Below are positions 1 to 64,000 of a stretch of 64,000 nucleotides of DNA, one piece after another. Origin of the DNA: Pseudomonadota bacterium (GTDB lineage: Bacteria; Campylobacterota; Campylobacteria; Campylobacterales; Sulfurimonadaceae); assembly GCA_043797085.1 (NCBI GenBank), contig JAZDQA010000004.1, positions 75,005 through 139,004 on the forward strand, written 5' to 3'. How positions within the stretch are numbered: position 1 is the first letter of the stretch; every line of letters begins with the position of its first letter. The position numbers were made by a program, and so were the translations under genes. The notes under the pieces were generated by a model. The model did not search any database. It worked only from the letters and a program-made list of their open reading frames with translations, and was not told where the DNA came from.

Positions 1-960
1 GTGTTCGGGTCCTATACCCGGATAATCCAGTCCTGCCGAGATCGAGTGGGCTTCGAGAATTTGACCATCTTCATCTTGGAGCAGATAGCTCATCTGACCG
101 TGCAATACTCCCGGACGACCTTTGAGCAATGAACATCCGTGTTTATCCGTATCGACTCCATGTCCACCCGCTTCGATTCCGATACAGCGAACACTAGAGT
201 CTTCTAAAAAGTGTTGAAAGGTTCCAATCGCATTGCTTCCTCCGCCGATACACGCAATAACATAATCGGGAAGACGATTTTCTTTTTCTAAAATCTGCGC
301 GCGTGCTTCGCAGCCGATGATGGCTTGAAAATCCCGCACCATCATAGGGTAGGGGTGAGGACCTGCAACGGTACCGATGATGTAAAATGTATCACGTGCG
401 TGGGTTACCCAGTGACGAATAGCATCATTCATAGCATCTTTAAGGGTTTTAGATCCACTCTCTACGGCATGAACTTTTGCCCCCAATAGTTTCATCCGAA
501 AGACATTGAGTTCTTGTCTGGCAACATCTTTAGCACCCATAAACACTTCACATTCCAGACCCAATAACGCGGCAATGGTAGCCGTTGCCACACCATGCTG
601 TCCCGCTCCTGTTTCGGCAATGACCTTTTTCTTTCCTAAACGTTTTGCCATAAGTCCCTGTGCGATGACATTATTGACTTTGTGCGCACCGGTATGATTA
701 AGATCCTCACGTTTGAGATAGATTTTAGCCCCCAATTCTTTAGAGAGATTCGCTGCATAATACAAGGGGCTTGGGCGACCGACATAATCGGTAAGATAAC
801 CATCTACCTCTTTCCAAAAGGTTTCATCAAAACGAATTTCATTGTACGTTTGTTCAAGTTCCAAAAGAGCCGGCATAAGTGTTTCGGGGACATATCGTCC
901 GCCAAAAATTCCAAAATGTCCATCAACGGGATCAAAAGGGGAGGGTTTAGGTATGTACAT
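1..960 (-). CDS. trpB: tryptophan synthase beta chain (partial, runs off the left edge)
   Basis: Manual translation of the minus strand from ATG at 960 gives [32 protein letters not shown], and near the edge [16 protein letters not shown]. The start overlaps the apt stop (TGATG). Absent from the ORF track because it is open-ended. Confidence 0.95.
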
Positions 961-1508
961 CAATCTACTCCAATTACAGTATAAACAGGGGTTAAGTTTT
1001 TAAGTTTAGATTGCCCGTCAAGAAAATCAAGACCCATGATAAAACATCCTTCTACGCATACAGCACCCACTTTGTTGATGAGATTTGCAGCCGCATACGC
1101 TGTACCGCCCGTTGCAATCAAATCATCAATCAGTAAAACTTTAGGACTTTCAATGGGTGAAAATGCGTCGATATGGATTTCAACTTCATCAAAACCGTAT
1201 TCCAATGAGTATTTCTCTGAAACAGTGGTGTACGGGAGTTTCCCTTTTTTTCGAATAGGGATAAACCCAACGCCCAGCATTTGAGCCAAAGCAGCTCCAA
1301 AAATAAAACCGCGAGCATCAATACCCGCAACATGGGTTAATTCATAACTGCTGTATCGTGTATAAAGATGTCTCATAAGGAGAGAGTAGGCTTCTTTATT
1401 TGACAAGAGAGTAGTAATATCTTTGAAAATAATCCCCGGTTTTGGAAAATCCGGAATATCACGAATAGCATTATTTAAAATAAATTTTTCTTCTGTCGTC
1501 AGTATCAC
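960..1508 (-). CDS. apt: adenine phosphoribosyltransferase
   Basis: [19 protein letters not shown]-terminus and PRPP-binding [13 protein letters not shown]. Confidence 0.97.
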
Positions 1509-1523
1509 ATAATTCCTTTGGCA

Positions 1524-1856
1524 TTAAATAAGTGCATCAATGCGCCCTTCGAGTTCTCGTATTTTATTTTGGAGGCGGTCCGTATCGATACGGTGTTTTG
1601 AGTTGCGTTGCTTGAGCATTTTGACTTCATTGCGCAAATTGTTGAGCTCTTCACTCAAAATATCGACGTTACCAAGCGCACGTTGTAACTGAATTTGGTA
1701 CTTTCGAATCAAAATCTCTGCTTCTTTGAGGGTCAGTTTCATCATTTCACTGCTGCGTTGTTCTTTAACGGTGATGCTTCGAAAATAAAACATCTTGACT
1801 AAGAATACAAGGGCTCCCAGTGTAACAATCGTAAGAAGTGACCACTCTAAAAACAT
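1524..1856 (-). CDS. conserved membrane-anchored coiled-coil protein
   Basis: N-terminal TM helix then heptad coiled coil. The position between rpiB and apt is conserved in Campylobacterota. Confidence 0.75.
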   Translation of the reverse strand: MFLEWSLLTIVTLGALVFLVKMFYFRSITVKEQRSSEMMKLTLKEAEILIRKYQIQLQRALGNVDILSEELNNLRNEVKMLKQRNSKHRIDTDRLQNKIRELEGRIDALI

Positions 1857-1859
1857 TGA

Positions 1860-2297
1860 TTATCCCTTAATCGCATCTATTTTGTCAATTCGACCACAAT
1901 GCCGACCACTCTCAAATTTTCCGGCAATCCATGCATCCAATATGGATTCAGCAACTCCAAGACCAACGATACGTTCACCAAAACATAGAACATTTGCATC
2001 ATTATGACCACGAGCCACGGTTGCAGTATAAGCATCATGGCATAATGCCGCACGAATACCATGAAAACGATTAGCAGCCATAGACATACCAATACCTGAA
2101 CCACAAATCAAAATCCCCTGAGCAGAACTGTCGGACAAAACGTTTTCACATACTTTTACCGCATAGTCAGGGTAATCAACTCTCTCTTTGTTAAAAGGTC
2201 CGAGGTCGATTACCTCATGTCCTTTGGAACGAAGATTTTCAACGGTAAAATCTTTCAGATCAATTCCTGCATGATCCGTTGCGACGTAAAATTTCAT
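1860..2297 (-). CDS. rpiB: ribose-5-phosphate isomerase B
   Basis: MKFYVATDHAG, VDYPDYA, GILICGSGIGMS, ARGHNDANVL. Start moved to ATG 2297 from the track's 2345. Confidence 0.95.
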   Translation of the reverse strand: MKFYVATDHAGIDLKDFTVENLRSKGHEVIDLGPFNKERVDYPDYAVKVCENVLSDSSAQGILICGSGIGMSMAANRFHGIRAALCHDAYTATVARGHNDANVLCFGERIVGLGVAESILDAWIAGKFESGRHCGRIDKIDAIKG

Positions 2298-2305
2298 TTT
2301 TTTCC

Positions 2306-2971
2306 TTAATTCAGTAATAGTTGTAATAATGTTTGTGTAGGCCATACCAAAAGAGGTATTTTTAACGGCGTCATTAAAATGATTATGATAACAATCATTC
2401 CATAAGGTTCGGCTTTAGCAAAGAATTCTGCCACTTTGTAAATCTTAAATTTCAATGCAAGATAACTCACAAAACGAGATCCGTCAAACCCTGGAATTGG
2501 CAAGAGATTTAATACAGCAAGGACCACATTGATTTGTACTAATGACCATGCAAGCAAGATGAAAAAACTATCTTTTATCTCTGGGGTGTACATCGTAGTC
2601 AAGATAACGGAAAAAAGAGTTGCTATAAAAAGATTATACGCAATTCCTGCCAAACTCACTTGGATAGCTGCATTGTAACCACCGTTACGAATGACGGTTT
2701 GCATATTGACAGGAACCGGTTTTGCCCATCCGAATAAAAAGCCGGCAGAACCAAATAGCAGTACCGGTAAATAGTATGTCATAATAGGAACCAATACAGA
2801 ACCCACAGGATCAATATGAACAAGTGGATTAATATTGAGACGTCCAGCATTTTTCGCTGTATGATCTCCATATTTATACGCAACCCAACCGTGCATGATC
2901 TCATGACCAATAATAGCGATTAAAAGTGCTAAAATCGAAGCGATAATAGGCAAGAAATCAGTAGAGTTCAT
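2306..2971 (-). CDS. site-2 protease (M50 family) membrane metalloprotease
   Basis: HEIMH (HExxH) in a TM segment and NLLPIPGFDG (NxxPxxxxDG) motif. Start uncertain (2971 or 2989). Confidence 0.9.
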   Translation of the reverse strand: MNSTDFLPIIASILALLIAIIGHEIMHGWVAYKYGDHTAKNAGRLNINPLVHIDPVGSVLVPIMTYYLPVLLFGSAGFLFGWAKPVPVNMQTVIRNGGYNAAIQVSLAGIAYNLFIATLFSVILTTMYTPEIKDSFFILLAWSLVQINVVLAVLNLLPIPGFDGSRFVSYLALKFKIYKVAEFFAKAEPYGMIVIIIILMTPLKIPLLVWPTQTLLQLLLN

Positions 2972-3776
2972 TATCGTTTGCGTCTTCAATGATTCGTTGA
3001 TCTTGTGCTCGTTTTAAAATAGCACCTTGTTCTAAATCATGCGGTGTTTTACCGATACGATCCCATCGCACTTTATAATCATCGTCGATACTAAAATAGA
3101 CAAACCACGGCGTCCCCTCGATAAGCCCGTATGGGACTGCTCCCCAAAAACGGCTGTCATTGGAATGGTCACGGTTGTCTCCCATCATAAAGTATTCGCC
3201 ATCAGGAACGACAATGGGCGCTGTGTTAAATATTTCTGCAGGATAGATACCGTTATCGATGATATGATCATCGTGATGAATTCCCTCATGCTCTAGGGTA
3301 TAAGGATCTTTTACCCAGAGTTTTCCGTCTACATCTACCAATTCATAGTTAGCAAACATTTTTCGTGTGTATTCATTACCTTCATGCGGATGCAGATAAA
3401 GAACTTTATCCACTAAAAACAGCTCATCGCCCGGCAACCCGACACATCGCTTGACGTAATGCATTTTCGTATCATTCGGATAGCGAAAAATAACAATGTC
3501 ACCACGCTGTGGAGTGTCACCATCTAAAATATGTCCATCCGTTCCGGGAATAAGGGGGATTTCGAGAAAAGGGATGTGAGGCGTAGAAATCCCATAGGCA
3601 AACTTTTTCGCAAACAGATGATCGCCGATTAGGAGTGAGTCTTTCATGGAGCCGCTAGGAATTTTAAATGCCTGCGCAATAAAAAAGATGATAAACAGTA
3701 CGATAATAATCGTCCCTGTCCATGAATTGGAAAACTTATAGGCACTGCGTAGGCCATTCATTGCTTTTGTCTTCAT
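2958..3776 (-). CDS. lepB: signal peptidase I
   Basis: IPSGSM catalytic Ser, YVKRCVG catalytic Lys, GDNRDHSNDSRFWG. Confidence 0.96.
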   Translation of the reverse strand: MKTKAMNGLRSAYKFSNSWTGTIIIVLFIIFFIAQAFKIPSGSMKDSLLIGDHLFAKKFAYGISTPHIPFLEIPLIPGTDGHILDGDTPQRGDIVIFRYPNDTKMHYVKRCVGLPGDELFLVDKVLYLHPHEGNEYTRKMFANYELVDVDGKLWVKDPYTLEHEGIHHDDHIIDNGIYPAEIFNTAPIVVPDGEYFMMGDNRDHSNDSRFWGAVPYGLIEGTPWFVYFSIDDDYKVRWDRIGKTPHDLEQGAILKRAQDQRIIEDANDNELY

Positions 3777-4631
3777 TTAAACTTCTTCTCCATGGTTTTT
3801 TGCTGCTTTTAGAGTATTTGAGAGGAGCATCGCGATAGTCATCGGTCCAACTCCGCCCGGCACTGGCGTGATATACGATGTTTTTGGGGCAACCGCGTCG
3901 AAATCAACATCTCCCACCAAGCGACCATCTTCTGCTCGGTTAATTCCGATGTCAACCACTACACATCCTTCGCTTACCATATCTTCACGTATAAGATTGA
4001 TTACACCGGCACCCACAAAAAGCATATCTGCTCTAAGAGTATGTGAGCGTAAATCTTTGGTATGGATATGGGTAATTGTCACGGTTGCATTGGCATTAAG
4101 AAGTAGTGCCGCCATGGGTTTACCGACAATATTGGACGCACCGACGATTACGGCATTTTTCCCTTTAGGATCTATGTTGTATTCACTCAAAAGCTCCATG
4201 ACTCCTAATGGTGTACAGGGGACAAAACCATCTAATCCTGTTGCCAAACGCCCTACATTAAAAGGGTGAAAACCGTCAACATCTTTAGATGGGGTAACGA
4301 CTTCAAGAATCTTGGTGGTATCAATATGGGCAGGTAGGGGAAGCTGGATTAAAATACCATCAATGTTTGGGTTTTGGTTCATCATTTCAATGGTTTTAAT
4401 GATAGCTTCTTGGGAAATATCATCCGGCATTTCATGCGTAACGGAGTAAAATCCTGCACGATCACACGCTTTTTTCTTCATCCCTACATACGCTTGACTT
4501 GCGGGATCATGACCGACGAGAATAACCGCTAAGCCCGGAACGCGTCCTGTTGTTTTTTTGAACTCTTTGGCTTCGAATGAAACCTTTTCTTCGATTTTTT
4601 TGGCGAGGGTTTTACCGTCAAGTAGTTGCAT
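3777..4631 (-). CDS. folD: bifunctional methylenetetrahydrofolate dehydrogenase/cyclohydrolase
   Basis: YVGMKKKAC, KDVDGFHP, PCTPLG, TPVPGGVGPMT. Confidence 0.97.
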   Translation of the reverse strand: MQLLDGKTLAKKIEEKVSFEAKEFKKTTGRVPGLAVILVGHDPASQAYVGMKKKACDRAGFYSVTHEMPDDISQEAIIKTIEMMNQNPNIDGILIQLPLPAHIDTTKILEVVTPSKDVDGFHPFNVGRLATGLDGFVPCTPLGVMELLSEYNIDPKGKNAVIVGASNIVGKPMAALLLNANATVTITHIHTKDLRSHTLRADMLFVGAGVINLIREDMVSEGCVVVDIGINRAEDGRLVGDVDFDAVAPKTSYITPVPGGVGPMTIAMLLSNTLKAAKNHGEEV

Positions 4632-4700
4632 TTAATCACCGTAAATATAGTTTTTGGGTATGATACCGATAAATAACTAACAGTTGGTTAAAGGGGTGGT

Positions 4701-5063
4701 GTGAAAGTATTATTGGTGTTATTCATAGCCTTTCAAGTGTACGGTGCAACCTCATTTATCACCAAAGAAGAGTATGCGGCAGGTCTTTATCACAATCCAA
4801 GAGGCATTGGCTGTCAAATGTGCCACGGTGAATCAGGTGAAGGTCGAAAAATTGCTTCTTATAAAGAAAAAGGTGAAGTAAAAGTATTTCAAGGAAACCC
4901 GATTAACCGCATCTCATTTCCGGAATTTTACCGTCGTGTAAACAGTAAGATTGTGGGTATGCCTCGTTATTATCTCACCGATACTGAAATCCAAATCCTC
5001 TATTATTATCTTCATCGCAAAGAATTTCGCCGTGCCGCTTCAAAACCCACTCCATCTAAATAA
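4701..5063 (+). CDS. periplasmic monoheme c-type cytochrome-like protein
   Basis: Signal peptide, CQMCH heme motif, downstream MP (GMPRY) as likely Met ligand. The position divergent from folD is conserved in the phylum. Confidence 0.8.
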   Translation: MKVLLVLFIAFQVYGATSFITKEEYAAGLYHNPRGIGCQMCHGESGEGRKIASYKEKGEVKVFQGNPINRISFPEFYRRVNSKIVGMPRYYLTDTEIQILYYYLHRKEFRRAASKPTPSK

Positions 5064-5964
5064 TCTCTTAGAAAATAGAGACTTAGAATCGTTAAAAAAG
5101 TTAGCTGTTCCGGTATACCGAAATCAAAATCAAACACTCACTTTTCGAAGCGCCATGATGGTTTCGACGCATAATCTAAAACATTTGCTTAAAATTCCCA
5201 ACTTAACGGCTGAGTGTTTGATGATAAACCTCGAAGATGGGGTGAGCCCTGAATTAAAACCGTATGCATTGGTTTTATGCGCCTTGGCACTCGCTTCGAA
5301 TCCTATAAGCGACAAAAAAATGGTCGTTAGAGTCAATCCATTGGATGAGGGGGGAGTAGAGGAGATTGTGTATCTCAATGCTTTTATGCCCGATGCCATA
5401 CGAATCCCAAAAATTAGAAGTATTGAAGATGTCAAACGCGCTTTGGAACTTATCGATGAGGGGATTGAAATCCATCTCTCCATCGAGACAAAAGAGGCAT
5501 GGCTGCATTTGAGGGAATTGGCGATTAGTCCGCGTATCAAAGCGTATTATCTCGGAGTCCTTGATCTTTTCGCAGACTTAGGGCTTTCTCAAAATTTATT
5601 TTCCCCTGAAAATCCAACAGCACAGTATCTTCTTTCCCATTTTTTAATTACCTCTCGTGCTTGCGGTGTCAAACCCGTCTCATTCGTCTATCAAGAGTAT
5701 AAAAACAGTGACGGCTTGCGCCATTGGCTCGAATTGGAACAAAGAATGGGATTTGACGCTAAAGGGTGTATTTCTCCAGCTCAAGTGGAACTGATACATG
5801 AATTTTTTGGTTGCAGTGAAGCGGAGTTTAAACGTGCCCAAGAGATCATTCGACTTTTCCAAGAGCATGCTGCTTTAGGGATAACTGGATTTGTTGATGA
5901 TAGATACGGGTTTATCGATGAGCCGATTTATAAAGGTGCTTTGGCGGTGATTAATAGCCGGTAA
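5032..5964 (+). CDS. CitE/HpcH-HpaI aldolase/citrate-lyase-beta family protein
   Basis: INLEDGV, VRVN, IPK, IET, GFDAKGCISPAQV. Start uncertain (GTG 5032 chosen; track gives 4951). Confidence 0.8.
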   Translation: MPLQNPLHLNNLLENRDLESLKKLAVPVYRNQNQTLTFRSAMMVSTHNLKHLLKIPNLTAECLMINLEDGVSPELKPYALVLCALALASNPISDKKMVVRVNPLDEGGVEEIVYLNAFMPDAIRIPKIRSIEDVKRALELIDEGIEIHLSIETKEAWLHLRELAISPRIKAYYLGVLDLFADLGLSQNLFSPENPTAQYLLSHFLITSRACGVKPVSFVYQEYKNSDGLRHWLELEQRMGFDAKGCISPAQVELIHEFFGCSEAEFKRAQEIIRLFQEHAALGITGFVDDRYGFIDEPIYKGALAVINSR

Positions 5965-6919
5965 GATTGTACCAGACTCGATAACGAATATAGGTTTTTT
6001 GTGCGGGTCTTGGATATTGTGCATACGCCAGTTCAATCGTCTCTTTTGTCGTATCATCCAAGATTGCAAAACGGCTGTTTTTTAGATAACGAATATCAGA
6101 AATACTACCGTCGGGATGAAGATAAAACTCGATAGTATTGGTCTCATCAACGCGAAGATTATCAGGAATACGTGAACGTCCGTATCGATCCAAAACTCCT
6201 TGGGTAATACGTCGCATCACCTCTTGATTATCCAATATATATTTTTGCTCCCCTTCAGAAAGTTCACCAAATTTGTCTCCATAAAGTTTTTTGACACTAT
6301 CATTAATTTTGATGCTCGATTTTGAGGAAGATTTAACTTCAGGATCAGCTTGCGAGAGAATATCGTAGAGCCCTTTCTCTTTTTTGGGCTGGGGTTTGTG
6401 CTCTATAGTGGCTACTTCTTTGGCAACATGACGCTCGAATGCTTTTTTCGGTTCAACGGGAACTGTTGGCTGTATCGGTGGTGTGGATTGTACGGTTGGT
6501 GCAGTTTGCTTGGGAACCTGTTTTGGTTGTTGAGGAGTGGGAGTTTTAAGCTGTTCCCCTTTGGGCATGGGACGAGCTTTAGTCATTTTAGGGATTTCAT
6601 TTTTTACCAATGCTTCTTTAGCTGCTTTAGGCTTCTCTTTTAGAGAGAGTTTAAATCGCGATTCACTTACCTTTTCTTCTTTTGGGGGAGGTGGAGGAAC
6701 AGGGGTGATTTTCTCTATAAATGCAAGCAAGAGTATAACAATGATGTGTACCAGTACAGCGATTAGTAAAGCATAAAGAGAAAAAGAGGGACGCTGCTGC
6801 AATGAAAGTTCCAAATATGGTGTAATTGTGGGAATTATAGCCAAATCATTGTAAATGACCTTATATCGGGTTAATGGACGTATGGTTATAATATGAATAC
6901 CTAAGCTAATGTTATGCAC
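5951..6919 (-). CDS. TonB-family energy transducer
   Basis: TM anchor with SxxxH-like IAVLVH, Pro/Lys-rich linker, C-terminal TonB_C-like domain (FYLHPDGSISDIRYLKNS). Confidence 0.8.
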   Translation of the reverse strand: MHNISLGIHIITIRPLTRYKVIYNDLAIIPTITPYLELSLQQRPSFSLYALLIAVLVHIIVILLLAFIEKITPVPPPPPKEEKVSESRFKLSLKEKPKAAKEALVKNEIPKMTKARPMPKGEQLKTPTPQQPKQVPKQTAPTVQSTPPIQPTVPVEPKKAFERHVAKEVATIEHKPQPKKEKGLYDILSQADPEVKSSSKSSIKINDSVKKLYGDKFGELSEGEQKYILDNQEVMRRITQGVLDRYGRSRIPDNLRVDETNTIEFYLHPDGSISDIRYLKNSRFAILDDTTKETIELAYAQYPRPAQKTYIRYRVWYNLTGY

Positions 6920-6969
6920 ATTGAGTGATTTTTTTGAGAATTCAACTTTAAAAAGTCGTATTTTTCTTT

Positions 6970-7043
6970 CGTCATTCCCGCGAAGGCGGGAATCCAGCTT
7001 TGTTTTACGGGGATGGATCCCCGGGTCAAGCCCGAGGATGACG
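6970..7043. repeat. CGTC-type REP-like palindromic heterodimer, copy 1
   Basis: CGTCATTCCCGCGAAGGCGGGAATCCAG (6970-6997) plus inverted TGGATCCCCGGGTCAAGCCCGAGGATGACG (7014-7043). A second copy lies at 25472-25558 in the opposite orientation. Confidence 0.85.
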
Positions 7044-7094
7044 GGAAATAAATTTACTGCTTAAGGTCAGTTACAAAAATAAGGATAAATATTT

Positions 7095-8378
7095 ATGACA
7101 ATTAATCATTCGCAAGAAGCATTTGCAAAAGCTCAAGAACTCATTCCGGGTGGTGTCAATTCGCCCGTTCGTGCATTTAAAAGTGTTGGAGGAATTCCTC
7201 GCTTTATTGCTAGCGGAGAGGGTGCATATCTCATTGATATTGATGACAATCGTTACATAGATTACGTTCAAAGTTGGGGTCCGTTGATTTTTGGACACCG
7301 TGATGAGAGTATCGAAAATGCTGTTATTGAAGCGGTAAAACATGGTCTCAGTTTCGGTGCACCGACGGAAGCAGAATCTGAACTCGCAGAACTTATCATC
7401 TCTATCTATGGCTCGATTGAAAAAGTCCGTTTTGTCAGCAGCGGAACGGAGGCCGTTATGAGTGCTATTCGTTTGGCTCGCGGTTTTACCCTTCGTGATG
7501 ATATTGTTAAATTTACGGGATGCTACCACGGTCACAGTGACGCATTGCTTGTCCAAGCGGGTTCAGGTGCAGCAACTTTTGGCACACCAAGTTCCCCAGG
7601 AGTACCGGCTGATTTTACCAAACACACACTTTTAGCAGAATACAACAATATAGAAAGCGTGCGCAAATGTTTTCAGGAGAGTGAGGGAATCGCATGTGTT
7701 ATCATCGAACCCATCGCCGGAAATATGGGACTTGTTCCTGCCGATAAAGATTTCCTTGCGCAGCTGCGAGCATTGTGTGATGAATACGGTGCATTGTTGA
7801 TTTTTGATGAAGTGATGAGCGGATTTCGTGCGTGCTTGCATGGTGCAGAGAGTATCACAGGAACCAAGCCTGATTTGGTAACACTGGGTAAAGTCATCGG
7901 CGGAGGAATGCCTGTGGGTGCTTTTGGCGGACGTCGCGACATTATGGGACATCTCTCACCTGAGGGTGGCGTGTATCAAGCTGGCACGCTTAGCGGTAAT
8001 CCAGTAGCCATGGCAGCAGGATTGGCATCGATTCGCAAGATCAAACAAAATGCTCGTTTATACGGAATCCTTGAAACGAGAGCAAAGCGTCTAATGCAAG
8101 GGTTTAATGATGCAGCGCTTAAAAACAATATCGGATTACAAACCGATGTTCGCGGTTCAATGTTTGGGTTTTTCTTTTCGAATGAGCCTGTCCATAATTT
8201 TGCCGATGCATTGAAAAGTGATACATCACGATTTGCCCGTTTTCATGCAGGCATGCTCGATGCTGGATTTTATTTTGCGTGTTCACAGTTTGAAACTGGG
8301 TTTATTTGTACGGCGATTACCGATACGATGATTGAAGAGACGATTGCTGCGGCAGAGTCGATATTTGGAGAATTATAA
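7095..8378 (+). CDS. hemL: glutamate-1-semialdehyde 2,1-aminomutase
   Basis: [39 protein letters not shown] (PLP Lys). Confidence 0.97.
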
Positions 8379-8379
8379 T

Positions 8380-8682
8380 ATGGAAACTGAAGAACACAAA
8401 CCACGAATAAAACCAATCATTGAAGGAGCGGAAAGTTTATCGCTTGGAATCTCAATGGTGGTTGCTGTCTTAATCGGTGTGGGAATAGGGCTGGGTCTCA
8501 AAAAGCTCACGGGTATCACATGGCTCTTGTGGATCGGGGTTGCTATCGGAATTGGCGCAGCATTTTTGAATGTTTATAAAGCCTACAGCAAGCAATACAA
8601 AGAGTTTGAAAAAATGGCAAAAGATCCTCGTTACAATATGGGTAAATCTCAAAAAGATGATGACGATGACGACGAAGATTAA
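8380..8682 (+). CDS. AtpZ/AtpI-like two-TM membrane protein
   Basis: Two TM helices with the SLGISMVVAVLIGVGIG pattern. ATG 8380 follows the hemL stop; conserved hemL neighbour. Confidence 0.75.
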   Translation: METEEHKPRIKPIIEGAESLSLGISMVVAVLIGVGIGLGLKKLTGITWLLWIGVAIGIGAAFLNVYKAYSKQYKEFEKMAKDPRYNMGKSQKDDDDDDED

Positions 8683-9169
8683 AAGAACGCTCATCTTTCT
8701 AATAGTTTTACAAACTCCAATAGCCCTTTTACTCTTTATTTCGAAAGCAGTTTTTGCAAGTTTTGAAGTTGCATTACTTTCAGGAGCAGTAATTATCATG
8801 GGATCGTTGTACGCGTATCGAAATATGATCCGTACCCGAACTCTTGATGTGGAGATTGGCGACAGTAAAGACATTATAGATATGATGGACGATCCTTACG
8901 ACATATACGAAGAAGATCGCGAAGGCGAAGTACAAGATATAAAAGAACTGATAAAAGAAGAAAAAGCAAAACAAAAGCAAAATATTATTGAAAATACCAC
9001 TAAAAATTCAGCTGCATGGGTTTCAGTCTATCGATTGCTTCCGTATGCTTTTTTAGTATTAGGTTTTCTCGGACTTCAAAACAATCATTCTTTAGAGCTT
9101 CTCCCTTATTTGACAGGGTTGGGCGTCGGAATTATCGCAGGATATTTTTTTGCAAAAGAGTGGTTTTAA
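8657..9169 (+). CDS. conserved integral membrane protein
   Basis: About 4 TM segments with an acidic loop (DDPYDIYEE). Start uncertain (8657-8666). Confidence 0.65.
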   Translation: MMTMTTKIKRTLIFLIVLQTPIALLLFISKAVFASFEVALLSGAVIIMGSLYAYRNMIRTRTLDVEIGDSKDIIDMMDDPYDIYEEDREGEVQDIKELIKEEKAKQKQNIIENTTKNSAAWVSVYRLLPYAFLVLGFLGLQNNHSLELLPYLTGLGVGIIAGYFFAKEWF

Positions 9170-9187
9170 GCCGTTTAAAGCTAAAAC

Positions 9188-9874
9188 CTACTTAGTGATC
9201 ATCGGGATATTGATCGTTACTTTTGCCTCTTTTATGTCTATGGAGAGGTGATTTTCTTCGGCGAGACTACTCAGTTCTGAAAGGTATCTGCGGCTCATGT
9301 TGGGAGCGGATAGCTCTATGGCAAAGAGTGAATATTTGACATTTTCAAACTTTACGTGCTCTCCGACTCGAAAATAAAGTCGTGTTAATATGCTCATATT
9401 TTCACTGAATGATTGATAGGTTTTGTTGAGTAGTTTAATGAAAAGTTCTGCATGAAGACGTATTTCCGGCAAAGTAGGGTCAAGTTCTTTGGGATAGCGT
9501 ATGGTGCTGCCAATAGAGTTGGAGCTGATACATAAATCAATCAAGGTATAGATATTTATCAGCTGACCTTCTGGTTTTTGTTTGGCAAAATTAAAAGAGG
9601 GGAGCTGATAGAGTCGTATCCCTATTTGTTCTTCATCTTCGTATCCTACTGTGATACCGAAAAATTTAAAACGTCCAAATTCAAGATCCAAAAAGGTTGT
9701 TTTAAATCCAAATGAGGAGCTTGCATAGGTAGTGGCTATTTCATAAAGAACGGAAGCTTCAACCGCACCAAGTACATATTGAGCTTCCGTATTGAGAGAG
9801 AGTATTTTACCATTCGAACTAAAAAGAACAAAGGGGTTGAAGTCAAATTCAATCCACTGTTGATCGAATGTCAT
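9188..9874 (-). CDS. hypothetical protein with PAS-like N-terminus, translationally coupled to rpoD
   Basis: TGATG overlap with rpoD. NPFVLFSSNGKILSLNTEA resembles a PAS-domain start. Confidence 0.6.
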   Translation of the reverse strand: MTFDQQWIEFDFNPFVLFSSNGKILSLNTEAQYVLGAVEASVLYEIATTYASSSFGFKTTFLDLEFGRFKFFGITVGYEDEEQIGIRLYQLPSFNFAKQKPEGQLINIYTLIDLCISSNSIGSTIRYPKELDPTLPEIRLHAELFIKLLNKTYQSFSENMSILTRLYFRVGEHVKFENVKYSLFAIELSAPNMSRRYLSELSSLAEENHLSIDIKEAKVTINIPMITK

Positions 9875-11742
9875 CAGTCCTCGATATAATTTTTAAGTTT
9901 ACGACCCACTTTTGGGTGCTTGAGTTTTTTGATCGCACTGCTCTCGATTTGACGGACACGCTCACGGGTAACGTTGAGCTCTTTACCAATCTCTTCTAAT
10001 GTACGGTCACTCTCGTCATCCATAATTCCGAAACGCATTTTAATAACCGCTTTTTCGCGCTCATTAAGCTGTTCAAGAACCCCTTCGATTTGTACCTTCA
10101 AGTCATCCTTGAGAATAGCATCGGATGGAGAAATGGACATTTTATCTTCGATGAAGTCACCAAAACGTCCATCTTCTTCATTACCGATTGGAGCTTCAAG
10201 AGAGATAGGCTCTTTGGTAATCTTGATAACATTTTTGACTTTTTCAACCGATAAGCCCACTTCTTCTGCGATGGTTTCAACATCCGGCTCTTTTCCGTGC
10301 TCTTGGAGATGCTTACGCATGATTTTGTTGATACGATTGATGGTCTCGATCATGTGAATCGGGATACGAATCGTTCGTGCTTGGTCGGCGATGGCACGGC
10401 TGATGGCTTGACGAATCCACCATGTCGCGTAGGTGGAAAATTTATACCCTTTTTGGTATTCGAATTTATCAACTGCTTTCATCAAACCGATATTTCCCTC
10501 TTGAATCAAATCCAAGAACGGTAAGCCACGGTTGGTATAGCGTTTTGCGATGGAGACAACGAGACGGAGATTGGATTTCGCCATACGCGTTTTAGCAATC
10601 TCTGAGATGCTTTTACCCCGCTTGATCTGTTCCAAAATATCGGCAAGTTTTTCAGGCTCCATATCAAATCCGCCTTTTGAGGCTTCTTTGGTTTGGATGA
10701 GTTTTTTAATCTCCATGTAGGTACTGACCATTGTGGCTTCGGGTACTTTGCTCGAAATCTCTTCTTTGGTCAAATCACAGATTTTCTCTAAAATAACTTT
10801 GTGATTTTTCTTGAGCTGCTCATTGAAAAGAGGAAGTTTATACTCCAAACGCTTGAGCTCACGGTCAAATCCTTCATCACTTCGAAGAGCAGTTTCCATA
10901 GAGCGAACCAACTCATTGATAAGCTTAGACGTTGGTCCAAGATCCAAAAGAGCTTCTTTAAGGGTTTTTTTCTTGAAACTGAGATTTAGGAAAAATAAAA
11001 CGTAATCTGAATCCATTTGATCCAACGTGCGCTCTTCGAGCATTTTTTCCGTTGCTTTTGACCACTCTTTTTTGGCTTTTTCAAGGGCTTTAAAAGAGGT
11101 TACAACTTTTTCAATCCGTTTTTTATCTTTGACGGAAGGAGCTTTTTCTTTTACCTCTTCCTCATCATCTACAGTATCATCATCACCGTCACTCTCTGTC
11201 TCTTCTTCTTCTCCGTCTTCGAAGCTTTTAAAGAGTTCTTTGACACGACGTTCACGATTAATAAGCGGATCTTTATAGTCAAGGATAAAATCAATCAAAT
11301 AGGGGACAGAACAAATAGCATCGATGATAATGCCTTCACCCGACTCCATACGTTTTGAAATTTCAACCTCTTCTTCTTTGGTTAAGAGAGGAATTTGTCC
11401 CATTTCACGTAAGTACATACGGACAGGGGAATCAGAGCGTGACCACTCAAGAAGTTCATGCTGCTTGAGAATATCAAACTGATCGCTGCTCGCTTCTTCA
11501 ATGTATTTAAGCTGTGCTACACGGCGCGCCTCAGCCTCTTGCTGGTTGAGGATTTTGGCATGTTCTGACGACGTAAAAAGACAAATTTTGTATTTTTCGG
11601 CAAGCTTTAAAATATTTTTGGCTTGAGCAGAGGTAGGCTGCTTGTCGTAGGCTTCGACAATCGCTTCATACGTTAAGCAATTTTTCGATTTGTGTTCTGA
11701 AAATAGTGTTTCGAGATGTTTGTTTAAATCTTTGACGCTCAT
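9874..11742 (-). CDS. rpoD: RNA polymerase primary sigma factor
   Basis: [60 protein letters not shown]. Confidence 0.98.
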
Positions 11743-11828
11743 ACGCTAAAAGCTCCCTTGCGGTTTTAAAAAGAATCGGATTATACCGAAATCTTATTAA
11801 AAAAGCCTAAACTAGAATTATTAAAAAG

Positions 11829-11844
11829 TGGAATAGCCTTTGCT
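11829..11844 (+). promoter_or_regulatory. sigma-54 (-24/-12) promoter of flgFG
   Basis: TGGAATAGCCTTTGCT with GG at 11830-31 and GC at 11842-43, upstream of rod genes that are RpoN-dependent in this phylum. Confidence 0.8.
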
Positions 11845-11877
11845 TTAGACGTTTAATATTGAATTTGGAGAGTACCA

Positions 11878-12702
11878 ATGCAAACAGGATATTACGCTGC
11901 GACGGGTGGAATGATTACTCAATTCAACCGTATTGATACCATTGCAGCCAACTTGGCTAATGCTAATACCTCCGGCTACAAGAAAGAGCAATTAATTACA
12001 GGTGATTTCGCAAAAATCTATAAAGAGGCTAGGGATACTCTTCCGCTCAAAAATGATACGACAGAAGCTGCTTTGTATTTAAATCGATCTTTGGCACGTG
12101 TTCCACAAATAACCGATGCGTATACGGATTTTTCACAAGGGACACTGCAAAAAACCGATAATTCTTTGGATTTGGCACTTGCTAAAGAAGGACAGTTTTT
12201 TGCAGTGAATACACCTCAAGGAGCGCGTTTGACACGGGATGGGCTCTTTACTCTCAATGATGAGGGGAAACTAGTGAATAAGCAAGGATATGAAGTACTC
12301 TCCAGTGATTACTTTCAATCTAAAACAGCTATTAAGCTTAATCCTGAAGATTCAGTCATAAGCATTGATAAAAATGGGCTTATCAGCACTAATGTTCCCG
12401 GCTCTACGCAGATGATAGCCGGTAAAAAGCTCATGATAGTGGAACCGCAAAACATCCGTTTGCTCAAAAAAGAGGGAGATAACCTCTACATTCCGGACAC
12501 TTCTGTTCCTCTGACTCCTGTTGATCAAAGCGGGGGAGTCATGCAAGGTTATACGGAAAAGAGCAATGTTAATTCGGTGAATGAGATGATAGGTCTTATC
12601 GAAGCTAATCGGCTTGTTGGAATGTACCAAAAAGCAATGGATGCTCAGATGAATGATATGAATCGCGATGCTATTGAAAAAATCGCTGTTACTCGACGAT
12701 AA
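11878..12702 (+). CDS. flgF: flagellar basal-body rod protein FlgF
   Basis: IAANLANANTSGYKK and EKSNVNSVNEM termini; upstream of flgG. Confidence 0.85.
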   Translation: MQTGYYAATGGMITQFNRIDTIAANLANANTSGYKKEQLITGDFAKIYKEARDTLPLKNDTTEAALYLNRSLARVPQITDAYTDFSQGTLQKTDNSLDLALAKEGQFFAVNTPQGARLTRDGLFTLNDEGKLVNKQGYEVLSSDYFQSKTAIKLNPEDSVISIDKNGLISTNVPGSTQMIAGKKLMIVEPQNIRLLKKEGDNLYIPDTSVPLTPVDQSGGVMQGYTEKSNVNSVNEMIGLIEANRLVGMYQKAMDAQMNDMNRDAIEKIAVTRR

Positions 12703-12718
12703 TTAAGGAGATAAAATT

Positions 12719-13507
12719 ATGATGCAATCACTTTACACTAGTTCTACGGGAATGATGGCTATGCAAACCCAAATCGATACCACGGCGAATAATATTGCCA
12801 ACGTTAATACGATGGGATATAAAAAATCACGTGCTGAATTTGCGGATTTGATGTATAAAGTTATGACGTATGCGGGAACGTCTACGAGTGATACAACTAA
12901 ATCTCCAACGGGAATTGAAGTTGGTCTTGGGGTACGTCCGACAGCTATTAATAAAATATTTTCGGAAGGGAGTTTAAAGCAAACCGATAACTCTCTTGAT
13001 TTGGCAATTACGGGAAAAGGATTTTTGAAGTTACAGCTTCCTAATGGCACGGAAGTGTACACTCGAAACGGTTCATTAAAAGTGGATCAAAATGGGACAC
13101 TGGTGAATTCAGACGGATATACGGTCATTCCTGAAATTGTTATTCCCGATGATGCCATTGATATTAGTATCGGAACAGACGGTATTGTCAGTGTCACTCA
13201 ACCGGGACAAGCACAAGCAACCCAAGTAGGGCAACTTACCCTTACAAACTTTATCAATCCGGCGGGTCTGCATGCAATGGGAGACAATCTTTTTGTCGAA
13301 ACGGACAGTTCTGGACAACCTGTCGAAGGTACACCGGGAGATACCGGATTAGGCAGTATCAGACAAGGGTTTGTGGAGCTTTCAAACGTTCAGTTGGTTG
13401 TTGAACTTACCGACCTTATTACAGGTCAGCGTGCATACGATGCGAATTCAAAAGTAATTACGACGAGTGATGAAATGTTAGCAACAACCAATGGATTGAA
13501 ACGATAA
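12719..13507 (+). CDS. flgG: flagellar distal rod protein FlgG
   Basis: ANNIANVNTMGYKKSRAEFADLMY, GIEVGLGVRP, ELSNVQLVVELTDLITGQRAYDANSK. Confidence 0.95.
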   Translation: MMQSLYTSSTGMMAMQTQIDTTANNIANVNTMGYKKSRAEFADLMYKVMTYAGTSTSDTTKSPTGIEVGLGVRPTAINKIFSEGSLKQTDNSLDLAITGKGFLKLQLPNGTEVYTRNGSLKVDQNGTLVNSDGYTVIPEIVIPDDAIDISIGTDGIVSVTQPGQAQATQVGQLTLTNFINPAGLHAMGDNLFVETDSSGQPVEGTPGDTGLGSIRQGFVELSNVQLVVELTDLITGQRAYDANSKVITTSDEMLATTNGLKR

Positions 13508-13513
13508 GATAAC

Positions 13514-13530
13514 CCGTTCGTAGCGAACGG
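13514..13530. terminator. hairpin between convergent flgG and adk
   Basis: CCGTTCG-TAG-CGAACGG perfect 7-bp stem followed by an AT-rich tract. Confidence 0.6.
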
Positions 13531-13535
13531 AATTA

Positions 13536-14776
<1,241 letters not shown>

Positions 14777-14908
14777 TAATTTGATCCTTTTTATAATCTG
14801 CCCTAAAAGGGCAAGCGTTTCAAAGAAACATCGCTAAACGCGAGCGGTTCCCTTGTTTTGTGCCTTAGCGGCTAGCGTAGCCGATGGGGCTTTTGCTCCA
14901 TTGGCGTC

Positions 14909-16663
14909 TTATTTAATGGTTTCACGAAGGCGGATATGAAGTTCACGAAGTTGAGTGAGCTCCACCGGACTTGGTGCTTGCGTCATAATACAAGATGCTT
15001 TTTGTGTTTTCGGGAACGCGATAACGTCACGAATACTGTCTTTTTTCGATAATAGCATCATGAAACGGTCAAATCCGATCGCAAAACCACCGTGTGGAGG
15101 TGCTCCGAATTTGAGAGCATCGAGAAGGAATCCGAATTTTTCTTGTGCTTCTTCTTCTTCAATTCCCAACAATCTAAAGATTTGTTCTTGAAGAGCTTGC
15201 TTGTGGATACGTATTGATCCGCCACCAAGTTCTGTACCGTTTAGAACGATGTCATACGCGATGGATTCAATGTCTTCAAGATGCTCATGATTCAAATCAC
15301 GTGGCATAGTAAAGGGGTGGTGAAGCGCTTTGACACGACCGTCTTCGATTTCGAACATCGGGAAATCAACAACCCATACGAATTCAAAACGGTCTTTGTC
15401 GATAAGATTCATTTTTTCATGTTCTGCAATGAAGATGCGGAAACGTCCCATATAGTCCCAAACCGTTTTCTTATCTCCGGCACCGAAGAAGACAACGTCA
15501 CCAACTTGAAGTTCAGTACGATCCACAAGAAGCTGTAAATCTTCAGCAGTAAAGAATTTTTCCAATGGTCCTTTGAGACCATCTTCTTTCATTTGGAAAT
15601 ATCCAAGTCCTTTTGCTCCGAATTTACGGACATAATCTTCAAAACTTTTCATTTCACGTTTTGAGAAGACCAAATCAGCCCCTGGAACACGAAGCGCTTT
15701 GATACGGTTCATTTTTGGATTTGCAGCAATAGCGGTGAAGATTTCATTATCACTACGTTCAAAAATATCGATAACATCAACCATTTTTAGGTCATAGCGA
15801 AGATCCGGTTTGTCTGATCCATACCACTCCATCGCATCCGAGTATTTGATACGGTTAAAAGGAGTAACCACCGTATGTCCTGCACTTGCGAACATTCCGA
15901 CAATTAATTCTTCTGCAACACGGATAACGTCTTCTTGATTACAAAATGACATTTCGACATCGATTTGAGTAAATTCCGGTTGACGATCGGCACGTAAATC
16001 TTCATCGCGGAAACATTTCGCGATTTGAAAATAACGGTCAAATCCACCTACCATCAAAAGCTGTTTAAACAACTGCGGTGATTGGGGAAGGGCGTAGAAC
16101 TCACCCTCGTGTACACGGCTAGGGACGAGATAATCTCGTGCACCTTCAGGGGTTGATTTGGTCAAAATCGGAGTTTCGACTTCCAAAAATCCTAGACTGT
16201 CAAGAACGTTACGTGCGGCAATAGCGGCTTTTGAGCGAAGTAAAAAAGTGTTGTACATCGCGGGATTACGCAAATCTAAATAGCGGTATTTAAGACGTAT
16301 CTCTTCACCGACATTGTTGTCACCAATCATAAAAGGGACAGCTTCAGAACGGTTTTCGATAATAAGCTCATCCACGATCACTTCGATAGCACCGGTTTTG
16401 AGACGCGGGTTAACCAGTCCTTCGCCACGAGCGCGAATACGTCCATGTGCTATGAGGACAAACTCATCACGAACTTCACTCGCCAATTTGTGCGCATTTG
16501 CATTGTCAGCAGGGTCACAAACGAGTTGGATCAAACCGCTTTTATCGCGTAAATCAATAAAAACGATACCACCGTGGTCGCGGTGACTGTTCGCCCAACC
16601 ACATAAAACGACTTTTTCGCCAACGTTTGTTTCATTTAATTCAGTACAAAAATGACTTCTCAA
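14909..16663 (-). CDS. aspS: aspartate--tRNA(Asp/Asn) ligase, probably non-discriminating
   Basis: RDHGG (His typical of ND-AspRS), [36 protein letters not shown]. Confidence 0.96.
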
Positions 16664-16787
16664 ATCAAAGTCCTTGGGTTAATTTTTCGCAATTATACCG
16701 CTTACAATCTTTTGGTTTGATAATAGTGAAGTTAGTGGTTAGTGATGGTGCTATAATTCGCGAATAAAAGAACTGTATTAAATAAGG

Positions 16788-18599
16788 ATGCCCGTGTTAG
16801 CTGAGAATAAAAAGTACTCGGTACTTAAAAGCGTATTTGGACATTCCTCTTTTAGAGCATTTCAAGAAGAAGCCGTTGACGCCATCATTGCCGGAGAGGA
16901 TGTGATGATGATTTTACCCACGGGTGCGGGAAAATCATTGTGTTATCAAATGCCTGCTTTGTTGATGAACGGTGTGACGGTGGTGGTTTCTCCTCTTTTG
17001 GCACTGATGCACGATCAGATAACAGCGTTGTCGGCTTTTGGGATAGAGGCTGCCATGGTATCCTCCATGCAAACAGCTCAAGAGATTGAAATGACGATGC
17101 AAAAAGCAATGAGTGCAGAGCTCAAATTTTTGTATGTTGCACCGGAGCGGTTAAAAAGTGGAGAATTTATCCGATTTTTACGCAATGTTCCGATCGATTT
17201 TTTTGTCGTCGATGAAGCACACTGTGTCAGCGAATGGGGACATGAATTTCGTGAAGACTATCGACAGCTGCACCGTTTGCGGGAGCTTTTCCCCTCTGTG
17301 CCTATAGCCGCATTTACGGCGACGGCAACTCATTTGGTCGAGCACGATATTCTTTCTCAGCTCAGGCTTAATGATCCGGTACTCATACGGGCAAAAGTGT
17401 CAAGAGAAAACCTCACGATCACAGCACAGAATCGAAACGGAAATGGTCGTGAGCAGCTGATGGAGTTTTTGGGAAGTTATGACAATGAAAGCGGTATCGT
17501 CTACACGTTTACTCGCAAGGAGGCGGAAGAACTGGCACAGTTTCTAAGTCTGAAGAAAATTCCTGCCCAAGCGTATCATGCAGGATTGCCGACACTGCAA
17601 AAAAATGAAACCTATCGAGCATTTTTGAATGATGAGATCAGAGTTGTTGTTGCTACCGTCGCTTTTGGAATGGGAATCGATAAAAGCAACATACGATTCG
17701 TCGTTCACACTTCACTGCCCAAAACCATCGAGAACTACTATCAAGAGATCGGGCGAGCAGGGCGTGATGGTTTGGATGCCTCTACTTTATTACTCTTTTC
17801 TACCTCGGATTTTTTAGAGCGCCGACGAATGATCGAGTCACAACCCGAATCAGCGTATAAAAAATTAGCGTTTGAAAAGTTGGAGGCAACATCCAAGTTT
17901 GCGTCATCGCAAGTATGCCGTCATCAACTCATCGCCGAGTATTTCGATGACAGTGCCTCAGCATGCCAAACACGATGTGACAATTGCCTCCAACCCGATA
18001 AAGAGAGCATGGACATTACCCAAGAGTCACTCAAGCTCCTTTCTTGCGTTTATCGCAGCGGACAGCGGTTCGGGCTCCACTATGTTGTTGATATTTTACT
18101 AGGGTCTGGGAATGAAAAAATAGCCCAAAATGGGCATAAAACTCTCTCAGTCTATGGGATCGGAAAAGATAAAAGTCGTGGTCAGTGGCATACCATAGGG
18201 GACAGACTTCTCGAATTAAAAGCTCTGAGACAAGGCGAATTCAAAGTGATGCAACTCGATGAATACGGATTAGAGATTATCAAAAAGTCTCTTTCCGTAA
18301 CGATTCGAAAAGAGAGACTGGCAGAGAAGAAAAAAGGATCTTTCAATACGGCTAAAGTAACCTACGCTTCCGGGGAAAATCACCTTGTTTTTGAAAAATT
18401 GCGGGTGCTTAGAACGGATATTGCCAAACGAGCCGGTGTTCCTCCCTATGTCGTATTTAGTGATAAAACGCTTCAGGATATGGCAGTAAAACTGCCTAAA
18501 AATAAAGACGAAATGCTGCAAGTAGGCGGAGTAGGGGATGTGAAATTTGAGCGATACGGCGAAGCATTTTTGGCATTGTGTTTAACGCTAGATTGTTAG
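16788..18599 (+). CDS. recQ: ATP-dependent DNA helicase RecQ
   Basis: PTGAGKSLCYQ, VDEAHCVSEWGHEFR, ATVAFGMGIDK, Zn site CRH...CDNC, RQC and HRDC domains. Confidence 0.96.
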   Translation: MPVLAENKKYSVLKSVFGHSSFRAFQEEAVDAIIAGEDVMMILPTGAGKSLCYQMPALLMNGVTVVVSPLLALMHDQITALSAFGIEAAMVSSMQTAQEIEMTMQKAMSAELKFLYVAPERLKSGEFIRFLRNVPIDFFVVDEAHCVSEWGHEFREDYRQLHRLRELFPSVPIAAFTATATHLVEHDILSQLRLNDPVLIRAKVSRENLTITAQNRNGNGREQLMEFLGSYDNESGIVYTFTRKEAEELAQFLSLKKIPAQAYHAGLPTLQKNETYRAFLNDEIRVVVATVAFGMGIDKSNIRFVVHTSLPKTIENYYQEIGRAGRDGLDASTLLLFSTSDFLERRRMIESQPESAYKKLAFEKLEATSKFASSQVCRHQLIAEYFDDSASACQTRCDNCLQPDKESMDITQESLKLLSCVYRSGQRFGLHYVVDILLGSGNEKIAQNGHKTLSVYGIGKDKSRGQWHTIGDRLLELKALRQGEFKVMQLDEYGLEIIKKSLSVTIRKERLAEKKKGSFNTAKVTYASGENHLVFEKLRVLRTDIAKRAGVPPYVVFSDKTLQDMAVKLPKNKDEMLQVGGVGDVKFERYGEAFLALCLTLDC

Positions 18600-18678
18600 G
18601 TTGTTGTGCATTGAGATTTTTTTGTAACTTTTTTAGTATATGATTATGTATTCATAGAATAATACTAAAGGAAACAAT

Positions 18679-19773
18679 ATGGGTTGGTTTGGCAATGATG
18701 ACGTTTTAAACAATGAGATAGTGCGTGTCAAAAAAGAGAATGAAGAACTCAAACAGCAAAACCAGCGTTTAAACGATACTCTTCATGAAAAAGAGATGTT
18801 TATCCAATCTCAAATGACAGAGCACAAATGTGAAAATGCGTCATCCATAATGACCTATGAAAATCAGCAGCTCAAAAAAAATCTTGTTGATATTCAAGGC
18901 AACATGTCAACATCCGTTACCGCGTCAAAAGATAATATTGCACAATCGACGGCTCTTTTAGAAAATATCATCGATCTTGGAAGTAAAGCGTCTGCTATTT
19001 CAGCAACTTTAGAGGATTTGAACCATTTGGCTTTAGATTCGATGGACACAGTTCAAGCTCTTTCTCAGCGAGCTCAGGATGTAGGCAGTATATTAGGTCT
19101 CATAAAAGATATTTCTGATCAAACGAATCTTTTGGCACTTAATGCTGCTATTGAAGCCGCTCGTGCGGGAGAACATGGTCGTGGATTTGCCGTTGTAGCA
19201 GATGAAGTACGCAAACTTGCCGACCGTACCGATAAAGCGATCAGTGAAATTAATATCTCATTGCAATCCATGAAACAAGACGTTAGCACAATCGGAGAAA
19301 AATTTGAACTGATCCAAGAGAGAATCACAGAGTCTAATAAATCTGTAGCAAGTTTCAATACCAATATGGAGCAAAATGCATCACTAATGCGTCATACCTT
19401 TACGAACACTGCGCATACTGCGGAACGGATTTTTATGAGTTTAGCAAAACTCGATCATGTTATTTGGAAAATAAACACCTATCTCTCAGCGGTCATGAAA
19501 AAAGAGGCATTTGTATTTGTAGATCATCATAATTGCCGACTGGGAAAATGGTATCTTGAAGGTGAAGGTGCCGATTTTTTCAAAAAAACATCCAGTTACG
19601 CATCCCTTGAAGCTCCTCACGCCATTGTCCATAACTCAACCCATAAGATTTTTGATCTAATGCAAAAAGAGAGTATCGGATCGGACGCATTTGTGAAAAT
19701 ATTCCAAGATATGGAACAAGCCAGTGATGATGTATTTACTATTCTCGATAAAATGCTCCACGAAAAGCAGTAA
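18679..19773 (+). CDS. soluble methyl-accepting chemotaxis protein with C-terminal CZB domain
   Basis: [37 protein letters not shown] motif DHV...[10 protein letters not shown]...HAIVH. No TM segments. Confidence 0.9.
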
Positions 19774-19781
19774 ATAGATCT

Positions 19782-20822
19782 TTAAACAATCCAAGCCCCA
19801 TCTCTATAGACAATCTCATCTCCGAGCGTAAAGCTCTGAGTGTCTGCAAAAACATCTACATGATAGGTTCCGTCGCGGCGTTTAAAGCCCGGCTTGCCAT
19901 AGATACCATGTTTTGCCCCCAAAGACAAATGGACACCGCACATGCGTTCATACGTTCCGGTATCGGCAACCGTACGTGTTTTGCTAAAGGCTCTATTGAG
20001 TCCAAGCCCTAGCTCACGAACCCAAACAACACCCCCTTCATCTCTGCGTATATTGGAGAGTATGAGGTCAAATGCCGGAGTTGAATTTTCACACTCAATC
20101 ACTTGCCCTTGCTCTATAATAAGAGTAATAGGAATTTTCGGATAATTCAGCTTATAGGTAACATCGCCGAAACTAAAAATCTTTACACGTCCATTCACCG
20201 CTCGTAAATCTTGTGCTTCGGTGAATACTTCACCCAGTGGAAACTGACCGCCGGTATTGGTCATATCCGTATAATCTCCGATATTGAGCTTGGCAGACTC
20301 AAATGGTGATCCATACACCAAAAGTTCTCCTCCGGTGTCAAGTACCCCTCCGTCAACAGAATCTATTTTACTTTTGAGCGTACGACCTACATAACGATAA
20401 TAATCAGCATCATATGCTAATGAATCGAGGTAATAGGGTGCTTCATCATCTGACATACGGCTTAGATGGGGATGCTCGATGACTTTGATTTGACGCTTAA
20501 ACAACTCGACACGTAAGCGAAAAGCATCAAGCCTAAAACTGGTAGATTGAACCAATGCCACAAAATCAGACGGCTGTAACGAAACCAATATTTCCAGTAT
20601 CTCTTCAGGCGTTTGCGTATCAAAGTCAACAAATATTGCCTCAGGCAAGGAACGCTTATACCCCTGCATCAAAATGTTAGATAACATACAGCGCGTGTCA
20701 TACACCACAACTGCCCGCTCTTTTGTATGATGAAAGACCTCCTTCAAAAGACCATTTAGATGATTATGTGCTGTCGAAATTAATGATTCAAGATCCGAAG
20801 AAGAGTGCAAACTTTCATTCAT
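19782..20822 (-). CDS. M29/AmpS-fold metallopeptidase-like protein
   Basis: PLGEVFT, RELGLGLN, VHLSLG, YHVDVF resemble the metal-binding motifs of thermophilic aminopeptidases. Confidence 0.55.
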   Translation of the reverse strand: MNESLHSSSDLESLISTAHNHLNGLLKEVFHHTKERAVVVYDTRCMLSNILMQGYKRSLPEAIFVDFDTQTPEEILEILVSLQPSDFVALVQSTSFRLDAFRLRVELFKRQIKVIEHPHLSRMSDDEAPYYLDSLAYDADYYRYVGRTLKSKIDSVDGGVLDTGGELLVYGSPFESAKLNIGDYTDMTNTGGQFPLGEVFTEAQDLRAVNGRVKIFSFGDVTYKLNYPKIPITLIIEQGQVIECENSTPAFDLILSNIRRDEGGVVWVRELGLGLNRAFSKTRTVADTGTYERMCGVHLSLGAKHGIYGKPGFKRRDGTYHVDVFADTQSFTLGDEIVYRDGAWIV

Positions 20823-20991
20823 TATTTTTTTCCTACTTGTGATGAAGATAAATATCTTTTAATGGACGAAGTATAGCTTAGCTGATATATGATGAACTAA
20901 ATAAATGTGTCAATCATTGAGGGCATTCCATGGTAAATTAATCGCTCAAAAGATAGAATTGCTCGAATCATTTTAATTACAAGGGCATTTT

Positions 20992-21597
20992 ATGAAATCA
21001 ATAGCTGCTTTTATTTTCTTAATAGCATTAACAAATACGGCTTTTTCAGCTCCAAAAAACATTCATCTTAATGTGGGCATCAGTAATTTTAATTCTGCTT
21101 CCTATACAAAAAAACTTCCTGTCTCAAAAAATACAATGGAATGCAATAGTGATGATGCAAAACAGTTTGTAGCGAGTATTTTTGAACGAGAGGGCAATAC
21201 TCCGAGCTTTATCGGTGGCTATAAAATACTCAAAAAATCAGAGAATGTCAGCTACTGCTCTGTTTCATATAAAAATGCTGGAGATATTAGCAAACAAACC
21301 TTTTGGATTATAAAAGAAGAGGATAAAATTTATTTTTATGATTATGAGTCTATGCCTGTCGCTTGCGACTGTGAAGAGGTACATGAATACATAAAAGAAA
21401 TAGCAGCGCGGAGAAAAATTACAATTGATGAACTTGGTGGCTTAGAGGAAAGTGAAACATTTAATGATACAACTTTATGCACCTTAGCCTACAAAGCTTC
21501 TGATATGAATGATCTGGCTAAACTCAATTATTCTCTGTCACGGGATGAAGATTTCAACGTAGTTATGACAACTGAAGACAATGAGTTTGAAAATTAA
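20992..21597 (+). CDS. secreted hypothetical protein with two tandem Cys-containing domains
   Basis: Signal peptide plus two copies of C-x23-GG-x12-C-x3-YK. Confidence 0.7.
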   Translation: MKSIAAFIFLIALTNTAFSAPKNIHLNVGISNFNSASYTKKLPVSKNTMECNSDDAKQFVASIFEREGNTPSFIGGYKILKKSENVSYCSVSYKNAGDISKQTFWIIKEEDKIYFYDYESMPVACDCEEVHEYIKEIAARRKITIDELGGLEESETFNDTTLCTLAYKASDMNDLAKLNYSLSRDEDFNVVMTTEDNEFEN

Positions 21598-21629
21598 ACT
21601 ATCGATAATATTTTATGAAAGAGGTATAC

Positions 21630-22451
21630 ATGACTCAATCAATTGAGATCATCTCATGGAACGTCAACGGCATCCGAGCCGTAGCCGAAAAGGGAGCATT
21701 CGACTGGCTCGAAGAACGTCAGCCGCATATCCTCTGTCTCCAAGAGATCAAAGCCCTCCCGGAACAAATGCCGGATAATCTCTTCGCAAACCGCTATCCC
21801 AATATAAGTATTAACAGTGCTGTAAAAAAAGGGTATTCAGGAACATTGATCGCAAGTGACCTTGAACCTGTATATTCAGATACTTGTGCTGATATTGATA
21901 CCATGTGTGAAGGACGTATCGTCGAACATCATTATGGAGATATTGCTTTGTTCAATGTCTATTTTCCCAATGGACAAAAAGATGAAGAACGGCTCGCCTA
22001 TAAACTGGAGTTTTATGACCGGTTCTTGGATTACTGTCAAAGCCTTCGAAGTGAGGGCAAAAAAATAATCATCTGTGGGGATGTCAACACAGCTCACCGT
22101 CCTATTGATCTCAAAAATCCTAAATCGAATGAAAAGACATCGGGTTTCTTGCCGATTGAGCGTGCATGGATCGATAAGCTGATTGAGCATGGCTACATCG
22201 ATACCTTCCGTCATATCCATGGAGATAAAGAGAATGAATACAGCTGGTGGTCGTATCGTTTTAGTGCACGCTCTAAAAACGTCGGATGGAGAATCGATTA
22301 CTTTTTTATCTCCGATGATTTAGCAGATTCTCTCGAAGACGCATTCATTCTTCAAGATATTACGGGATCGGATCATTGTCCGGTTGGAATACGGATTAAG
22401 TTGATATATGAAAATCAGAACACTTTAGAGGAGGTAAAAACTCATGAATAA
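21630..22451 (+). CDS. xth: exodeoxyribonuclease III (AP endonuclease)
   Basis: SWNVNGIRA, LQEIK, YFPNG, CGDVNTAH, GWRIDYF, GSDHCP. GAGGT SD precedes ATG 21630. Confidence 0.95.
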   Translation: MTQSIEIISWNVNGIRAVAEKGAFDWLEERQPHILCLQEIKALPEQMPDNLFANRYPNISINSAVKKGYSGTLIASDLEPVYSDTCADIDTMCEGRIVEHHYGDIALFNVYFPNGQKDEERLAYKLEFYDRFLDYCQSLRSEGKKIIICGDVNTAHRPIDLKNPKSNEKTSGFLPIERAWIDKLIEHGYIDTFRHIHGDKENEYSWWSYRFSARSKNVGWRIDYFFISDDLADSLEDAFILQDITGSDHCPVGIRIKLIYENQNTLEEVKTHE

Positions 22452-22983
22452 GGATAAAGCAGGCATTTTCTATATAACTTTTAGTTGCACGATATTTTCA
22501 TTAAACCTTTATGCTAGTGATCTCAGTTCATTAGAACAAAAACAGTTTCTTGAAGCGCATAACCGATTCCGTAGTGAAGTACATGTTGGAGCGTTGACAT
22601 GGTCGGATGAGTTATCTCTTACTGCACAACAATGGGTTATAAAACTGCGTAATGAAAATCAGTGCAAACTGAAACACAGTGGTATACAGGGGATCGGTGA
22701 AAATTTATTTTGGGCAAGTCCTGTGTTTGTTTCCGATGGATCAACTTATCCGCAAAAAATTATACCCAATCAAGTCATCAGCGCATGGGGAGGCGAGAAG
22801 CAATATTATCATTATGAGAGCAATAAATGTGATGACAAGAAAACGTGTGGACACTATACCCAAGTTGTTTGGAAAGATAGTCAAAAAGTAGGGTGTGCAA
22901 TGGTAGTATGTCCAGATAATGCTCAGATATGGAGTTGCAATTATTCACCAGCAGGCAATTACATTGGTCAGAAACCATATTAA
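22444..22983 (+). CDS. CAP (SCP/PR-1-like) domain secreted protein
   Basis: AHNRFR, HS..GENL, GHYTQVVW, VGCA, CNYSPAGN. Confidence 0.93.
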   Translation: MNKDKAGIFYITFSCTIFSLNLYASDLSSLEQKQFLEAHNRFRSEVHVGALTWSDELSLTAQQWVIKLRNENQCKLKHSGIQGIGENLFWASPVFVSDGSTYPQKIIPNQVISAWGGEKQYYHYESNKCDDKKTCGHYTQVVWKDSQKVGCAMVVCPDNAQIWSCNYSPAGNYIGQKPY

Positions 22984-23095
22984 ATAATTGTGTAATAGTA
23001 TTTGCTGTCGAGTGGCAATTAAGATTAGACTGGAAAATATTTATGGACATCATATTCAACTCAGCCAAATAGCATAGTATGATTACAATAAATAT

Positions 23096-23115
23096 TCATA
23101 CCAAATATGGTATGA
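23096..23115. promoter_or_regulatory. perfect inverted repeat upstream of the Fic gene (candidate operator)
   Basis: TCATACCA-AATA-TGGTATGA. Confidence 0.5.
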
Positions 23116-23172
23116 TTAAAACACTAATTCAACCCGTTTGAAAATAATCGATCCACAAAGGCAACACCTCAC

Positions 23173-24330
23173 ATGAAACGTTGGATATGGGAACAAGATG
23201 CTTATCCTCATTTTACCTATGATTTGAATACGCTTGAACAGTTGATTCAAGAGGTTTCACTGTCGCAAGGGTATCTGATCGCCATCACCCAAACGATGGA
23301 TCAAAACAATATCGCACAAAGACAACTCGAAGCGCTGATGAATGAAGCGATCAGCACCTCCGCAATCGAGGGAGAGATTCTCAATCGTGACAGTGTCAAA
23401 GCCTCTATCCAACGCAAGCTTGGGTTTACAGAGATAGACTCTTCAAAACGAGATATTTCGACCGATTATTTGATAGAAATACTTATCGATGCCAATACGA
23501 ATTACGATCAAGATTTAACGCTTGAACGACTTTTTGGATGGCACAACGCTCTTTTTCCTCGTGGATATAGCGGTCTAAATAAGATCAACGTTGCCACATT
23601 TAGAGGCGAAGAGGATATGGAGATTGTAGGCGGTGCCGCAGGAAAAGAGAAAACATTTTATCTAGCACCACCTAGAACGATGCTCGAAGAGGAGATGAGT
23701 AGATATCTGCATTGGTTTAACGAAACGCCTGCAAGTTTGCTAAAGGCGTGTATCGCCCATCTATGGTTTGTTATTATTCACCCTTTTGATGATGGTAACG
23801 GTCGTATTGCCCGTGCCATCACCGATTTGGTTTTATCAAAAATAGAAAAATCGACCGTGTCGAGACTCTATTCGATGTCAAGTGCAATTAACAGTGATCG
23901 CAAGGGGTATTACCGTGCGTTGGAACAGACAACGGGGTATGTCAGAAAAGAGACCAACCATATGAATATTACCATTTGGTGTAAATGGTTCCTCTCGACA
24001 TTGAATACTGCATTGAGTGATACTAAAAAAAAGCTGGGATATATTGTCCAAAAAACGACGTTTTGGGATAAGTATAGAAATTATGATCTAAATCCAAGAC
24101 AAACTAAAGTGCTTAATAAAATCCTCGATATGGGAGTTGAAAACTTTCAAGGCTCTTTGAGCAAAAAAAAATATATGACAATAGCAGACTCTGCATCCAC
24201 CACTGCCTCAAGAGATATTACACAGTTACTCGAAATAGGGTGTATCCGTCAAATTGAGGGGACGAATGGGAGAAATGTACGTTATGAGATTGTTTTTAGA
24301 ACTGCTCCATGTGGTGTAGAGGAACAGTAG
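23173..24330 (+). CDS. Fic-family protein (DUF4172-type N-terminus, C-terminal HTH)
   Basis: MKRWIWEQDAYPHF start, intact Fic motif HPFDDGNGRIAR, TAIEGE, C-terminal TASRDITQLLEIG HTH. Confidence 0.92.
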   Translation: MKRWIWEQDAYPHFTYDLNTLEQLIQEVSLSQGYLIAITQTMDQNNIAQRQLEALMNEAISTSAIEGEILNRDSVKASIQRKLGFTEIDSSKRDISTDYLIEILIDANTNYDQDLTLERLFGWHNALFPRGYSGLNKINVATFRGEEDMEIVGGAAGKEKTFYLAPPRTMLEEEMSRYLHWFNETPASLLKACIAHLWFVIIHPFDDGNGRIARAITDLVLSKIEKSTVSRLYSMSSAINSDRKGYYRALEQTTGYVRKETNHMNITIWCKWFLSTLNTALSDTKKKLGYIVQKTTFWDKYRNYDLNPRQTKVLNKILDMGVENFQGSLSKKKYMTIADSASTTASRDITQLLEIGCIRQIEGTNGRNVRYEIVFRTAPCGVEEQ

Positions 24331-24399
24331 ACAGACAGCAAGTCGGCTATAAACAAAAAATTTAAGGAGATCGTGTTTGTGTGATGCTGTCTGTCTACT
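24326..24399. repeat. 15-bp perfect inverted repeat pair, MITE-like
   Basis: AGTAGACAGACAGCA (24326-24340) and TGCTGTCTGTCTACT (24385-24399), 44 nt apart. Confidence 0.6.
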
Positions 24400-24425
24400 A
24401 TGCCCAAAAGGGCAGAGTGTCGAAA

Positions 24426-24725
24426 TTATTTAGCGATATAAGCGGCGATAGAAGTGATTTGAGCATCACTAAGCGTTGCTGCTTGTCCTTTCATGACCGC
24501 TTTCATCGGTCCGCCGTAGGTTCCAGCTTTGTACCCTTTGAGTGCGGTGATAATACCTGCAGCTCCCATATCTTTTATGATTTTACTTTTCCCAAGTGCC
24601 ACTTTTTCACCTGCGGCACCGTGACACGCTGCACATTTTTTGTACAAATCTGCACCTTCATCTGCCATAACACTAACACTGCCAAGCCCTAATAAGGCAA
24701 CGAATACCAAAATACTTTTTTTCAT
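24426..24725 (-). CDS. cytochrome c553-type periplasmic monoheme cytochrome
   Basis: Signal peptide, CAACH, YGGPMKAVM Met ligand region. Confidence 0.92.
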   Translation of the reverse strand: MKKSILVFVALLGLGSVSVMADEGADLYKKCAACHGAAGEKVALGKSKIIKDMGAAGIITALKGYKAGTYGGPMKAVMKGQAATLSDAQITSIAAYIAK

Positions 24726-24781
24726 AGTTAAACCCCTGGATAAAGATGTTAATATTATAAAAGATTATGAAATAAATTGCT

Positions 24782-24795
24782 TTGATGCAGGTCAA
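24782..24795 (-). promoter_or_regulatory. Fnr/Nss-type box, cytochrome c553 promoter
   Basis: TTGAT-GCAG-GTCAA; minus-strand TATAAT at 24754-24759, 22 nt away. Confidence 0.75.
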
Positions 24796-24801
24796 GAGCC
24801 G

Positions 24802-25467
24802 TTACGATCGTAGGGTTATATGCGGGGCTAGTCTTTCATAGTCAACACGACGATTTGATGATGAAAGGTTTCCTATCGTTTTCATTCCCCCTTGAAAAAT
24901 CTGTACGTAATATTCGCGATTATATCCCCTACGCTTTAAGATCTTTGCCATGGTGATAATATCTTCTTCGTCTAGCAATTCTGGATGAAATGTTGTTCGT
25001 ACTTCAAAATCAATGCCACTATGATGAAGTATTTTAAAACTCTCCCAAAAACGTTTTTCGCTTCCGCCACCGCAGATTTCCCCCATTTTTGCTTCAGGGG
25101 CTTTGTAGTCTAGGGCAATATAATCAATAAGTTTGTTGTCGATTAGCACTTTAATCACATCAGGACGCATACCGTTGGTGTCGAGTTTGATTTTATATCC
25201 CAGTGTTTTTATAGAACGACAAAAAGCCAGAAGATGAGGGTAGGTCGTGCATTCGCCGCCACTAAGTACGACGCCTTCCAGCAGTCCTTGGCGACGGCGT
25301 AAAAAAGCAAGCGCTTCCTCTTCATCTATATGTGCAGTACCGAATACAATATCAGGATTGTAGCAGTAAACGCATCGCAGATTGCACCCTGCAAACCAAA
25401 AAATAGCCGCAGGAGTGTCGGGGAAATCGAGAAGGGTAAACGGGGTGATGTCGTAGAGTGCTTTCAT
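24802..25467 (-). CDS. nrdG: anaerobic ribonucleotide reductase activating enzyme (radical SAM)
   Basis: GCNLRCVYCYNP (CxxxCxxC), SGGE, KLDTNG; downstream of nrdD. Confidence 0.92.
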   Translation of the reverse strand: MKALYDITPFTLLDFPDTPAAIFWFAGCNLRCVYCYNPDIVFGTAHIDEEEALAFLRRRQGLLEGVVLSGGECTTYPHLLAFCRSIKTLGYKIKLDTNGMRPDVIKVLIDNKLIDYIALDYKAPEAKMGEICGGGSEKRFWESFKILHHSGIDFEVRTTFHPELLDEEDIITMAKILKRRGYNREYYVQIFQGGMKTIGNLSSSNRRVDYERLAPHITLRS

Positions 25468-25471
25468 GTTT

Positions 25472-25558
25472 CGTCATCCTCGGGCTTGACCCGGGGATCC
25501 ATCCCCTTTTTCATTCACAAAAATACTAAGCTGGATTCCCGCCTACGCGGGAATGACA
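25472..25558. repeat. CGTC-type REP-like palindromic heterodimer, copy 2
   Basis: CGTCATCCTCGGGCTTGACCCGGGGATCCA...CTGGATTCCCGCCTACGCGGGAATGACA, the reverse complement of the 6970-7043 element with a longer spacer. Confidence 0.85.
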
Positions 25559-25583
25559 GAGTGCTATAGGAAATAATATCTTG

Positions 25584-25748
25584 CTAGCTGGCTTTTAAAC
25601 ACTCTTTAAAATACATTCGATCTTTATGCTCTTGTTTTTTTCCGATATTAAAACTCTCGACGGGGCGATGATACCCCATCACTCTTGTGTACACCATACA
25701 ACGTGTTCGTTTGCTTTCTTGGCTTTTCAGCACCATTTCTGTATTCAT
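25584..25748 (-). CDS. stand-alone glycyl-radical domain of class III RNR (54 aa)
   Basis: Manual translation MNTEMVLKSQESKRTRCMVYTRVMGYHRPVESFNIGKKQEHKDRMYFKECLKAS. ATGA overlap with the nrdD stop; strong SD AAGGAGGT just upstream. Confidence 0.88.
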   Translation of the reverse strand: MNTEMVLKSQESKRTRCMVYTRVMGYHRPVESFNIGKKQEHKDRMYFKECLKAS

Positions 25749-27847
25749 GCAACCTCCTTGGATAAGATTAATTCGTCACATTTCGGGCAAAACTCATGTT
25801 CGCCGTGTAGATAGCCGTGCATCGGACACACAGAAAAAAGCGGTGTGATGGTGATATAGGGCAATCGGTGATGAGTTAAGACATTTTTGACCATCCGTCT
25901 ACATGCTTCGATGGTTCCGATGCGCTCACTCATATAGAGATGCAACACCGTTCCCCCTGTATATTTACACTGAAGTTCGTCTTGGAGTTCCAGTGCCTCA
26001 AAGGGGTCGTCGGTATAGGCAACTGGGATTTGGGAGCTGTTGGTGTAATAAATGTTGTCACCTTCTCCTGCTTGTAAAATGTCGGGATAACGTTTTTTAT
26101 CCTCTTTGGCAAAACGATACGTCGTCCCCTCGGCGGGTGTTGCTTCCAGATTGTACAAATTACCGCTGCGCTCTTGATAACCTCGGATGATATTACGCAT
26201 TTTTTCTAAAATATCCAGTGAAAACTCCACTCCCCATGCAGTGGATAAATCCTCTGTATCACCGCTAAAATTACGAACCATTTCGTTCATCCCGTTGACT
26301 CCGATGGTGGAAAAATGGTTATTGAATCCTTTTAAATAGCGTGCAGTATAAGGATAAAGTCCCCGCTCGAACATCTCGTTTACAAAGACTCGCTTTTTCT
26401 CCAGCGTTGAATAGGCAATTTCCATTAGCACATCCAGTGCCTCAAAAAACCGATCTTTATCTCCCGTGTACAAATAGCCTAAGCGTGCCATATTGATGGT
26501 AACGACGCCGATGCTTCCCGTCATTTCGGCACTGCCGAACAGTCCATTTCCACGCTTTAGAAGTTCTCGCAAATCAAGCTGTAAGCGACAGCACATACTG
26601 CGTACCGCTCCCGGTTTATATGCATTGGGGTTTTCTATTTTATTTCCATTTTCATCTTTTAGATATTGGCTGCCGATAAAGTTTTGAAAATAGCTCGAAC
26701 CGATTTTGGCAGTGTTTTCGAACAAAATATCGGTGTTTTCACCGTACCAGTCGAAATCTTCGGTGATATTGACCGTGGGGATTGGGAACGTAAAGGGCTG
26801 TCCGCCACTGTCGCCCTCGGTCATAATCTCATAGTAGGCTTTGTTAATAACGTTCATCTCTGCTTGAAAGTCACCGTATGTCAGGGCTTCGAGAGAATGT
26901 TTTCCTCTCTCAAATAACTTGCGTTGATGATGTGCGGTTGCACTGATTTGCGAAAAAAGATGGTGATCATTATAGGTGGGAATTTGCCCCGCTAAATCCT
27001 CAGGAACAACCCAGTCGAGGGTAATATTCGTAAAAGGAGATTGTCCCCAGCGGGCTGGGACGTTGAGATTGTAGACAAAACTTCGTATCGCTTTTTTCAC
27101 ATCATCCGCACTCAAAGCATCGATAAATACATAAGGAGCCAAATAGGTATCGAATGAGCTAAATGCTTGAGCTCCTGCCCATTCGGATTGCAGTATTCCT
27201 AAAAAATTTGCCATTTGTCCCAATGCTTCACGCAAATGACGGGGAGGTGCGCTCTCAACACGTCCTCGAACGCCGTTAAACCCTTCGTTGAGCAATGCAC
27301 GTAAACTCCATCCGGCACAATATCCCGTCAGACAATCAAGATCGTGGATATGGATATCACCATTGCGATGAGCCGCTCCCTCTTGGGGTGAGTAGATGGT
27401 ATCGAGCCAAAAGTTTGCAACTACTTTTCCTGCTAGATTGTTGATAAGTCCTGCATTGGAATATCCTGTATTGGCATTGGCATTGATGCGCCAGTCCGTT
27501 TTATAGATGTATTCCTGAACGCTTTGGGTGGAGTTTACGAATGTGGTGTCGGGTAATAAACCTGCGACGTGTTCACGCTGCATTTTGTGTAAAAATCGGT
27601 AAGTGATAAACGATTTCATCACCGTAAACTCACCCGAATTATGGAGCTCTTCTTCGATGATGTCTTGAATCTCTTCTACATTCCAAAGAGGCTTGGTCTC
27701 TAATCTCTCTAAAAGACATTTTAGTGCGATTTGATTGTAGGGGCGTGAGACACTTTCAAACCCTTTTTTGATTGCATCTACAATCTTATAGAGATGAAAG
27801 AGTTCTGTTGATCCATCGCGTTTACAAACACGTCTAGCTACCCCCAT
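25745..27847 (-). CDS. nrdD: class III (anaerobic) ribonucleoside-triphosphate reductase, large chain lacking the glycyl-radical loop
   Basis: N-terminal ATP cone (KRDGS), IHDL..GYCAG, RSMCCRL finger loop, EATPAEG. Ends at the CPMH...CPKC metal site with no RVxGY. Confidence 0.93.
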   Translation of the reverse strand: MGVARRVCKRDGSTELFHLYKIVDAIKKGFESVSRPYNQIALKCLLERLETKPLWNVEEIQDIIEEELHNSGEFTVMKSFITYRFLHKMQREHVAGLLPDTTFVNSTQSVQEYIYKTDWRINANANTGYSNAGLINNLAGKVVANFWLDTIYSPQEGAAHRNGDIHIHDLDCLTGYCAGWSLRALLNEGFNGVRGRVESAPPRHLREALGQMANFLGILQSEWAGAQAFSSFDTYLAPYVFIDALSADDVKKAIRSFVYNLNVPARWGQSPFTNITLDWVVPEDLAGQIPTYNDHHLFSQISATAHHQRKLFERGKHSLEALTYGDFQAEMNVINKAYYEIMTEGDSGGQPFTFPIPTVNITEDFDWYGENTDILFENTAKIGSSYFQNFIGSQYLKDENGNKIENPNAYKPGAVRSMCCRLQLDLRELLKRGNGLFGSAEMTGSIGVVTINMARLGYLYTGDKDRFFEALDVLMEIAYSTLEKKRVFVNEMFERGLYPYTARYLKGFNNHFSTIGVNGMNEMVRNFSGDTEDLSTAWGVEFSLDILEKMRNIIRGYQERSGNLYNLEATPAEGTTYRFAKEDKKRYPDILQAGEGDNIYYTNSSQIPVAYTDDPFEALELQDELQCKYTGGTVLHLYMSERIGTIEACRRMVKNVLTHHRLPYITITPLFSVCPMHGYLHGEHEFCPKCDELILSKEVA

Positions 27848-27932
27848 TGTTGTTCCTTTTTTTAGAATTTATATCCGGCTTAACGCCGTATTTTTAGATA
27901 GTTAATTGTAATGGATTTGGGGATTAATGTCT

Positions 27933-27946
27933 TTGACTTGGGTCAA
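27933..27946 (-). promoter_or_regulatory. Fnr/Nss-type box, nrdD promoter
   Basis: TTGAC-TTGG-GTCAA; minus-strand TACAAT at 27905-27910 (22 nt gap). Confidence 0.8.
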
Positions 27947-28043
27947 TATATCGAAGAAATACGTTGATTTATAGTGAGATATAAAAAGAGTTTAAGTGCG
28001 CTGGAATGACGAGTTCCAGCACGAAAGTTTTAGTTAAGAAGAA

Positions 28044-28064
28044 TAAAAAAGGCCCGAAGGCCCT
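28044..28064 (-). terminator. rho-independent terminator of the porin gene
   Basis: Minus strand AGGGCC-UUCG-GGCCUU followed by a U tract. Confidence 0.85.
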
Positions 28065-28076
28065 GAGGAGAAAGTA

Positions 28077-29420
28077 TTAGAATTTTAAAGAAGCGATAAC
28101 ACGGAAAGTATCCGTAGTTTTGTCATTATTATCATTAGCTTTAACATCTTTATCAAACTGAGTATAGATAGCGGTTAAATCAACAGCTCCAACTTTTGTA
28201 GCTGCGGTAACATCCCATGCAGTAAAGTCTGTATTTTGAGTACTAAGACCTGCTACTAAACCTGCTGTTCCACCATTGTTACCAGTCTCTGCTTGTGCAT
28301 AACTAGCTGACAATGCAACACCTGGAACCATCTTAGTAGAAGCACCGATTTTCCATGCATCTGTATCCGGTGCTGCTGCAATCTCGCCATCCATATAGAT
28401 ACTACCTAAAGTAGTATACACACTTGATTTATCACCTGTTGCAACGTTCGCAAAACCTAAAGTACCGGCACTAACTGTTGAATATGCTGCATAAAGATTT
28501 ACACCTGCAATATCAACCGCAGCTTTAAGTGCAAATACATCAGTATTTCTATCAGCTGCACCTGTTCCAACATCTGGCATCATGCCTGCGTATTGAACAC
28601 CGATATTAACCATGTCGATAACTTTTGTGTCTGCTTGCAACCAGTATGCATCCGCAACTTGAACAACATCATAATACCATGCTTGTACAGTTGTATTTGG
28701 AAGTGATTTATTGACAGCTGCAAATGCATACGCGCCATCGGTTGCGAATGTACTAAAAGTACCATCTTTTGCGACGGTTGTATTACGACCAGTTACGAGA
28801 GGTCCTGCAGCATCTGGATCACCCAATAAACCAACACCATTATGCTTTCCAACCCATGCAGCTACCAACGTTGTATTAGGAAGGTCATTATTTAACAATA
28901 CTGCCGCTTCAAACGTGTTATCTACAACGTTCCATGTTTCTGTAAATGCAAGTGGAGTATTCAATGCTTGACGACCGATTTTAGCCGTAGTTTTTCCAGC
29001 AGTGTAAGCCAAATACGCTTCTTCTACCCATGCTTGGTCATTCAATGATGACATATCACCACCAACAGCTGTATTTTGATAATTTGTACCATCTGCACCA
29101 ACTTTAGCCGTTGTAGTCGATCCAACCAAATTATTTTCAAGACCAAGCGTAGAAATAGCTGTTACTTTTACCCCAGCGCTAAGATTTTGCAGCAAATCAG
29201 CTGTAGCACCAACGCTTAATTTCACATCAGCGGATGAGTTAGCAGTATTGTCAAAAAAGCCTTGTGCAGCTGTTGCAGCAGGAACAGCTGTAGCTCCTCC
29301 AGAATACTCAGATGTCTGATACCAAAGCTTTGCCTCACCATTTACTTTTACGTTATCAATCGCGAACGCACTTGTTCCCAATGCCATTACGGCTACTAGA
29401 CTTAATTTTACGAGTTTCAT
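28077..29420 (-). CDS. major outer membrane porin (Campylobacterota MOMP-like)
   Basis: MKLVKLSLVA signal peptide, amphipathic beta strands, KIGRQALNTPL, C-terminal Phe. Confidence 0.85.
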   Translation of the reverse strand: MKLVKLSLVAVMALGTSAFAIDNVKVNGEAKLWYQTSEYSGGATAVPAATAAQGFFDNTANSSADVKLSVGATADLLQNLSAGVKVTAISTLGLENNLVGSTTTAKVGADGTNYQNTAVGGDMSSLNDQAWVEEAYLAYTAGKTTAKIGRQALNTPLAFTETWNVVDNTFEAAVLLNNDLPNTTLVAAWVGKHNGVGLLGDPDAAGPLVTGRNTTVAKDGTFSTFATDGAYAFAAVNKSLPNTTVQAWYYDVVQVADAYWLQADTKVIDMVNIGVQYAGMMPDVGTGAADRNTDVFALKAAVDIAGVNLYAAYSTVSAGTLGFANVATGDKSSVYTTLGSIYMDGEIAAAPDTDAWKIGASTKMVPGVALSASYAQAETGNNGGTAGLVAGLSTQNTDFTAWDVTAATKVGAVDLTAIYTQFDKDVKANDNNDKTTDTFRVIASLKF

Positions 29421-29494
29421 ATTTTTCCTTTAAGTTCAAGTTGATCTTTGAGAGATCAATGGTTTATTGTAAGACAAACAGATTCTGCATGTCA

Positions 29495-29508
29495 TTGACT
29501 TAGGTCAA
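29495..29508 (-). promoter_or_regulatory. Fnr/Nss-type box, porin promoter
   Basis: TTGAC-TTAG-GTCAA; minus-strand TACAAT at 29466-29471 (23 nt gap). Confidence 0.75.
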
Positions 29509-29517
29509 TAAGGTATT

Positions 29518-29880
29518 TTAAAATCGATCTTTGAGATCGCCGTTGTATTTAATATCGCGCTTTGTAGCGTTTTCATCGTTTAGCCACTCGGGTAAAGCGT
29601 CGCCTACTGCTTCAAGCTTATCACGCTCGGCATTGAGCTCATCTTCACTGTAAGCGAATGACATATCTGCAGAAATAATGTGATCCATAAACTGAATTCT
29701 TGTAAGTTTTTGAATCTCTTCTTCGACGCCTTCACCTTCAATGGTGACAATAATGCGCCCTTTTTCATCGTGAAAATGATAATCACAAAAATCAGAAGAT
29801 TTAAAAATTTCGACTACTTCTTCGGTAAAATTTGGGTTGGTTTGCACCACAATGCTTGAAATATTCACGGTATTCTCCAA
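29518..29880 (-). CDS. napD: NapA chaperone NapD
   Basis: NISSIVV, GRIIVTIEG; last gene of napAGHBFLD. Confidence 0.9.
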   Translation of the reverse strand: MENTVNISSIVVQTNPNFTEEVVEIFKSSDFCDYHFHDEKGRIIVTIEGEGVEEEIQKLTRIQFMDHIISADMSFAYSEDELNAERDKLEAVGDALPEWLNDENATKRDIKYNGDLKDRF

Positions 29881-30803
29881 TAATAAATTTTATTCTCTTC
29901 ACCCGAACCGATTAGGGTATGCTCATCCAAAAAGATCAGCGAATCGTAAAGGGTTTCTCCCCCTTTTAATCGTGCGATTTTTCTTTGAGTGGCTAAATCA
30001 AAAACTTGTAACTCATTTTCATCACCATCGGTATAAACCCCTTTGGATGCCGAAGGGCTAAGTCCGACTGCATAGACGAAAAAATCGGTTTCGATAAAAT
30101 AACTCCCCTTTGGACGATAAACCCCGACACGACGATCATGCCCACCGCTGAGGATGGTGTTTTGTTGATAGGAGAGCCCATTGATTGCATCCAGGTTGAG
30201 CCCGCTGAGCGTTTTTATTTTTCGACCACTCATTGTCTCAATTTGTACAATTTCACCACTTTCATCCCCTACGGCTAAGAGTGATTTCTTAGGACTAAGT
30301 GCCATATCCCCAAACACTCCTCCACCGGCTTGTACTTGGTAGACGAGGGTTTGCTTGTTCAAATCCATAAGAACGATTGTATCACCAGAGAGTCCGAAGA
30401 GTAAATGACTTACATCAAGAAAACGAACTTTTTTAATCAATAGTCCTCTCGAATTATCAATAACTTTTAGCATCTTATTGTCGCGCCATAGATAAACATT
30501 TCGAAAAGATTCACCACTCTCGGTCACGATAACCGTAGATGCTGCTAAATGATCGACAGAATAGATTTTTGGGGTAAAAACTTTGCCTAAAATGGAAACG
30601 TTTGGCGCAGTTATGGAACTGAGTTTATGTTTTGATACACTATCAAAAACATTCACAATTCCTGCATCTGTTGAGGTATAAATCTTGCCTTCTCGAACTA
30701 CCATGTCGCTGATTAACCCATCGGTTTTTAGTGTTGCAGAGTGGTTAATAACAGCTGCAACGCCAGTTATAAGAAGAAAAAATAAAAAAAATAATGTTTT
30801 CAT
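29865..30803 (-). CDS. napL: periplasmic WD40/beta-propeller protein NapL
   Basis: Signal peptide, WD-like repeats, position between napF and napD. Confidence 0.8.
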   Translation of the reverse strand: MKTLFFLFFLLITGVAAVINHSATLKTDGLISDMVVREGKIYTSTDAGIVNVFDSVSKHKLSSITAPNVSILGKVFTPKIYSVDHLAASTVIVTESGESFRNVYLWRDNKMLKVIDNSRGLLIKKVRFLDVSHLLFGLSGDTIVLMDLNKQTLVYQVQAGGGVFGDMALSPKKSLLAVGDESGEIVQIETMSGRKIKTLSGLNLDAINGLSYQQNTILSGGHDRRVGVYRPKGSYFIETDFFVYAVGLSPSASKGVYTDGDENELQVFDLATQRKIARLKGGETLYDSLIFLDEHTLIGSGEENKIYYWRIP

Positions 30804-31276
30804 GCTACCATCTCAATCGCACCGCTGGGGCACACGCCGATACAATATCCACATCCCGTACATTTTTCAGGGAGGATAATCGGATGCAACATGCCTTTGA
30901 AAACAATTGCATTCTCCAAGCACGGCTCCTTGCAGGAAAAACAAATCGTCCCGTGATGGGACATGCAATTTAACATGGTGATTTTCGCATGGCCTTGTAT
31001 GAAACGATTTGGATCATTTAGTACATTCGGAGTACATGCTTCGAGACATTTATGACAATCACTGCATCCTGTTGTTTTAAAATCCAAAAAAGGGATTTTC
31101 TGATCATCAAGACGAATGATGTTCTCTTCACACGCAGTTGCACACATCGCTTCACATGTTTTACACGCTTCAAATGTTTCATTCAAAAGCGCGTATGGAG
31201 GGCGAGTGGAAGATTTTACGTCATTAAAGAGTGCCGAAAGAGCACCAAAAAATCCTCCTCTTTTCGCCGTTTCCAT
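30800..31276 (-). CDS. napF: ferredoxin-type protein NapF
   Basis: RPPYA and multiple CxxCxxCxxxCP motifs. Confidence 0.85.
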   Translation of the reverse strand: METAKRGGFFGALSALFNDVKSSTRPPYALLNETFEACKTCEAMCATACEENIIRLDDQKIPFLDFKTTGCSDCHKCLEACTPNVLNDPNRFIQGHAKITMLNCMSHHGTICFSCKEPCLENAIVFKGMLHPIILPEKCTGCGYCIGVCPSGAIEMVA

Positions 31277-31278
31277 GA

Positions 31279-31887
31279 CTATAGTCCGTTTCCGACTTTG
31301 ACACCGATGTCAAGTTCATCCATGAGATACGATGACTTTTTATGCTTTTGACCTTTTTTATCGGTATAGTCCGGTTTGAAACTGCTCTCTACTCGCAGTT
31401 TCCCTTGGGTTTGCGGTGCATGGCATTGGGTACAGTTGTAACGTCCTTGCCAGAGTTGACCATGCAAATCTTTTTTGATAATAACATCATTGCTTTCAGA
31501 TTTGAAGTTATCATCTTCATCGGATTCTACCGCCGGTCTAAAGCTCGTGAAATGCGATTTTGGTATCGAAGTTGCCCCAACACTGGGAGCAATTTCAGGC
31601 ATGTGACATCCCAGACACGCATTGTTATTTTTATCAATCTCGCCTAGACTGTCAATTTCATGAGGAATCATCGGCGGTGCATTGGTATACGCACGCGGAA
31701 TTTTCTTTGACGTTCCGGGAGCTTCAGTGTGATAGTTAGTCCCATCTGGTTTAGCCGTGTCTTCTGTGTATAAATCAGCACTGCGCATCCCCAGCTGTGT
31801 TTCATCTATTGAGGTATTTCCAGCGTAAAGACCGCTAATAATCAGTGAAGCAGCAATGAAGCTGCTCATCATTTTTCTTGCTTTCAT
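31279..31887 (-). CDS. napB: periplasmic nitrate reductase diheme cytochrome c subunit
   Basis: APPMIPH, CLGCH, CTQCH. Confidence 0.93.
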   Translation of the reverse strand: MKARKMMSSFIAASLIISGLYAGNTSIDETQLGMRSADLYTEDTAKPDGTNYHTEAPGTSKKIPRAYTNAPPMIPHEIDSLGEIDKNNNACLGCHMPEIAPSVGATSIPKSHFTSFRPAVESDEDDNFKSESNDVIIKKDLHGQLWQGRYNCTQCHAPQTQGKLRVESSFKPDYTDKKGQKHKKSSYLMDELDIGVKVGNGL

Positions 31888-32702
31888 TCTTCATCCTTTG
31901 GTTGTTTTGTGAAACTTCGGATCGAAAATCCGAGCGCGTCTTCTTGACAGACATCTACGCATCTGCCACAATTTGTGCACTCACCCATAAGTACACTTTC
32001 ACTGCTGCGATTGATCATATGAAGGACCTCTTTTTCAGGGCACACCGTGATGCAACTGCGACAATCGGTACATTTATCAGCATCATGAGAAACACGGATA
32101 AGGGAAAATTTCCCGATAAGCGAATACGTCGCGCCCAGTGGACACACATACCCGCACCATCCATTCTCATGTACCAGTAAATCAAACAAAAAGATCACGA
32201 CTAGCGCACCGCCGCCCATCCCCATACCGAAGATAAGTCCACGGTGAGCCATTGAAACAGGGCTGATAAGTTCAAACGCTGCTACTCCCATAAGAGCAGA
32301 AAGGATTAAACTCAAACCTAAAATCCAATAGCGTAATGATCGGCTCATATAAAATCGTTTCTGCACTTCAGAAAATTTCAAAGCTCGACGCAGCCATGCC
32401 GCCGTATCGGTAATAATGTTGATAGGACACACCCAGCTGCAAAAGGCACGCCCACCGATAACACCATAGAAAAGTGTCACGATTAATGCACCGAGCAGTA
32501 TATCCATCCCTAAACTTGCCCCCGTAACGGCAATTTGCATCACCGCATAGGGATCACTTAGGGGAATAACTCCCAACACAGAGGAAGTGCTGAGATTACC
32601 TTGCAACATTTTCCATCCCCACACATTGGCTCCTATATAAAGAACCAAGAGTGTGATTTGTGTTAAACGACGGAGGATTAAATAGCGATAATTTTTCATC
32701 AT
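31884..32702 (-). CDS. napH: quinol dehydrogenase membrane subunit NapH
   Basis: FCSWVCP, WCGYVCPLG, two CxxCxxCxxxC clusters. Confidence 0.95.
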   Translation of the reverse strand: MMKNYRYLILRRLTQITLLVLYIGANVWGWKMLQGNLSTSSVLGVIPLSDPYAVMQIAVTGASLGMDILLGALIVTLFYGVIGGRAFCSWVCPINIITDTAAWLRRALKFSEVQKRFYMSRSLRYWILGLSLILSALMGVAAFELISPVSMAHRGLIFGMGMGGGALVVIFLFDLLVHENGWCGYVCPLGATYSLIGKFSLIRVSHDADKCTDCRSCITVCPEKEVLHMINRSSESVLMGECTNCGRCVDVCQEDALGFSIRSFTKQPKDEE

Positions 32703-33502
32703 AATCCTCCTTCGTCATTGAGTGAATCAAGCGCACTTTTTTCGCTTATCTTGGTTTTAGTGACCTCTATTGAGGCTCCTTCTAACCGTTTTTCGTCCGT
32801 TTTATCCCACCCTTTTATATAGTGGTCTCCCACTTTCCCCATGGCTAATGCTCTGGGGAAGATATGGATAGCGGCGATTTCAGTAACACATGCGTGCTCA
32901 CACATCCCGCATCCTGTACACACTTCCGCATGCACAACAGGTTTTAAAAATGCATGCTTCCCCGTGCGTTCATTTTTGGACGTTTCGATGGTAATGGCTT
33001 CGCCTAAAAGCGGACACGCACGGTAGCACGCATCACACTGGATTCCCCACACGGCGATACACGAACTCTCATCGACCACCGCTAAACCCATACGCGATTT
33101 ATTGATGTCCAAAACGGCTTTGCTTTTCACATAGCTGCTTACGGAGGGTTCGTTCAATGCACCGCTAGGGCACACCGGTACACACGGAATATCCGTACAC
33201 ATATAACAAGGTACAGATCGTGGGGTAAAAAACGGTGTCCCGATGGGGAGATTGTCCCCTGGACGCGCTAATATCAGAGTGTCATACGGACACGCTTCCA
33301 CACACAAACCGCACTTGATACAGTTTTTGATAAACTCCGCTTCATCCAGCGCTCCCGGAGGGCGCAAAACCAGAGGCGCTGCTTTTACTTCACCCACATA
33401 GGCACTCCAGACCAAAGCCCCCATCGCACTCAACCCAATTCCTCTCGCAATAGAGAGGAGAAAACGGCGACGATCATTAGGAGTTTTAGTACTCATGGTC
33501 AT
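32699..33502 (-). CDS. napG: quinol dehydrogenase ferredoxin subunit NapG
   Basis: Tat RRRFL, LRPPGA, CIKCGLCVEACP and further 4Fe-4S motifs. Confidence 0.95.
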   Translation of the reverse strand: MTMSTKTPNDRRRFLLSIARGIGLSAMGALVWSAYVGEVKAAPLVLRPPGALDEAEFIKNCIKCGLCVEACPYDTLILARPGDNLPIGTPFFTPRSVPCYMCTDIPCVPVCPSGALNEPSVSSYVKSKAVLDINKSRMGLAVVDESSCIAVWGIQCDACYRACPLLGEAITIETSKNERTGKHAFLKPVVHAEVCTGCGMCEHACVTEIAAIHIFPRALAMGKVGDHYIKGWDKTDEKRLEGASIEVTKTKISEKSALDSLNDEGGL

Positions 33503-36291
33503 TACGCTTTATAGATTTTGACGGCACATTTTTTGTGGTCGATTTGTTTAGAAATCGGACACGTGTGATCCAAACATACTTTGTTGATAAATACTTTTTC
33601 ATCAAACCATGGTACGAATACCAATCCTTTTGGAGGACGGTTACGACCACGAGTTTCGACGTGTGCTTTTACTTTACCACGGCGTGATTCTACCCACACC
33701 ATCTCGCCACGCTTCACTCCGCGCTTTTGTGCATCATCAGGGTGCATATAACACAATGCCTCCGGAACCGCACGATAAAGCTCAGGAACACGCATCGTCA
33801 TGGTACCGCTGTGCCAATGCTCGAGTACACGACCGGTACAAAGCCAAATGTCATAGTTTTTATCAGGTACTTCGGTTGGTTCCATATACGGACGGAAAAA
33901 GATTTTGGCTTTGTTATCCAAATTCACTTTTGCACTGTTCGTAACCCCTTTAAGATTTCCGGTTGGAATGTCTTTGAACGCATGGCCGTAGAATGCGAAT
34001 GCACCGTTGTTTGCTTTTTTCGCATACGGATCGTATTTCGCGTTGTAACGCCAGAACGTCTCTTTCCCATCGACAACCGGCCATTTTAGACCGCGTACAC
34101 GGTGATAGGTATCGAAATCGGCGTAGTCATGTCCATGCCCGTCACCAAATTTACGATACTCTTCCCAAAGATATTTTTGGATGAAGAAGCCATATCCTTT
34201 GAACGGTTTTCCATCGCTTCCGATAACATTACGTTTATCGCCTTCAACTTCAGAGTTTTGATAGCCTTTGCCCACTGGATCAGGCCATTTAAATGCTTTT
34301 GCCCGTGCATTGCCAAAAAGGACATCGTACAAGGTTGAGTTATCGTTGTATCCCATTGCTTTGGCTTTGCCCATAACGTCAGGTAATCCGCCATCCAGTC
34401 CTGGAATTTTTTGCGCTCCCCATACTTCTTTGATCGTAAAGCGTTTGGAAAGCTCTACAAACTGCCATGTATCGGACATCGAATCACCCATTGGAGTGAC
34501 TTGCTGACGCCAGTGTTGTGTTCGGCGTTCTGCATTACCGTACGCTCCCCATTTCTCATACATCATCGCACTTGGTAAAATCAAATCGGATACTTTTGCT
34601 GAAATTCCCGGATAACCATCGGACGTTACGATAAAGTTGTCCATGTTTCGAGCTGCTTTAATCCAGTGATCTGCATTACCGGTATCTTGATACGGATTAC
34701 AAACACTGACCCATGCAAATTTCACCTTGCCATCTTCGAGATCACGGTGGATCTGAGTAAAGTGCGATCCTGCTTTTGGGTTAATCGTTCCATCAGGAAT
34801 CGCCCAGATGCCTTCTGCCATTTTACGGTGAGCAGGGTTCATGACGACCATGTCCGCAGGAAGTCGGTGACTGAATGTTCCTACTTCACGAGCTGTTCCA
34901 CACGCGGATGGTTGACCTGTGAGCGAGAATGCACCATTACCCGGTTTGGCTTGTTTACCCAGTAGGAAATGCACCATGTAAGCTTGTTCATTAACCCATG
35001 TTCCACGTGTATGCTGATTAAAGCCCATCGTCCAGAATGTCAAACATTTGCGTTTTTTCTCGATGTAAAGATCTGCCATTTTTTTAAGTTTTGCTTTGTA
35101 GCTTTCCATGCTCTCATCTGCATCACCTTTGGAAACGTGTGCAACATAATCGAGGGTATAGGGAGCAAGACCTTTTTTGAACTCTTCAAAGGTGATTTTC
35201 CAATGTTTGTTCGCATCATTGGTATTTTTCATCTCCAGCGTATCGCCCTCTTTGTAGCCTAAATATCCAAGACTGACTCCCTCATCGGCAGTTAGAACTT
35301 TAGATTTTTGTTTGGCTGCGGTATCGAGCTCTTTCGCCCCATATTTAGGGTGGTGAATGTCTTCGCGAAGCCCGTATCCGATGTCTACAGGACCGGTTGC
35401 AAATACGATATTTTTATCTAAGAACTCTTTGTCCATGGCTTCAGGATGATTGTACACAATCTCACGAGCGATGTAGTTCCAAATCGCCAAATCGGTATTA
35501 GGCTTGAAGATGATTTCGACATCCGCTAGGTCCATCGTACGATGTTTGTAGGTCGATAGAACAACAACTTGTACTTTATCAGGATTACTAAGTTTACGAT
35601 CACTGACACGTGACCAGAGGATAGGGTGCATTTCCGCCATATTTGAACCAAACGCAACAATCGTTTCAGCAAGTTCAATGTCCTCATAACAGCCCGATGG
35701 TTCATCCGCTCCAAAAACGTTCATGAATCCAGTAACAGCAGATGCCATACAAAGACGTGCATTAGGATCGATGTTGTTGGTACGGAATCCCGCTTTCATT
35801 AGCTTGAGTGCTGCGTGACCCTCCATCGCCGTTTGCTGACCTGAGCTGAACATCGCGATGCCGGTAGGTCCTTTTTCTTTGAGAGCTGATTTGATGTGTA
35901 TTTCCATCTCATCAAAAGCACGTTTCCAGCTGACAGGTTTGAATTTGCCCTGCTTATCAAATTGGCCTTTATCGTTCATGCGCAATAACGGCTGAGTAAG
36001 ACGATCCGCACCGTACATGATTTTGGCGTTAAAGTATCCTTTGATACAGTTAAGACCGCGATTAACCGGAGCCAATGGATCACCCTTGACTGCGACGATA
36101 CGATCGTCTTTGGTTGCCATCATGATACCGCATCCCGTTCCGCAAAAACGGCATGCCGCTTTATCCCAACGCCATCCTGCCTGACCCTGAGCTGATGCTG
36201 CTTCGACTGAAGCAGGTACTGCCATTCCTATTGCTGTTGCGGCAGACGCTGCTGCTGCACTTTTTAAAAATTCTCTTCTATCCAATGACAT
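33502..36291 (-). CDS. napA: periplasmic nitrate reductase catalytic subunit
   Basis: Tat signal [14 protein letters not shown]...[12 protein letters not shown] (Mo-Cys), TGRVLEHWH. Start set to ATG 36291. Confidence 0.98.
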
Positions 36292-36412
36292 AAAAGCCCC
36301 CTTAGTGGAATCACTTGTTCGTTCCAAAATGGACGAACTCCTTAAGTTTTCCTGATGCTATGAAATAACTCATGCACTTCAAACATTATAAAGAAATAGG
36401 AGAAAAAAGGTT

Positions 36413-36426
36413 TTGACTTAGGTCAA
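36413..36426 (-). promoter_or_regulatory. Fnr/Nss-type box, napA promoter
   Basis: TTGAC-TTAG-GTCAA; minus-strand TATAAT at 36385-36390 (22 nt gap), placing the box near -41.5. Confidence 0.85.
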
Positions 36427-36444
36427 GAAACGAAAAAATGCCGA

Positions 36445-37341
36445 TTAGGCATTTCGTATTTCGTTGGCTTTTTGGAGGTTGTTTTTAAGTTTTTTAAGAC
36501 GCAGAGAGGTTTGGTGCAGTTCTTCGCTTACTTGGATCATTACATCTTCACTTTGTTCTAGCAGTTCTTCGGCTTCGGGGGTGGAACTCATGAGACTGGC
36601 AGTTGCAGCTTCACTCTTCTCGACCGCATCCGTAGCACTTTGGAGCGCTTCTTCGACATTACGTAAAAAATACTCGATATGAGAGCAGGCAATATCGAGT
36701 TCGTTTCCACTATGGGTGAGATTTTCTTCACCGCTAATACTTTTTGAATGTTCTAGGAATTTTTCAAAATTGCGTTGTATCTGTAATGTTGTCCGCGCCA
36801 TGTAGAGGATAATAGCAAAAGAGATGAGGGCAAGAGTAATTTGAATACGGTGCGCCAGTACTCGTTTTTCCATCATCGATTCTTCGTATTGGTTCACTGC
36901 TTTGTCCATCAATGCCAGCGTTTGATCTCCATTCTCATAAATGGTTTTAAGATCATACAAGTTGTGATCCCCTTGTAAATAACGATCGATCAGTCCTCCC
37001 ATGCGATTCCAATGTCTATGCACTTCCATCATGGTAATATCGATTTTTTCATTTTTAAAAGCATGATAGTCTGAAGTCGTTGCACTAAGCTGTTTAAAAT
37101 TACGATCAAATTCTTCTCGTGCACTTTGCAGCCGCTCGTATGCTCCATCTTCATCCACCAACAGACGGTGTAGTTCCAAGACGGTACGCTGGGAGAGCAT
37201 TCGCTGTTTTCCGGCTGTATTGATTACTTTGGCATCGAGTTTTTGAGATGAATTGAGCCAAATATCGACCATAATAATAGTAATAAGATTGATTGAGAGA
37301 ATGAGAACGATCCAACGAATTTTAGTAGATATTGATTGCAT
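36445..37341 (-). CDS. membrane protein with NarX/PilJ-type nitrate-sensing periplasmic domain and no kinase domain
   Basis: TM1, P-box-like DAKVINTAGKQRMLSQR, TM2, then about 115 aa of coiled coil only. Confidence 0.8.
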   Translation of the reverse strand: MQSISTKIRWIVLILSINLITIIMVDIWLNSSQKLDAKVINTAGKQRMLSQRTVLELHRLLVDEDGAYERLQSAREEFDRNFKQLSATTSDYHAFKNEKIDITMMEVHRHWNRMGGLIDRYLQGDHNLYDLKTIYENGDQTLALMDKAVNQYEESMMEKRVLAHRIQITLALISFAIILYMARTTLQIQRNFEKFLEHSKSISGEENLTHSGNELDIACSHIEYFLRNVEEALQSATDAVEKSEAATASLMSSTPEAEELLEQSEDVMIQVSEELHQTSLRLKKLKNNLQKANEIRNA

Positions 37342-38033
37342 TATAGCCCCTCCGTAAAATAGTGTGCTAACTCATCTCGTAAAAGAATGAGTGTTTTGTG
37401 ATCTTCTTCGATGATAATGCCCTTACGGATAAATTTAGCCAATACACGCGAAAGGGTAGCTGGCTGAATATTAAGACGATAGGATATTTCTTGTTTTTTC
37501 AGACTGTTATAAAGATCAAGATTTCCGTGCAGCATTTTAGCAACTTTTGCAGTGACATCGTGCACCATTCCCATCGTTACCATACAATCGATCATTTGTT
37601 TTTGATTCGCGAGAAGATTCACCAATCGAATCAGTAACGTATTGTCATTTTTTACAACCTCATTAAAAGCTTTTAAATCACACGACATCACGCGGCTGTG
37701 GGAGAGAAACTCAACATTGCTAAAACAACTGATACGATCACAATCAAGTGAACCGATATTGGTCAGTAATGCTTGATCCTTTAAGGTATACAAAAAAACT
37801 TCGTTATCAAATCGATCCACTTTATAAAACTTCACTTCTCCCTCAAGGAGAAAATAAACACGATTAATATCATCATCTTCATACACTAAGATATCCGATG
37901 CTTCATAATTTTTTATTTTTGTATTAATGGATAATGGGGATAGTTTTTGCGGATCACATCCTTTAAAAAAATCAAGCTGTTCCAACATCAATGGAGTATT
38001 CCTTACGTAATAATCTATTTTAAATGATAACAC
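37341..38033 (-). CDS. Crp/Fnr-family transcriptional regulator
   Basis: YFLLEGEVKFYK cNMP-binding fold, C-terminal HTH QEISYRLNIQPATLSRVL. TAATG coupling to the sensor gene; start uncertain (38033/37991/37988). Confidence 0.9.
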   Translation of the reverse strand: MLSFKIDYYVRNTPLMLEQLDFFKGCDPQKLSPLSINTKIKNYEASDILVYEDDDINRVYFLLEGEVKFYKVDRFDNEVFLYTLKDQALLTNIGSLDCDRISCFSNVEFLSHSRVMSCDLKAFNEVVKNDNTLLIRLVNLLANQKQMIDCMVTMGMVHDVTAKVAKMLHGNLDLYNSLKKQEISYRLNIQPATLSRVLAKFIRKGIIIEEDHKTLILLRDELAHYFTEGL

Positions 38034-38051
38034 ACACCTCTATCATTCGAA

Positions 38052-38065
38052 TTGACATAAATCAA
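38052..38065 (+). promoter_or_regulatory. Fnr/Nss-type box, moaA promoter
   Basis: TTGAC-ATAA-ATCAA; plus-strand TACCAT at 38088-38093 (22 nt gap). Confidence 0.75.
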
Positions 38066-38106
38066 GAACATCCATTTGAAGATAAGCTACCATAAGCCAA
38101 GTATAA

Positions 38107-39090
38107 ATGAAGAAGGCTGACCCAATGTTGATAGACAGTTTTAATCGTGAAGTCAATTATTTACGTGTATCCGTCACCGAGCGATGCAATTTCAGGTGTC
38201 GTTACTGCATGGCAGAAAAGCCCTTTAGCTGGGTGCCAAAAGAAAATCTTCTTAGTTACGAAGAGCTTTTTGCTTTTATCAAAATCAGTATTGACAGTGG
38301 TATTCGTAAAATCCGTATTACAGGCGGAGAGCCAACCACGAGAGAAAATCTCGATGAGTTGATTGCTATGATACACACCTATGCACCCGAAGTCGATATC
38401 GGGCTTACTAGCAATGGTTTTTTACTTCCCGCAATGGCCCAAAGGCTCAAAAGGGCAGGGTTAAAACGGGTCAATATTTCACTTGACTCACTGGAAAAAG
38501 AGACATTGCATTATATCGCCCAAAAAGATGTTCTTGAATCCGTATTAAAAGGGATAGATGCCGCAATCGATGCCGGATTATCCGTCAAAATCAACAGCGT
38601 TATTTTGCGCGGAATCAATGATCACGAAATAGGGTCTTTGTTCGAATATGCCCAAAATATCGGTGCGCAAATACGTTACATCGAATACATGGAAAACATT
38701 CATGCCTCCGATGGGATAAAAGGTCTTGCAAGCTATGAAATACTCTCAGAACTCTCTAAAACTCATTCATTCTCTCGTATCGTAAACGAAAAAAGCGGTC
38801 CCGCAAATTTGTATGAAACGTCCAAGGGATACCATTTCGGTACGATTGAACCCCATCGTCACGATTTTTGTGCAACCTGCGACCGTCTTCGTTTGAGTGC
38901 TGAGGGTGATTTGATCGGGTGTTTGTATTTCGAGGGGGCAAAAAACATCAAAGAAGCAATCCGTAACGGTGATACTCAAGAGGCTTATAAAATGTTAGCC
39001 GAAGTGGTCGATAACAAGCCCGAAAAAAATCTCTGGGGAATCGAAAACGTGGAAATTTCCTCGCGTGCGTTTTATCGAACGGGAGGATGA
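38107..39090 (+). CDS. moaA: GTP 3',8-cyclase (molybdopterin biosynthesis)
   Basis: YLRVSVTERCNFRCRYC, TGGEP, FCATCDRLR...GCL, C-terminal GG. Start 38107 or 38125. Confidence 0.96.
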   Translation: MKKADPMLIDSFNREVNYLRVSVTERCNFRCRYCMAEKPFSWVPKENLLSYEELFAFIKISIDSGIRKIRITGGEPTTRENLDELIAMIHTYAPEVDIGLTSNGFLLPAMAQRLKRAGLKRVNISLDSLEKETLHYIAQKDVLESVLKGIDAAIDAGLSVKINSVILRGINDHEIGSLFEYAQNIGAQIRYIEYMENIHASDGIKGLASYEILSELSKTHSFSRIVNEKSGPANLYETSKGYHFGTIEPHRHDFCATCDRLRLSAEGDLIGCLYFEGAKNIKEAIRNGDTQEAYKMLAEVVDNKPEKNLWGIENVEISSRAFYRTGG

Positions 39091-39098
39091 AAGTTCCC

Positions 39099-39848
39099 TT
39101 ATGCCTCCAGATAGTATCCAACTCCTGAAGCATTTTTGATGACATCTTCGGAAAGCTTTTTACGTAAACGCCAGACTAGAGTTCGCACACTATTGACACT
39201 CACATATTCTTCTCCCCAAACATACGACATCGCGAGTTCAAAATCGACTGTACGTCCAAAATTAACAGCCAGTAATCGGATAAAAGCATTCTCTGTTTTA
39301 CTCAAATAAATTTTTTGATTTTTATAAAAAGTCTCTCCCAGTGAAATGTCATGTCGATAATATTTTCCAAATTCGACAATAGGTTTATCGGAGCTTTTTT
39401 TAACAAAGAGAAGCTTTTCAAGATCCTCTTTGTTGTGTTTTAACTCATCGATATTGACGAATCTTTTTTGCTCTTCTTCGAAACGATACAGTGCCATTTG
39501 GATTGTTGTGTGAAGATTGAGTGGTTCAAAAGGTTTGACTATATAGCCGTAAGGCTCTGTCTGCTTGGCATTTATAAGTGTATTACTTCCAGAATGGGCG
39601 GTGAGATAGATAAAAGGGAGCGGCATTTTAGTACGAATAAATTGCGCTATTTCTATTCCTTGCTTCTGGCCTTTTAGCTCTATGTCGATGAGTACGATGT
39701 CAGGATAGTAAATTTTTAGTTTTTTTTGAGCACTTTGCTTATCATTAGCGACTGAGACTACCTTATATCCGAATGTCTCCAACGATAGGGTTAAGTTGAG
39801 AGCTGTAACATCATCATCTTCAACGATAAGTATTTTAATGGATGCCAC
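39099..39848 (-). CDS. orphan response regulator (REC plus OmpR-type winged HTH)
   Basis: ILIVEDD, DIVLIDI (phospho-Asp), KPF, VRTLVWRLRKKL, GVGY. Confidence 0.9.
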   Translation of the reverse strand: MASIKILIVEDDDVTALNLTLSLETFGYKVVSVANDKQSAQKKLKIYYPDIVLIDIELKGQKQGIEIAQFIRTKMPLPFIYLTAHSGSNTLINAKQTEPYGYIVKPFEPLNLHTTIQMALYRFEEEQKRFVNIDELKHNKEDLEKLLFVKKSSDKPIVEFGKYYRHDISLGETFYKNQKIYLSKTENAFIRLLAVNFGRTVDFELAMSYVWGEEYVSVNSVRTLVWRLRKKLSEDVIKNASGVGYYLEA

Positions 39849-39929
39849 AGGACTCCTTTATAATTTTTAGTGACTGTTCTGATGGCTAGAAAGATTCAAA
39901 CATAATAGCAAATGCCTAAGAGATAGTAT

Positions 39930-39943
39930 TTGATATAGATCAA
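39930..39943 (-). promoter_or_regulatory. Fnr/Nss-type box, response regulator promoter
   Basis: TTGAT-ATAG-ATCAA; minus-strand TATTAT at 39902-39907 (22 nt gap). Confidence 0.7.
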
Positions 39944-39946
39944 AGT

Positions 39947-41701
39947 TTAGAGCTCCCAATATTTCTTGCTAGTCATTAATTTCTTGATTTGCGGAGAAAG
40001 GTTTTGATCGGCTTGCCCAATCGTCCAAAGTTTTTTACTCAAAGAGCGTATAGCATTTTCAAAATTATTGTCAATCAGAGATAAAAAGGATTCGCCGGAA
40101 AAAGACTCTTCCAACAACTTTCTTTCTGCGTCAAAACGACAAAAAGCAATTTTGTAAAAATGGGTATTATCCAAACTGTGCAACATCATTTTTGACCCTG
40201 TATCAAGTTTCGCCAAAAACCATAACGCACAAAACTCCTCTGAATAATGGTTGAGGACGTGGGTAGAAAAGTCTTCAAAGCTCTCCTGTTCACTGGCTTC
40301 ATACTCATCGATAATCATCTCGATAACATTACCGATGTGTTCGATGGGAACCATCGTAAAAAGCTCTCTTCCCACACTGATCCCATTCGAGTGTTGTGCT
40401 CCAAAATAGATGCGTGCGGCTTTATCAACCTCTCCAAAACTGCTCGTACGCAATCCTATCAGCCCAATATCGCAGTGCTGATGTCTTCCACATCCTTTGG
40501 CACAGCCTGAAACACCCACTTGGATACGATGCTTTTGAATTTTATCCAGAGGCAATAAAAGTGCTTCATTTTTTAAATCCCAAAACGAAAATGGGCAATA
40601 ACTGCTCCCTGCACACACAATTACTGTGGCGCTTTTGGGGAGATTTTCAAAAGGGGATGTTTTTTCAAAAAGCCCTAAAATGACAATATTTTGCTGGGTA
40701 GTGAGTCGCACTTCTGCTTCGTTTATATGGGCAAAAGTGGCGATTCGTGTAAGCTCATCGGGTGTTACACGTCCAAAATCACTCTCATAGCAAAAAGCAT
40801 AGCTCCCGTCTTGAAGTTTTTCACTCTTCGAAAATTTTCTTTTTTCCAGTATCAGCGTCCCTGCAGTTTGCCACGTTTTTTGATACTCTTGTGCAATGTA
40901 TTCTTTAAACATTTCGATGCCGATCGTCTCAAGGAGATAAAAAAGACGTATTTGTGAGCGTGTCGTTCGTAACCCATGTTTGTTAAATGCCTCGATAAAA
41001 GCACTAAAAAAAACTACGACTTCATCCGTGAGCAAGAATATATTGGCACAGCGGGCTATCTCAGTATTTTTGCCGCCCATATAGACGTTAAATCCGAAAA
41101 TTTTATCTTTTTGTGCCAATCCAAAATAGAGATCATTAGCAAAAAATGAGGTAACATTCGCTCGATTTCCAGAAATACCGGTTGAAATTCTCCGTGGTAA
41201 CATCCCAATTTGACGAGGAATTTTGAGGATAGTCTGTTCCATTTTCACAATAAGGGGATATGCCTCAATCTCGCAGGTTTCACCCAGACCGTCATACACA
41301 TCCGTCACGATATTTCGAACATTATCGCCAAACGTCTGCCATGTGGTGATTCCTGTTGCGTTAATTTGATGAAAAACACTCAATACGTTCTCGCTGGTAA
41401 GTCCATGCAGTTGTATTCCTGCACGTGCGGTCAGGATGATGTCAAGAGAATGAGACTTTGCAATGTGCGCAATGGAGTGAAGTTGTTGAACAGTTATACG
41501 ACCTGCCGTGATGCGCAAACGAAGAGTAAAATCTTCTTCATTCAGAGGGTTATTAAAAATACCAAAATCTTGAAGATAAAAAATGTCGGCTTCACTGAGT
41601 GCACTAAAATCAAGAGTTTCAATTTGCGGATAATAGTCATACGGAATCATTTTCGCTTTGTAGCGTTCCCGTTTATTCAGCTTTTTTTCGACAATACTCA
41701 T
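39947..41701 (-). CDS. ferredoxin-dependent siroheme nitrite/sulfite reductase
   Basis: LRLRITAG, LTARAGIQ, GDNVRN, VRLTTQQN; siroheme/4Fe-4S ligands CAGSSYC and SGCAKGCG. Confidence 0.88.
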   Translation of the reverse strand: MSIVEKKLNKRERYKAKMIPYDYYPQIETLDFSALSEADIFYLQDFGIFNNPLNEEDFTLRLRITAGRITVQQLHSIAHIAKSHSLDIILTARAGIQLHGLTSENVLSVFHQINATGITTWQTFGDNVRNIVTDVYDGLGETCEIEAYPLIVKMEQTILKIPRQIGMLPRRISTGISGNRANVTSFFANDLYFGLAQKDKIFGFNVYMGGKNTEIARCANIFLLTDEVVVFFSAFIEAFNKHGLRTTRSQIRLFYLLETIGIEMFKEYIAQEYQKTWQTAGTLILEKRKFSKSEKLQDGSYAFCYESDFGRVTPDELTRIATFAHINEAEVRLTTQQNIVILGLFEKTSPFENLPKSATVIVCAGSSYCPFSFWDLKNEALLLPLDKIQKHRIQVGVSGCAKGCGRHQHCDIGLIGLRTSSFGEVDKAARIYFGAQHSNGISVGRELFTMVPIEHIGNVIEMIIDEYEASEQESFEDFSTHVLNHYSEEFCALWFLAKLDTGSKMMLHSLDNTHFYKIAFCRFDAERKLLEESFSGESFLSLIDNNFENAIRSLSKKLWTIGQADQNLSPQIKKLMTSKKYWEL

Positions 41702-41778
41702 GCTTTTTTCTTACACAAAAAGTTCATAGAACCCCGATTTGTTTTGTCGTATTTTAGTTGAATTTAGGGGGAGAACTA

Positions 41779-41792
41779 TTGATGTAAGTCAA
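41779..41792 (-). promoter_or_regulatory. Fnr/Nss-type box, siroheme reductase promoter
   Basis: TTGAT-GTAA-GTCAA; minus-strand TAAAAT at 41751-41756 (22 nt gap). Confidence 0.75.
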
Positions 41793-41896
41793 TAATGTCG
41801 AATTAGAAAGTAGGGAATAAAAATATGACAAGCAGAAAACAGTATAATCATAAAAGTAGGAGTTATTCATCTGAATTTTTTAAATGGAGGTTTGGT

Positions 41897-42877
41897 TTGA
41901 GATATTTATTTATATTTTTACTTTCTATATTGCCATTGTATTCTCAAATATTTTCTGTCGCAATTGACAATGATTATCTGTTTGCTTCAGATGATCATTA
42001 TACGGGCGGAATGCAAGTGGGGTGGATTTCAGACACCTATGATGATAATATTTCAAATTTATATGTTTCATCTATGAAGGATATGGTCTCATTTTTAAAG
42101 ATAGCTGATTTTGAGGGGAAACATCAAAATGGATCTATCAACCTTCAGGAAATAATCATAACACCTAGAAATCTTTCTGAGGATAAACCCCTCTATAATG
42201 ATGTACCTTACGCAGGTGTTCTGTTGGCGAATTTTTCATATTTTTTATGGGAAACATCAATATTTGAGGAGTATAAAATCTCATTAGGAGCAGTTGGTTC
42301 CTATTCCGGCGCACAAGAATTACAACATGCTGTTCATAAGATTATTGATAATACAGACGCAAAGGGATGGGATAATCAAATCGCAGACAAGGTGCTTCTG
42401 CAAGCAGGGTATATAAAAGGTATTCGGCAATATGAAAAGAGCTTCTCTGGCGGAATGGGTTTTGACTGGTTCAATAACTACTTTTTTGATTTAGGCACTG
42501 TTTATACGGGAGCAGGGTTCGGGAGTATTGTTCGTTATGGATACAATATGCCGAAAAGTTTTCCTCAAACGGGCAGTTTGCTAAACAGTTCACAAAATGA
42601 CCAGTTAAACCTCGATACGTATGATAAAAACTGGGGCTGGAGTTTAAATGCAGGTGTTGCGGTGGATGGTGTCGGATATTCATATCTCTATGAAGAAGCA
42701 AAACGGCGTGGGTATGAGTTCGATCGTTTTCGGATTATTCCCAGAGGGCAGCTTGGTATCGATTTTTATAAAAGAGATTTACATCTCTCTGTAGAGCTTT
42801 TTCCTTTTGGTCCGACAACAAGCAGTTTTAGATCGAATAGTTTTGGACGCATAGCGTTGACGTGGCAGATCAAATAA
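41897..42877 (+). CDS. LpxR (lipid A 3'-O-deacylase)/DUF2219-family outer membrane protein
   Basis: DNDY...DDHYTGG, ITP, PYAG, GWDNQI motifs; TTG start with GGAGG SD. Confidence 0.75.
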   Translation: MRYLFIFLLSILPLYSQIFSVAIDNDYLFASDDHYTGGMQVGWISDTYDDNISNLYVSSMKDMVSFLKIADFEGKHQNGSINLQEIIITPRNLSEDKPLYNDVPYAGVLLANFSYFLWETSIFEEYKISLGAVGSYSGAQELQHAVHKIIDNTDAKGWDNQIADKVLLQAGYIKGIRQYEKSFSGGMGFDWFNNYFFDLGTVYTGAGFGSIVRYGYNMPKSFPQTGSLLNSSQNDQLNLDTYDKNWGWSLNAGVAVDGVGYSYLYEEAKRRGYEFDRFRIIPRGQLGIDFYKRDLHLSVELFPFGPTTSSFRSNSFGRIALTWQIK

Positions 42878-42888
42878 ATCATAAATGA

Positions 42889-43326
42889 CTACTTTTTTAA
42901 AAGCGAAGGAGCTGCAACTCCCAATGCGATAGCGGCTAAAATAAAGCCTGTTTTAGCGGCATAAAAAGTTGCCTGAGCCAAAAGCTCATACGAAGGAACC
43001 GGTGCGGAAACAAAATCGAGTAATGCAATAATAGTTTTAAATGCAAAAATCCCGGGAACCATCGGGATAACAGATGCAATGGTGATGATTTGATGCGGCT
43101 CTTTATAAATATTCGCAAAAACTTTTCCGATTGAACCGATAACTATCGCACCAAGCAAGGTGGCTAACTCAACACCGATACCGCTTTGTACCAGCATACT
43201 TTTTACGGCAAAGCCGATTATCGCGGTGATGGCTACAAAAATGAGAAATCTTTTGGGTACGTTAAAGATAACGGCGAATCCCAGTGCCGCCAATGCTGCG
43301 AACAATGCTTCATAGGGAATAATCAT
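42889..43326 (-). CDS. ThrE-family exporter small subunit (ThrE_2)
   Basis: FAVIFNVP, IPMVPGIFAF, 4-5 TM segments. Confidence 0.85.
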   Translation of the reverse strand: MIIPYEALFAALAALGFAVIFNVPKRFLIFVAITAIIGFAVKSMLVQSGIGVELATLLGAIVIGSIGKVFANIYKEPHQIITIASVIPMVPGIFAFKTIIALLDFVSAPVPSYELLAQATFYAAKTGFILAAIALGVAAPSLLKK

Positions 43327-44102
43327 ACGATGCTTCCTAGTAGTTTTAATCCAAGTGCAATGCCAAAAACGATTGCAAACGAGATCAAAAGTCCATGAAG
43401 ACCTCTCGCTAGTCCACTTAGATAATGTCCTTTTATGATGTCCTCAAACGTGTTTATAAGTTGTACTCCGGGTACTAGAAACAATACCGAAGAAGCCAAT
43501 GCAATGTTCGTGTCCTCCAACACGCCAAGAGATGAAAAAAGTCCAACACAGACTGTAGCCAGAAGAGATGCCAGGGTTATACTCAGGAGAGGATTGAACT
43601 CTTTAGCGTCTAATGTTTTTCTGAGTGACGCAGCCAAGAATGTAGCGATAAAAGCTGTTGCAAATTCTGCTGTCGTTCCTTTAAAAAGTGCTGCAAATGA
43701 GGCACAAGCGAGAGCAGCTGCAAAAACCTTTTGATACCCGGTAAATTGCTGATTTTGCGAGATTAGGTTTTTCGTCTGCTTTAATACATCCACAGGACTG
43801 CACGCAGAACATACATTTTTTGTCAGCTTATAAATCTCGGACAGTCTTTGCATATCGGGTTTAAGCGTCCCTATGTGGACCATTTTGGTACGAAATTCAT
43901 TCCCGCTGACCAGTGTCATGGCAATGGTCTGCGGTAAAACAGAGAGATTGACTTTATCGCAGCCAAACGTCTGTACAAGTCTGGAAAGTGTCTCTTCTAC
44001 AATACATATTTCAGCCCCGGATTCCAGCATCGTCTTGCCTACTAGAAGTGAAGCATCGGCGATTTGTTTGAGTTCTTCAATGCTCAGCTCTTTTTTTCCC
44101 AT
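43323..44102 (-). CDS. ThrE-family threonine/serine exporter large subunit
   Basis: LESGAEI.IVEETL.R, FLVPGVQLIN; start set at 44102. Confidence 0.88.
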   Translation of the reverse strand: MGKKELSIEELKQIADASLLVGKTMLESGAEICIVEETLSRLVQTFGCDKVNLSVLPQTIAMTLVSGNEFRTKMVHIGTLKPDMQRLSEIYKLTKNVCSACSPVDVLKQTKNLISQNQQFTGYQKVFAAALACASFAALFKGTTAEFATAFIATFLAASLRKTLDAKEFNPLLSITLASLLATVCVGLFSSLGVLEDTNIALASSVLFLVPGVQLINTFEDIIKGHYLSGLARGLHGLLISFAIVFGIALGLKLLGSIV

Positions 44103-44140
44103 ACAACTACCTTTGGCTTTCAATCAAATACAACCATAGT

Positions 44141-45514
44141 TTACAGCTGCATTGCTAAGTTGACGTTTTCGGCAGCTTTTACGAGAGGATACGATGTTGG
44201 CGCGGAAGTCAGCAGTGGCTGGGTTGCGATTTGCAGGGACAGAAGCGAAAAGACCGTCATCTTAGATTCGATCACCAAACCGATGAGATTGATCATCTCT
44301 CCACTCTCCACTCCTCCGATGATTTGCCCGCCGATAATCTGACCGCTGTGACGCATAGCGACGAGTTTAACCGATTGTTTCGTTGCGCCCGGAATCGAAG
44401 CAGGGTGACGATTCATCCCCTGAAATGTTCCGGTGACAATATCAATACAGGCACATTTTGCCTGATCTTCCGTCAATCCGGCAGATGAGAATACGGTATC
44501 ACCAATAACGGTCGAAAAGATCGCAATCGTGCCATTAAAGCCTTTTAGATACTCAAGCTTATAAAGCGAATTTCCAGCCGTACGACCTTCCGCTGCTGAA
44601 GTGGAGGCGAGCATCACTTTAGAAGGTTCACGGGTGATGAACTCGCGTCTAGCAGCACAGTCACCGACCGCAAAAATATCCTTGTTCGCCGTGCGCATAT
44701 ACTCATCGACCCAAATACCGCCGTATCGTGCCAGCTTCAATCCTGCATCATGAGCCAAAGATGTGTTGGGTTTGTAGCCCGTTGCAAGAATGATCACTTC
44801 TGAGTCAATCACTCTGCCACTGCACAGTTGAACACCCGTAGCTCGTTCGCCATTGTCTACGATGGTATCGACATAATCTCCCATCTCGAGAGCGATTCCT
44901 GCATTACGAATAATGGCTTCCGCTTCGTGTGCAAGTTCTACGTCAAAAGCGGCTTTAAGGACTTGGGTGCTTCCCCCGATAATGGTCACTTTTTTACCGG
45001 ACAAGGCGAGTTCCATCCCCATTTCGATTCCGATGAATCCACTCCCTACAATGGTGATCGTCTGCTTATCTTCGATATACGTTTTGAGCTCATCAATCAG
45101 GATTTTATTTTTAGGGATTGTAAAAACCCCCTTTAAATGGGTGGCACTTTCAAGGGCGGAATGGACAAAAGGTGTTGAACCTGTTGCAAATATCAATTTA
45201 TCAAAGGTAATCGCATGATGATCGCTGTAGGCAGTTTTTTCTTTTATATCTACTTTTTCGACTTTTGCGATGAGTCCTTTGATCCCCATCTTCATCCCTT
45301 GCTCGCAGGAGGAAATATTTTTTTCACTGCTTCCCAGCGTCGGTCCGAAAATATAAGGGATAGCGCAAGGGACGAGTTGTTGCTCATATTCGCGAATGAC
45401 TAAAATTTCTTTGTCAGGATAGTTGTTTTTTGCGGTCATTGCTGCAACACCGCCTGCAGGACCCCCGCCTATAATCAGGACATCGCACGTTATCGTTTCT
45501 AATTTTAGTTCCAT
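44141..45514 (-). CDS. FAD-dependent pyridine nucleotide-disulfide oxidoreductase (NADH oxidase/CoA-disulfide reductase family)
   Basis: GGGPAG, single redox Cys (PCAIPY), ATGS, GSGFIGIE, AVGDC. Confidence 0.88.
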   Translation of the reverse strand: MELKLETITCDVLIIGGGPAGGVAAMTAKNNYPDKEILVIREYEQQLVPCAIPYIFGPTLGSSEKNISSCEQGMKMGIKGLIAKVEKVDIKEKTAYSDHHAITFDKLIFATGSTPFVHSALESATHLKGVFTIPKNKILIDELKTYIEDKQTITIVGSGFIGIEMGMELALSGKKVTIIGGSTQVLKAAFDVELAHEAEAIIRNAGIALEMGDYVDTIVDNGERATGVQLCSGRVIDSEVIILATGYKPNTSLAHDAGLKLARYGGIWVDEYMRTANKDIFAVGDCAARREFITREPSKVMLASTSAAEGRTAGNSLYKLEYLKGFNGTIAIFSTVIGDTVFSSAGLTEDQAKCACIDIVTGTFQGMNRHPASIPGATKQSVKLVAMRHSGQIIGGQIIGGVESGEMINLIGLVIESKMTVFSLLSLQIATQPLLTSAPTSYPLVKAAENVNLAMQL

Positions 45515-47340
45515 AGTGTCTCTTTTTTTAAAAGTTGTCGATTTTTTTTGGATACCGTGTGCATGTCATGGAGAATGCGTTTGAGAACATCGATTGTATC
45601 AATCGCAAACGCTCCCTTGTTGAGCATCACACACTCTGCACGCCCTGCCATCGCTGCGTCGGTCACTTCGGCACGACTGGGAAGATTGTTTTTCATCTTA
45701 CTTTCCAACACCTGTGTTGCCCAAATAACAGGTAAATGAGCCGCATCACAAATATCGAGCAGGGCTTCTTGAATATACGCCATATTCTCAAACCCAACCT
45801 CGATAGCCAAATCCCCGCGAGCGATCATGACACCGCTTTTTTCCCACGTAAGGAGTTGTTTGATGATTTCAGGTGTATTGGTGATTGCCTGTCGGGTTTC
45901 TATTTTGGCAATTATACCGACATCGGTGCGATTGTTTTTGGCAAGAAGCATTTGAAGATCACGTATATCCGCACTGCTTTGGCAAAAGGAGAGACTCAGA
46001 CTATCGGCAAAATCGAGAACTGCAAGGGCATTGGCATTGTCGACTTCGGTTAGTGCCGAAATTTGAATATTGGTATCCGGAAAATTAATCCCTTTTTCTT
46101 CTTTTAGCAAAGTCCCTCCCGCTTTTGAAATATCAACACGGCAGAGTATCGCGTCACCTTGATTCTCGATAACACTTAAGCCTATTTTTCCATCATCTAT
46201 GAAAACTTTTTCCCCCGCTTGGATCGTGCGGATTATCCCTTTGACGGTACAGCTGATAAGGGCTGGAATCAAATTTTTGTTTTCATCCAGCTGTGCAGAT
46301 TTCCCTTCGATCTCCTTTTCGGTGATGGTGAGATGATCCCCGATAAAAAGGCGTATAGGATCTTTTTGATTTTGAATATTGTGTACCTTACCCTCATGGC
46401 CGTCGCATCTGAGTTTGGTTTTTTTATCGATAAAAACTTTTTTATTAATGGTTCCCCGTGCATATGTTTCATCGATATGACTCAACAAAATGATCGCTTT
46501 TTTCTGGTTCACATCAACGATTTTTATGGACTTATTAAGCCTGAGTTTTTTGAAAAATTTTCCATCGACTGCTATTTGAGCGGAAATCTTTTCCATTGTG
46601 ACTTCATCAGTACATTCTCTCTTTGTAGCAGCATCGCCGTGATAAATGAAAATTTCTTTTTCTTGTTTATTGCTTCCGATTTCAAGAGGGATTTCAACGT
46701 CACTTATTTTTCCGGTTCTAATTTTTGGACCGGCGAGATCGACAAAAATTTTGATTTTTTCAGATGCCTGAAGATGCTCATTGATTGAGATGATCACATC
46801 CGACATTGCTTTCCATACCTGAATCGAATCATGTGCCGTATTGATTCGAAATACACTCACTCCAGCTTCTGCGAGTTGATGGATTAAAAGACCGTTGTTT
46901 TCTGCCGCATTGGAGGGAAGGGTTACCATTACGGTGGTAATTTGGTGACTGAGCTTGGAGCTTGCTTTTCCTCCAAAAATGGCTTTACTGTTTTTTGACG
47001 CGATTGTAATCGCCTCTGTGATTGAAAGATGATGAAATTCTGCCATGAGCTCTGGGCTGATTTGTTCACGTCCCAGTGAACTGCTAAGTTGATCATAAAG
47101 GCTATCAACGCTTGCGGCGACATGGGCAAACGATCTCCCAAGTGAGGAAAGTGAGAGCGAAAAAAGTTTTTCTTGCAGTTGGGTTTGATCTTTTTTTCGT
47201 AAGAGCATATACTGATTTAGATTCAATAAGCTCTGTGACCTTGGGTACTCACTGTTCACTTCATCGCGTGCTGCCAGTAGATATTTTCGGAGGATTTCGA
47301 TATCTCCGAGTGCAGATTCCATCACAAATTGATCCAGCAT
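45505..47340 (-). CDS. atypical pyruvate kinase-family protein
   Basis: FRINTAHD, DLAGPKIRTG, KGINFP, AKIET, MIARGDL, ATQVLES, AECVMLNKG. N-terminal extension, enlarged B domain, no C-terminal allosteric domain. AAGGAG SD precedes ATG 47340. Confidence 0.85.
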   Translation of the reverse strand: MLDQFVMESALGDIEILRKYLLAARDEVNSEYPRSQSLLNLNQYMLLRKKDQTQLQEKLFSLSLSSLGRSFAHVAASVDSLYDQLSSSLGREQISPELMAEFHHLSITEAITIASKNSKAIFGGKASSKLSHQITTVMVTLPSNAAENNGLLIHQLAEAGVSVFRINTAHDSIQVWKAMSDVIISINEHLQASEKIKIFVDLAGPKIRTGKISDVEIPLEIGSNKQEKEIFIYHGDAATKRECTDEVTMEKISAQIAVDGKFFKKLRLNKSIKIVDVNQKKAIILLSHIDETYARGTINKKVFIDKKTKLRCDGHEGKVHNIQNQKDPIRLFIGDHLTITEKEIEGKSAQLDENKNLIPALISCTVKGIIRTIQAGEKVFIDDGKIGLSVIENQGDAILCRVDISKAGGTLLKEEKGINFPDTNIQISALTEVDNANALAVLDFADSLSLSFCQSSADIRDLQMLLAKNNRTDVGIIAKIETRQAITNTPEIIKQLLTWEKSGVMIARGDLAIEVGFENMAYIQEALLDICDAAHLPVIWATQVLESKMKNNLPSRAEVTDAAMAGRAECVMLNKGAFAIDTIDVLKRILHDMHTVSKKNRQLLKKETLWN

Positions 47341-47460
47341 AGTCGCTCCTTGGTATGGCCTTGCACCATTGACTATCATAATTATGGATGAAAACGATTA
47401 CATGGCGATTACTCTATGCCGTAAATCGTAACCAGATTCGAACACGGTTCTAGTTTGGTA

Positions 47461-47874
47461 TTATAATTTAGTCTCTTGATCTTGCAATAGTGAAGCCAAT
47501 GTCGTAACGGTAAGCATCTCTTCGATCATCGCTTTTGGTGGGGCCCATTGACCGTGCAAAGCGCAAGGGTTGGACGCATCACATTTTTCAAATCCCAAAA
47601 TACATCGATCCGATTCGAGAGGTTCGCCAATCGCTTCCAATATGTCAGATAAATGGATGAAATCGGCAGCTTTTGCCAAGCTAATTCCACCTTCACGACC
47701 ACGAGAGGAGTTTACTAACCCTTTTTTGACGAGATCGGTCACCATTTTAGTAAGGTATTTATAGGGTAGATTTAATGCTTGATGAAGTTCGTTAACCGAA
47801 TGAGTGGTTTCATTATGGCGATGAAGGTAGGTAAGGACGCGAATGGCGTATTCGGCGGTTTTTGAAAAATGCAT
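47461..47874 (-). CDS. Rrf2-family transcriptional regulator with Fe-S cysteines
   Basis: EYAIRVL, RGREGG wing, C-x6-C-x5-C..H. Confidence 0.9.
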   Translation of the reverse strand: MHFSKTAEYAIRVLTYLHRHNETTHSVNELHQALNLPYKYLTKMVTDLVKKGLVNSSRGREGGISLAKAADFIHLSDILEAIGEPLESDRCILGFEKCDASNPCALHGQWAPPKAMIEEMLTVTTLASLLQDQETKL

Positions 47875-47930
47875 CTATTATCCTTCTTTAGCAGTATTAT
47901 ACAATTTTTTAGGCGTTGAGGATGAGCAGA

Positions 47931-48194
47931 TTAGGGTGTAGTGAGGGGTAAATAATACGCCACCGCGATCAAAAAGAGAATAAGTATTAACCAAAGCGTT
48001 GGTATGACTCGGTATTTAAACTGAACTTCTTTTAAACCCATAAAATAATCACTTATCAATTGCCCTTTTAACAATGTGCTTAGTAATAAAATACCCACCA
48101 AAAGCGTATTGATTAGTTTTAAATATCCTAATAAAAAAGCAAAAAGAGACAATACTATTAAAATAATCCAAATACGTTCTGCAATCTTTTTCAT
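47931..48194 (-). CDS. NorF-like / cytochrome c oxidase subunit IV family membrane protein
   Basis: Three TM helices, KGQLISDYFMGL motif, directly downstream of norE. Confidence 0.7.
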   Translation of the reverse strand: MKKIAERIWIILIVLSLFAFLLGYLKLINTLLVGILLLSTLLKGQLISDYFMGLKEVQFKYRVIPTLWLILILFLIAVAYYLPLTTP

Positions 48195-48205
48195 TGTCAC
48201 CATTC

Positions 48206-48805
48206 CTACCGCAGGATATAAACTAAAGGGAAAAGGACAATCCACAGTAAATCCACTAAATGCCAATAAAGTGCGCCTGTTTCAAGCCCTCTGCAATTCT
48301 CAGGACTGTAGCCATGAATTTTTGTTTTTCGGTAAAGATTGAATAAAATAATGACACCCAAAGAGACGTGCATAAAATGAAACATCGTTAACAGCAGATA
48401 AAACATAAAAAATGTATTGGTACTGAGGGTAATTCCCTGCGCAAAGAAATGAGAAAACTCAGTGAACTTTAAAACGAGAAACAGAATCCCTAAAAGCATC
48501 GCAGCTAAAAGCCATTTTGAAGCAATGATACTTGATTCATAAGCATTGCTTTGAGCCATGTTTTTGATTTTTTGAACCGCTTTGACGATAAAAAAACTGC
48601 TTGTAATTAAAATAAGTGTATTTATAAATCCGATACTTTGGTTGAGTAAAAGTTGAGAATCATTAAACATTTGCAGATTGACTCTACGTGAAAAAGCGTA
48701 TCCTGTAAACAATAACCCAAACGTCAGTAACTCCACGTAGACGATGATCCAAATGGCAAAATCACCCGGTGGATAGGGCTCTTTTTGTGAAAGAATTTTA
48801 GACAT
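48206..48805 (-). CDS. norE: NorE-like (cytochrome c oxidase subunit III family)
   Basis: NTLILITSS, FHFMHV, LYWHLVDLLWIVLFPLVY. Confidence 0.85.
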   Translation of the reverse strand: MSKILSQKEPYPPGDFAIWIIVYVELLTFGLLFTGYAFSRRVNLQMFNDSQLLLNQSIGFINTLILITSSFFIVKAVQKIKNMAQSNAYESSIIASKWLLAAMLLGILFLVLKFTEFSHFFAQGITLSTNTFFMFYLLLTMFHFMHVSLGVIILFNLYRKTKIHGYSPENCRGLETGALYWHLVDLLWIVLFPLVYILR

Positions 48806-49589
48806 GTAAGCTTTTGGTAAAATGGAGTGATATTAGCTTTTCAAGCACGTCTAGGACATCCTCTTCATCACTGAGCGATTCGACAATCGAATGCATACAC
48901 GCTTGATAAGGGTCAAAACCTTTTGTGATTAATTTACCTGCATAAATGAGTAATCGTGTTGATACCGCTTCTTGAATATCGCTGTCGCTTAGTCGGCGGA
49001 TTTCACCGGCTATATCGACAAGCTTTTGGGCTGTAGTACTTTCTACTCCACTTTCTTTAATAATGATTTCTTTTTCTATTTCAGGTTTTGGATAATCAAA
49101 ACTCAGTGAAATAAAGCGTTGTTTGGTACTGGGTTTCATCCCTTTTAATACATTCTGATACCCTGGATTGTACGATACTACGAGCATAAAATCAGGATGG
49201 GCAGTGATGACTTCACCGGTACGATCAATCGGTAAAACTCGACGATAATCGGCAAGAGAATGTAGTACTACCGTCGTATCTTTTCGCGCTTCGATAATCT
49301 CATCGAGATAGCAAATGCCCCCGTTACGCACCGCCTTTGTCAATGGTCCGTCTTGCCAATACGTGCCGTTTTCATCGATAAGGTGACGACCGACCAAATC
49401 GGCGGCACTGAGATCATCATGACAAACGACAGTATAAACATCGCGATCCAGCTCTTCCCCCATCGCTTCGACAAACCGTGTTTTTCCGCATCCTGTCGGT
49501 CCTTTGATTAATATAGGGAGGTTCATCCCCGCAGCCGCTTTGAAAAGCTCAACTTCGTTACCTTGGGGTAAATAGTACGTTTTTGACAT
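48798..49589 (-). CDS. norQ: NorQ AAA+ ATPase (MoxR/CbbQ family)
   Basis: KGPTGCGKT, YLDEIIEAR, SYNPGYQ, STRLL. Confidence 0.93.
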   Translation of the reverse strand: MSKTYYLPQGNEVELFKAAAGMNLPILIKGPTGCGKTRFVEAMGEELDRDVYTVVCHDDLSAADLVGRHLIDENGTYWQDGPLTKAVRNGGICYLDEIIEARKDTTVVLHSLADYRRVLPIDRTGEVITAHPDFMLVVSYNPGYQNVLKGMKPSTKQRFISLSFDYPKPEIEKEIIIKESGVESTTAQKLVDIAGEIRRLSDSDIQEAVSTRLLIYAGKLITKGFDPYQACMHSIVESLSDEEDVLDVLEKLISLHFTKSLHV

Positions 49590-49601
49590 AATGGTTCTCC
49601 T

Positions 49602-51367
49602 TTATTTGGTTAAATTCATATAGATTTCGGGTAAAACTTTTGGGAGTTTTTTGGCATCACGGATCACGGCGTATGAGTTTCTACCGAAAAGATAGGGGAG
49701 GTACTCTTTCGCATCGATATCGATCGTGATACAAAACGGAGTGATTCCCTTTTTCTTTACTTCTTCAATCGCTTTTTTCGTATCTTCGATCCCATAGCGC
49801 CCATCGTAGCGATCGACATCATTGGGTTTCCCGTCACTTAGAATCAGCAGGAGCTTATTGGCGCTTTGTTGTTTTTCTAAAATCTTGGCACTTTCGCGTA
49901 TTCCAGCCCCCATGCGGGTGTAATACCCAGGTTTGATGGCATGAATACGTCCTCGAACGTTGTCACTGTAGGCTTCTTTAAAATTTTTGATGATGTGAAA
50001 GTTGACTTTGGTATTTTTGATCGATGAAAAGGTATAGATGGCAAATCGATCTTGAAGACGGTGCAGGGATTCGGAAAATACCATCAATGCATCTTGGATC
50101 ATGTCGATGACACGTATCTCTTGCGTGATCCCAGCCTCCGTAGAGAGGGAAACATCCGCTAAAATCAATGTTGACATATCGCGCATCTTTCGCTCAAAGG
50201 TTTGAAAAAATCGCTGTGGATGGTTTGAACGATTTTGATGCCCTTTGTAATCGATCCACGACTCGATATTGATCTCATCGCCATAGGGGAGATTGTCTCT
50301 TTTGATCCGATCCAGTTCCATCAAATCAAGTTCACTTTGAATACGGCGCATCATTTTTTGCAGTCGTTTGGGTAATTCGATGGGCTGTGTGTGGAGCGAA
50401 ATAATGGGTTTTATACAGACATAGTTTTTGAGATAGACCTCTTTTTTATAGTCCCACTCATCGATAAAATGCCCTTTGCCCAGAGGATATTCTTCAACAC
50501 TGTTAGCCGAAATATCCAAATCCATTTTGATTCGTGCAGAGAGATTAGCATCTTTTTGACCCAGCGTTATCTCTTCTAAATCTTCGGCATTGTAAAGAGC
50601 ATCTTCATCAAAACTGTCATTTTCCTGCCGATCAACTCGCACTTGTTCCATCAGACTCATTATCGATTCAGGTAAAAAGAGCAGAAGTCCATCGGTCTCT
50701 TTTTTATCCTCGATTTGTTCGGTTTTTTTCTTCATCTGCAAGGTTTCACTCGTCCGAGGCTCGTCATTTTGTCGGAGAACTTCTTCTTCATCACCGCTAT
50801 CTAGGAGTTTATTCGAAGTAGAGAGTGAGGGGTAAATCCATAATAGATTGGGATAATTATCTGCTGATGAGCCTTCGATGGAAGGTTCAATTGTGGATAA
50901 TTCAGGATAGTGTTCGCGTAAATAGTGATGTGCATACGTATAAAATTCATGAAATCCAATATACTTTTCGATGAGACCATTGAGTGCATTGGTATTTTCT
51001 TCAGTCCTGTTTTTACGTTTGATATTCACGTTTGCAAGCATGGCGATCAACCAATAATAGTGCATCTCATTGTGCGCTTTCAGGGGAAAATACGCCAAAG
51101 TTGCAGGAAGGTAAATTCCTTTCTCATCTTGCCATGCAAGGAAAAAAGTTTTACCGGTTCCTGAAAATTTTTCGAGCAGTGTTCGTGAGGTTTTAATCGA
51201 TCGTTTGTCGGTAACATGAAGTTCTTTACCCTTTTCACCTCCTAGGAGGTGATAAAAGATTTTTAACCCTTTGGCAATGTCCGTAAAAACAACCTCTTCT
51301 TCTTTAAAAAGACGAGATGCTTTTTTCGTGACATAATGATCCCAAAATTTACCGACTTTTTCATCCA

Positions 51368-51368
<1 letters not shown>
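49602..51368 (-). CDS. norD: NorD VWA-domain activation protein
   Basis: MIDAS DVSLST, GYYTRMG, LSDGKPNDVDRYDGRYGIEDT. Confidence 0.92.
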
Positions 51369-52759
<1,391 letters not shown>

Positions 52760-53206
52760 TTATCCTTTGATATTTGGCGGCCACTCTTGATTGTTGACAC
52801 GAGATGTCCAAATCAAAAAGTCTGCAAGATTAGTCACTTGTTCAGGTGTTAAATGAAACTGAGGCATTTTTCTTCTATGTGGTATATCCATCGGCTGTGC
52901 CGCCATCCATCCGGCAAGATAAGTTTTGAATACTTCTTCATCGCCTCCGCCTAAACGTTGGAATGCGTTTCCAAGTTCCGGAGCATAATAAGCACCTTCA
53001 CCCATAATCGTATGACAACCAACACAATTGTTGTTTTCCCATACTTTTTTTCCAAGAGTAACAGATGCAGTAATCTTGTCATCATGACTTAATTTCGGGA
53101 TTTGCTTAACGGTATCAAAGGTAAGCCCGGTAAATACCAAAATGGCAAAAAGACCTCCGCCAAAGTAAATATTTCTGGCCATATTTTTAGTAATACGTTC
53201 AGACAT
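52760..53206 (-). CDS. norC: nitric oxide reductase subunit C
   Basis: TM anchor, CVGCH, YYAPEL, RKMPQF; start at ATG 53206. Confidence 0.95.
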   Translation of the reverse strand: MSERITKNMARNIYFGGGLFAILVFTGLTFDTVKQIPKLSHDDKITASVTLGKKVWENNNCVGCHTIMGEGAYYAPELGNAFQRLGGGDEEVFKTYLAGWMAAQPMDIPHRRKMPQFHLTPEQVTNLADFLIWTSRVNNQEWPPNIKG

Positions 53207-53222
53207 TTTAACTCCTATTTTT

Positions 53223-53291
53223 AATTCCACCATAGGGTAGTAATTGTAATATTAGCGGAATAGTTTTTAATTCTACCTTTAAGTAGTAATT
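53223..53291. promoter_or_regulatory. two copies of a 23-bp pseudo-palindromic motif in the norC promoter
   Basis: AATTCCACCATAGGGTAGTAATT (53223-45) and AATTCTACCTTTAAGTAGTAATT (53269-91), 18/23 identical. Copy 1 overlaps the minus-strand TACAAT (53243-48). Confidence 0.55.
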
Positions 53292-53408
53292 AAATGAACG
53301 GTTGTTTATAGGAAAGCTATTAAAAGGGATTAAAAACTCAATAGTGTGAAGAAAATAGTGGGGATTTATATTCGTTATGTCAGTTTTAAGGAAAAAAAGG
53401 TGAGTAAA

Positions 53409-53430
53409 ATCCCTCGGAAGAAGGAGGGAT
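53409..53430 (-). terminator. probable terminator hairpin after nirS
   Basis: ATCCCTC-N8-GAGGGAT stem followed on the minus strand by TTTT. Confidence 0.55.
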
Positions 53431-53462
53431 AGTAATAATAATTTTTTTATATTTTCTATACG

Positions 53463-55103
53463 TTACGCACCTGGAAGATCCATGCGGTGCTCAATAGAAT
53501 AAGTAAATGTTGGTGTTGTTAGCCCAGTAATTTGGGTAATGTATTCACCTGTTTTTGCGTCAAATACTAATATTCGTCCACATGTCCAATCCGAAACATA
53601 CGTATGCTCCCCATGAGCAGCAGGTTCTCCATGCAGTAATCGAGGGACAATAAGTTCGCCTTTTTCATTTTTTACGGCACCAATATTCCATTCTTTTATC
53701 ACTTTGAGATTGTTCGGATCGATGAGCTGCACTTTGCCCTCTTTAGTCGCTTGGATAATGCGTCCGACCATCAACGTTTCTTTGTTGACTAGATGGATTT
53801 TATTATAATTGTCTTCTCCGCCGATAACGTTGTCCGCCCAAAGAAAAGGTGTATGTTCATTGGTTCCGATAAATAGTCCGCCGCCGGCTGTTTTGGTGTG
53901 TTTTAATACATGCCATTGGTTGTCCCAAACGGTTACATCGCCTACATTCATGTTGACCGTTGCATGAAGCTGTTTACCTAATTTTTCATTGTACCAGCTT
54001 GAACCTTGTCCAGGATGCGGCTTGCTTCCCGGTCCGGTATAGACTTTATCTGTTAATGTTTTGGTTTTAAAGTCTACTATCCCCATGACATCACTTCCTT
54101 GAGAAGCTATCATGTAGTAGCGTCCTACCTCTTCTCCCTCATTCAAGAAGGCATCGTGTAAGATTTTACCGATTTTAGGAATATCTCCGACGATAGGGAA
54201 ATCAGGCTTACTGTAATCGACGATATAGACGTGTCCTGCATCTTTAAGTGCAAATGCAATATATGGACCGTATGGAGTGTCGGCGATCGATGCAACACGA
54301 GAGGAGCCGATTTTGCCATCCATGTCTTCGACTTGATCGGTCGCATAGACTTTCAACGGTTTAAGTGTCATAGCATCCAAAAGTACGGCACCGCCTGGAA
54401 CATAGTTACCCGCCATGAGATAGCGACCATCGGGCGTACAAGCAAGTCCGCGACTGTCGCTGCCGACACGGATTTTAGCGATCATTGGTTGTCCTGGGGC
54501 ATTTAGATCAAACATATTGACCCATCCGTCACGACTGATGTTATACACGTAGCGAGGGATACGTTTATTGACTACGGTTACGTGAGTCGCGAAACCTGAG
54601 CTGTGTTTGGAGAGGACTTTGTTTGTTGTACCGTCAATAAATCCTACTTTTGAGGCATCCCGCTCGGTAAAGACCACGATATCCTGTACGCTTTTTACGT
54701 CCGTTGGTTTCGGATATTTTTTGTACAATTCTTCACGGTCTTGGAGGATTTGATGTGTAGCAACAACATCTTCCATGGTGAGTTTCGTTAACTGTTTTGC
54801 TTCATATTTTAAGAGATATTGCACCATTTTATCTGCATCATCACTGGTGAACGTACTCTTAAAATCAGGCATTGCAGTACCGGCTCTTCCGTTAAGTATC
54901 GTATCTCTCAGAAAATAATCTCCTTTTTTACCAATGGCTTTTGGGTCAAGAGAACTTCCTACACCACCTTCGTGATTGGGGCCATGACACCCTTGACACT
55001 CTTTGTCAAACATTTTTGCGACGTCCATTTTCGAATCGCCAGCCATTAGTGGAAGGGTTATAAAAAGAGCGCTCGCCAGGGTTGCTCCAAGAATCTTTTT
55101 CAT
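53463..55103 (-). CDS. nirS: cytochrome cd1 nitrite reductase
   Basis: Signal peptide, CQGCH c-domain with AMP Met ligand, d1 propeller with GFATH (d1 ligand His), ILHD and PHPGQG (catalytic His pair). Confidence 0.88.
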   Translation of the reverse strand: MKKILGATLASALFITLPLMAGDSKMDVAKMFDKECQGCHGPNHEGGVGSSLDPKAIGKKGDYFLRDTILNGRAGTAMPDFKSTFTSDDADKMVQYLLKYEAKQLTKLTMEDVVATHQILQDREELYKKYPKPTDVKSVQDIVVFTERDASKVGFIDGTTNKVLSKHSSGFATHVTVVNKRIPRYVYNISRDGWVNMFDLNAPGQPMIAKIRVGSDSRGLACTPDGRYLMAGNYVPGGAVLLDAMTLKPLKVYATDQVEDMDGKIGSSRVASIADTPYGPYIAFALKDAGHVYIVDYSKPDFPIVGDIPKIGKILHDAFLNEGEEVGRYYMIASQGSDVMGIVDFKTKTLTDKVYTGPGSKPHPGQGSSWYNEKLGKQLHATVNMNVGDVTVWDNQWHVLKHTKTAGGGLFIGTNEHTPFLWADNVIGGEDNYNKIHLVNKETLMVGRIIQATKEGKVQLIDPNNLKVIKEWNIGAVKNEKGELIVPRLLHGEPAAHGEHTYVSDWTCGRILVFDAKTGEYITQITGLTTPTFTYSIEHRMDLPGA

Positions 55104-55203
55104 TCGTTACTCCTTGCATTTGTAAAATATGGATAGGGCATAGTTCGTAAAGCTTTATGGATCCTACTTGAGTTAGTGTACTTGAAAAGGGGAGGCAGCT
55201 TCA

Positions 55204-55217
55204 TTGATATAAATCAA
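55204..55217 (-). promoter_or_regulatory. Fnr/Nss-type box, nirS promoter
   Basis: TTGAT-ATAA-ATCAA (perfect FNR consensus); minus-strand TACACT at 55175-55180 (23 nt gap). Confidence 0.85.
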
Positions 55218-55231
55218 ATTTTTTAAAGTTT

Positions 55232-55873
55232 TTAAGAAAAAAGTTCTTTTAGTCCCTCTCGATTCAAGATGGTGAAATTTTTCCCCTCATCACTGATGAG
55301 TCCGAGAATCTTGATTTTTTTGAAAGAGCGTGAGAGTGTTTCGGGGGTAAGTCCTAAAATCGTTGCAATCTTATGTCTCTTGGTTGAATCGGAAATATCT
55401 CCATTTTCATATAAGAATTTAGCCACACGGGAGGTTGCATCCAGTGCTAACCGTGTGGTAATAATATCTTCGAGGTATTTGAGCTTTTGAGTCAGCGATT
55501 TTATCAATTCAAAGGATACGGTAGGATTTTTTAGAAAATCACGCTCAAAAATAGGATAATCGATTTCCAAAATACTTCCATCCGTTTGAAATTCTGCGGT
55601 TGCCGGGAATGGAATATGGTGAAGATTGGCCATTTCTGCTACTAACGAAACGGGATAAAAATAGTGCAGTACGATTTCGTTTTCTTTCATATCTGTTTTG
55701 TAGCCTTTGAGGACACCGTCTAGTAATATATAAAGTTTATCCGAATGAGTCCCCTCATAAAAGAGGATCTCACCATTATTAAAGGATCGTAGTTTTACGA
55801 TAGAGGCTAAATGAATTAAATCTGTTTCGCTCAGATGTGAAAAAAGAAAAATACTTTTTAATCGGTTCACCAT
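55232..55873 (-). CDS. Crp/Fnr-family regulator (DNR/Nss-like)
   Basis: LYILLDGVLKGYK, AEMAN, FPATA, HTH LGLTPETLSRSF. ATG 55873 overlaps the receptor stop (TAATG). Confidence 0.92.
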   Translation of the reverse strand: MVNRLKSIFLFSHLSETDLIHLASIVKLRSFNNGEILFYEGTHSDKLYILLDGVLKGYKTDMKENEIVLHYFYPVSLVAEMANLHHIPFPATAEFQTDGSILEIDYPIFERDFLKNPTVSFELIKSLTQKLKYLEDIITTRLALDATSRVAKFLYENGDISDSTKRHKIATILGLTPETLSRSFKKIKILGLISDEGKNFTILNREGLKELFS

Positions 55874-58056
55874 TAAAGTTTCAAATTGGTTTGTAGATAC
55901 CATGATCGTCCTTCTGCTTTTTCATAACTGTAATACTCTTTGTTCATAAGATTGCTAATCGCAAGATTGATATCAATGTTTTTGTTGATTCTGTATCCGA
56001 TCTTCGTATTGACGATTCCGGCAGCATCCAAGGAGCCGTAGACATTAGAGACACTATCGCTATTATCGGAATTATTGTAAATTTTGGATTGATAGGCATA
56101 GTTAATCAGACCATAAAATTGATGATTATCATAGGTGAGAGTTGCATTGGCCATATCTCTTGGAATGCCGGTGAACTGTTTATCAACGGATGCTGGATCG
56201 CTCTCATTTTCTAAAACTTTTGTATAGGATTTCGTATAATTGGTGTTGAGGGTAAAATCATAGTCAAGCGGCTGAATGTACGATAATTCATACCCCTGAG
56301 AGCGTGCTTTTCCAACGTTTGTTCTTTCATAATAACTTTTTCCGGCAATGATAACAGGCGTTTTAGTGGAGATCATATCTTCGATTGTGGTATGAAACCA
56401 ATACGCTTTAAAAAGACCGTTTAAGACTGTTTTTTTCTCTATCCCCACATCATACGATTCGCTGTACTCCGGTTTTAGATTCGGATTCGACACATAAACT
56501 CTATTTAATGCTGCAATTTCATACGTTCGATAAAGATTGACCGGATCAGGAGCTCTGAAAGCTTGCCCCCAGGATGCTTTGATCATCGTGTCGTCTGTTG
56601 CTTTATAGTTGAGAGATATTTTTGGGGAAAAATTATTTTTGTGTTGGGTAGAATAGGTTTGATTGAGCGTTGTATTGGACATATTGATATCAGAAACATA
56701 TCCATCATAGCTGGTCCATGTTTCGAATCGGGCCCCGATATTGGCTGATAGACTATCGGTTAGTTTACTTTGCAGCTCTGCAAAAGCCGCTAATATTTGC
56801 TCTTTCCCACCTGAGCTCGCGGTCCTATTTGTTTTGGTGTCTTCATTTTTCCAATCGCTCATATTGAAGGTATCGGAAACGGATACATTATTTTTATATT
56901 CACTTCCCAGTAAAAGAAGAGAACTTCCGATAGGTTTTTGCCACGTTGCATGGAGCATAGCGTTTTTGACATCTCTTGGGGTAAAAGTACCAACTCCGCC
57001 TGTGCGTGTCGCCGATGTACCTGCAGTGGTATACCAATCTTCTACAGACAAGTATGAATAGCGGATATCCAACTCGGAATCCGAAAAAGTATGTCCGTAA
57101 TCAAGGATAGTGAGATCACTGTTCAGCTCACTGGAACCTTGTAAAAATTTAGATTCTTTTAGTCCTGCATAGGTATAGACAGTATTTCCAGAAGCATTAC
57201 TAATAAATGATTCAGGATCATTGTAGTGCACATCATAATGGGATTTTCGATACGAAGCACTCAGGGTGTCTTTGGCCGTTGGTGTATAGAGCAGTTTGGT
57301 TGAAAGATCATATTTGTGAACACCACGATCACCTGCATTTCCGACAATATATTGTGTCCCTCCGGTGGGAGAAGGCTCCGTGATGTATCCGCTAATCGTA
57401 CCGGGAGGCTTTGTGGTAATGGCAACAAAATCGGATTTATATCCATCAGTACTTAACGCGCCATAGCTGACTTTGAATTTTAAAGTATCAATGATCTTAT
57501 CCGCAGCCGATACATAGACCTTGGTCAAATTAGCCTGCGCTTCACCGTCATTAAATGCATCTCCGTACCCGATAGAGGCTTTGTACTCAGGCTCATTTGG
57601 CATTTTGGTAATATAATTGATGACACCGCCTATAGCACTGCTGCCATAAAGGCTCGAAAATGGTCCCCGAATCACTTCAACCCGTTCTAAATCTTCAGGC
57701 TGAATAGAATAGGGCATCGAAGCCGTACTCGTATAGCTGGTATTCATTGGAATTCCATCGAGTAGTATCATCGTACGTGATTGATCCGGAATCCCTCGAA
57801 GCACAACCGTAGGATTGACATCTGATAATCCCCTATGTTGAATAACTGTAACTCCCTCAAGTGTTTTTACAGTCTCTTTTAGATTGGCTCTTGGTAACAT
57901 TCCAATAGCTTCTTGTGTAACAACACTGACGCTTCCGGGAGCATCTTCGAGAGTTGTTTCTGTCTTGGTTGCGGTAACAATGATAGGATCTAAGGAAACT
58001 CCATCCGCAATTAAATAGGTTGTGACGACCAAAAAAAGTAGTATCTTTTTTTTCAT
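55873..58056 (-). CDS. TonB-dependent outer membrane receptor
   Basis: TonB box (IIVTAT), plug (LRG...LLDG, ERVEVIRGPFSSLYGSSAIGGVINYIT), FRAP and NPNL motifs. Confidence 0.93.
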   Translation of the reverse strand: MKKKILLFLVVTTYLIADGVSLDPIIVTATKTETTLEDAPGSVSVVTQEAIGMLPRANLKETVKTLEGVTVIQHRGLSDVNPTVVLRGIPDQSRTMILLDGIPMNTSYTSTASMPYSIQPEDLERVEVIRGPFSSLYGSSAIGGVINYITKMPNEPEYKASIGYGDAFNDGEAQANLTKVYVSAADKIIDTLKFKVSYGALSTDGYKSDFVAITTKPPGTISGYITEPSPTGGTQYIVGNAGDRGVHKYDLSTKLLYTPTAKDTLSASYRKSHYDVHYNDPESFISNASGNTVYTYAGLKESKFLQGSSELNSDLTILDYGHTFSDSELDIRYSYLSVEDWYTTAGTSATRTGGVGTFTPRDVKNAMLHATWQKPIGSSLLLLGSEYKNNVSVSDTFNMSDWKNEDTKTNRTASSGGKEQILAAFAELQSKLTDSLSANIGARFETWTSYDGYVSDINMSNTTLNQTYSTQHKNNFSPKISLNYKATDDTMIKASWGQAFRAPDPVNLYRTYEIAALNRVYVSNPNLKPEYSESYDVGIEKKTVLNGLFKAYWFHTTIEDMISTKTPVIIAGKSYYERTNVGKARSQGYELSYIQPLDYDFTLNTNYTKSYTKVLENESDPASVDKQFTGIPRDMANATLTYDNHQFYGLINYAYQSKIYNNSDNSDSVSNVYGSLDAAGIVNTKIGYRINKNIDINLAISNLMNKEYYSYEKAEGRSWYLQTNLKL

Positions 58057-58177
58057 ATTAACTCCTATTTCAGGGATTTTTTAATCTATACTACTCAAAT
58101 TAAGCCTTTAGGAGCGGAAAGAGGAAATTAGTTACGTAAAGAATAGGTAATTGTAAAGAGTTTGAAGAATAAAGTCT

Positions 58178-58191
58178 TTGATATAAGTCAA
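58178..58191 (-). promoter_or_regulatory. Fnr/Nss-type box, TonB receptor-regulator operon promoter
   Basis: TTGAT-ATAA-GTCAA; minus-strand TACAAT at 58150-58155 (22 nt gap). Confidence 0.8.
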
Positions 58192-58392
58192 TTGCGAAAA
58201 GTTACGATCGTCCTTTTGAATAAAAGGCAAAATCTTAGGGGTGATACCGCCACCCACCTATTCAAGATAATATATATTATGTTAATCAATAAAATACTTT
58301 TCCTCCATATGATATGTTTTATAAACAAAATCATTAAAAAATCATTCGTGAAATATAAAATGTCTCCGTACAAAAATACCAAGGAGTCTATT

Positions 58393-58812
58393 ATGTTAAT
58401 TGCAAAATACAGCCCTCTAGCTGATTATATGAAGTTTAATTCACTTTTAAGTGAATTTGATAATAAAGAGTCTACTTTAAGTGGATTTAAACCTGTAGTA
58501 AATACGCGTGAAGGCGAATTTGCTTACCATGTAGATGCTGATCTGCCCGGTGTAAAAAAAGAAGATATAAAAGTCAATGTTAACGGCAATATGATCACAA
58601 TTTCAGGTGAACGACATGATAAAAATGAGACGGATGAGAAAGGTTATCACCGTATTGAGACTTCTTTTGGAAAATTTGAACGCAGTTTTACCCTTCCAGA
58701 AGGTGTTGATGTTGAAAACATTACGGCATCCAACAAAGATGGAGTATTGGAAGTAATCATTCCAAAACTCAAAAGTGAGACTGAGAAAGTCAAAAAAATT
58801 GAAGTAAAATAG
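58393..58812 (+). CDS. Hsp20/alpha-crystallin small heat shock protein
   Basis: DLPGVKKEDI, ISGER, GKFERSFTLP, DGVLEVIIPK. AAGGAG SD precedes ATG 58393. Confidence 0.93.
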   Translation: MLIAKYSPLADYMKFNSLLSEFDNKESTLSGFKPVVNTREGEFAYHVDADLPGVKKEDIKVNVNGNMITISGERHDKNETDEKGYHRIETSFGKFERSFTLPEGVDVENITASNKDGVLEVIIPKLKSETEKVKKIEVK

Positions 58813-58958
58813 ACGTTATCGTGGAATTTTCTCGTGTTAGAGTATGAGACTATTCCGCAACAACTGATGTTACACATTTAGTAATTTTTTGAACATTCAA
58901 CTCTAACATAAGGAATAATGTATTTTATTTTTCAAAAAGTTACAAAGGAGTTATTGAT

Positions 58959-60437
58959 ATGAAAACAATCGTTATCCCTGAAAAAAACGATTTTGTAACT
59001 TTTGAAAGTAACGTTAGAGCATGGTTAAATAATGCAACTGATGACGTATCAGCAGTAAATAATGATCTTAACTCTGCTAATAAATACAAAAACTGCCTCT
59101 TTGAAAATGGTACGGTTATCGGTCGTACCAATGTTGATCTCACGTGTGAAATGGTCACAAAATTAGCCGAATCTTTTGGTTCGATTCTTCCTGTAGGATC
59201 TACTGTCTATGTTTCACGAGATTATCATAAAAGTTCAAGGATGTTGAAGCGTGCTTTTTTAGGCGGTTTGCTTTCGACTGGGATTAATGTCTTTGATTTA
59301 AAACTCACCTCCCCTGCTGTTATGTGCTTTAGTTTGGCGAAAAACGATCACATCGTTTCCGGAGTGCATTTTGAGCAATCCTTTGAGTGCCAGTGCAGTA
59401 CTCAAATCGATTTTTTTACGGACGAAGGTCTCAAGATCGATACCGGCAAAGAAAAAGCAATAGAGCGTATTTTTTTTAGAGAAAATTTTTTAAGAGTAAA
59501 CTATACGGATATCGGTGAAATATACGAAAACGGCTATCTTGACAATAGCTATATCAGCCATTTTCTCGAAAGTCTCGACATCTTAGCCATCAAACAAAAA
59601 AAATTTCATCTTGCCATTGATTTGTTGCATGGAACAGCATCCTCCATTTTCCCAGCTATTTTACATGAACTGGACGTTGATTCAGTGATACTAAATGCCT
59701 ATCATAATGATAAAAAACTGACCGAACTTCCCAATCAGCTCCTAAAATCCAAACGAGAACTGTCTAAGATCATTATCGGTATGAAATTGAACTTGGGTCT
59801 TATAATATACCCGGATTTCAAAACACTTGATATTGTTTGTAATACTGGAATTATTTTGGAGCGTTACATTGCTTTATTCGTTTTTTTGGAGCTCTTAAAT
59901 CGTGACGGTCATAAAAAAAGAGTTTTATTGCCTACATGGGCTCCTGACTTTATGGATCATCGTTTTCAAAATATAAGCATTGACCGCTTAAAAATCAGCA
60001 ATCTAAAAGGAGCTGAACTGCAACAATACGATTTCATCGCAACAACGGAAGCTAACTATTTATTTAGTGAGTTTAGCTTTCATTTTGATTCGCTTTTTTC
60101 CAGTATGAAACTAATCGAGATGCTCAGCCGTGAGAGTGCATTTATCAGTGATATTGCAATGAGTTTCGAACCTTTCTATTATTTTGAAACCAAAATAGCA
60201 TGCGAGAACAGGCTAAAAGGTAAGATGATGCGTAAGTTGTTGGAAGACAGTCTGGATAAAAAAAATACCAATGGTGACGGAATCAAAATATGCATGAATG
60301 AAAAAGATTGGATTGTGATCATTCCCGATCAAAACAGTGACACCCTCCGTTTCTATATCCAAGCGTCAACAACAAAAGCCGGTGAAAAAATTCTCAAAGA
60401 ATATACGAAAAAAATCAAACATTGGCTAGACGAATAA
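58959..60437 (+). CDS. alpha-D-phosphohexomutase-fold protein with degenerate catalytic motifs
   Basis: LFENG, VSRDYH.SSRMLKRA..GLLSTG, DLLHG, DGIK; lacks TASHN and DGDxDR. Confidence 0.75.
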   Translation: MKTIVIPEKNDFVTFESNVRAWLNNATDDVSAVNNDLNSANKYKNCLFENGTVIGRTNVDLTCEMVTKLAESFGSILPVGSTVYVSRDYHKSSRMLKRAFLGGLLSTGINVFDLKLTSPAVMCFSLAKNDHIVSGVHFEQSFECQCSTQIDFFTDEGLKIDTGKEKAIERIFFRENFLRVNYTDIGEIYENGYLDNSYISHFLESLDILAIKQKKFHLAIDLLHGTASSIFPAILHELDVDSVILNAYHNDKKLTELPNQLLKSKRELSKIIIGMKLNLGLIIYPDFKTLDIVCNTGIILERYIALFVFLELLNRDGHKKRVLLPTWAPDFMDHRFQNISIDRLKISNLKGAELQQYDFIATTEANYLFSEFSFHFDSLFSSMKLIEMLSRESAFISDIAMSFEPFYYFETKIACENRLKGKMMRKLLEDSLDKKNTNGDGIKICMNEKDWIVIIPDQNSDTLRFYIQASTTKAGEKILKEYTKKIKHWLDE

Positions 60438-60533
60438 GCCTGTGTTCCTAATTATATCGGAGCTCAATTACGTATTATTTCTAAAACAGTGTACAATCCT
60501 ATTTTTACTCCATCAATCAAAGAAGGATAGTGT

Positions 60534-60902
60534 ATGCCATTTACTCCACAGCAGCGTCTAATAATCAAAGAATCGAGTGAAATTTATCGTCAGGAGATAG
60601 AGCATATCAATGATTTAATTGATAAAGAGTCTGATAATGATCGATGTGACCAACTCTATTTACTTCGTGCGCTCTCTACTATTGAACATGGAAACCGTAT
60701 CGGATTGTTCACGAATGAAGAGGGAAGTGAAGAGTTTTTTGAAGCAATGGCAAAGGAAGTAAACCTCTATTTCCCGCATAAAAATGATTCAGAGCTGTTT
60801 GATGATATCACTGTTTTAGAAGAATATGTGAAAAAAAGCTTCTTTGACAACCCTGCAAAAGAAAAAGATATTCTATTAAAGCTGTTAGGGATATCCCTAT
60901 AG
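60534..60902 (+). CDS. hypothetical acidic helical protein
   Basis: 122-aa ORF with AAGGA SD; no recognised motif. Confidence 0.65.
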   Translation: MPFTPQQRLIIKESSEIYRQEIEHINDLIDKESDNDRCDQLYLLRALSTIEHGNRIGLFTNEEGSEEFFEAMAKEVNLYFPHKNDSELFDDITVLEEYVKKSFFDNPAKEKDILLKLLGISL

Positions 60903-60905
60903 CTT

Positions 60906-62591
60906 TTAAATGGCAGAAATTTTATATCTAGAAAGTTCTCTTCCTTTGGTATCGATCACATGAACCGCACACGCCAAACATGGATCAAACGAATGAATCA
61001 CCCGTAATACTTCCAACGGACGTTGGGCATCTGCGAGCTTTATTCCGATAAGCGATTCTTCATACACACCTCGCTGTCCCATAGCATCTCGCGGTGATGC
61101 ATTCCATGTCGTTGGTGCTACGACTTGATAGTTCGCGACTTTTGCATCTTCAATTCGTACAAAATGACCCAAGACACCTCTGGGAACTTCAAAAATCCCT
61201 GCACCTTTGGATACACTTGGCAAGGCTTCAAAAACATACTTTGTCCATGTTTCTTCATCATAATATTTGATGTTTTCGATTAAATCGCTCATAAAATCAA
61301 AAAGATAATCGCAGCATATCTGCGCTTCGACGGCACGCGCCGCATTGCGTCCGATGGTTGTCGAAAAATCGATCAGAGTCATTCCCGTATCTTTCATAAA
61401 ACGATCCATATAGGGTTTAATCACTTTAGAGTTTTTCACCACGCCCACGATCATGCGAGCAACAGGACCTACTTCCATCACTTTTCCGCCATAGCGAGGA
61501 GCTTTTACCCAGCTATATTTCCCCTCACTTTTGAGCGTTCCATCCTCATTCAAATCGGTATAAAACGGGACACTCTCTTGATCGTATGGCGAGCTTGGAA
61601 GAGCATCTTCATACCAAGATCGGGATGCTTCTTCTGTGATTTTAGACGGATCAAAAGGTTCTATCGCATCAAAGTAATGCCCTGTAACGACACCACTTTC
61701 AAAAAGCTGTTCTTTTGAAGCAAATTGATACCCGCCGCAGCACATAAAGTTTCCGCTTCCGCGCCCTTCACCCATTTTGATCGATTCTTCGTATGCTTTT
61801 ACCATCATCTTCATGTCAGGTATATACGCACGCTCCAAGAAATCACGCGTCTCTTTGATCAGAAACATAAAATCATTGAGCCGTTGAGGGTTGAGCATGT
61901 CCACAACACTGGTAACGCCTCCAACAACTAGATTTTGAGGGTGCGGAGTTTTTCCGGCGAAAATAGCGATGGCTTTGGAAATGTCATGCTGAATCCGAAG
62001 CGCTTCGAGATAATGGTTCATATGGACCAAATTTTCTTCAGGAGTCAGCCGATAGCTCTCATGTCCCCAATAACCATTAGCAAAGAGTCCTAACCGCCCT
62101 GCTTTGACGAAACTGTTCAGCTTCTCTTTGACGCTTTCCAAATGCCCCTCAGAGTTTCGATAAGGGCGTTCGTGATACTGTTGTGCACTCTTGACCGCTT
62201 TAGAACAATCCGCCGTTAAGGCACTCGTAATATCCACAAAATCAAGTGAATGAAGATGATAATAGTGAATAATATGATCTTGGACAAAAAGAGAAAGAGA
62301 GACAAGATTACGGACAATCTCGGCATTTTGAGGTATCGTAAGCCCATAGGCATCCTCAACAGCACTGATTGAGGCACGGTAATGAACGTTAGTACAAACA
62401 CCGCAAATACGCTGCGCGATAAGCCCTGCATCTCTTGGATCACGTCCTTGTAGAATAATCTCTATACCGCGAAACAGCTGTCCGGATGCCCATGCATCGG
62501 TAACAATATTTTCATCATTCACTTCTACTTCTATACGTAAATGCCCTTCAATACGAGTGATAGGATCGATAACGATTTTACGGTTACTCAT
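60906..62591 (-). CDS. [NiFe]-hydrogenase large subunit (group 1-like)
   Basis: IDPITRIEGHL, L1 RICGVC, L2 DPCLACAVH plus cleavable C-terminal tail; start at ATG 62591. Confidence 0.95.
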   Translation of the reverse strand: MSNRKIVIDPITRIEGHLRIEVEVNDENIVTDAWASGQLFRGIEIILQGRDPRDAGLIAQRICGVCTNVHYRASISAVEDAYGLTIPQNAEIVRNLVSLSLFVQDHIIHYYHLHSLDFVDITSALTADCSKAVKSAQQYHERPYRNSEGHLESVKEKLNSFVKAGRLGLFANGYWGHESYRLTPEENLVHMNHYLEALRIQHDISKAIAIFAGKTPHPQNLVVGGVTSVVDMLNPQRLNDFMFLIKETRDFLERAYIPDMKMMVKAYEESIKMGEGRGSGNFMCCGGYQFASKEQLFESGVVTGHYFDAIEPFDPSKITEEASRSWYEDALPSSPYDQESVPFYTDLNEDGTLKSEGKYSWVKAPRYGGKVMEVGPVARMIVGVVKNSKVIKPYMDRFMKDTGMTLIDFSTTIGRNAARAVEAQICCDYLFDFMSDLIENIKYYDEETWTKYVFEALPSVSKGAGIFEVPRGVLGHFVRIEDAKVANYQVVAPTTWNASPRDAMGQRGVYEESLIGIKLADAQRPLEVLRVIHSFDPCLACAVHVIDTKGRELSRYKISAI

Positions 62592-64000
62592 GCGGTTCCT
62601 TTGGAAGTGGTCGATTATTGGCATATTCGTCAAACGCGATCTTACCCGCACCGCAGGCAAAACATCCATGACCTGCTTGTACCGGCCAGCTAGTTCCCTC
62701 ATTAAACTTTACTTGTGGGCAGTTCATTTGGGCATACGGTCCTTTGCATCCCATTTGAAACAAACACCACCCTTTTTTTGCCCCTTCATCCCCCCATTCG
62801 AGGACAAACTCACCCAAATCAAAATGTCCGCGCCGTTCGCAGTTATCATGAACTAAAAAACCATACGCCCACTCAGGACGATTTTTGGCATCCAGTTTTG
62901 GAAATTCGTCAAACATCATAAAATGAAGCAATGTTCCTACAATATTGATTGGATTAACCGGACATCCGGGGAGATTGATAATGTCTTTTCGCCCCAGTGC
63001 TTCTGAAACTCCAACAGCACCGGTCGGATTAGGTGCGGCAGCTACGACACCGCCATCATACGCACACGATCCCACGGCGATGACAGCTGCCGCATCTTTT
63101 GCAACACGTTGAAGCAGTGCATGTCCTGTTTCCCCTTTTGGACCGATACGTAAATATTTTCCATCCAGACCAAGCGGTACTGCTCCCTCGACAATCAAGA
63201 TGTATTTACCTTTGTCATATTTGATAATATTATCAAGCACGTTTTCCGATTCTTCACCCGATCCAGCCATTAGTAGCTCATGGTAATCAAGCGAAATGTA
63301 TTTAAGAATCAAATCATCGATTTTCGGATGAGATGATTTGATAAACCCTTCTGAATTTCCACTGCAATCAGAGAGTTCCAACCAGATGATAGGGATTTTA
63401 TTGAGCTGCGCAACCCCCTCTTTCACCACCTCTTCGAAATCAGGATGCAAATGCATCGTCGCCGTAATCATCGAAACCCATTGGTTATATTCTCGGCTCA
63501 TATCAAAAGAAGCGATTGCTTCTTCAAGATTTTCGGCACTGAGCTGATTTTTAGGATGGATGGTATTGTATTTATTGATCCGTGCACGAACACGTTCCAG
63601 CTCCGCTTCTTTAAGCTTATTTTCTCGTTCCTCTCTAAGTCGTACAGCTTCTTCATGATTTACTGGCGTAGCCGCGATCAAAGCAGAAATATCTTGCTTG
63701 CAACGACCGCATACACGACCTGCATTGGTATACGGTTTAAGTTCGATAAATGAAGTAATAGCATTGAGCTTGATAATTTCAATGAGATCTTCTTCATAAG
63801 CACTCTCACAACTGCAAACCAAACGACCCTTTGTGCTATTGAGACGATTTGAGTAAAAGTACGCCGGATCAATTGTCTCATTTTTTTCCATTAATTTCTT
63901 GAGATGGATCAAATCAATATTGGTATTAATACCGATAAAGCGCTGGAGGTGATCATGATTGATGATGTATTGATCGATTCGATTTTTATGGGTGATGAGG
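62584..64000 (-). CDS. [NiFe]-hydrogenase small subunit fused to an N-terminal BFD-like [2Fe-2S] domain (5' end beyond window)
   Basis: VCSC...CGRC BFD motif, then WLELSDCSGNSE, EGAV, GSCA, PGCP, HDNC, CL, GCKGP, GHGCFAC. The frame has no stop from 63912 to the window edge. Confidence 0.9.
   Translation of the reverse strand, partial: LITHKNRIDQYIINHDHLQRFIGINTNIDLIHLKKLMEKNETIDPAYFYSNRLNSTKGRLVCSCESAYEEDLIEIIKLNAITSFIELKPYTNAGRVCGRCKQDISALIAATPVNHEEAVRLREERENKLKEAELERVRARINKYNTIHPKNQLSAENLEEAIASFDMSREYNQWVSMITATMHLHPDFEEVVKEGVAQLNKIPIIWLELSDCSGNSEGFIKSSHPKIDDLILKYISLDYHELLMAGSGEESENVLDNIIKYDKGKYILIVEGAVPLGLDGKYLRIGPKGETGHALLQRVAKDAAAVIAVGSCAYDGGVVAAAPNPTGAVGVSEALGRKDIINLPGCPVNPINIVGTLLHFMMFDEFPKLDAKNRPEWAYGFLVHDNCERRGHFDLGEFVLEWGDEGAKKGWCLFQMGCKGPYAQMNCPQVKFNEGTSWPVQAGHGCFACGAGKIAFDEYANNRPLPKEPHE

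Follow-up and report, generated by a model that had tools for sequence, protein, structure and literature searches.

The DNA analysed here (the window) is a stretch of 64,000 nt from the forward strand of a Sulfuricurvum bacterium, corresponding to positions 75005-139004 of contig JAZDQA010000004.1 (contig C4). At the high-numbered end of the window, two adjacent minus-strand genes encode a [NiFe]-hydrogenase, in which a single polypeptide combines the small subunit with a flavoprotein and a BFD-like [2Fe-2S] domain. The features of this locus, in window coordinates, are as follows.

62584..64000, minus strand: in-window part of the fused small-subunit gene, residues 338-808 and the stop codon (ORF, Pfam, NCBIfam)
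63823..63999, minus strand: C-terminal part of the flavoprotein, residues 338-396 (Pfam, NCBIfam, NirB alignment, fold match)
63673..63822, minus strand: BFD-like [2Fe-2S] domain, residues 397-446 (PF04324, 1e-8; C399-x-C401 ... C434-x2-C437)
63391..63672, minus strand: linker, residues 447-540, with a long charged helix (452-484, AF2) followed by a fossil Tat signal peptide
63478..63498, minus strand: degenerate twin-arginine motif S505-R-E-Y-N-Q-W511 (HydA counterpart, RREFMKW)
63355..63366, minus strand: proximal-cluster motif C549-S-G-N552, with Asn for the second Cys (alignments and motif table)
62587..63390, minus strand: hydrogenase small-subunit part (aligned with PDB small subunits, E. 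coli Hyd-2 HybO among them)
62584..62591, minus strand: ATGAGTAA overlap of small-subunit stop and large-subunit start, with AAGGAA just 5'
60906..62591, minus strand: large subunit, 561 aa (MSNRKIV...; PF00374, 2.9e-198)
60886..60899, no strand: palindromic hairpin TAGGGATATCCCTA in the gap from the large-subunit stop to a convergent ORF

The two hydrogenase genes are translationally coupled through the ATGAGTAA overlap, and the hairpin TAGGGATATCCCTA is likely a two-way terminator. The convergent ORF that follows the large subunit encodes 122 aa and has no Pfam match, and there is no cytochrome b gene beside the pair, in agreement with an earlier sequence-only reading that described a convergent next gene and no cytochrome b. 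A promoter scan at the locus returned sites no more numerous than in shuffled sequence. A response-regulator gene lies divergently upstream of the fused gene and is a neighbour only among the closest relatives. An integrase element is also near, but it lies across a tRNA-Glu from the hydrogenase, and no support was found for the pair as cargo of a mobile island.

Domain architecture of the fused small subunit

In the ORF list of the window, the minus-strand frame 62584..63999 is open at the window edge, as had been noted from the letters. On the contig the frame runs 1010 nt further, up to an ATG at position 140014 of C4 with AAGGA in front of it, and the complete ORF encodes 808 aa (L002:2089-4515, minus strand). 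From the N-terminus, a flavoprotein of Pyr_redox_2 type for FAD and NAD(P)H is followed by a BFD [2Fe-2S] domain, then by a linker of about 90 residues and lastly by the [NiFe] small subunit. Pfam matched Pyr_redox_2 (residues 1-269, 6.8e-36), Fer2_BFD (PF04324; residues 397-446), Oxidored_q6 (residues 549-696) and NiFe_hyd_SSU_C (residues 716-788) in this one ORF. Among NCBIfam models, positions 1-471 of the NirB model TIGR02374 correspond to residues 3-451, with a score of 136 bits that is far under the 578-bit cut-off, and residues 2-381 correspond to a full-length HcaD-type ferredoxin reductase. The sequence-only reading, which had placed a BFD motif and a NirB/rubredoxin-reductase-type FAD oxidoreductase ahead of the hydrogenase domain, is thus borne out by the full ORF.

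Residues 1-300, which hold the Rossmann folds for FAD and NAD(P)H, are encoded outside the window. Both Rossmann motifs, GGGxxA (G7-A12) and G140-x-G142, are present and invariant in 60 homologues, so that the extension does carry the GxGxxG-type motifs on which the flavoprotein reading depended. Also invariant in 60 homologues are the BFD cysteines C399, C401, C434 and C437, each of which lines up with one of the four Cys in the first E. coli NirB BFD domain. The AF2 model is confident over residues 1-447 (pLDDT about 85-95), and its fold matches the NADH:[2Fe-2S]-ferredoxin reductases putidaredoxin reductase, TodA and BphA4 at a target-normalised TM-score of 0.80-0.84. In the model of the whole 808 aa, the hydrogenase half and the linker are of low confidence (residues 494-536 of the linker among them) and the flavoprotein is not placed relative to the distal cluster, a point that weighs against the proposed electron path between the two.

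The module shares with the N-terminal half of the assimilatory NAD(P)H-nitrite reductase NirB/NasB (TIGR02374) the same order of FAD Rossmann fold, NAD(P)H Rossmann fold, C-terminal domain and BFD [2Fe-2S]. Residues 1-447 are colinear with E. coli NirB 4-472 at 24% identity, with YDRxHL and the four BFD Cys common to both. Unlike NirB, the fused protein has neither a second BFD nor a siroheme/[4Fe-4S] domain (no NIR_SIR match), the Glu that ends the nucleotide beta-2 strand is replaced by Ala-Arg, and the Ser of YDRVHLS is Cys45. This cysteine, at the position of the Ser of PYDRxxLS in ferredoxin reductases and NirB, is invariant across the fused family, as is C284.

At the nucleotide site, A165-R166-K167 aligns with BphA4 residues 175-177, and a BphA4 chain carrying E175A/T176R/Q177G (A-R-G) outscores the wild type against the fused flavoprotein. 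The equivalent position in NirB is Glu-Phe in a pairwise alignment, and R166 is invariant in 60 homologues. Because Ala165-Arg166-Lys167 replaces the Glu of NADH-specific relatives, NADP+ or dual specificity would be favoured; the suggestion of NADPH draws on this one motif and on the purpose for which the BphA4 mutants were made.

The linker, which is itself conserved among homologues of the fused protein, aligns when taken alone to the pre-sequence of the Tat-exported HydA of the same genome (E 9e-9, 33% identity over 67 aa). By this homology, it holds a fossil Tat signal peptide. The twin arginine is kept in every genuine HydA motif caught by the pattern and in 0 fused-protein motifs (81 loci tabulated). 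The earlier statement that the protein has no Tat signal stands insofar as no working signal exists, the upstream extension included, and requires amendment insofar as a decayed relic without the RR, SREYNQW (residues 505-511), is present internally.

In the small-subunit domain, 11 of the 12 Fe-S ligands are kept in the HybO alignment and are invariant in 60 homologues, among them C549, C649, C683; H721, C724, C749, C755; and C764, C783, C786. The proximal motif C-[ST]-G-N was found in 79 of 79 fused proteins, and the same proximal Asn occurs in the membrane HydA of this genome (CAGN) and in its group-2 small subunit (CNGN). Because the protein stops 14 residues past the last hydrogenase motif, there is no C-terminal membrane anchor, as had been claimed from the sequence.

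Hydrogenase class and relation to known systems

The large subunit carries the Ni-Fe ligand motifs L1 RICGVC (QRICGVCTNVH) and L2 DPCLACAVH in translation, matches PF00374 over the full model, and bears a 17-residue C-terminal extension for endopeptidase processing. Its best PDB matches are all group 1 enzymes, namely DvMF (485 bits), A. vinosum (466), Hyd-1 (456) and Hyd-2 (446). Group 1 matches range from 485 to 417 bits, while Huc of group 2a scores 194 and group 3 (SH 5xf9) about 90; the proposal of a group-1-like core is supported by these scores. They also exclude group 2d, the "cytoplasmic hydrogenase" of Sulfurimonas and Aquifex, and a separate group-2-type pair (294 + 435 aa) exists in the genome on contig C7, beside a TetR gene. 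The maturation genes HypABCDEF and two HycI-type proteases are likewise on contig C7. The narrower label, 1b, is taken from PMC4744846, where it was given to the orthologue of strain XCL-2. In the large-subunit tree, the Hydrogenovibrio and Thiomicrorhabdus sequences are nested within the Campylobacterota fused clade. The base of the tree is a polytomy with the HydB clade, and group 2, the sole outgroup, is too distant for the rooting to show a single origin of the fusion.

The closest comparison within the genome is its own copy of the membrane-bound, Tat-exported uptake hydrogenase HydABC of Campylobacterota (group 1b, Wolinella-type; G000:C7, L008 6954-10681), with 47-49% identity in both subunits (47% for the large subunit against HydB). 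The two systems use the same Fe-S ligands, the proximal C-x-G-N motif among them, and both large subunits have a C-terminal extension; the linker of the fused protein is moreover homologous to the HydA signal peptide. Unlike HydABC, the fused protein has lost the twin arginine, its signal peptide is internal, it has no C-terminal anchor and no cytochrome b partner, and it has gained an N-terminal flavoprotein-BFD module of about 450 aa; it is predicted to be cytoplasmic rather than periplasmic.

The proposed reaction of H2 with NAD(P)+ and the cytoplasmic location are shared with groups 3d (HoxFUYH, the SH of Cupriavidus and Hydrogenophilus) and 3b (sulfhydrogenase). However, the bit score of the large subunit is about 90 with the SH chain 5xf9 but 485 with group 1, and the diaphorase is a fused FAD Pyr_redox_2 plus BFD instead of separate NuoF/NuoE-like FMN subunits or a GltD-like subunit. 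The resemblance to group 3 looks like convergent function, not membership.

The novelty implied by the sequence-only reading does not hold, because the architecture and the H2:NAD(P)H hypothesis were both published in 2006. A small subunit of two domains and without a Tat motif was then reported from Thiomicrospira crunogena XCL-2 by Scott et al. (2006), who made the H2:NAD(H) inference from it (PMC1635747), and Hansen and Perner (2016) added Sulfuricurvum kujiense and classed the enzyme as group 1b (PMC4744846). This "cluster I" hydrogenase, Tcr_2037/Tcr_2038, is known from Hydrogenovibrio (Thiomicrospira) crunogenus XCL-2 and SP-41 (PMC1635747, PMC4744846; Gonnella et al. 2019, PMC6501319). 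As with the present protein of 808 aa, its small subunit measures about 810 aa and begins with a pyridine-nucleotide-disulphide-oxidoreductase domain (FAD + NAD(P)H), and a Tat motif and cytochrome b are both lacking; the published class of its large subunit is 1b. The orthologues L086, L083 and L077, from Hydrogenovibrio (sp. 3SP14C1) and Thiomicrorhabdus, are 60-62% identical over residues 1-808, and their operon has the published gene order of XCL-2, a strain that was itself compared by its published description. Unlike those gammaproteobacterial loci (hypBCDEA-S-L-hycI-hypF), the Sulfuricurvum pair stands alone, with the maturation genes on another contig.

A literature search for biochemical characterisation of the fused enzyme, or for mention of its BFD domain, found nothing. 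The BFD [2Fe-2S] domain, the fossil Tat signal and the Ala-Arg-Lys motif are unmentioned in the "cluster I" papers, in which Fe-S sites are suggested not to be properly conserved (PMC4744846), whereas 11 of 12 ligands are kept here. What is added to the descriptions of 2006 and 2016 thus consists of the BFD bridge, the fossil Tat linker, the Ala-Arg-Lys motif, the 11 of 12 Fe-S ligands, and the synteny with group 4 in relatives.

Distribution and candidate routes of electron flow

Homologues of the fused protein number 707 in the databases, and by a pattern scan 247 species genomes contain relatives, among them genomes of the gammaproteobacteria Hydrogenovibrio and Thiomicrorhabdus. The full-length fusion occurs in 83 of the 151 Sulfurimonadaceae genomes sampled; for the genus Sulfuricurvum the count is 30 of 34. 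Across 80 related loci the two genes are adjacent wherever both subunits were called, often among uptake-hydrogenase and hyp genes, and none of the 80 has a cytochrome b gene directly after the pair. About 24 loci of Campylobacterota have a group-4 hydrogenase cluster of Ech/Hyf-like type a short way upstream, on the strand of the pair and in most cases as its immediate neighbour, which fits a joint function in turning H2 into reductant. Together with the full ORF and the domain searches, the presence in many genomes substantiates the earlier structural proposal of a group-1-like core with a NirB-type FAD/NAD(P)H-BFD module on its small subunit.

From the architecture, the cofactor-binding residues and their conservation, the origin of the linker and the maturation genes in the genome, we infer a localisation, a nucleotide preference, a direction of electron flow and a physiological role. 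The account we favour, with confidence slightly better than even, is a two-subunit cytoplasmic [NiFe]-hydrogenase, derived from HydAB (group 1b), whose fused NirB-like module passes electrons from H2 to NAD(P)+. The ancestor would have been a Tat-exported, quinone-linked HydAB enzyme (group 1b) of Campylobacterota. A NirB-like electron-input module (FAD, pyridine-nucleotide Rossmann fold, one BFD [2Fe-2S]) may then have joined ahead of the small-subunit signal peptide; the twin arginine would have decayed, and the old signal peptide would have become part of the linker. With the twin arginine lost after the fusion, the enzyme would stay in the cytoplasm. The large subunit is predicted to split H2 at its Ni-Fe site, with electrons moving along the proximal cluster (3 Cys + Asn), the medial cluster (3 Cys) and the distal cluster (His + 3 Cys) to the BFD [2Fe-2S], the FAD and finally NAD(P)+, the reverse of the input half of NirB. 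NAD(P)H would thereby be supplied straight from H2 for CO2 fixation and biosynthesis, and reverse electron transport spared.

H2:NAD(P)+ oxidoreduction is the best-supported reading of the function, and published H2:NAD(P)+ activity exists for no member of the fused family (PMC4744846, PMC6501319). XCL-2, in which the flavoprotein-fused type is the only hydrogenase, consumed no H2, and both its soluble and its membrane fractions were inactive (PMC4744846, PMC6501319). The soluble fraction of S. denitrificans was also without H2-uptake activity, an observation that concerns a group-2 enzyme (PMC4149538).

The lack of H2 uptake in XCL-2 is consistent with the opposite direction of flow, which was put forward as an alternative for that strain by Scott et al. 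(PMC1635747). The enzyme would then oxidise NAD(P)H and evolve H2 as a redox valve for excess reductant once electron acceptors are exhausted, as might happen while storage carbon is broken down. This direction is considered improbable: the reaction is uphill from NAD(P)H save at very low H2 pressure (E0' -320 vs -414 mV), even though group 1 cores are reversible in vitro. Moreover, the carriers are mostly H2-oxidising chemolithoautotrophs of H2-containing habitats, and the gene often lies among uptake-hydrogenase and hyp genes.

Just as improbable in our estimate is a flavin that delivers electrons to another acceptor, such as a quinone on the inner membrane face or a species of sulfur, disulfide, persulfide or oxygen, with the NAD(P) site secondary or regulatory. 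The Pyr_redox_2 superfamily includes NDH-2, SQR, CoA-disulfide and CoA-persulfide reductases and NADH oxidases, to which weaker matches were obtained, and the invariant C45 and C284 would suit such chemistry; the best sequence and fold matches, however, are NADH:ferredoxin reductases and NirB rather than NDH-2, SQR or CoADR, and neither the NAD(P) Rossmann motif nor R166 varies among the 60 homologues. Membrane H2-uptake activity is known in some Hydrogenovibrio strains (PMC4744846), but in SP-41 it is explained by a second hydrogenase of group 1d with Tat signal and cytochrome b (PMC6501319), and the C-terminus of the fused protein shows no evident amphipathic segment for membrane anchoring.

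A catalytically unimportant relic, or an H2 sensor instead of a metabolic enzyme, is very unlikely. The inactivity of XCL-2 and the view of Hansen and Perner on the Fe-S sites point that way, as does the divergent response-regulator gene in the Sulfuricurvum genome. Against this, there is no variation in 11 of 12 Fe-S ligands or in any active-site motif, the protein is full-length in more than half of the family genomes, and the large subunit retains a C-terminal extension typical of catalytic enzymes and unusual in regulatory hydrogenases; the response regulator adjoins the gene in the closest relatives only, and the genome already owns a group-2-type enzyme beside a TetR gene. The chance that an assembly or gene-calling error joined two genes, with the BFD part a separate gene, is negligible, for no evidence supporting it was found, the linker is itself conserved, the fusion is full-length in 83 of 151 genomes of the family and 30 of 34 of the genus, and the uninterrupted ORF of about 808 aa recurs in hundreds of independent assemblies, including complete chromosomes (Sulfurovum sp. 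CS9).

Implications for hydrogen metabolism

The genome contains the reverse TCA marker ATP-citrate lyase, and a link between the fused hydrogenase and carbon fixation by this cycle is plausible; the link is not specific, because Calvin-cycle gammaproteobacteria also own the enzyme. More tentatively, and with less than even confidence, an active NADP+-preferring soluble hydrogenase would represent a third, independently evolved H2-driven route to pyridine nucleotides beside 3b and 3d, in which HydA captured a NirB-like module. Paired with the adjacent Ech-type group-4 hydrogenase in many Campylobacterota, it might let H2 feed the reverse TCA cycle with NADPH as well as reduced ferredoxin, no reverse electron transport being needed.

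The fossil Tat signal is a clear example, on this homology, of an exported enzyme apparently re-localised through domain capture. Fused genes are found in more than half of the sampled Sulfurimonadaceae genomes, and metagenomic hydrogenase surveys should cease to count them as ordinary periplasmic "group 1b respiratory" enzymes. If active, the enzyme would link H2 directly to NAD(P)H with a minimal design of two polypeptides around a group 1 core, and could serve as a compact catalyst for H2-driven NADPH regeneration. Such an activity would also account for the biosynthetic reductant of H2-oxidising Campylobacterota and of some vent gammaproteobacteria, with no need of reverse electron flow.

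Architecture of the fused small subunit

The minus-strand frame at 62584..63999, open up to the window edge, extends 1010 nt past it to an ATG preceded by AAGGA. The sequence-only reading had predicted that this frame would continue into an FAD/NAD(P)H flavoprotein, and this was borne out by the completed ORF of 808 aa. The ORF is located in the fetched region L002 (contig positions 135500-153000; window position = L002 position + 60495).

Features of the hydrogenase pair and domains of the fused protein
L002 2089-4515, minus: fused small-subunit ORF, 808 aa
Residues 1-269: Pyr_redox_2 (Pfam, 6.8e-36)
Residues 397-446: Fer2_BFD (Pfam, 1e-8)
Residues 549-696: Oxidored_q6 (Pfam)
Residues 716-788: NiFe_hyd_SSU_C (Pfam)
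60906-62591, minus: large subunit, 561 aa, PF00374 end to end

Among the NCBIfam models, residues 3-451 match NirB model positions 1-471, residues 2-381 match full-length HcaD/NorW-type ferredoxin or rubredoxin reductase models, and residues 505-788 match a hydrogenase small-subunit model. The full ORF and the domain searches support the earlier structural interpretation of a flavoprotein-BFD module fused to a group-1-like small subunit. The other elements described or predicted from the sequence are likewise all present, including the convergent next gene, and no cytochrome b gene stands beside the pair. The large-subunit start lies inside the small-subunit stop (overlap ATGAGTAA), and a hairpin follows the large subunit on its 3' side. 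The convergent gene is an acidic 122-aa ORF (60534-60902, plus strand) without a Pfam match, for which the hairpin is a likely terminator in common with the large subunit; only the nearest relatives keep this ORF (cluster c49 in L009, the clustering of neighbour genes).

The N-terminal part resembles E. coli NirB: residues 1-447 are colinear with NirB 4-472, YDRIHLC corresponds to YDRVHLS, and the first BFD domain of NirB has all four of its cysteines matched. With 60 homologues as input, AlphaFold2 modelled residues 1-447 confidently, and a Foldseek search with these residues returned putidaredoxin reductase, TodA, and BphA4 (target-normalised TM-score 0.80-0.84), which are NADH:[2Fe-2S]-ferredoxin reductases of similar fold. 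Among the 60 homologues, the invariant residues include G7, G8, G9, and A12 for FAD, G140, G142, and P143 for the nucleotide, together with R166, and C399, C401, C434, and C437 of the BFD domain. Where the nucleotide-binding beta-2 strand ends, the fused protein has A165-R166-K167 ([AVS]-R-[KGN] in relatives), whereas NirB has Glu-Phe at this point. In a PDB search with the fused protein, this tripeptide aligns with BphA4 residues 175-177, and the E175A/T176R/Q177G chain (A-R-G) outscores the wild-type E-T-Q. Mutants at these positions were reportedly designed to change the preference of BphA4 from NADH to NADPH; therefore, the A-R-K motif may lean towards NADPH.

All but one of the Fe-S ligands of the small subunit are kept (11/12, aligned to E. 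coli HybO), the second proximal Cys alone being replaced by Asn (C549-S-G-N552), and the ligand residues are all invariant in the fused family. This softens a published statement that denies conservation of the Fe-S sites (PMC4744846). C-x-G-N instead of C-x-x-C is found in all three [NiFe] small subunits of the genome (window 63355-63366; 3897-4781 and 6954-8192 of L008, the part of contig C7 that carries the other hydrogenases). The motif is thus no peculiarity of the fused protein (CSGN), since the membrane HydA (CAGN) and the group-2 subunit (CNGN) share it. Two types of HydA occur in related loci, one of 412 aa with CAGN and one of 381 aa with canonical CTGC. The large subunit contains RICGVC, DPCLACAVH, and a C-terminal extension, and shares 47% identity with HydB of the same genome; its scores are 485-417 bits against group 1 structures, 194 bits against Huc of group 2a, and about 90 bits against group 3.

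Linker and origin of the fusion

Between the two modules, a long helix is predicted at 452-484, followed by a low-confidence stretch (AlphaFold2). Homology links this stretch to the pre-sequence of the Tat-exported HydA that the genome also encodes, with an E of 9e-9 for the linker alone.

Homologous segments of the linker
Fused protein: RVRARINKYNTIHPKNQLS...DMSREYNQWVSMITATMHLHPDF
HydA: RCEARLNELRANTPANRLD...GIDRREFMKWASATTAMLMLPPMF

In the tabulated loci, RR is kept in every pattern-caught motif of genuine HydA and in none of those caught in fused proteins. Judged by this homology, a fossil Tat signal peptide makes up the linker, and the cytoplasmic enzyme evidently derived from an exported HydA-type ancestor via N-terminal domain capture.

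Distribution and genomic context

A word-indexed protein search returned 707 proteins; nearly all of the best 120 are 807-835 aa long with an identical domain string, their sources being Sulfuricurvum and other Campylobacterota. When one genome per species was scanned with a pattern, 247 species had a relative. Among the best 80 of these are Sulfuricurvum, Sulfurovum, Sulfurimonadaceae, Hydrogenimonas, and two gammaproteobacterial genera, Thiomicrorhabdus and Hydrogenovibrio (60-62% identity, full length). In these loci, the genes for the fused small subunit and the large subunit are neighbours in every case where both were called. A full-length copy exists in 83 of the 151 sampled genomes of the family and in 30 of 34 of the genus. 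Given matching fusions in so many proteins, species, and family genomes, an assembly artefact was rejected. The fused family is compact, since HMMER against 50%-identity cluster representatives yielded essentially one additional full-length cluster, the rest being fragments or ordinary small subunits. One contig labelled 'Candidatus Izemoplasmatales' (L079, CAZCSO010000027.1) was probably mis-binned: its fused hydrogenase, TetR/group-2 pair, and HydAB follow the Sulfuricurvum order, and in the tree it clusters with Sulfuricurvum sp. MLSB.

In the large-subunit tree, the gammaproteobacterial sequences are nested within the Campylobacterota fused clade, which fits the horizontal transfer proposed previously (PMC4744846); at the base of this tree, the HydB and fused clades form a polytomy. 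The gammaproteobacterial pair is part of hypBCDEA-S-L-hycI-hypF, the gene order of the published XCL-2 operon. A six-gene group-4 cluster of Ech/Hyf-like type is found a short way upstream of the fused gene, on its strand, in about 24 Campylobacterota loci. Most of these have the two side by side, and a few have one gene in between; the window's genome has no such cluster.

Group-4 cluster in relatives' loci and hydrogenase genes of contig C7
Group-4 genes: NuoL-, NuoH-, NuoB-, and NuoC-like; 361-aa NuoD-like large subunit; 2x[4Fe-4S] protein
Loci with the group-4 cluster upstream: L017, L020, L022, L025, L026, L028, L030-L034, L036, L037, L040, L042, L045, L061, L062, L064, L082
Contig C7: TetR gene; group-2-type pair (294 + 435 aa); HydABC with cytochrome b; HypF-like gene and HypF; two tandem HycI-type proteases
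L008 10844-12766 and 15217-16337: HypF-like paralogue and the two HycI-type endopeptidase genes
L002 5568-10979 (contig C4 141067-146478), past the window edge: tRNA-Glu(ttc) and integrative element

Many Sulfuricurvum have the TetR/group-2/HydAB block downstream of the fused pair; in the window's genome, the pair stands alone beside a response-regulator gene. It lies outside the integrase-bearing island, which is on the far side of tRNA-Glu. The island encodes an HTH_17 excisionase-like protein, 437-aa and 295-aa proteins without Pfam matches, a DndB-like protein, and a phage-type integrase, and ends beside gltX.

HypB, C, D, E, and A are found further along contig C7; with these genes and the HycI-type proteases, maturation is available, and the fused enzyme is plausibly the substrate of the second protease. 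The two endopeptidase genes equal the group-1-type large subunits of the genome in number. The HypF-like paralogue (640 aa) precedes full HypF and has one HypF zinc finger and neither an acylphosphatase nor a Sua5 domain. A 197-aa pentapeptide-repeat protein (L008 6211-6804) lies between the group-2 large subunit and hydA.

Proposed function

The best reading, and a plausible one, is a cytoplasmic H2:NAD(P)+ oxidoreductase, as first proposed from the sequence. Electrons would pass from Ni-Fe to the proximal, medial, and distal clusters, and then through the BFD [2Fe-2S] and FAD to NAD(P)+, which would be NirB's input half in reverse; we infer all steps past cofactor binding. An ATP-citrate-lyase marker in the genome indicates that the rTCA cycle is likely present.

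Another acceptor at the flavin, such as quinone, sulfur or disulfide species, or O2, is a rival hinted at by C45 and C284 of the flavoprotein domain (past the window edge, about L002 4381-4383 and 3664-3666), both invariant among the 60 homologues. C45 replaces the Ser of PYDRxxLS in NirB and ferredoxin reductases. C284 lies within an R-V-K-E-C segment, the place of a motif close to the flavin in ferredoxin reductases, R-x-E-S/H. Another rival keeps the enzyme as proposed but would have it serve as a valve that evolves H2. In a further one, it would be a relic or a sensor.

In T. crunogena XCL-2 (Tcr_2037/2038), the small subunit was described as a hydrogenase domain with a pyridine-nucleotide-disulphide-oxidoreductase domain bearing FAD and NADH sites, without a twin-arginine leader and probably cytoplasmic (Scott et al. 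2006, PMC1635747). It has 813 aa and was assigned to group 1b, and XCL-2 was inactive (Hansen & Perner 2016, PMC4744846); for strain SP-41, the membrane-bound activity is ascribable to its second hydrogenase, of group 1d (Gonnella et al. 2019, PMC6501319). Neither a biochemical characterisation nor any reference to the BFD domain or Tat relic turned up in a literature search. Both the architecture and the hypothesis are already known. To these are added here the BFD bridge, the fossil Tat linker, the motif that may lean towards NADPH, the retention of Fe-S ligands, the prevalence in family and genus, and the synteny with a group-4 hydrogenase in relatives.
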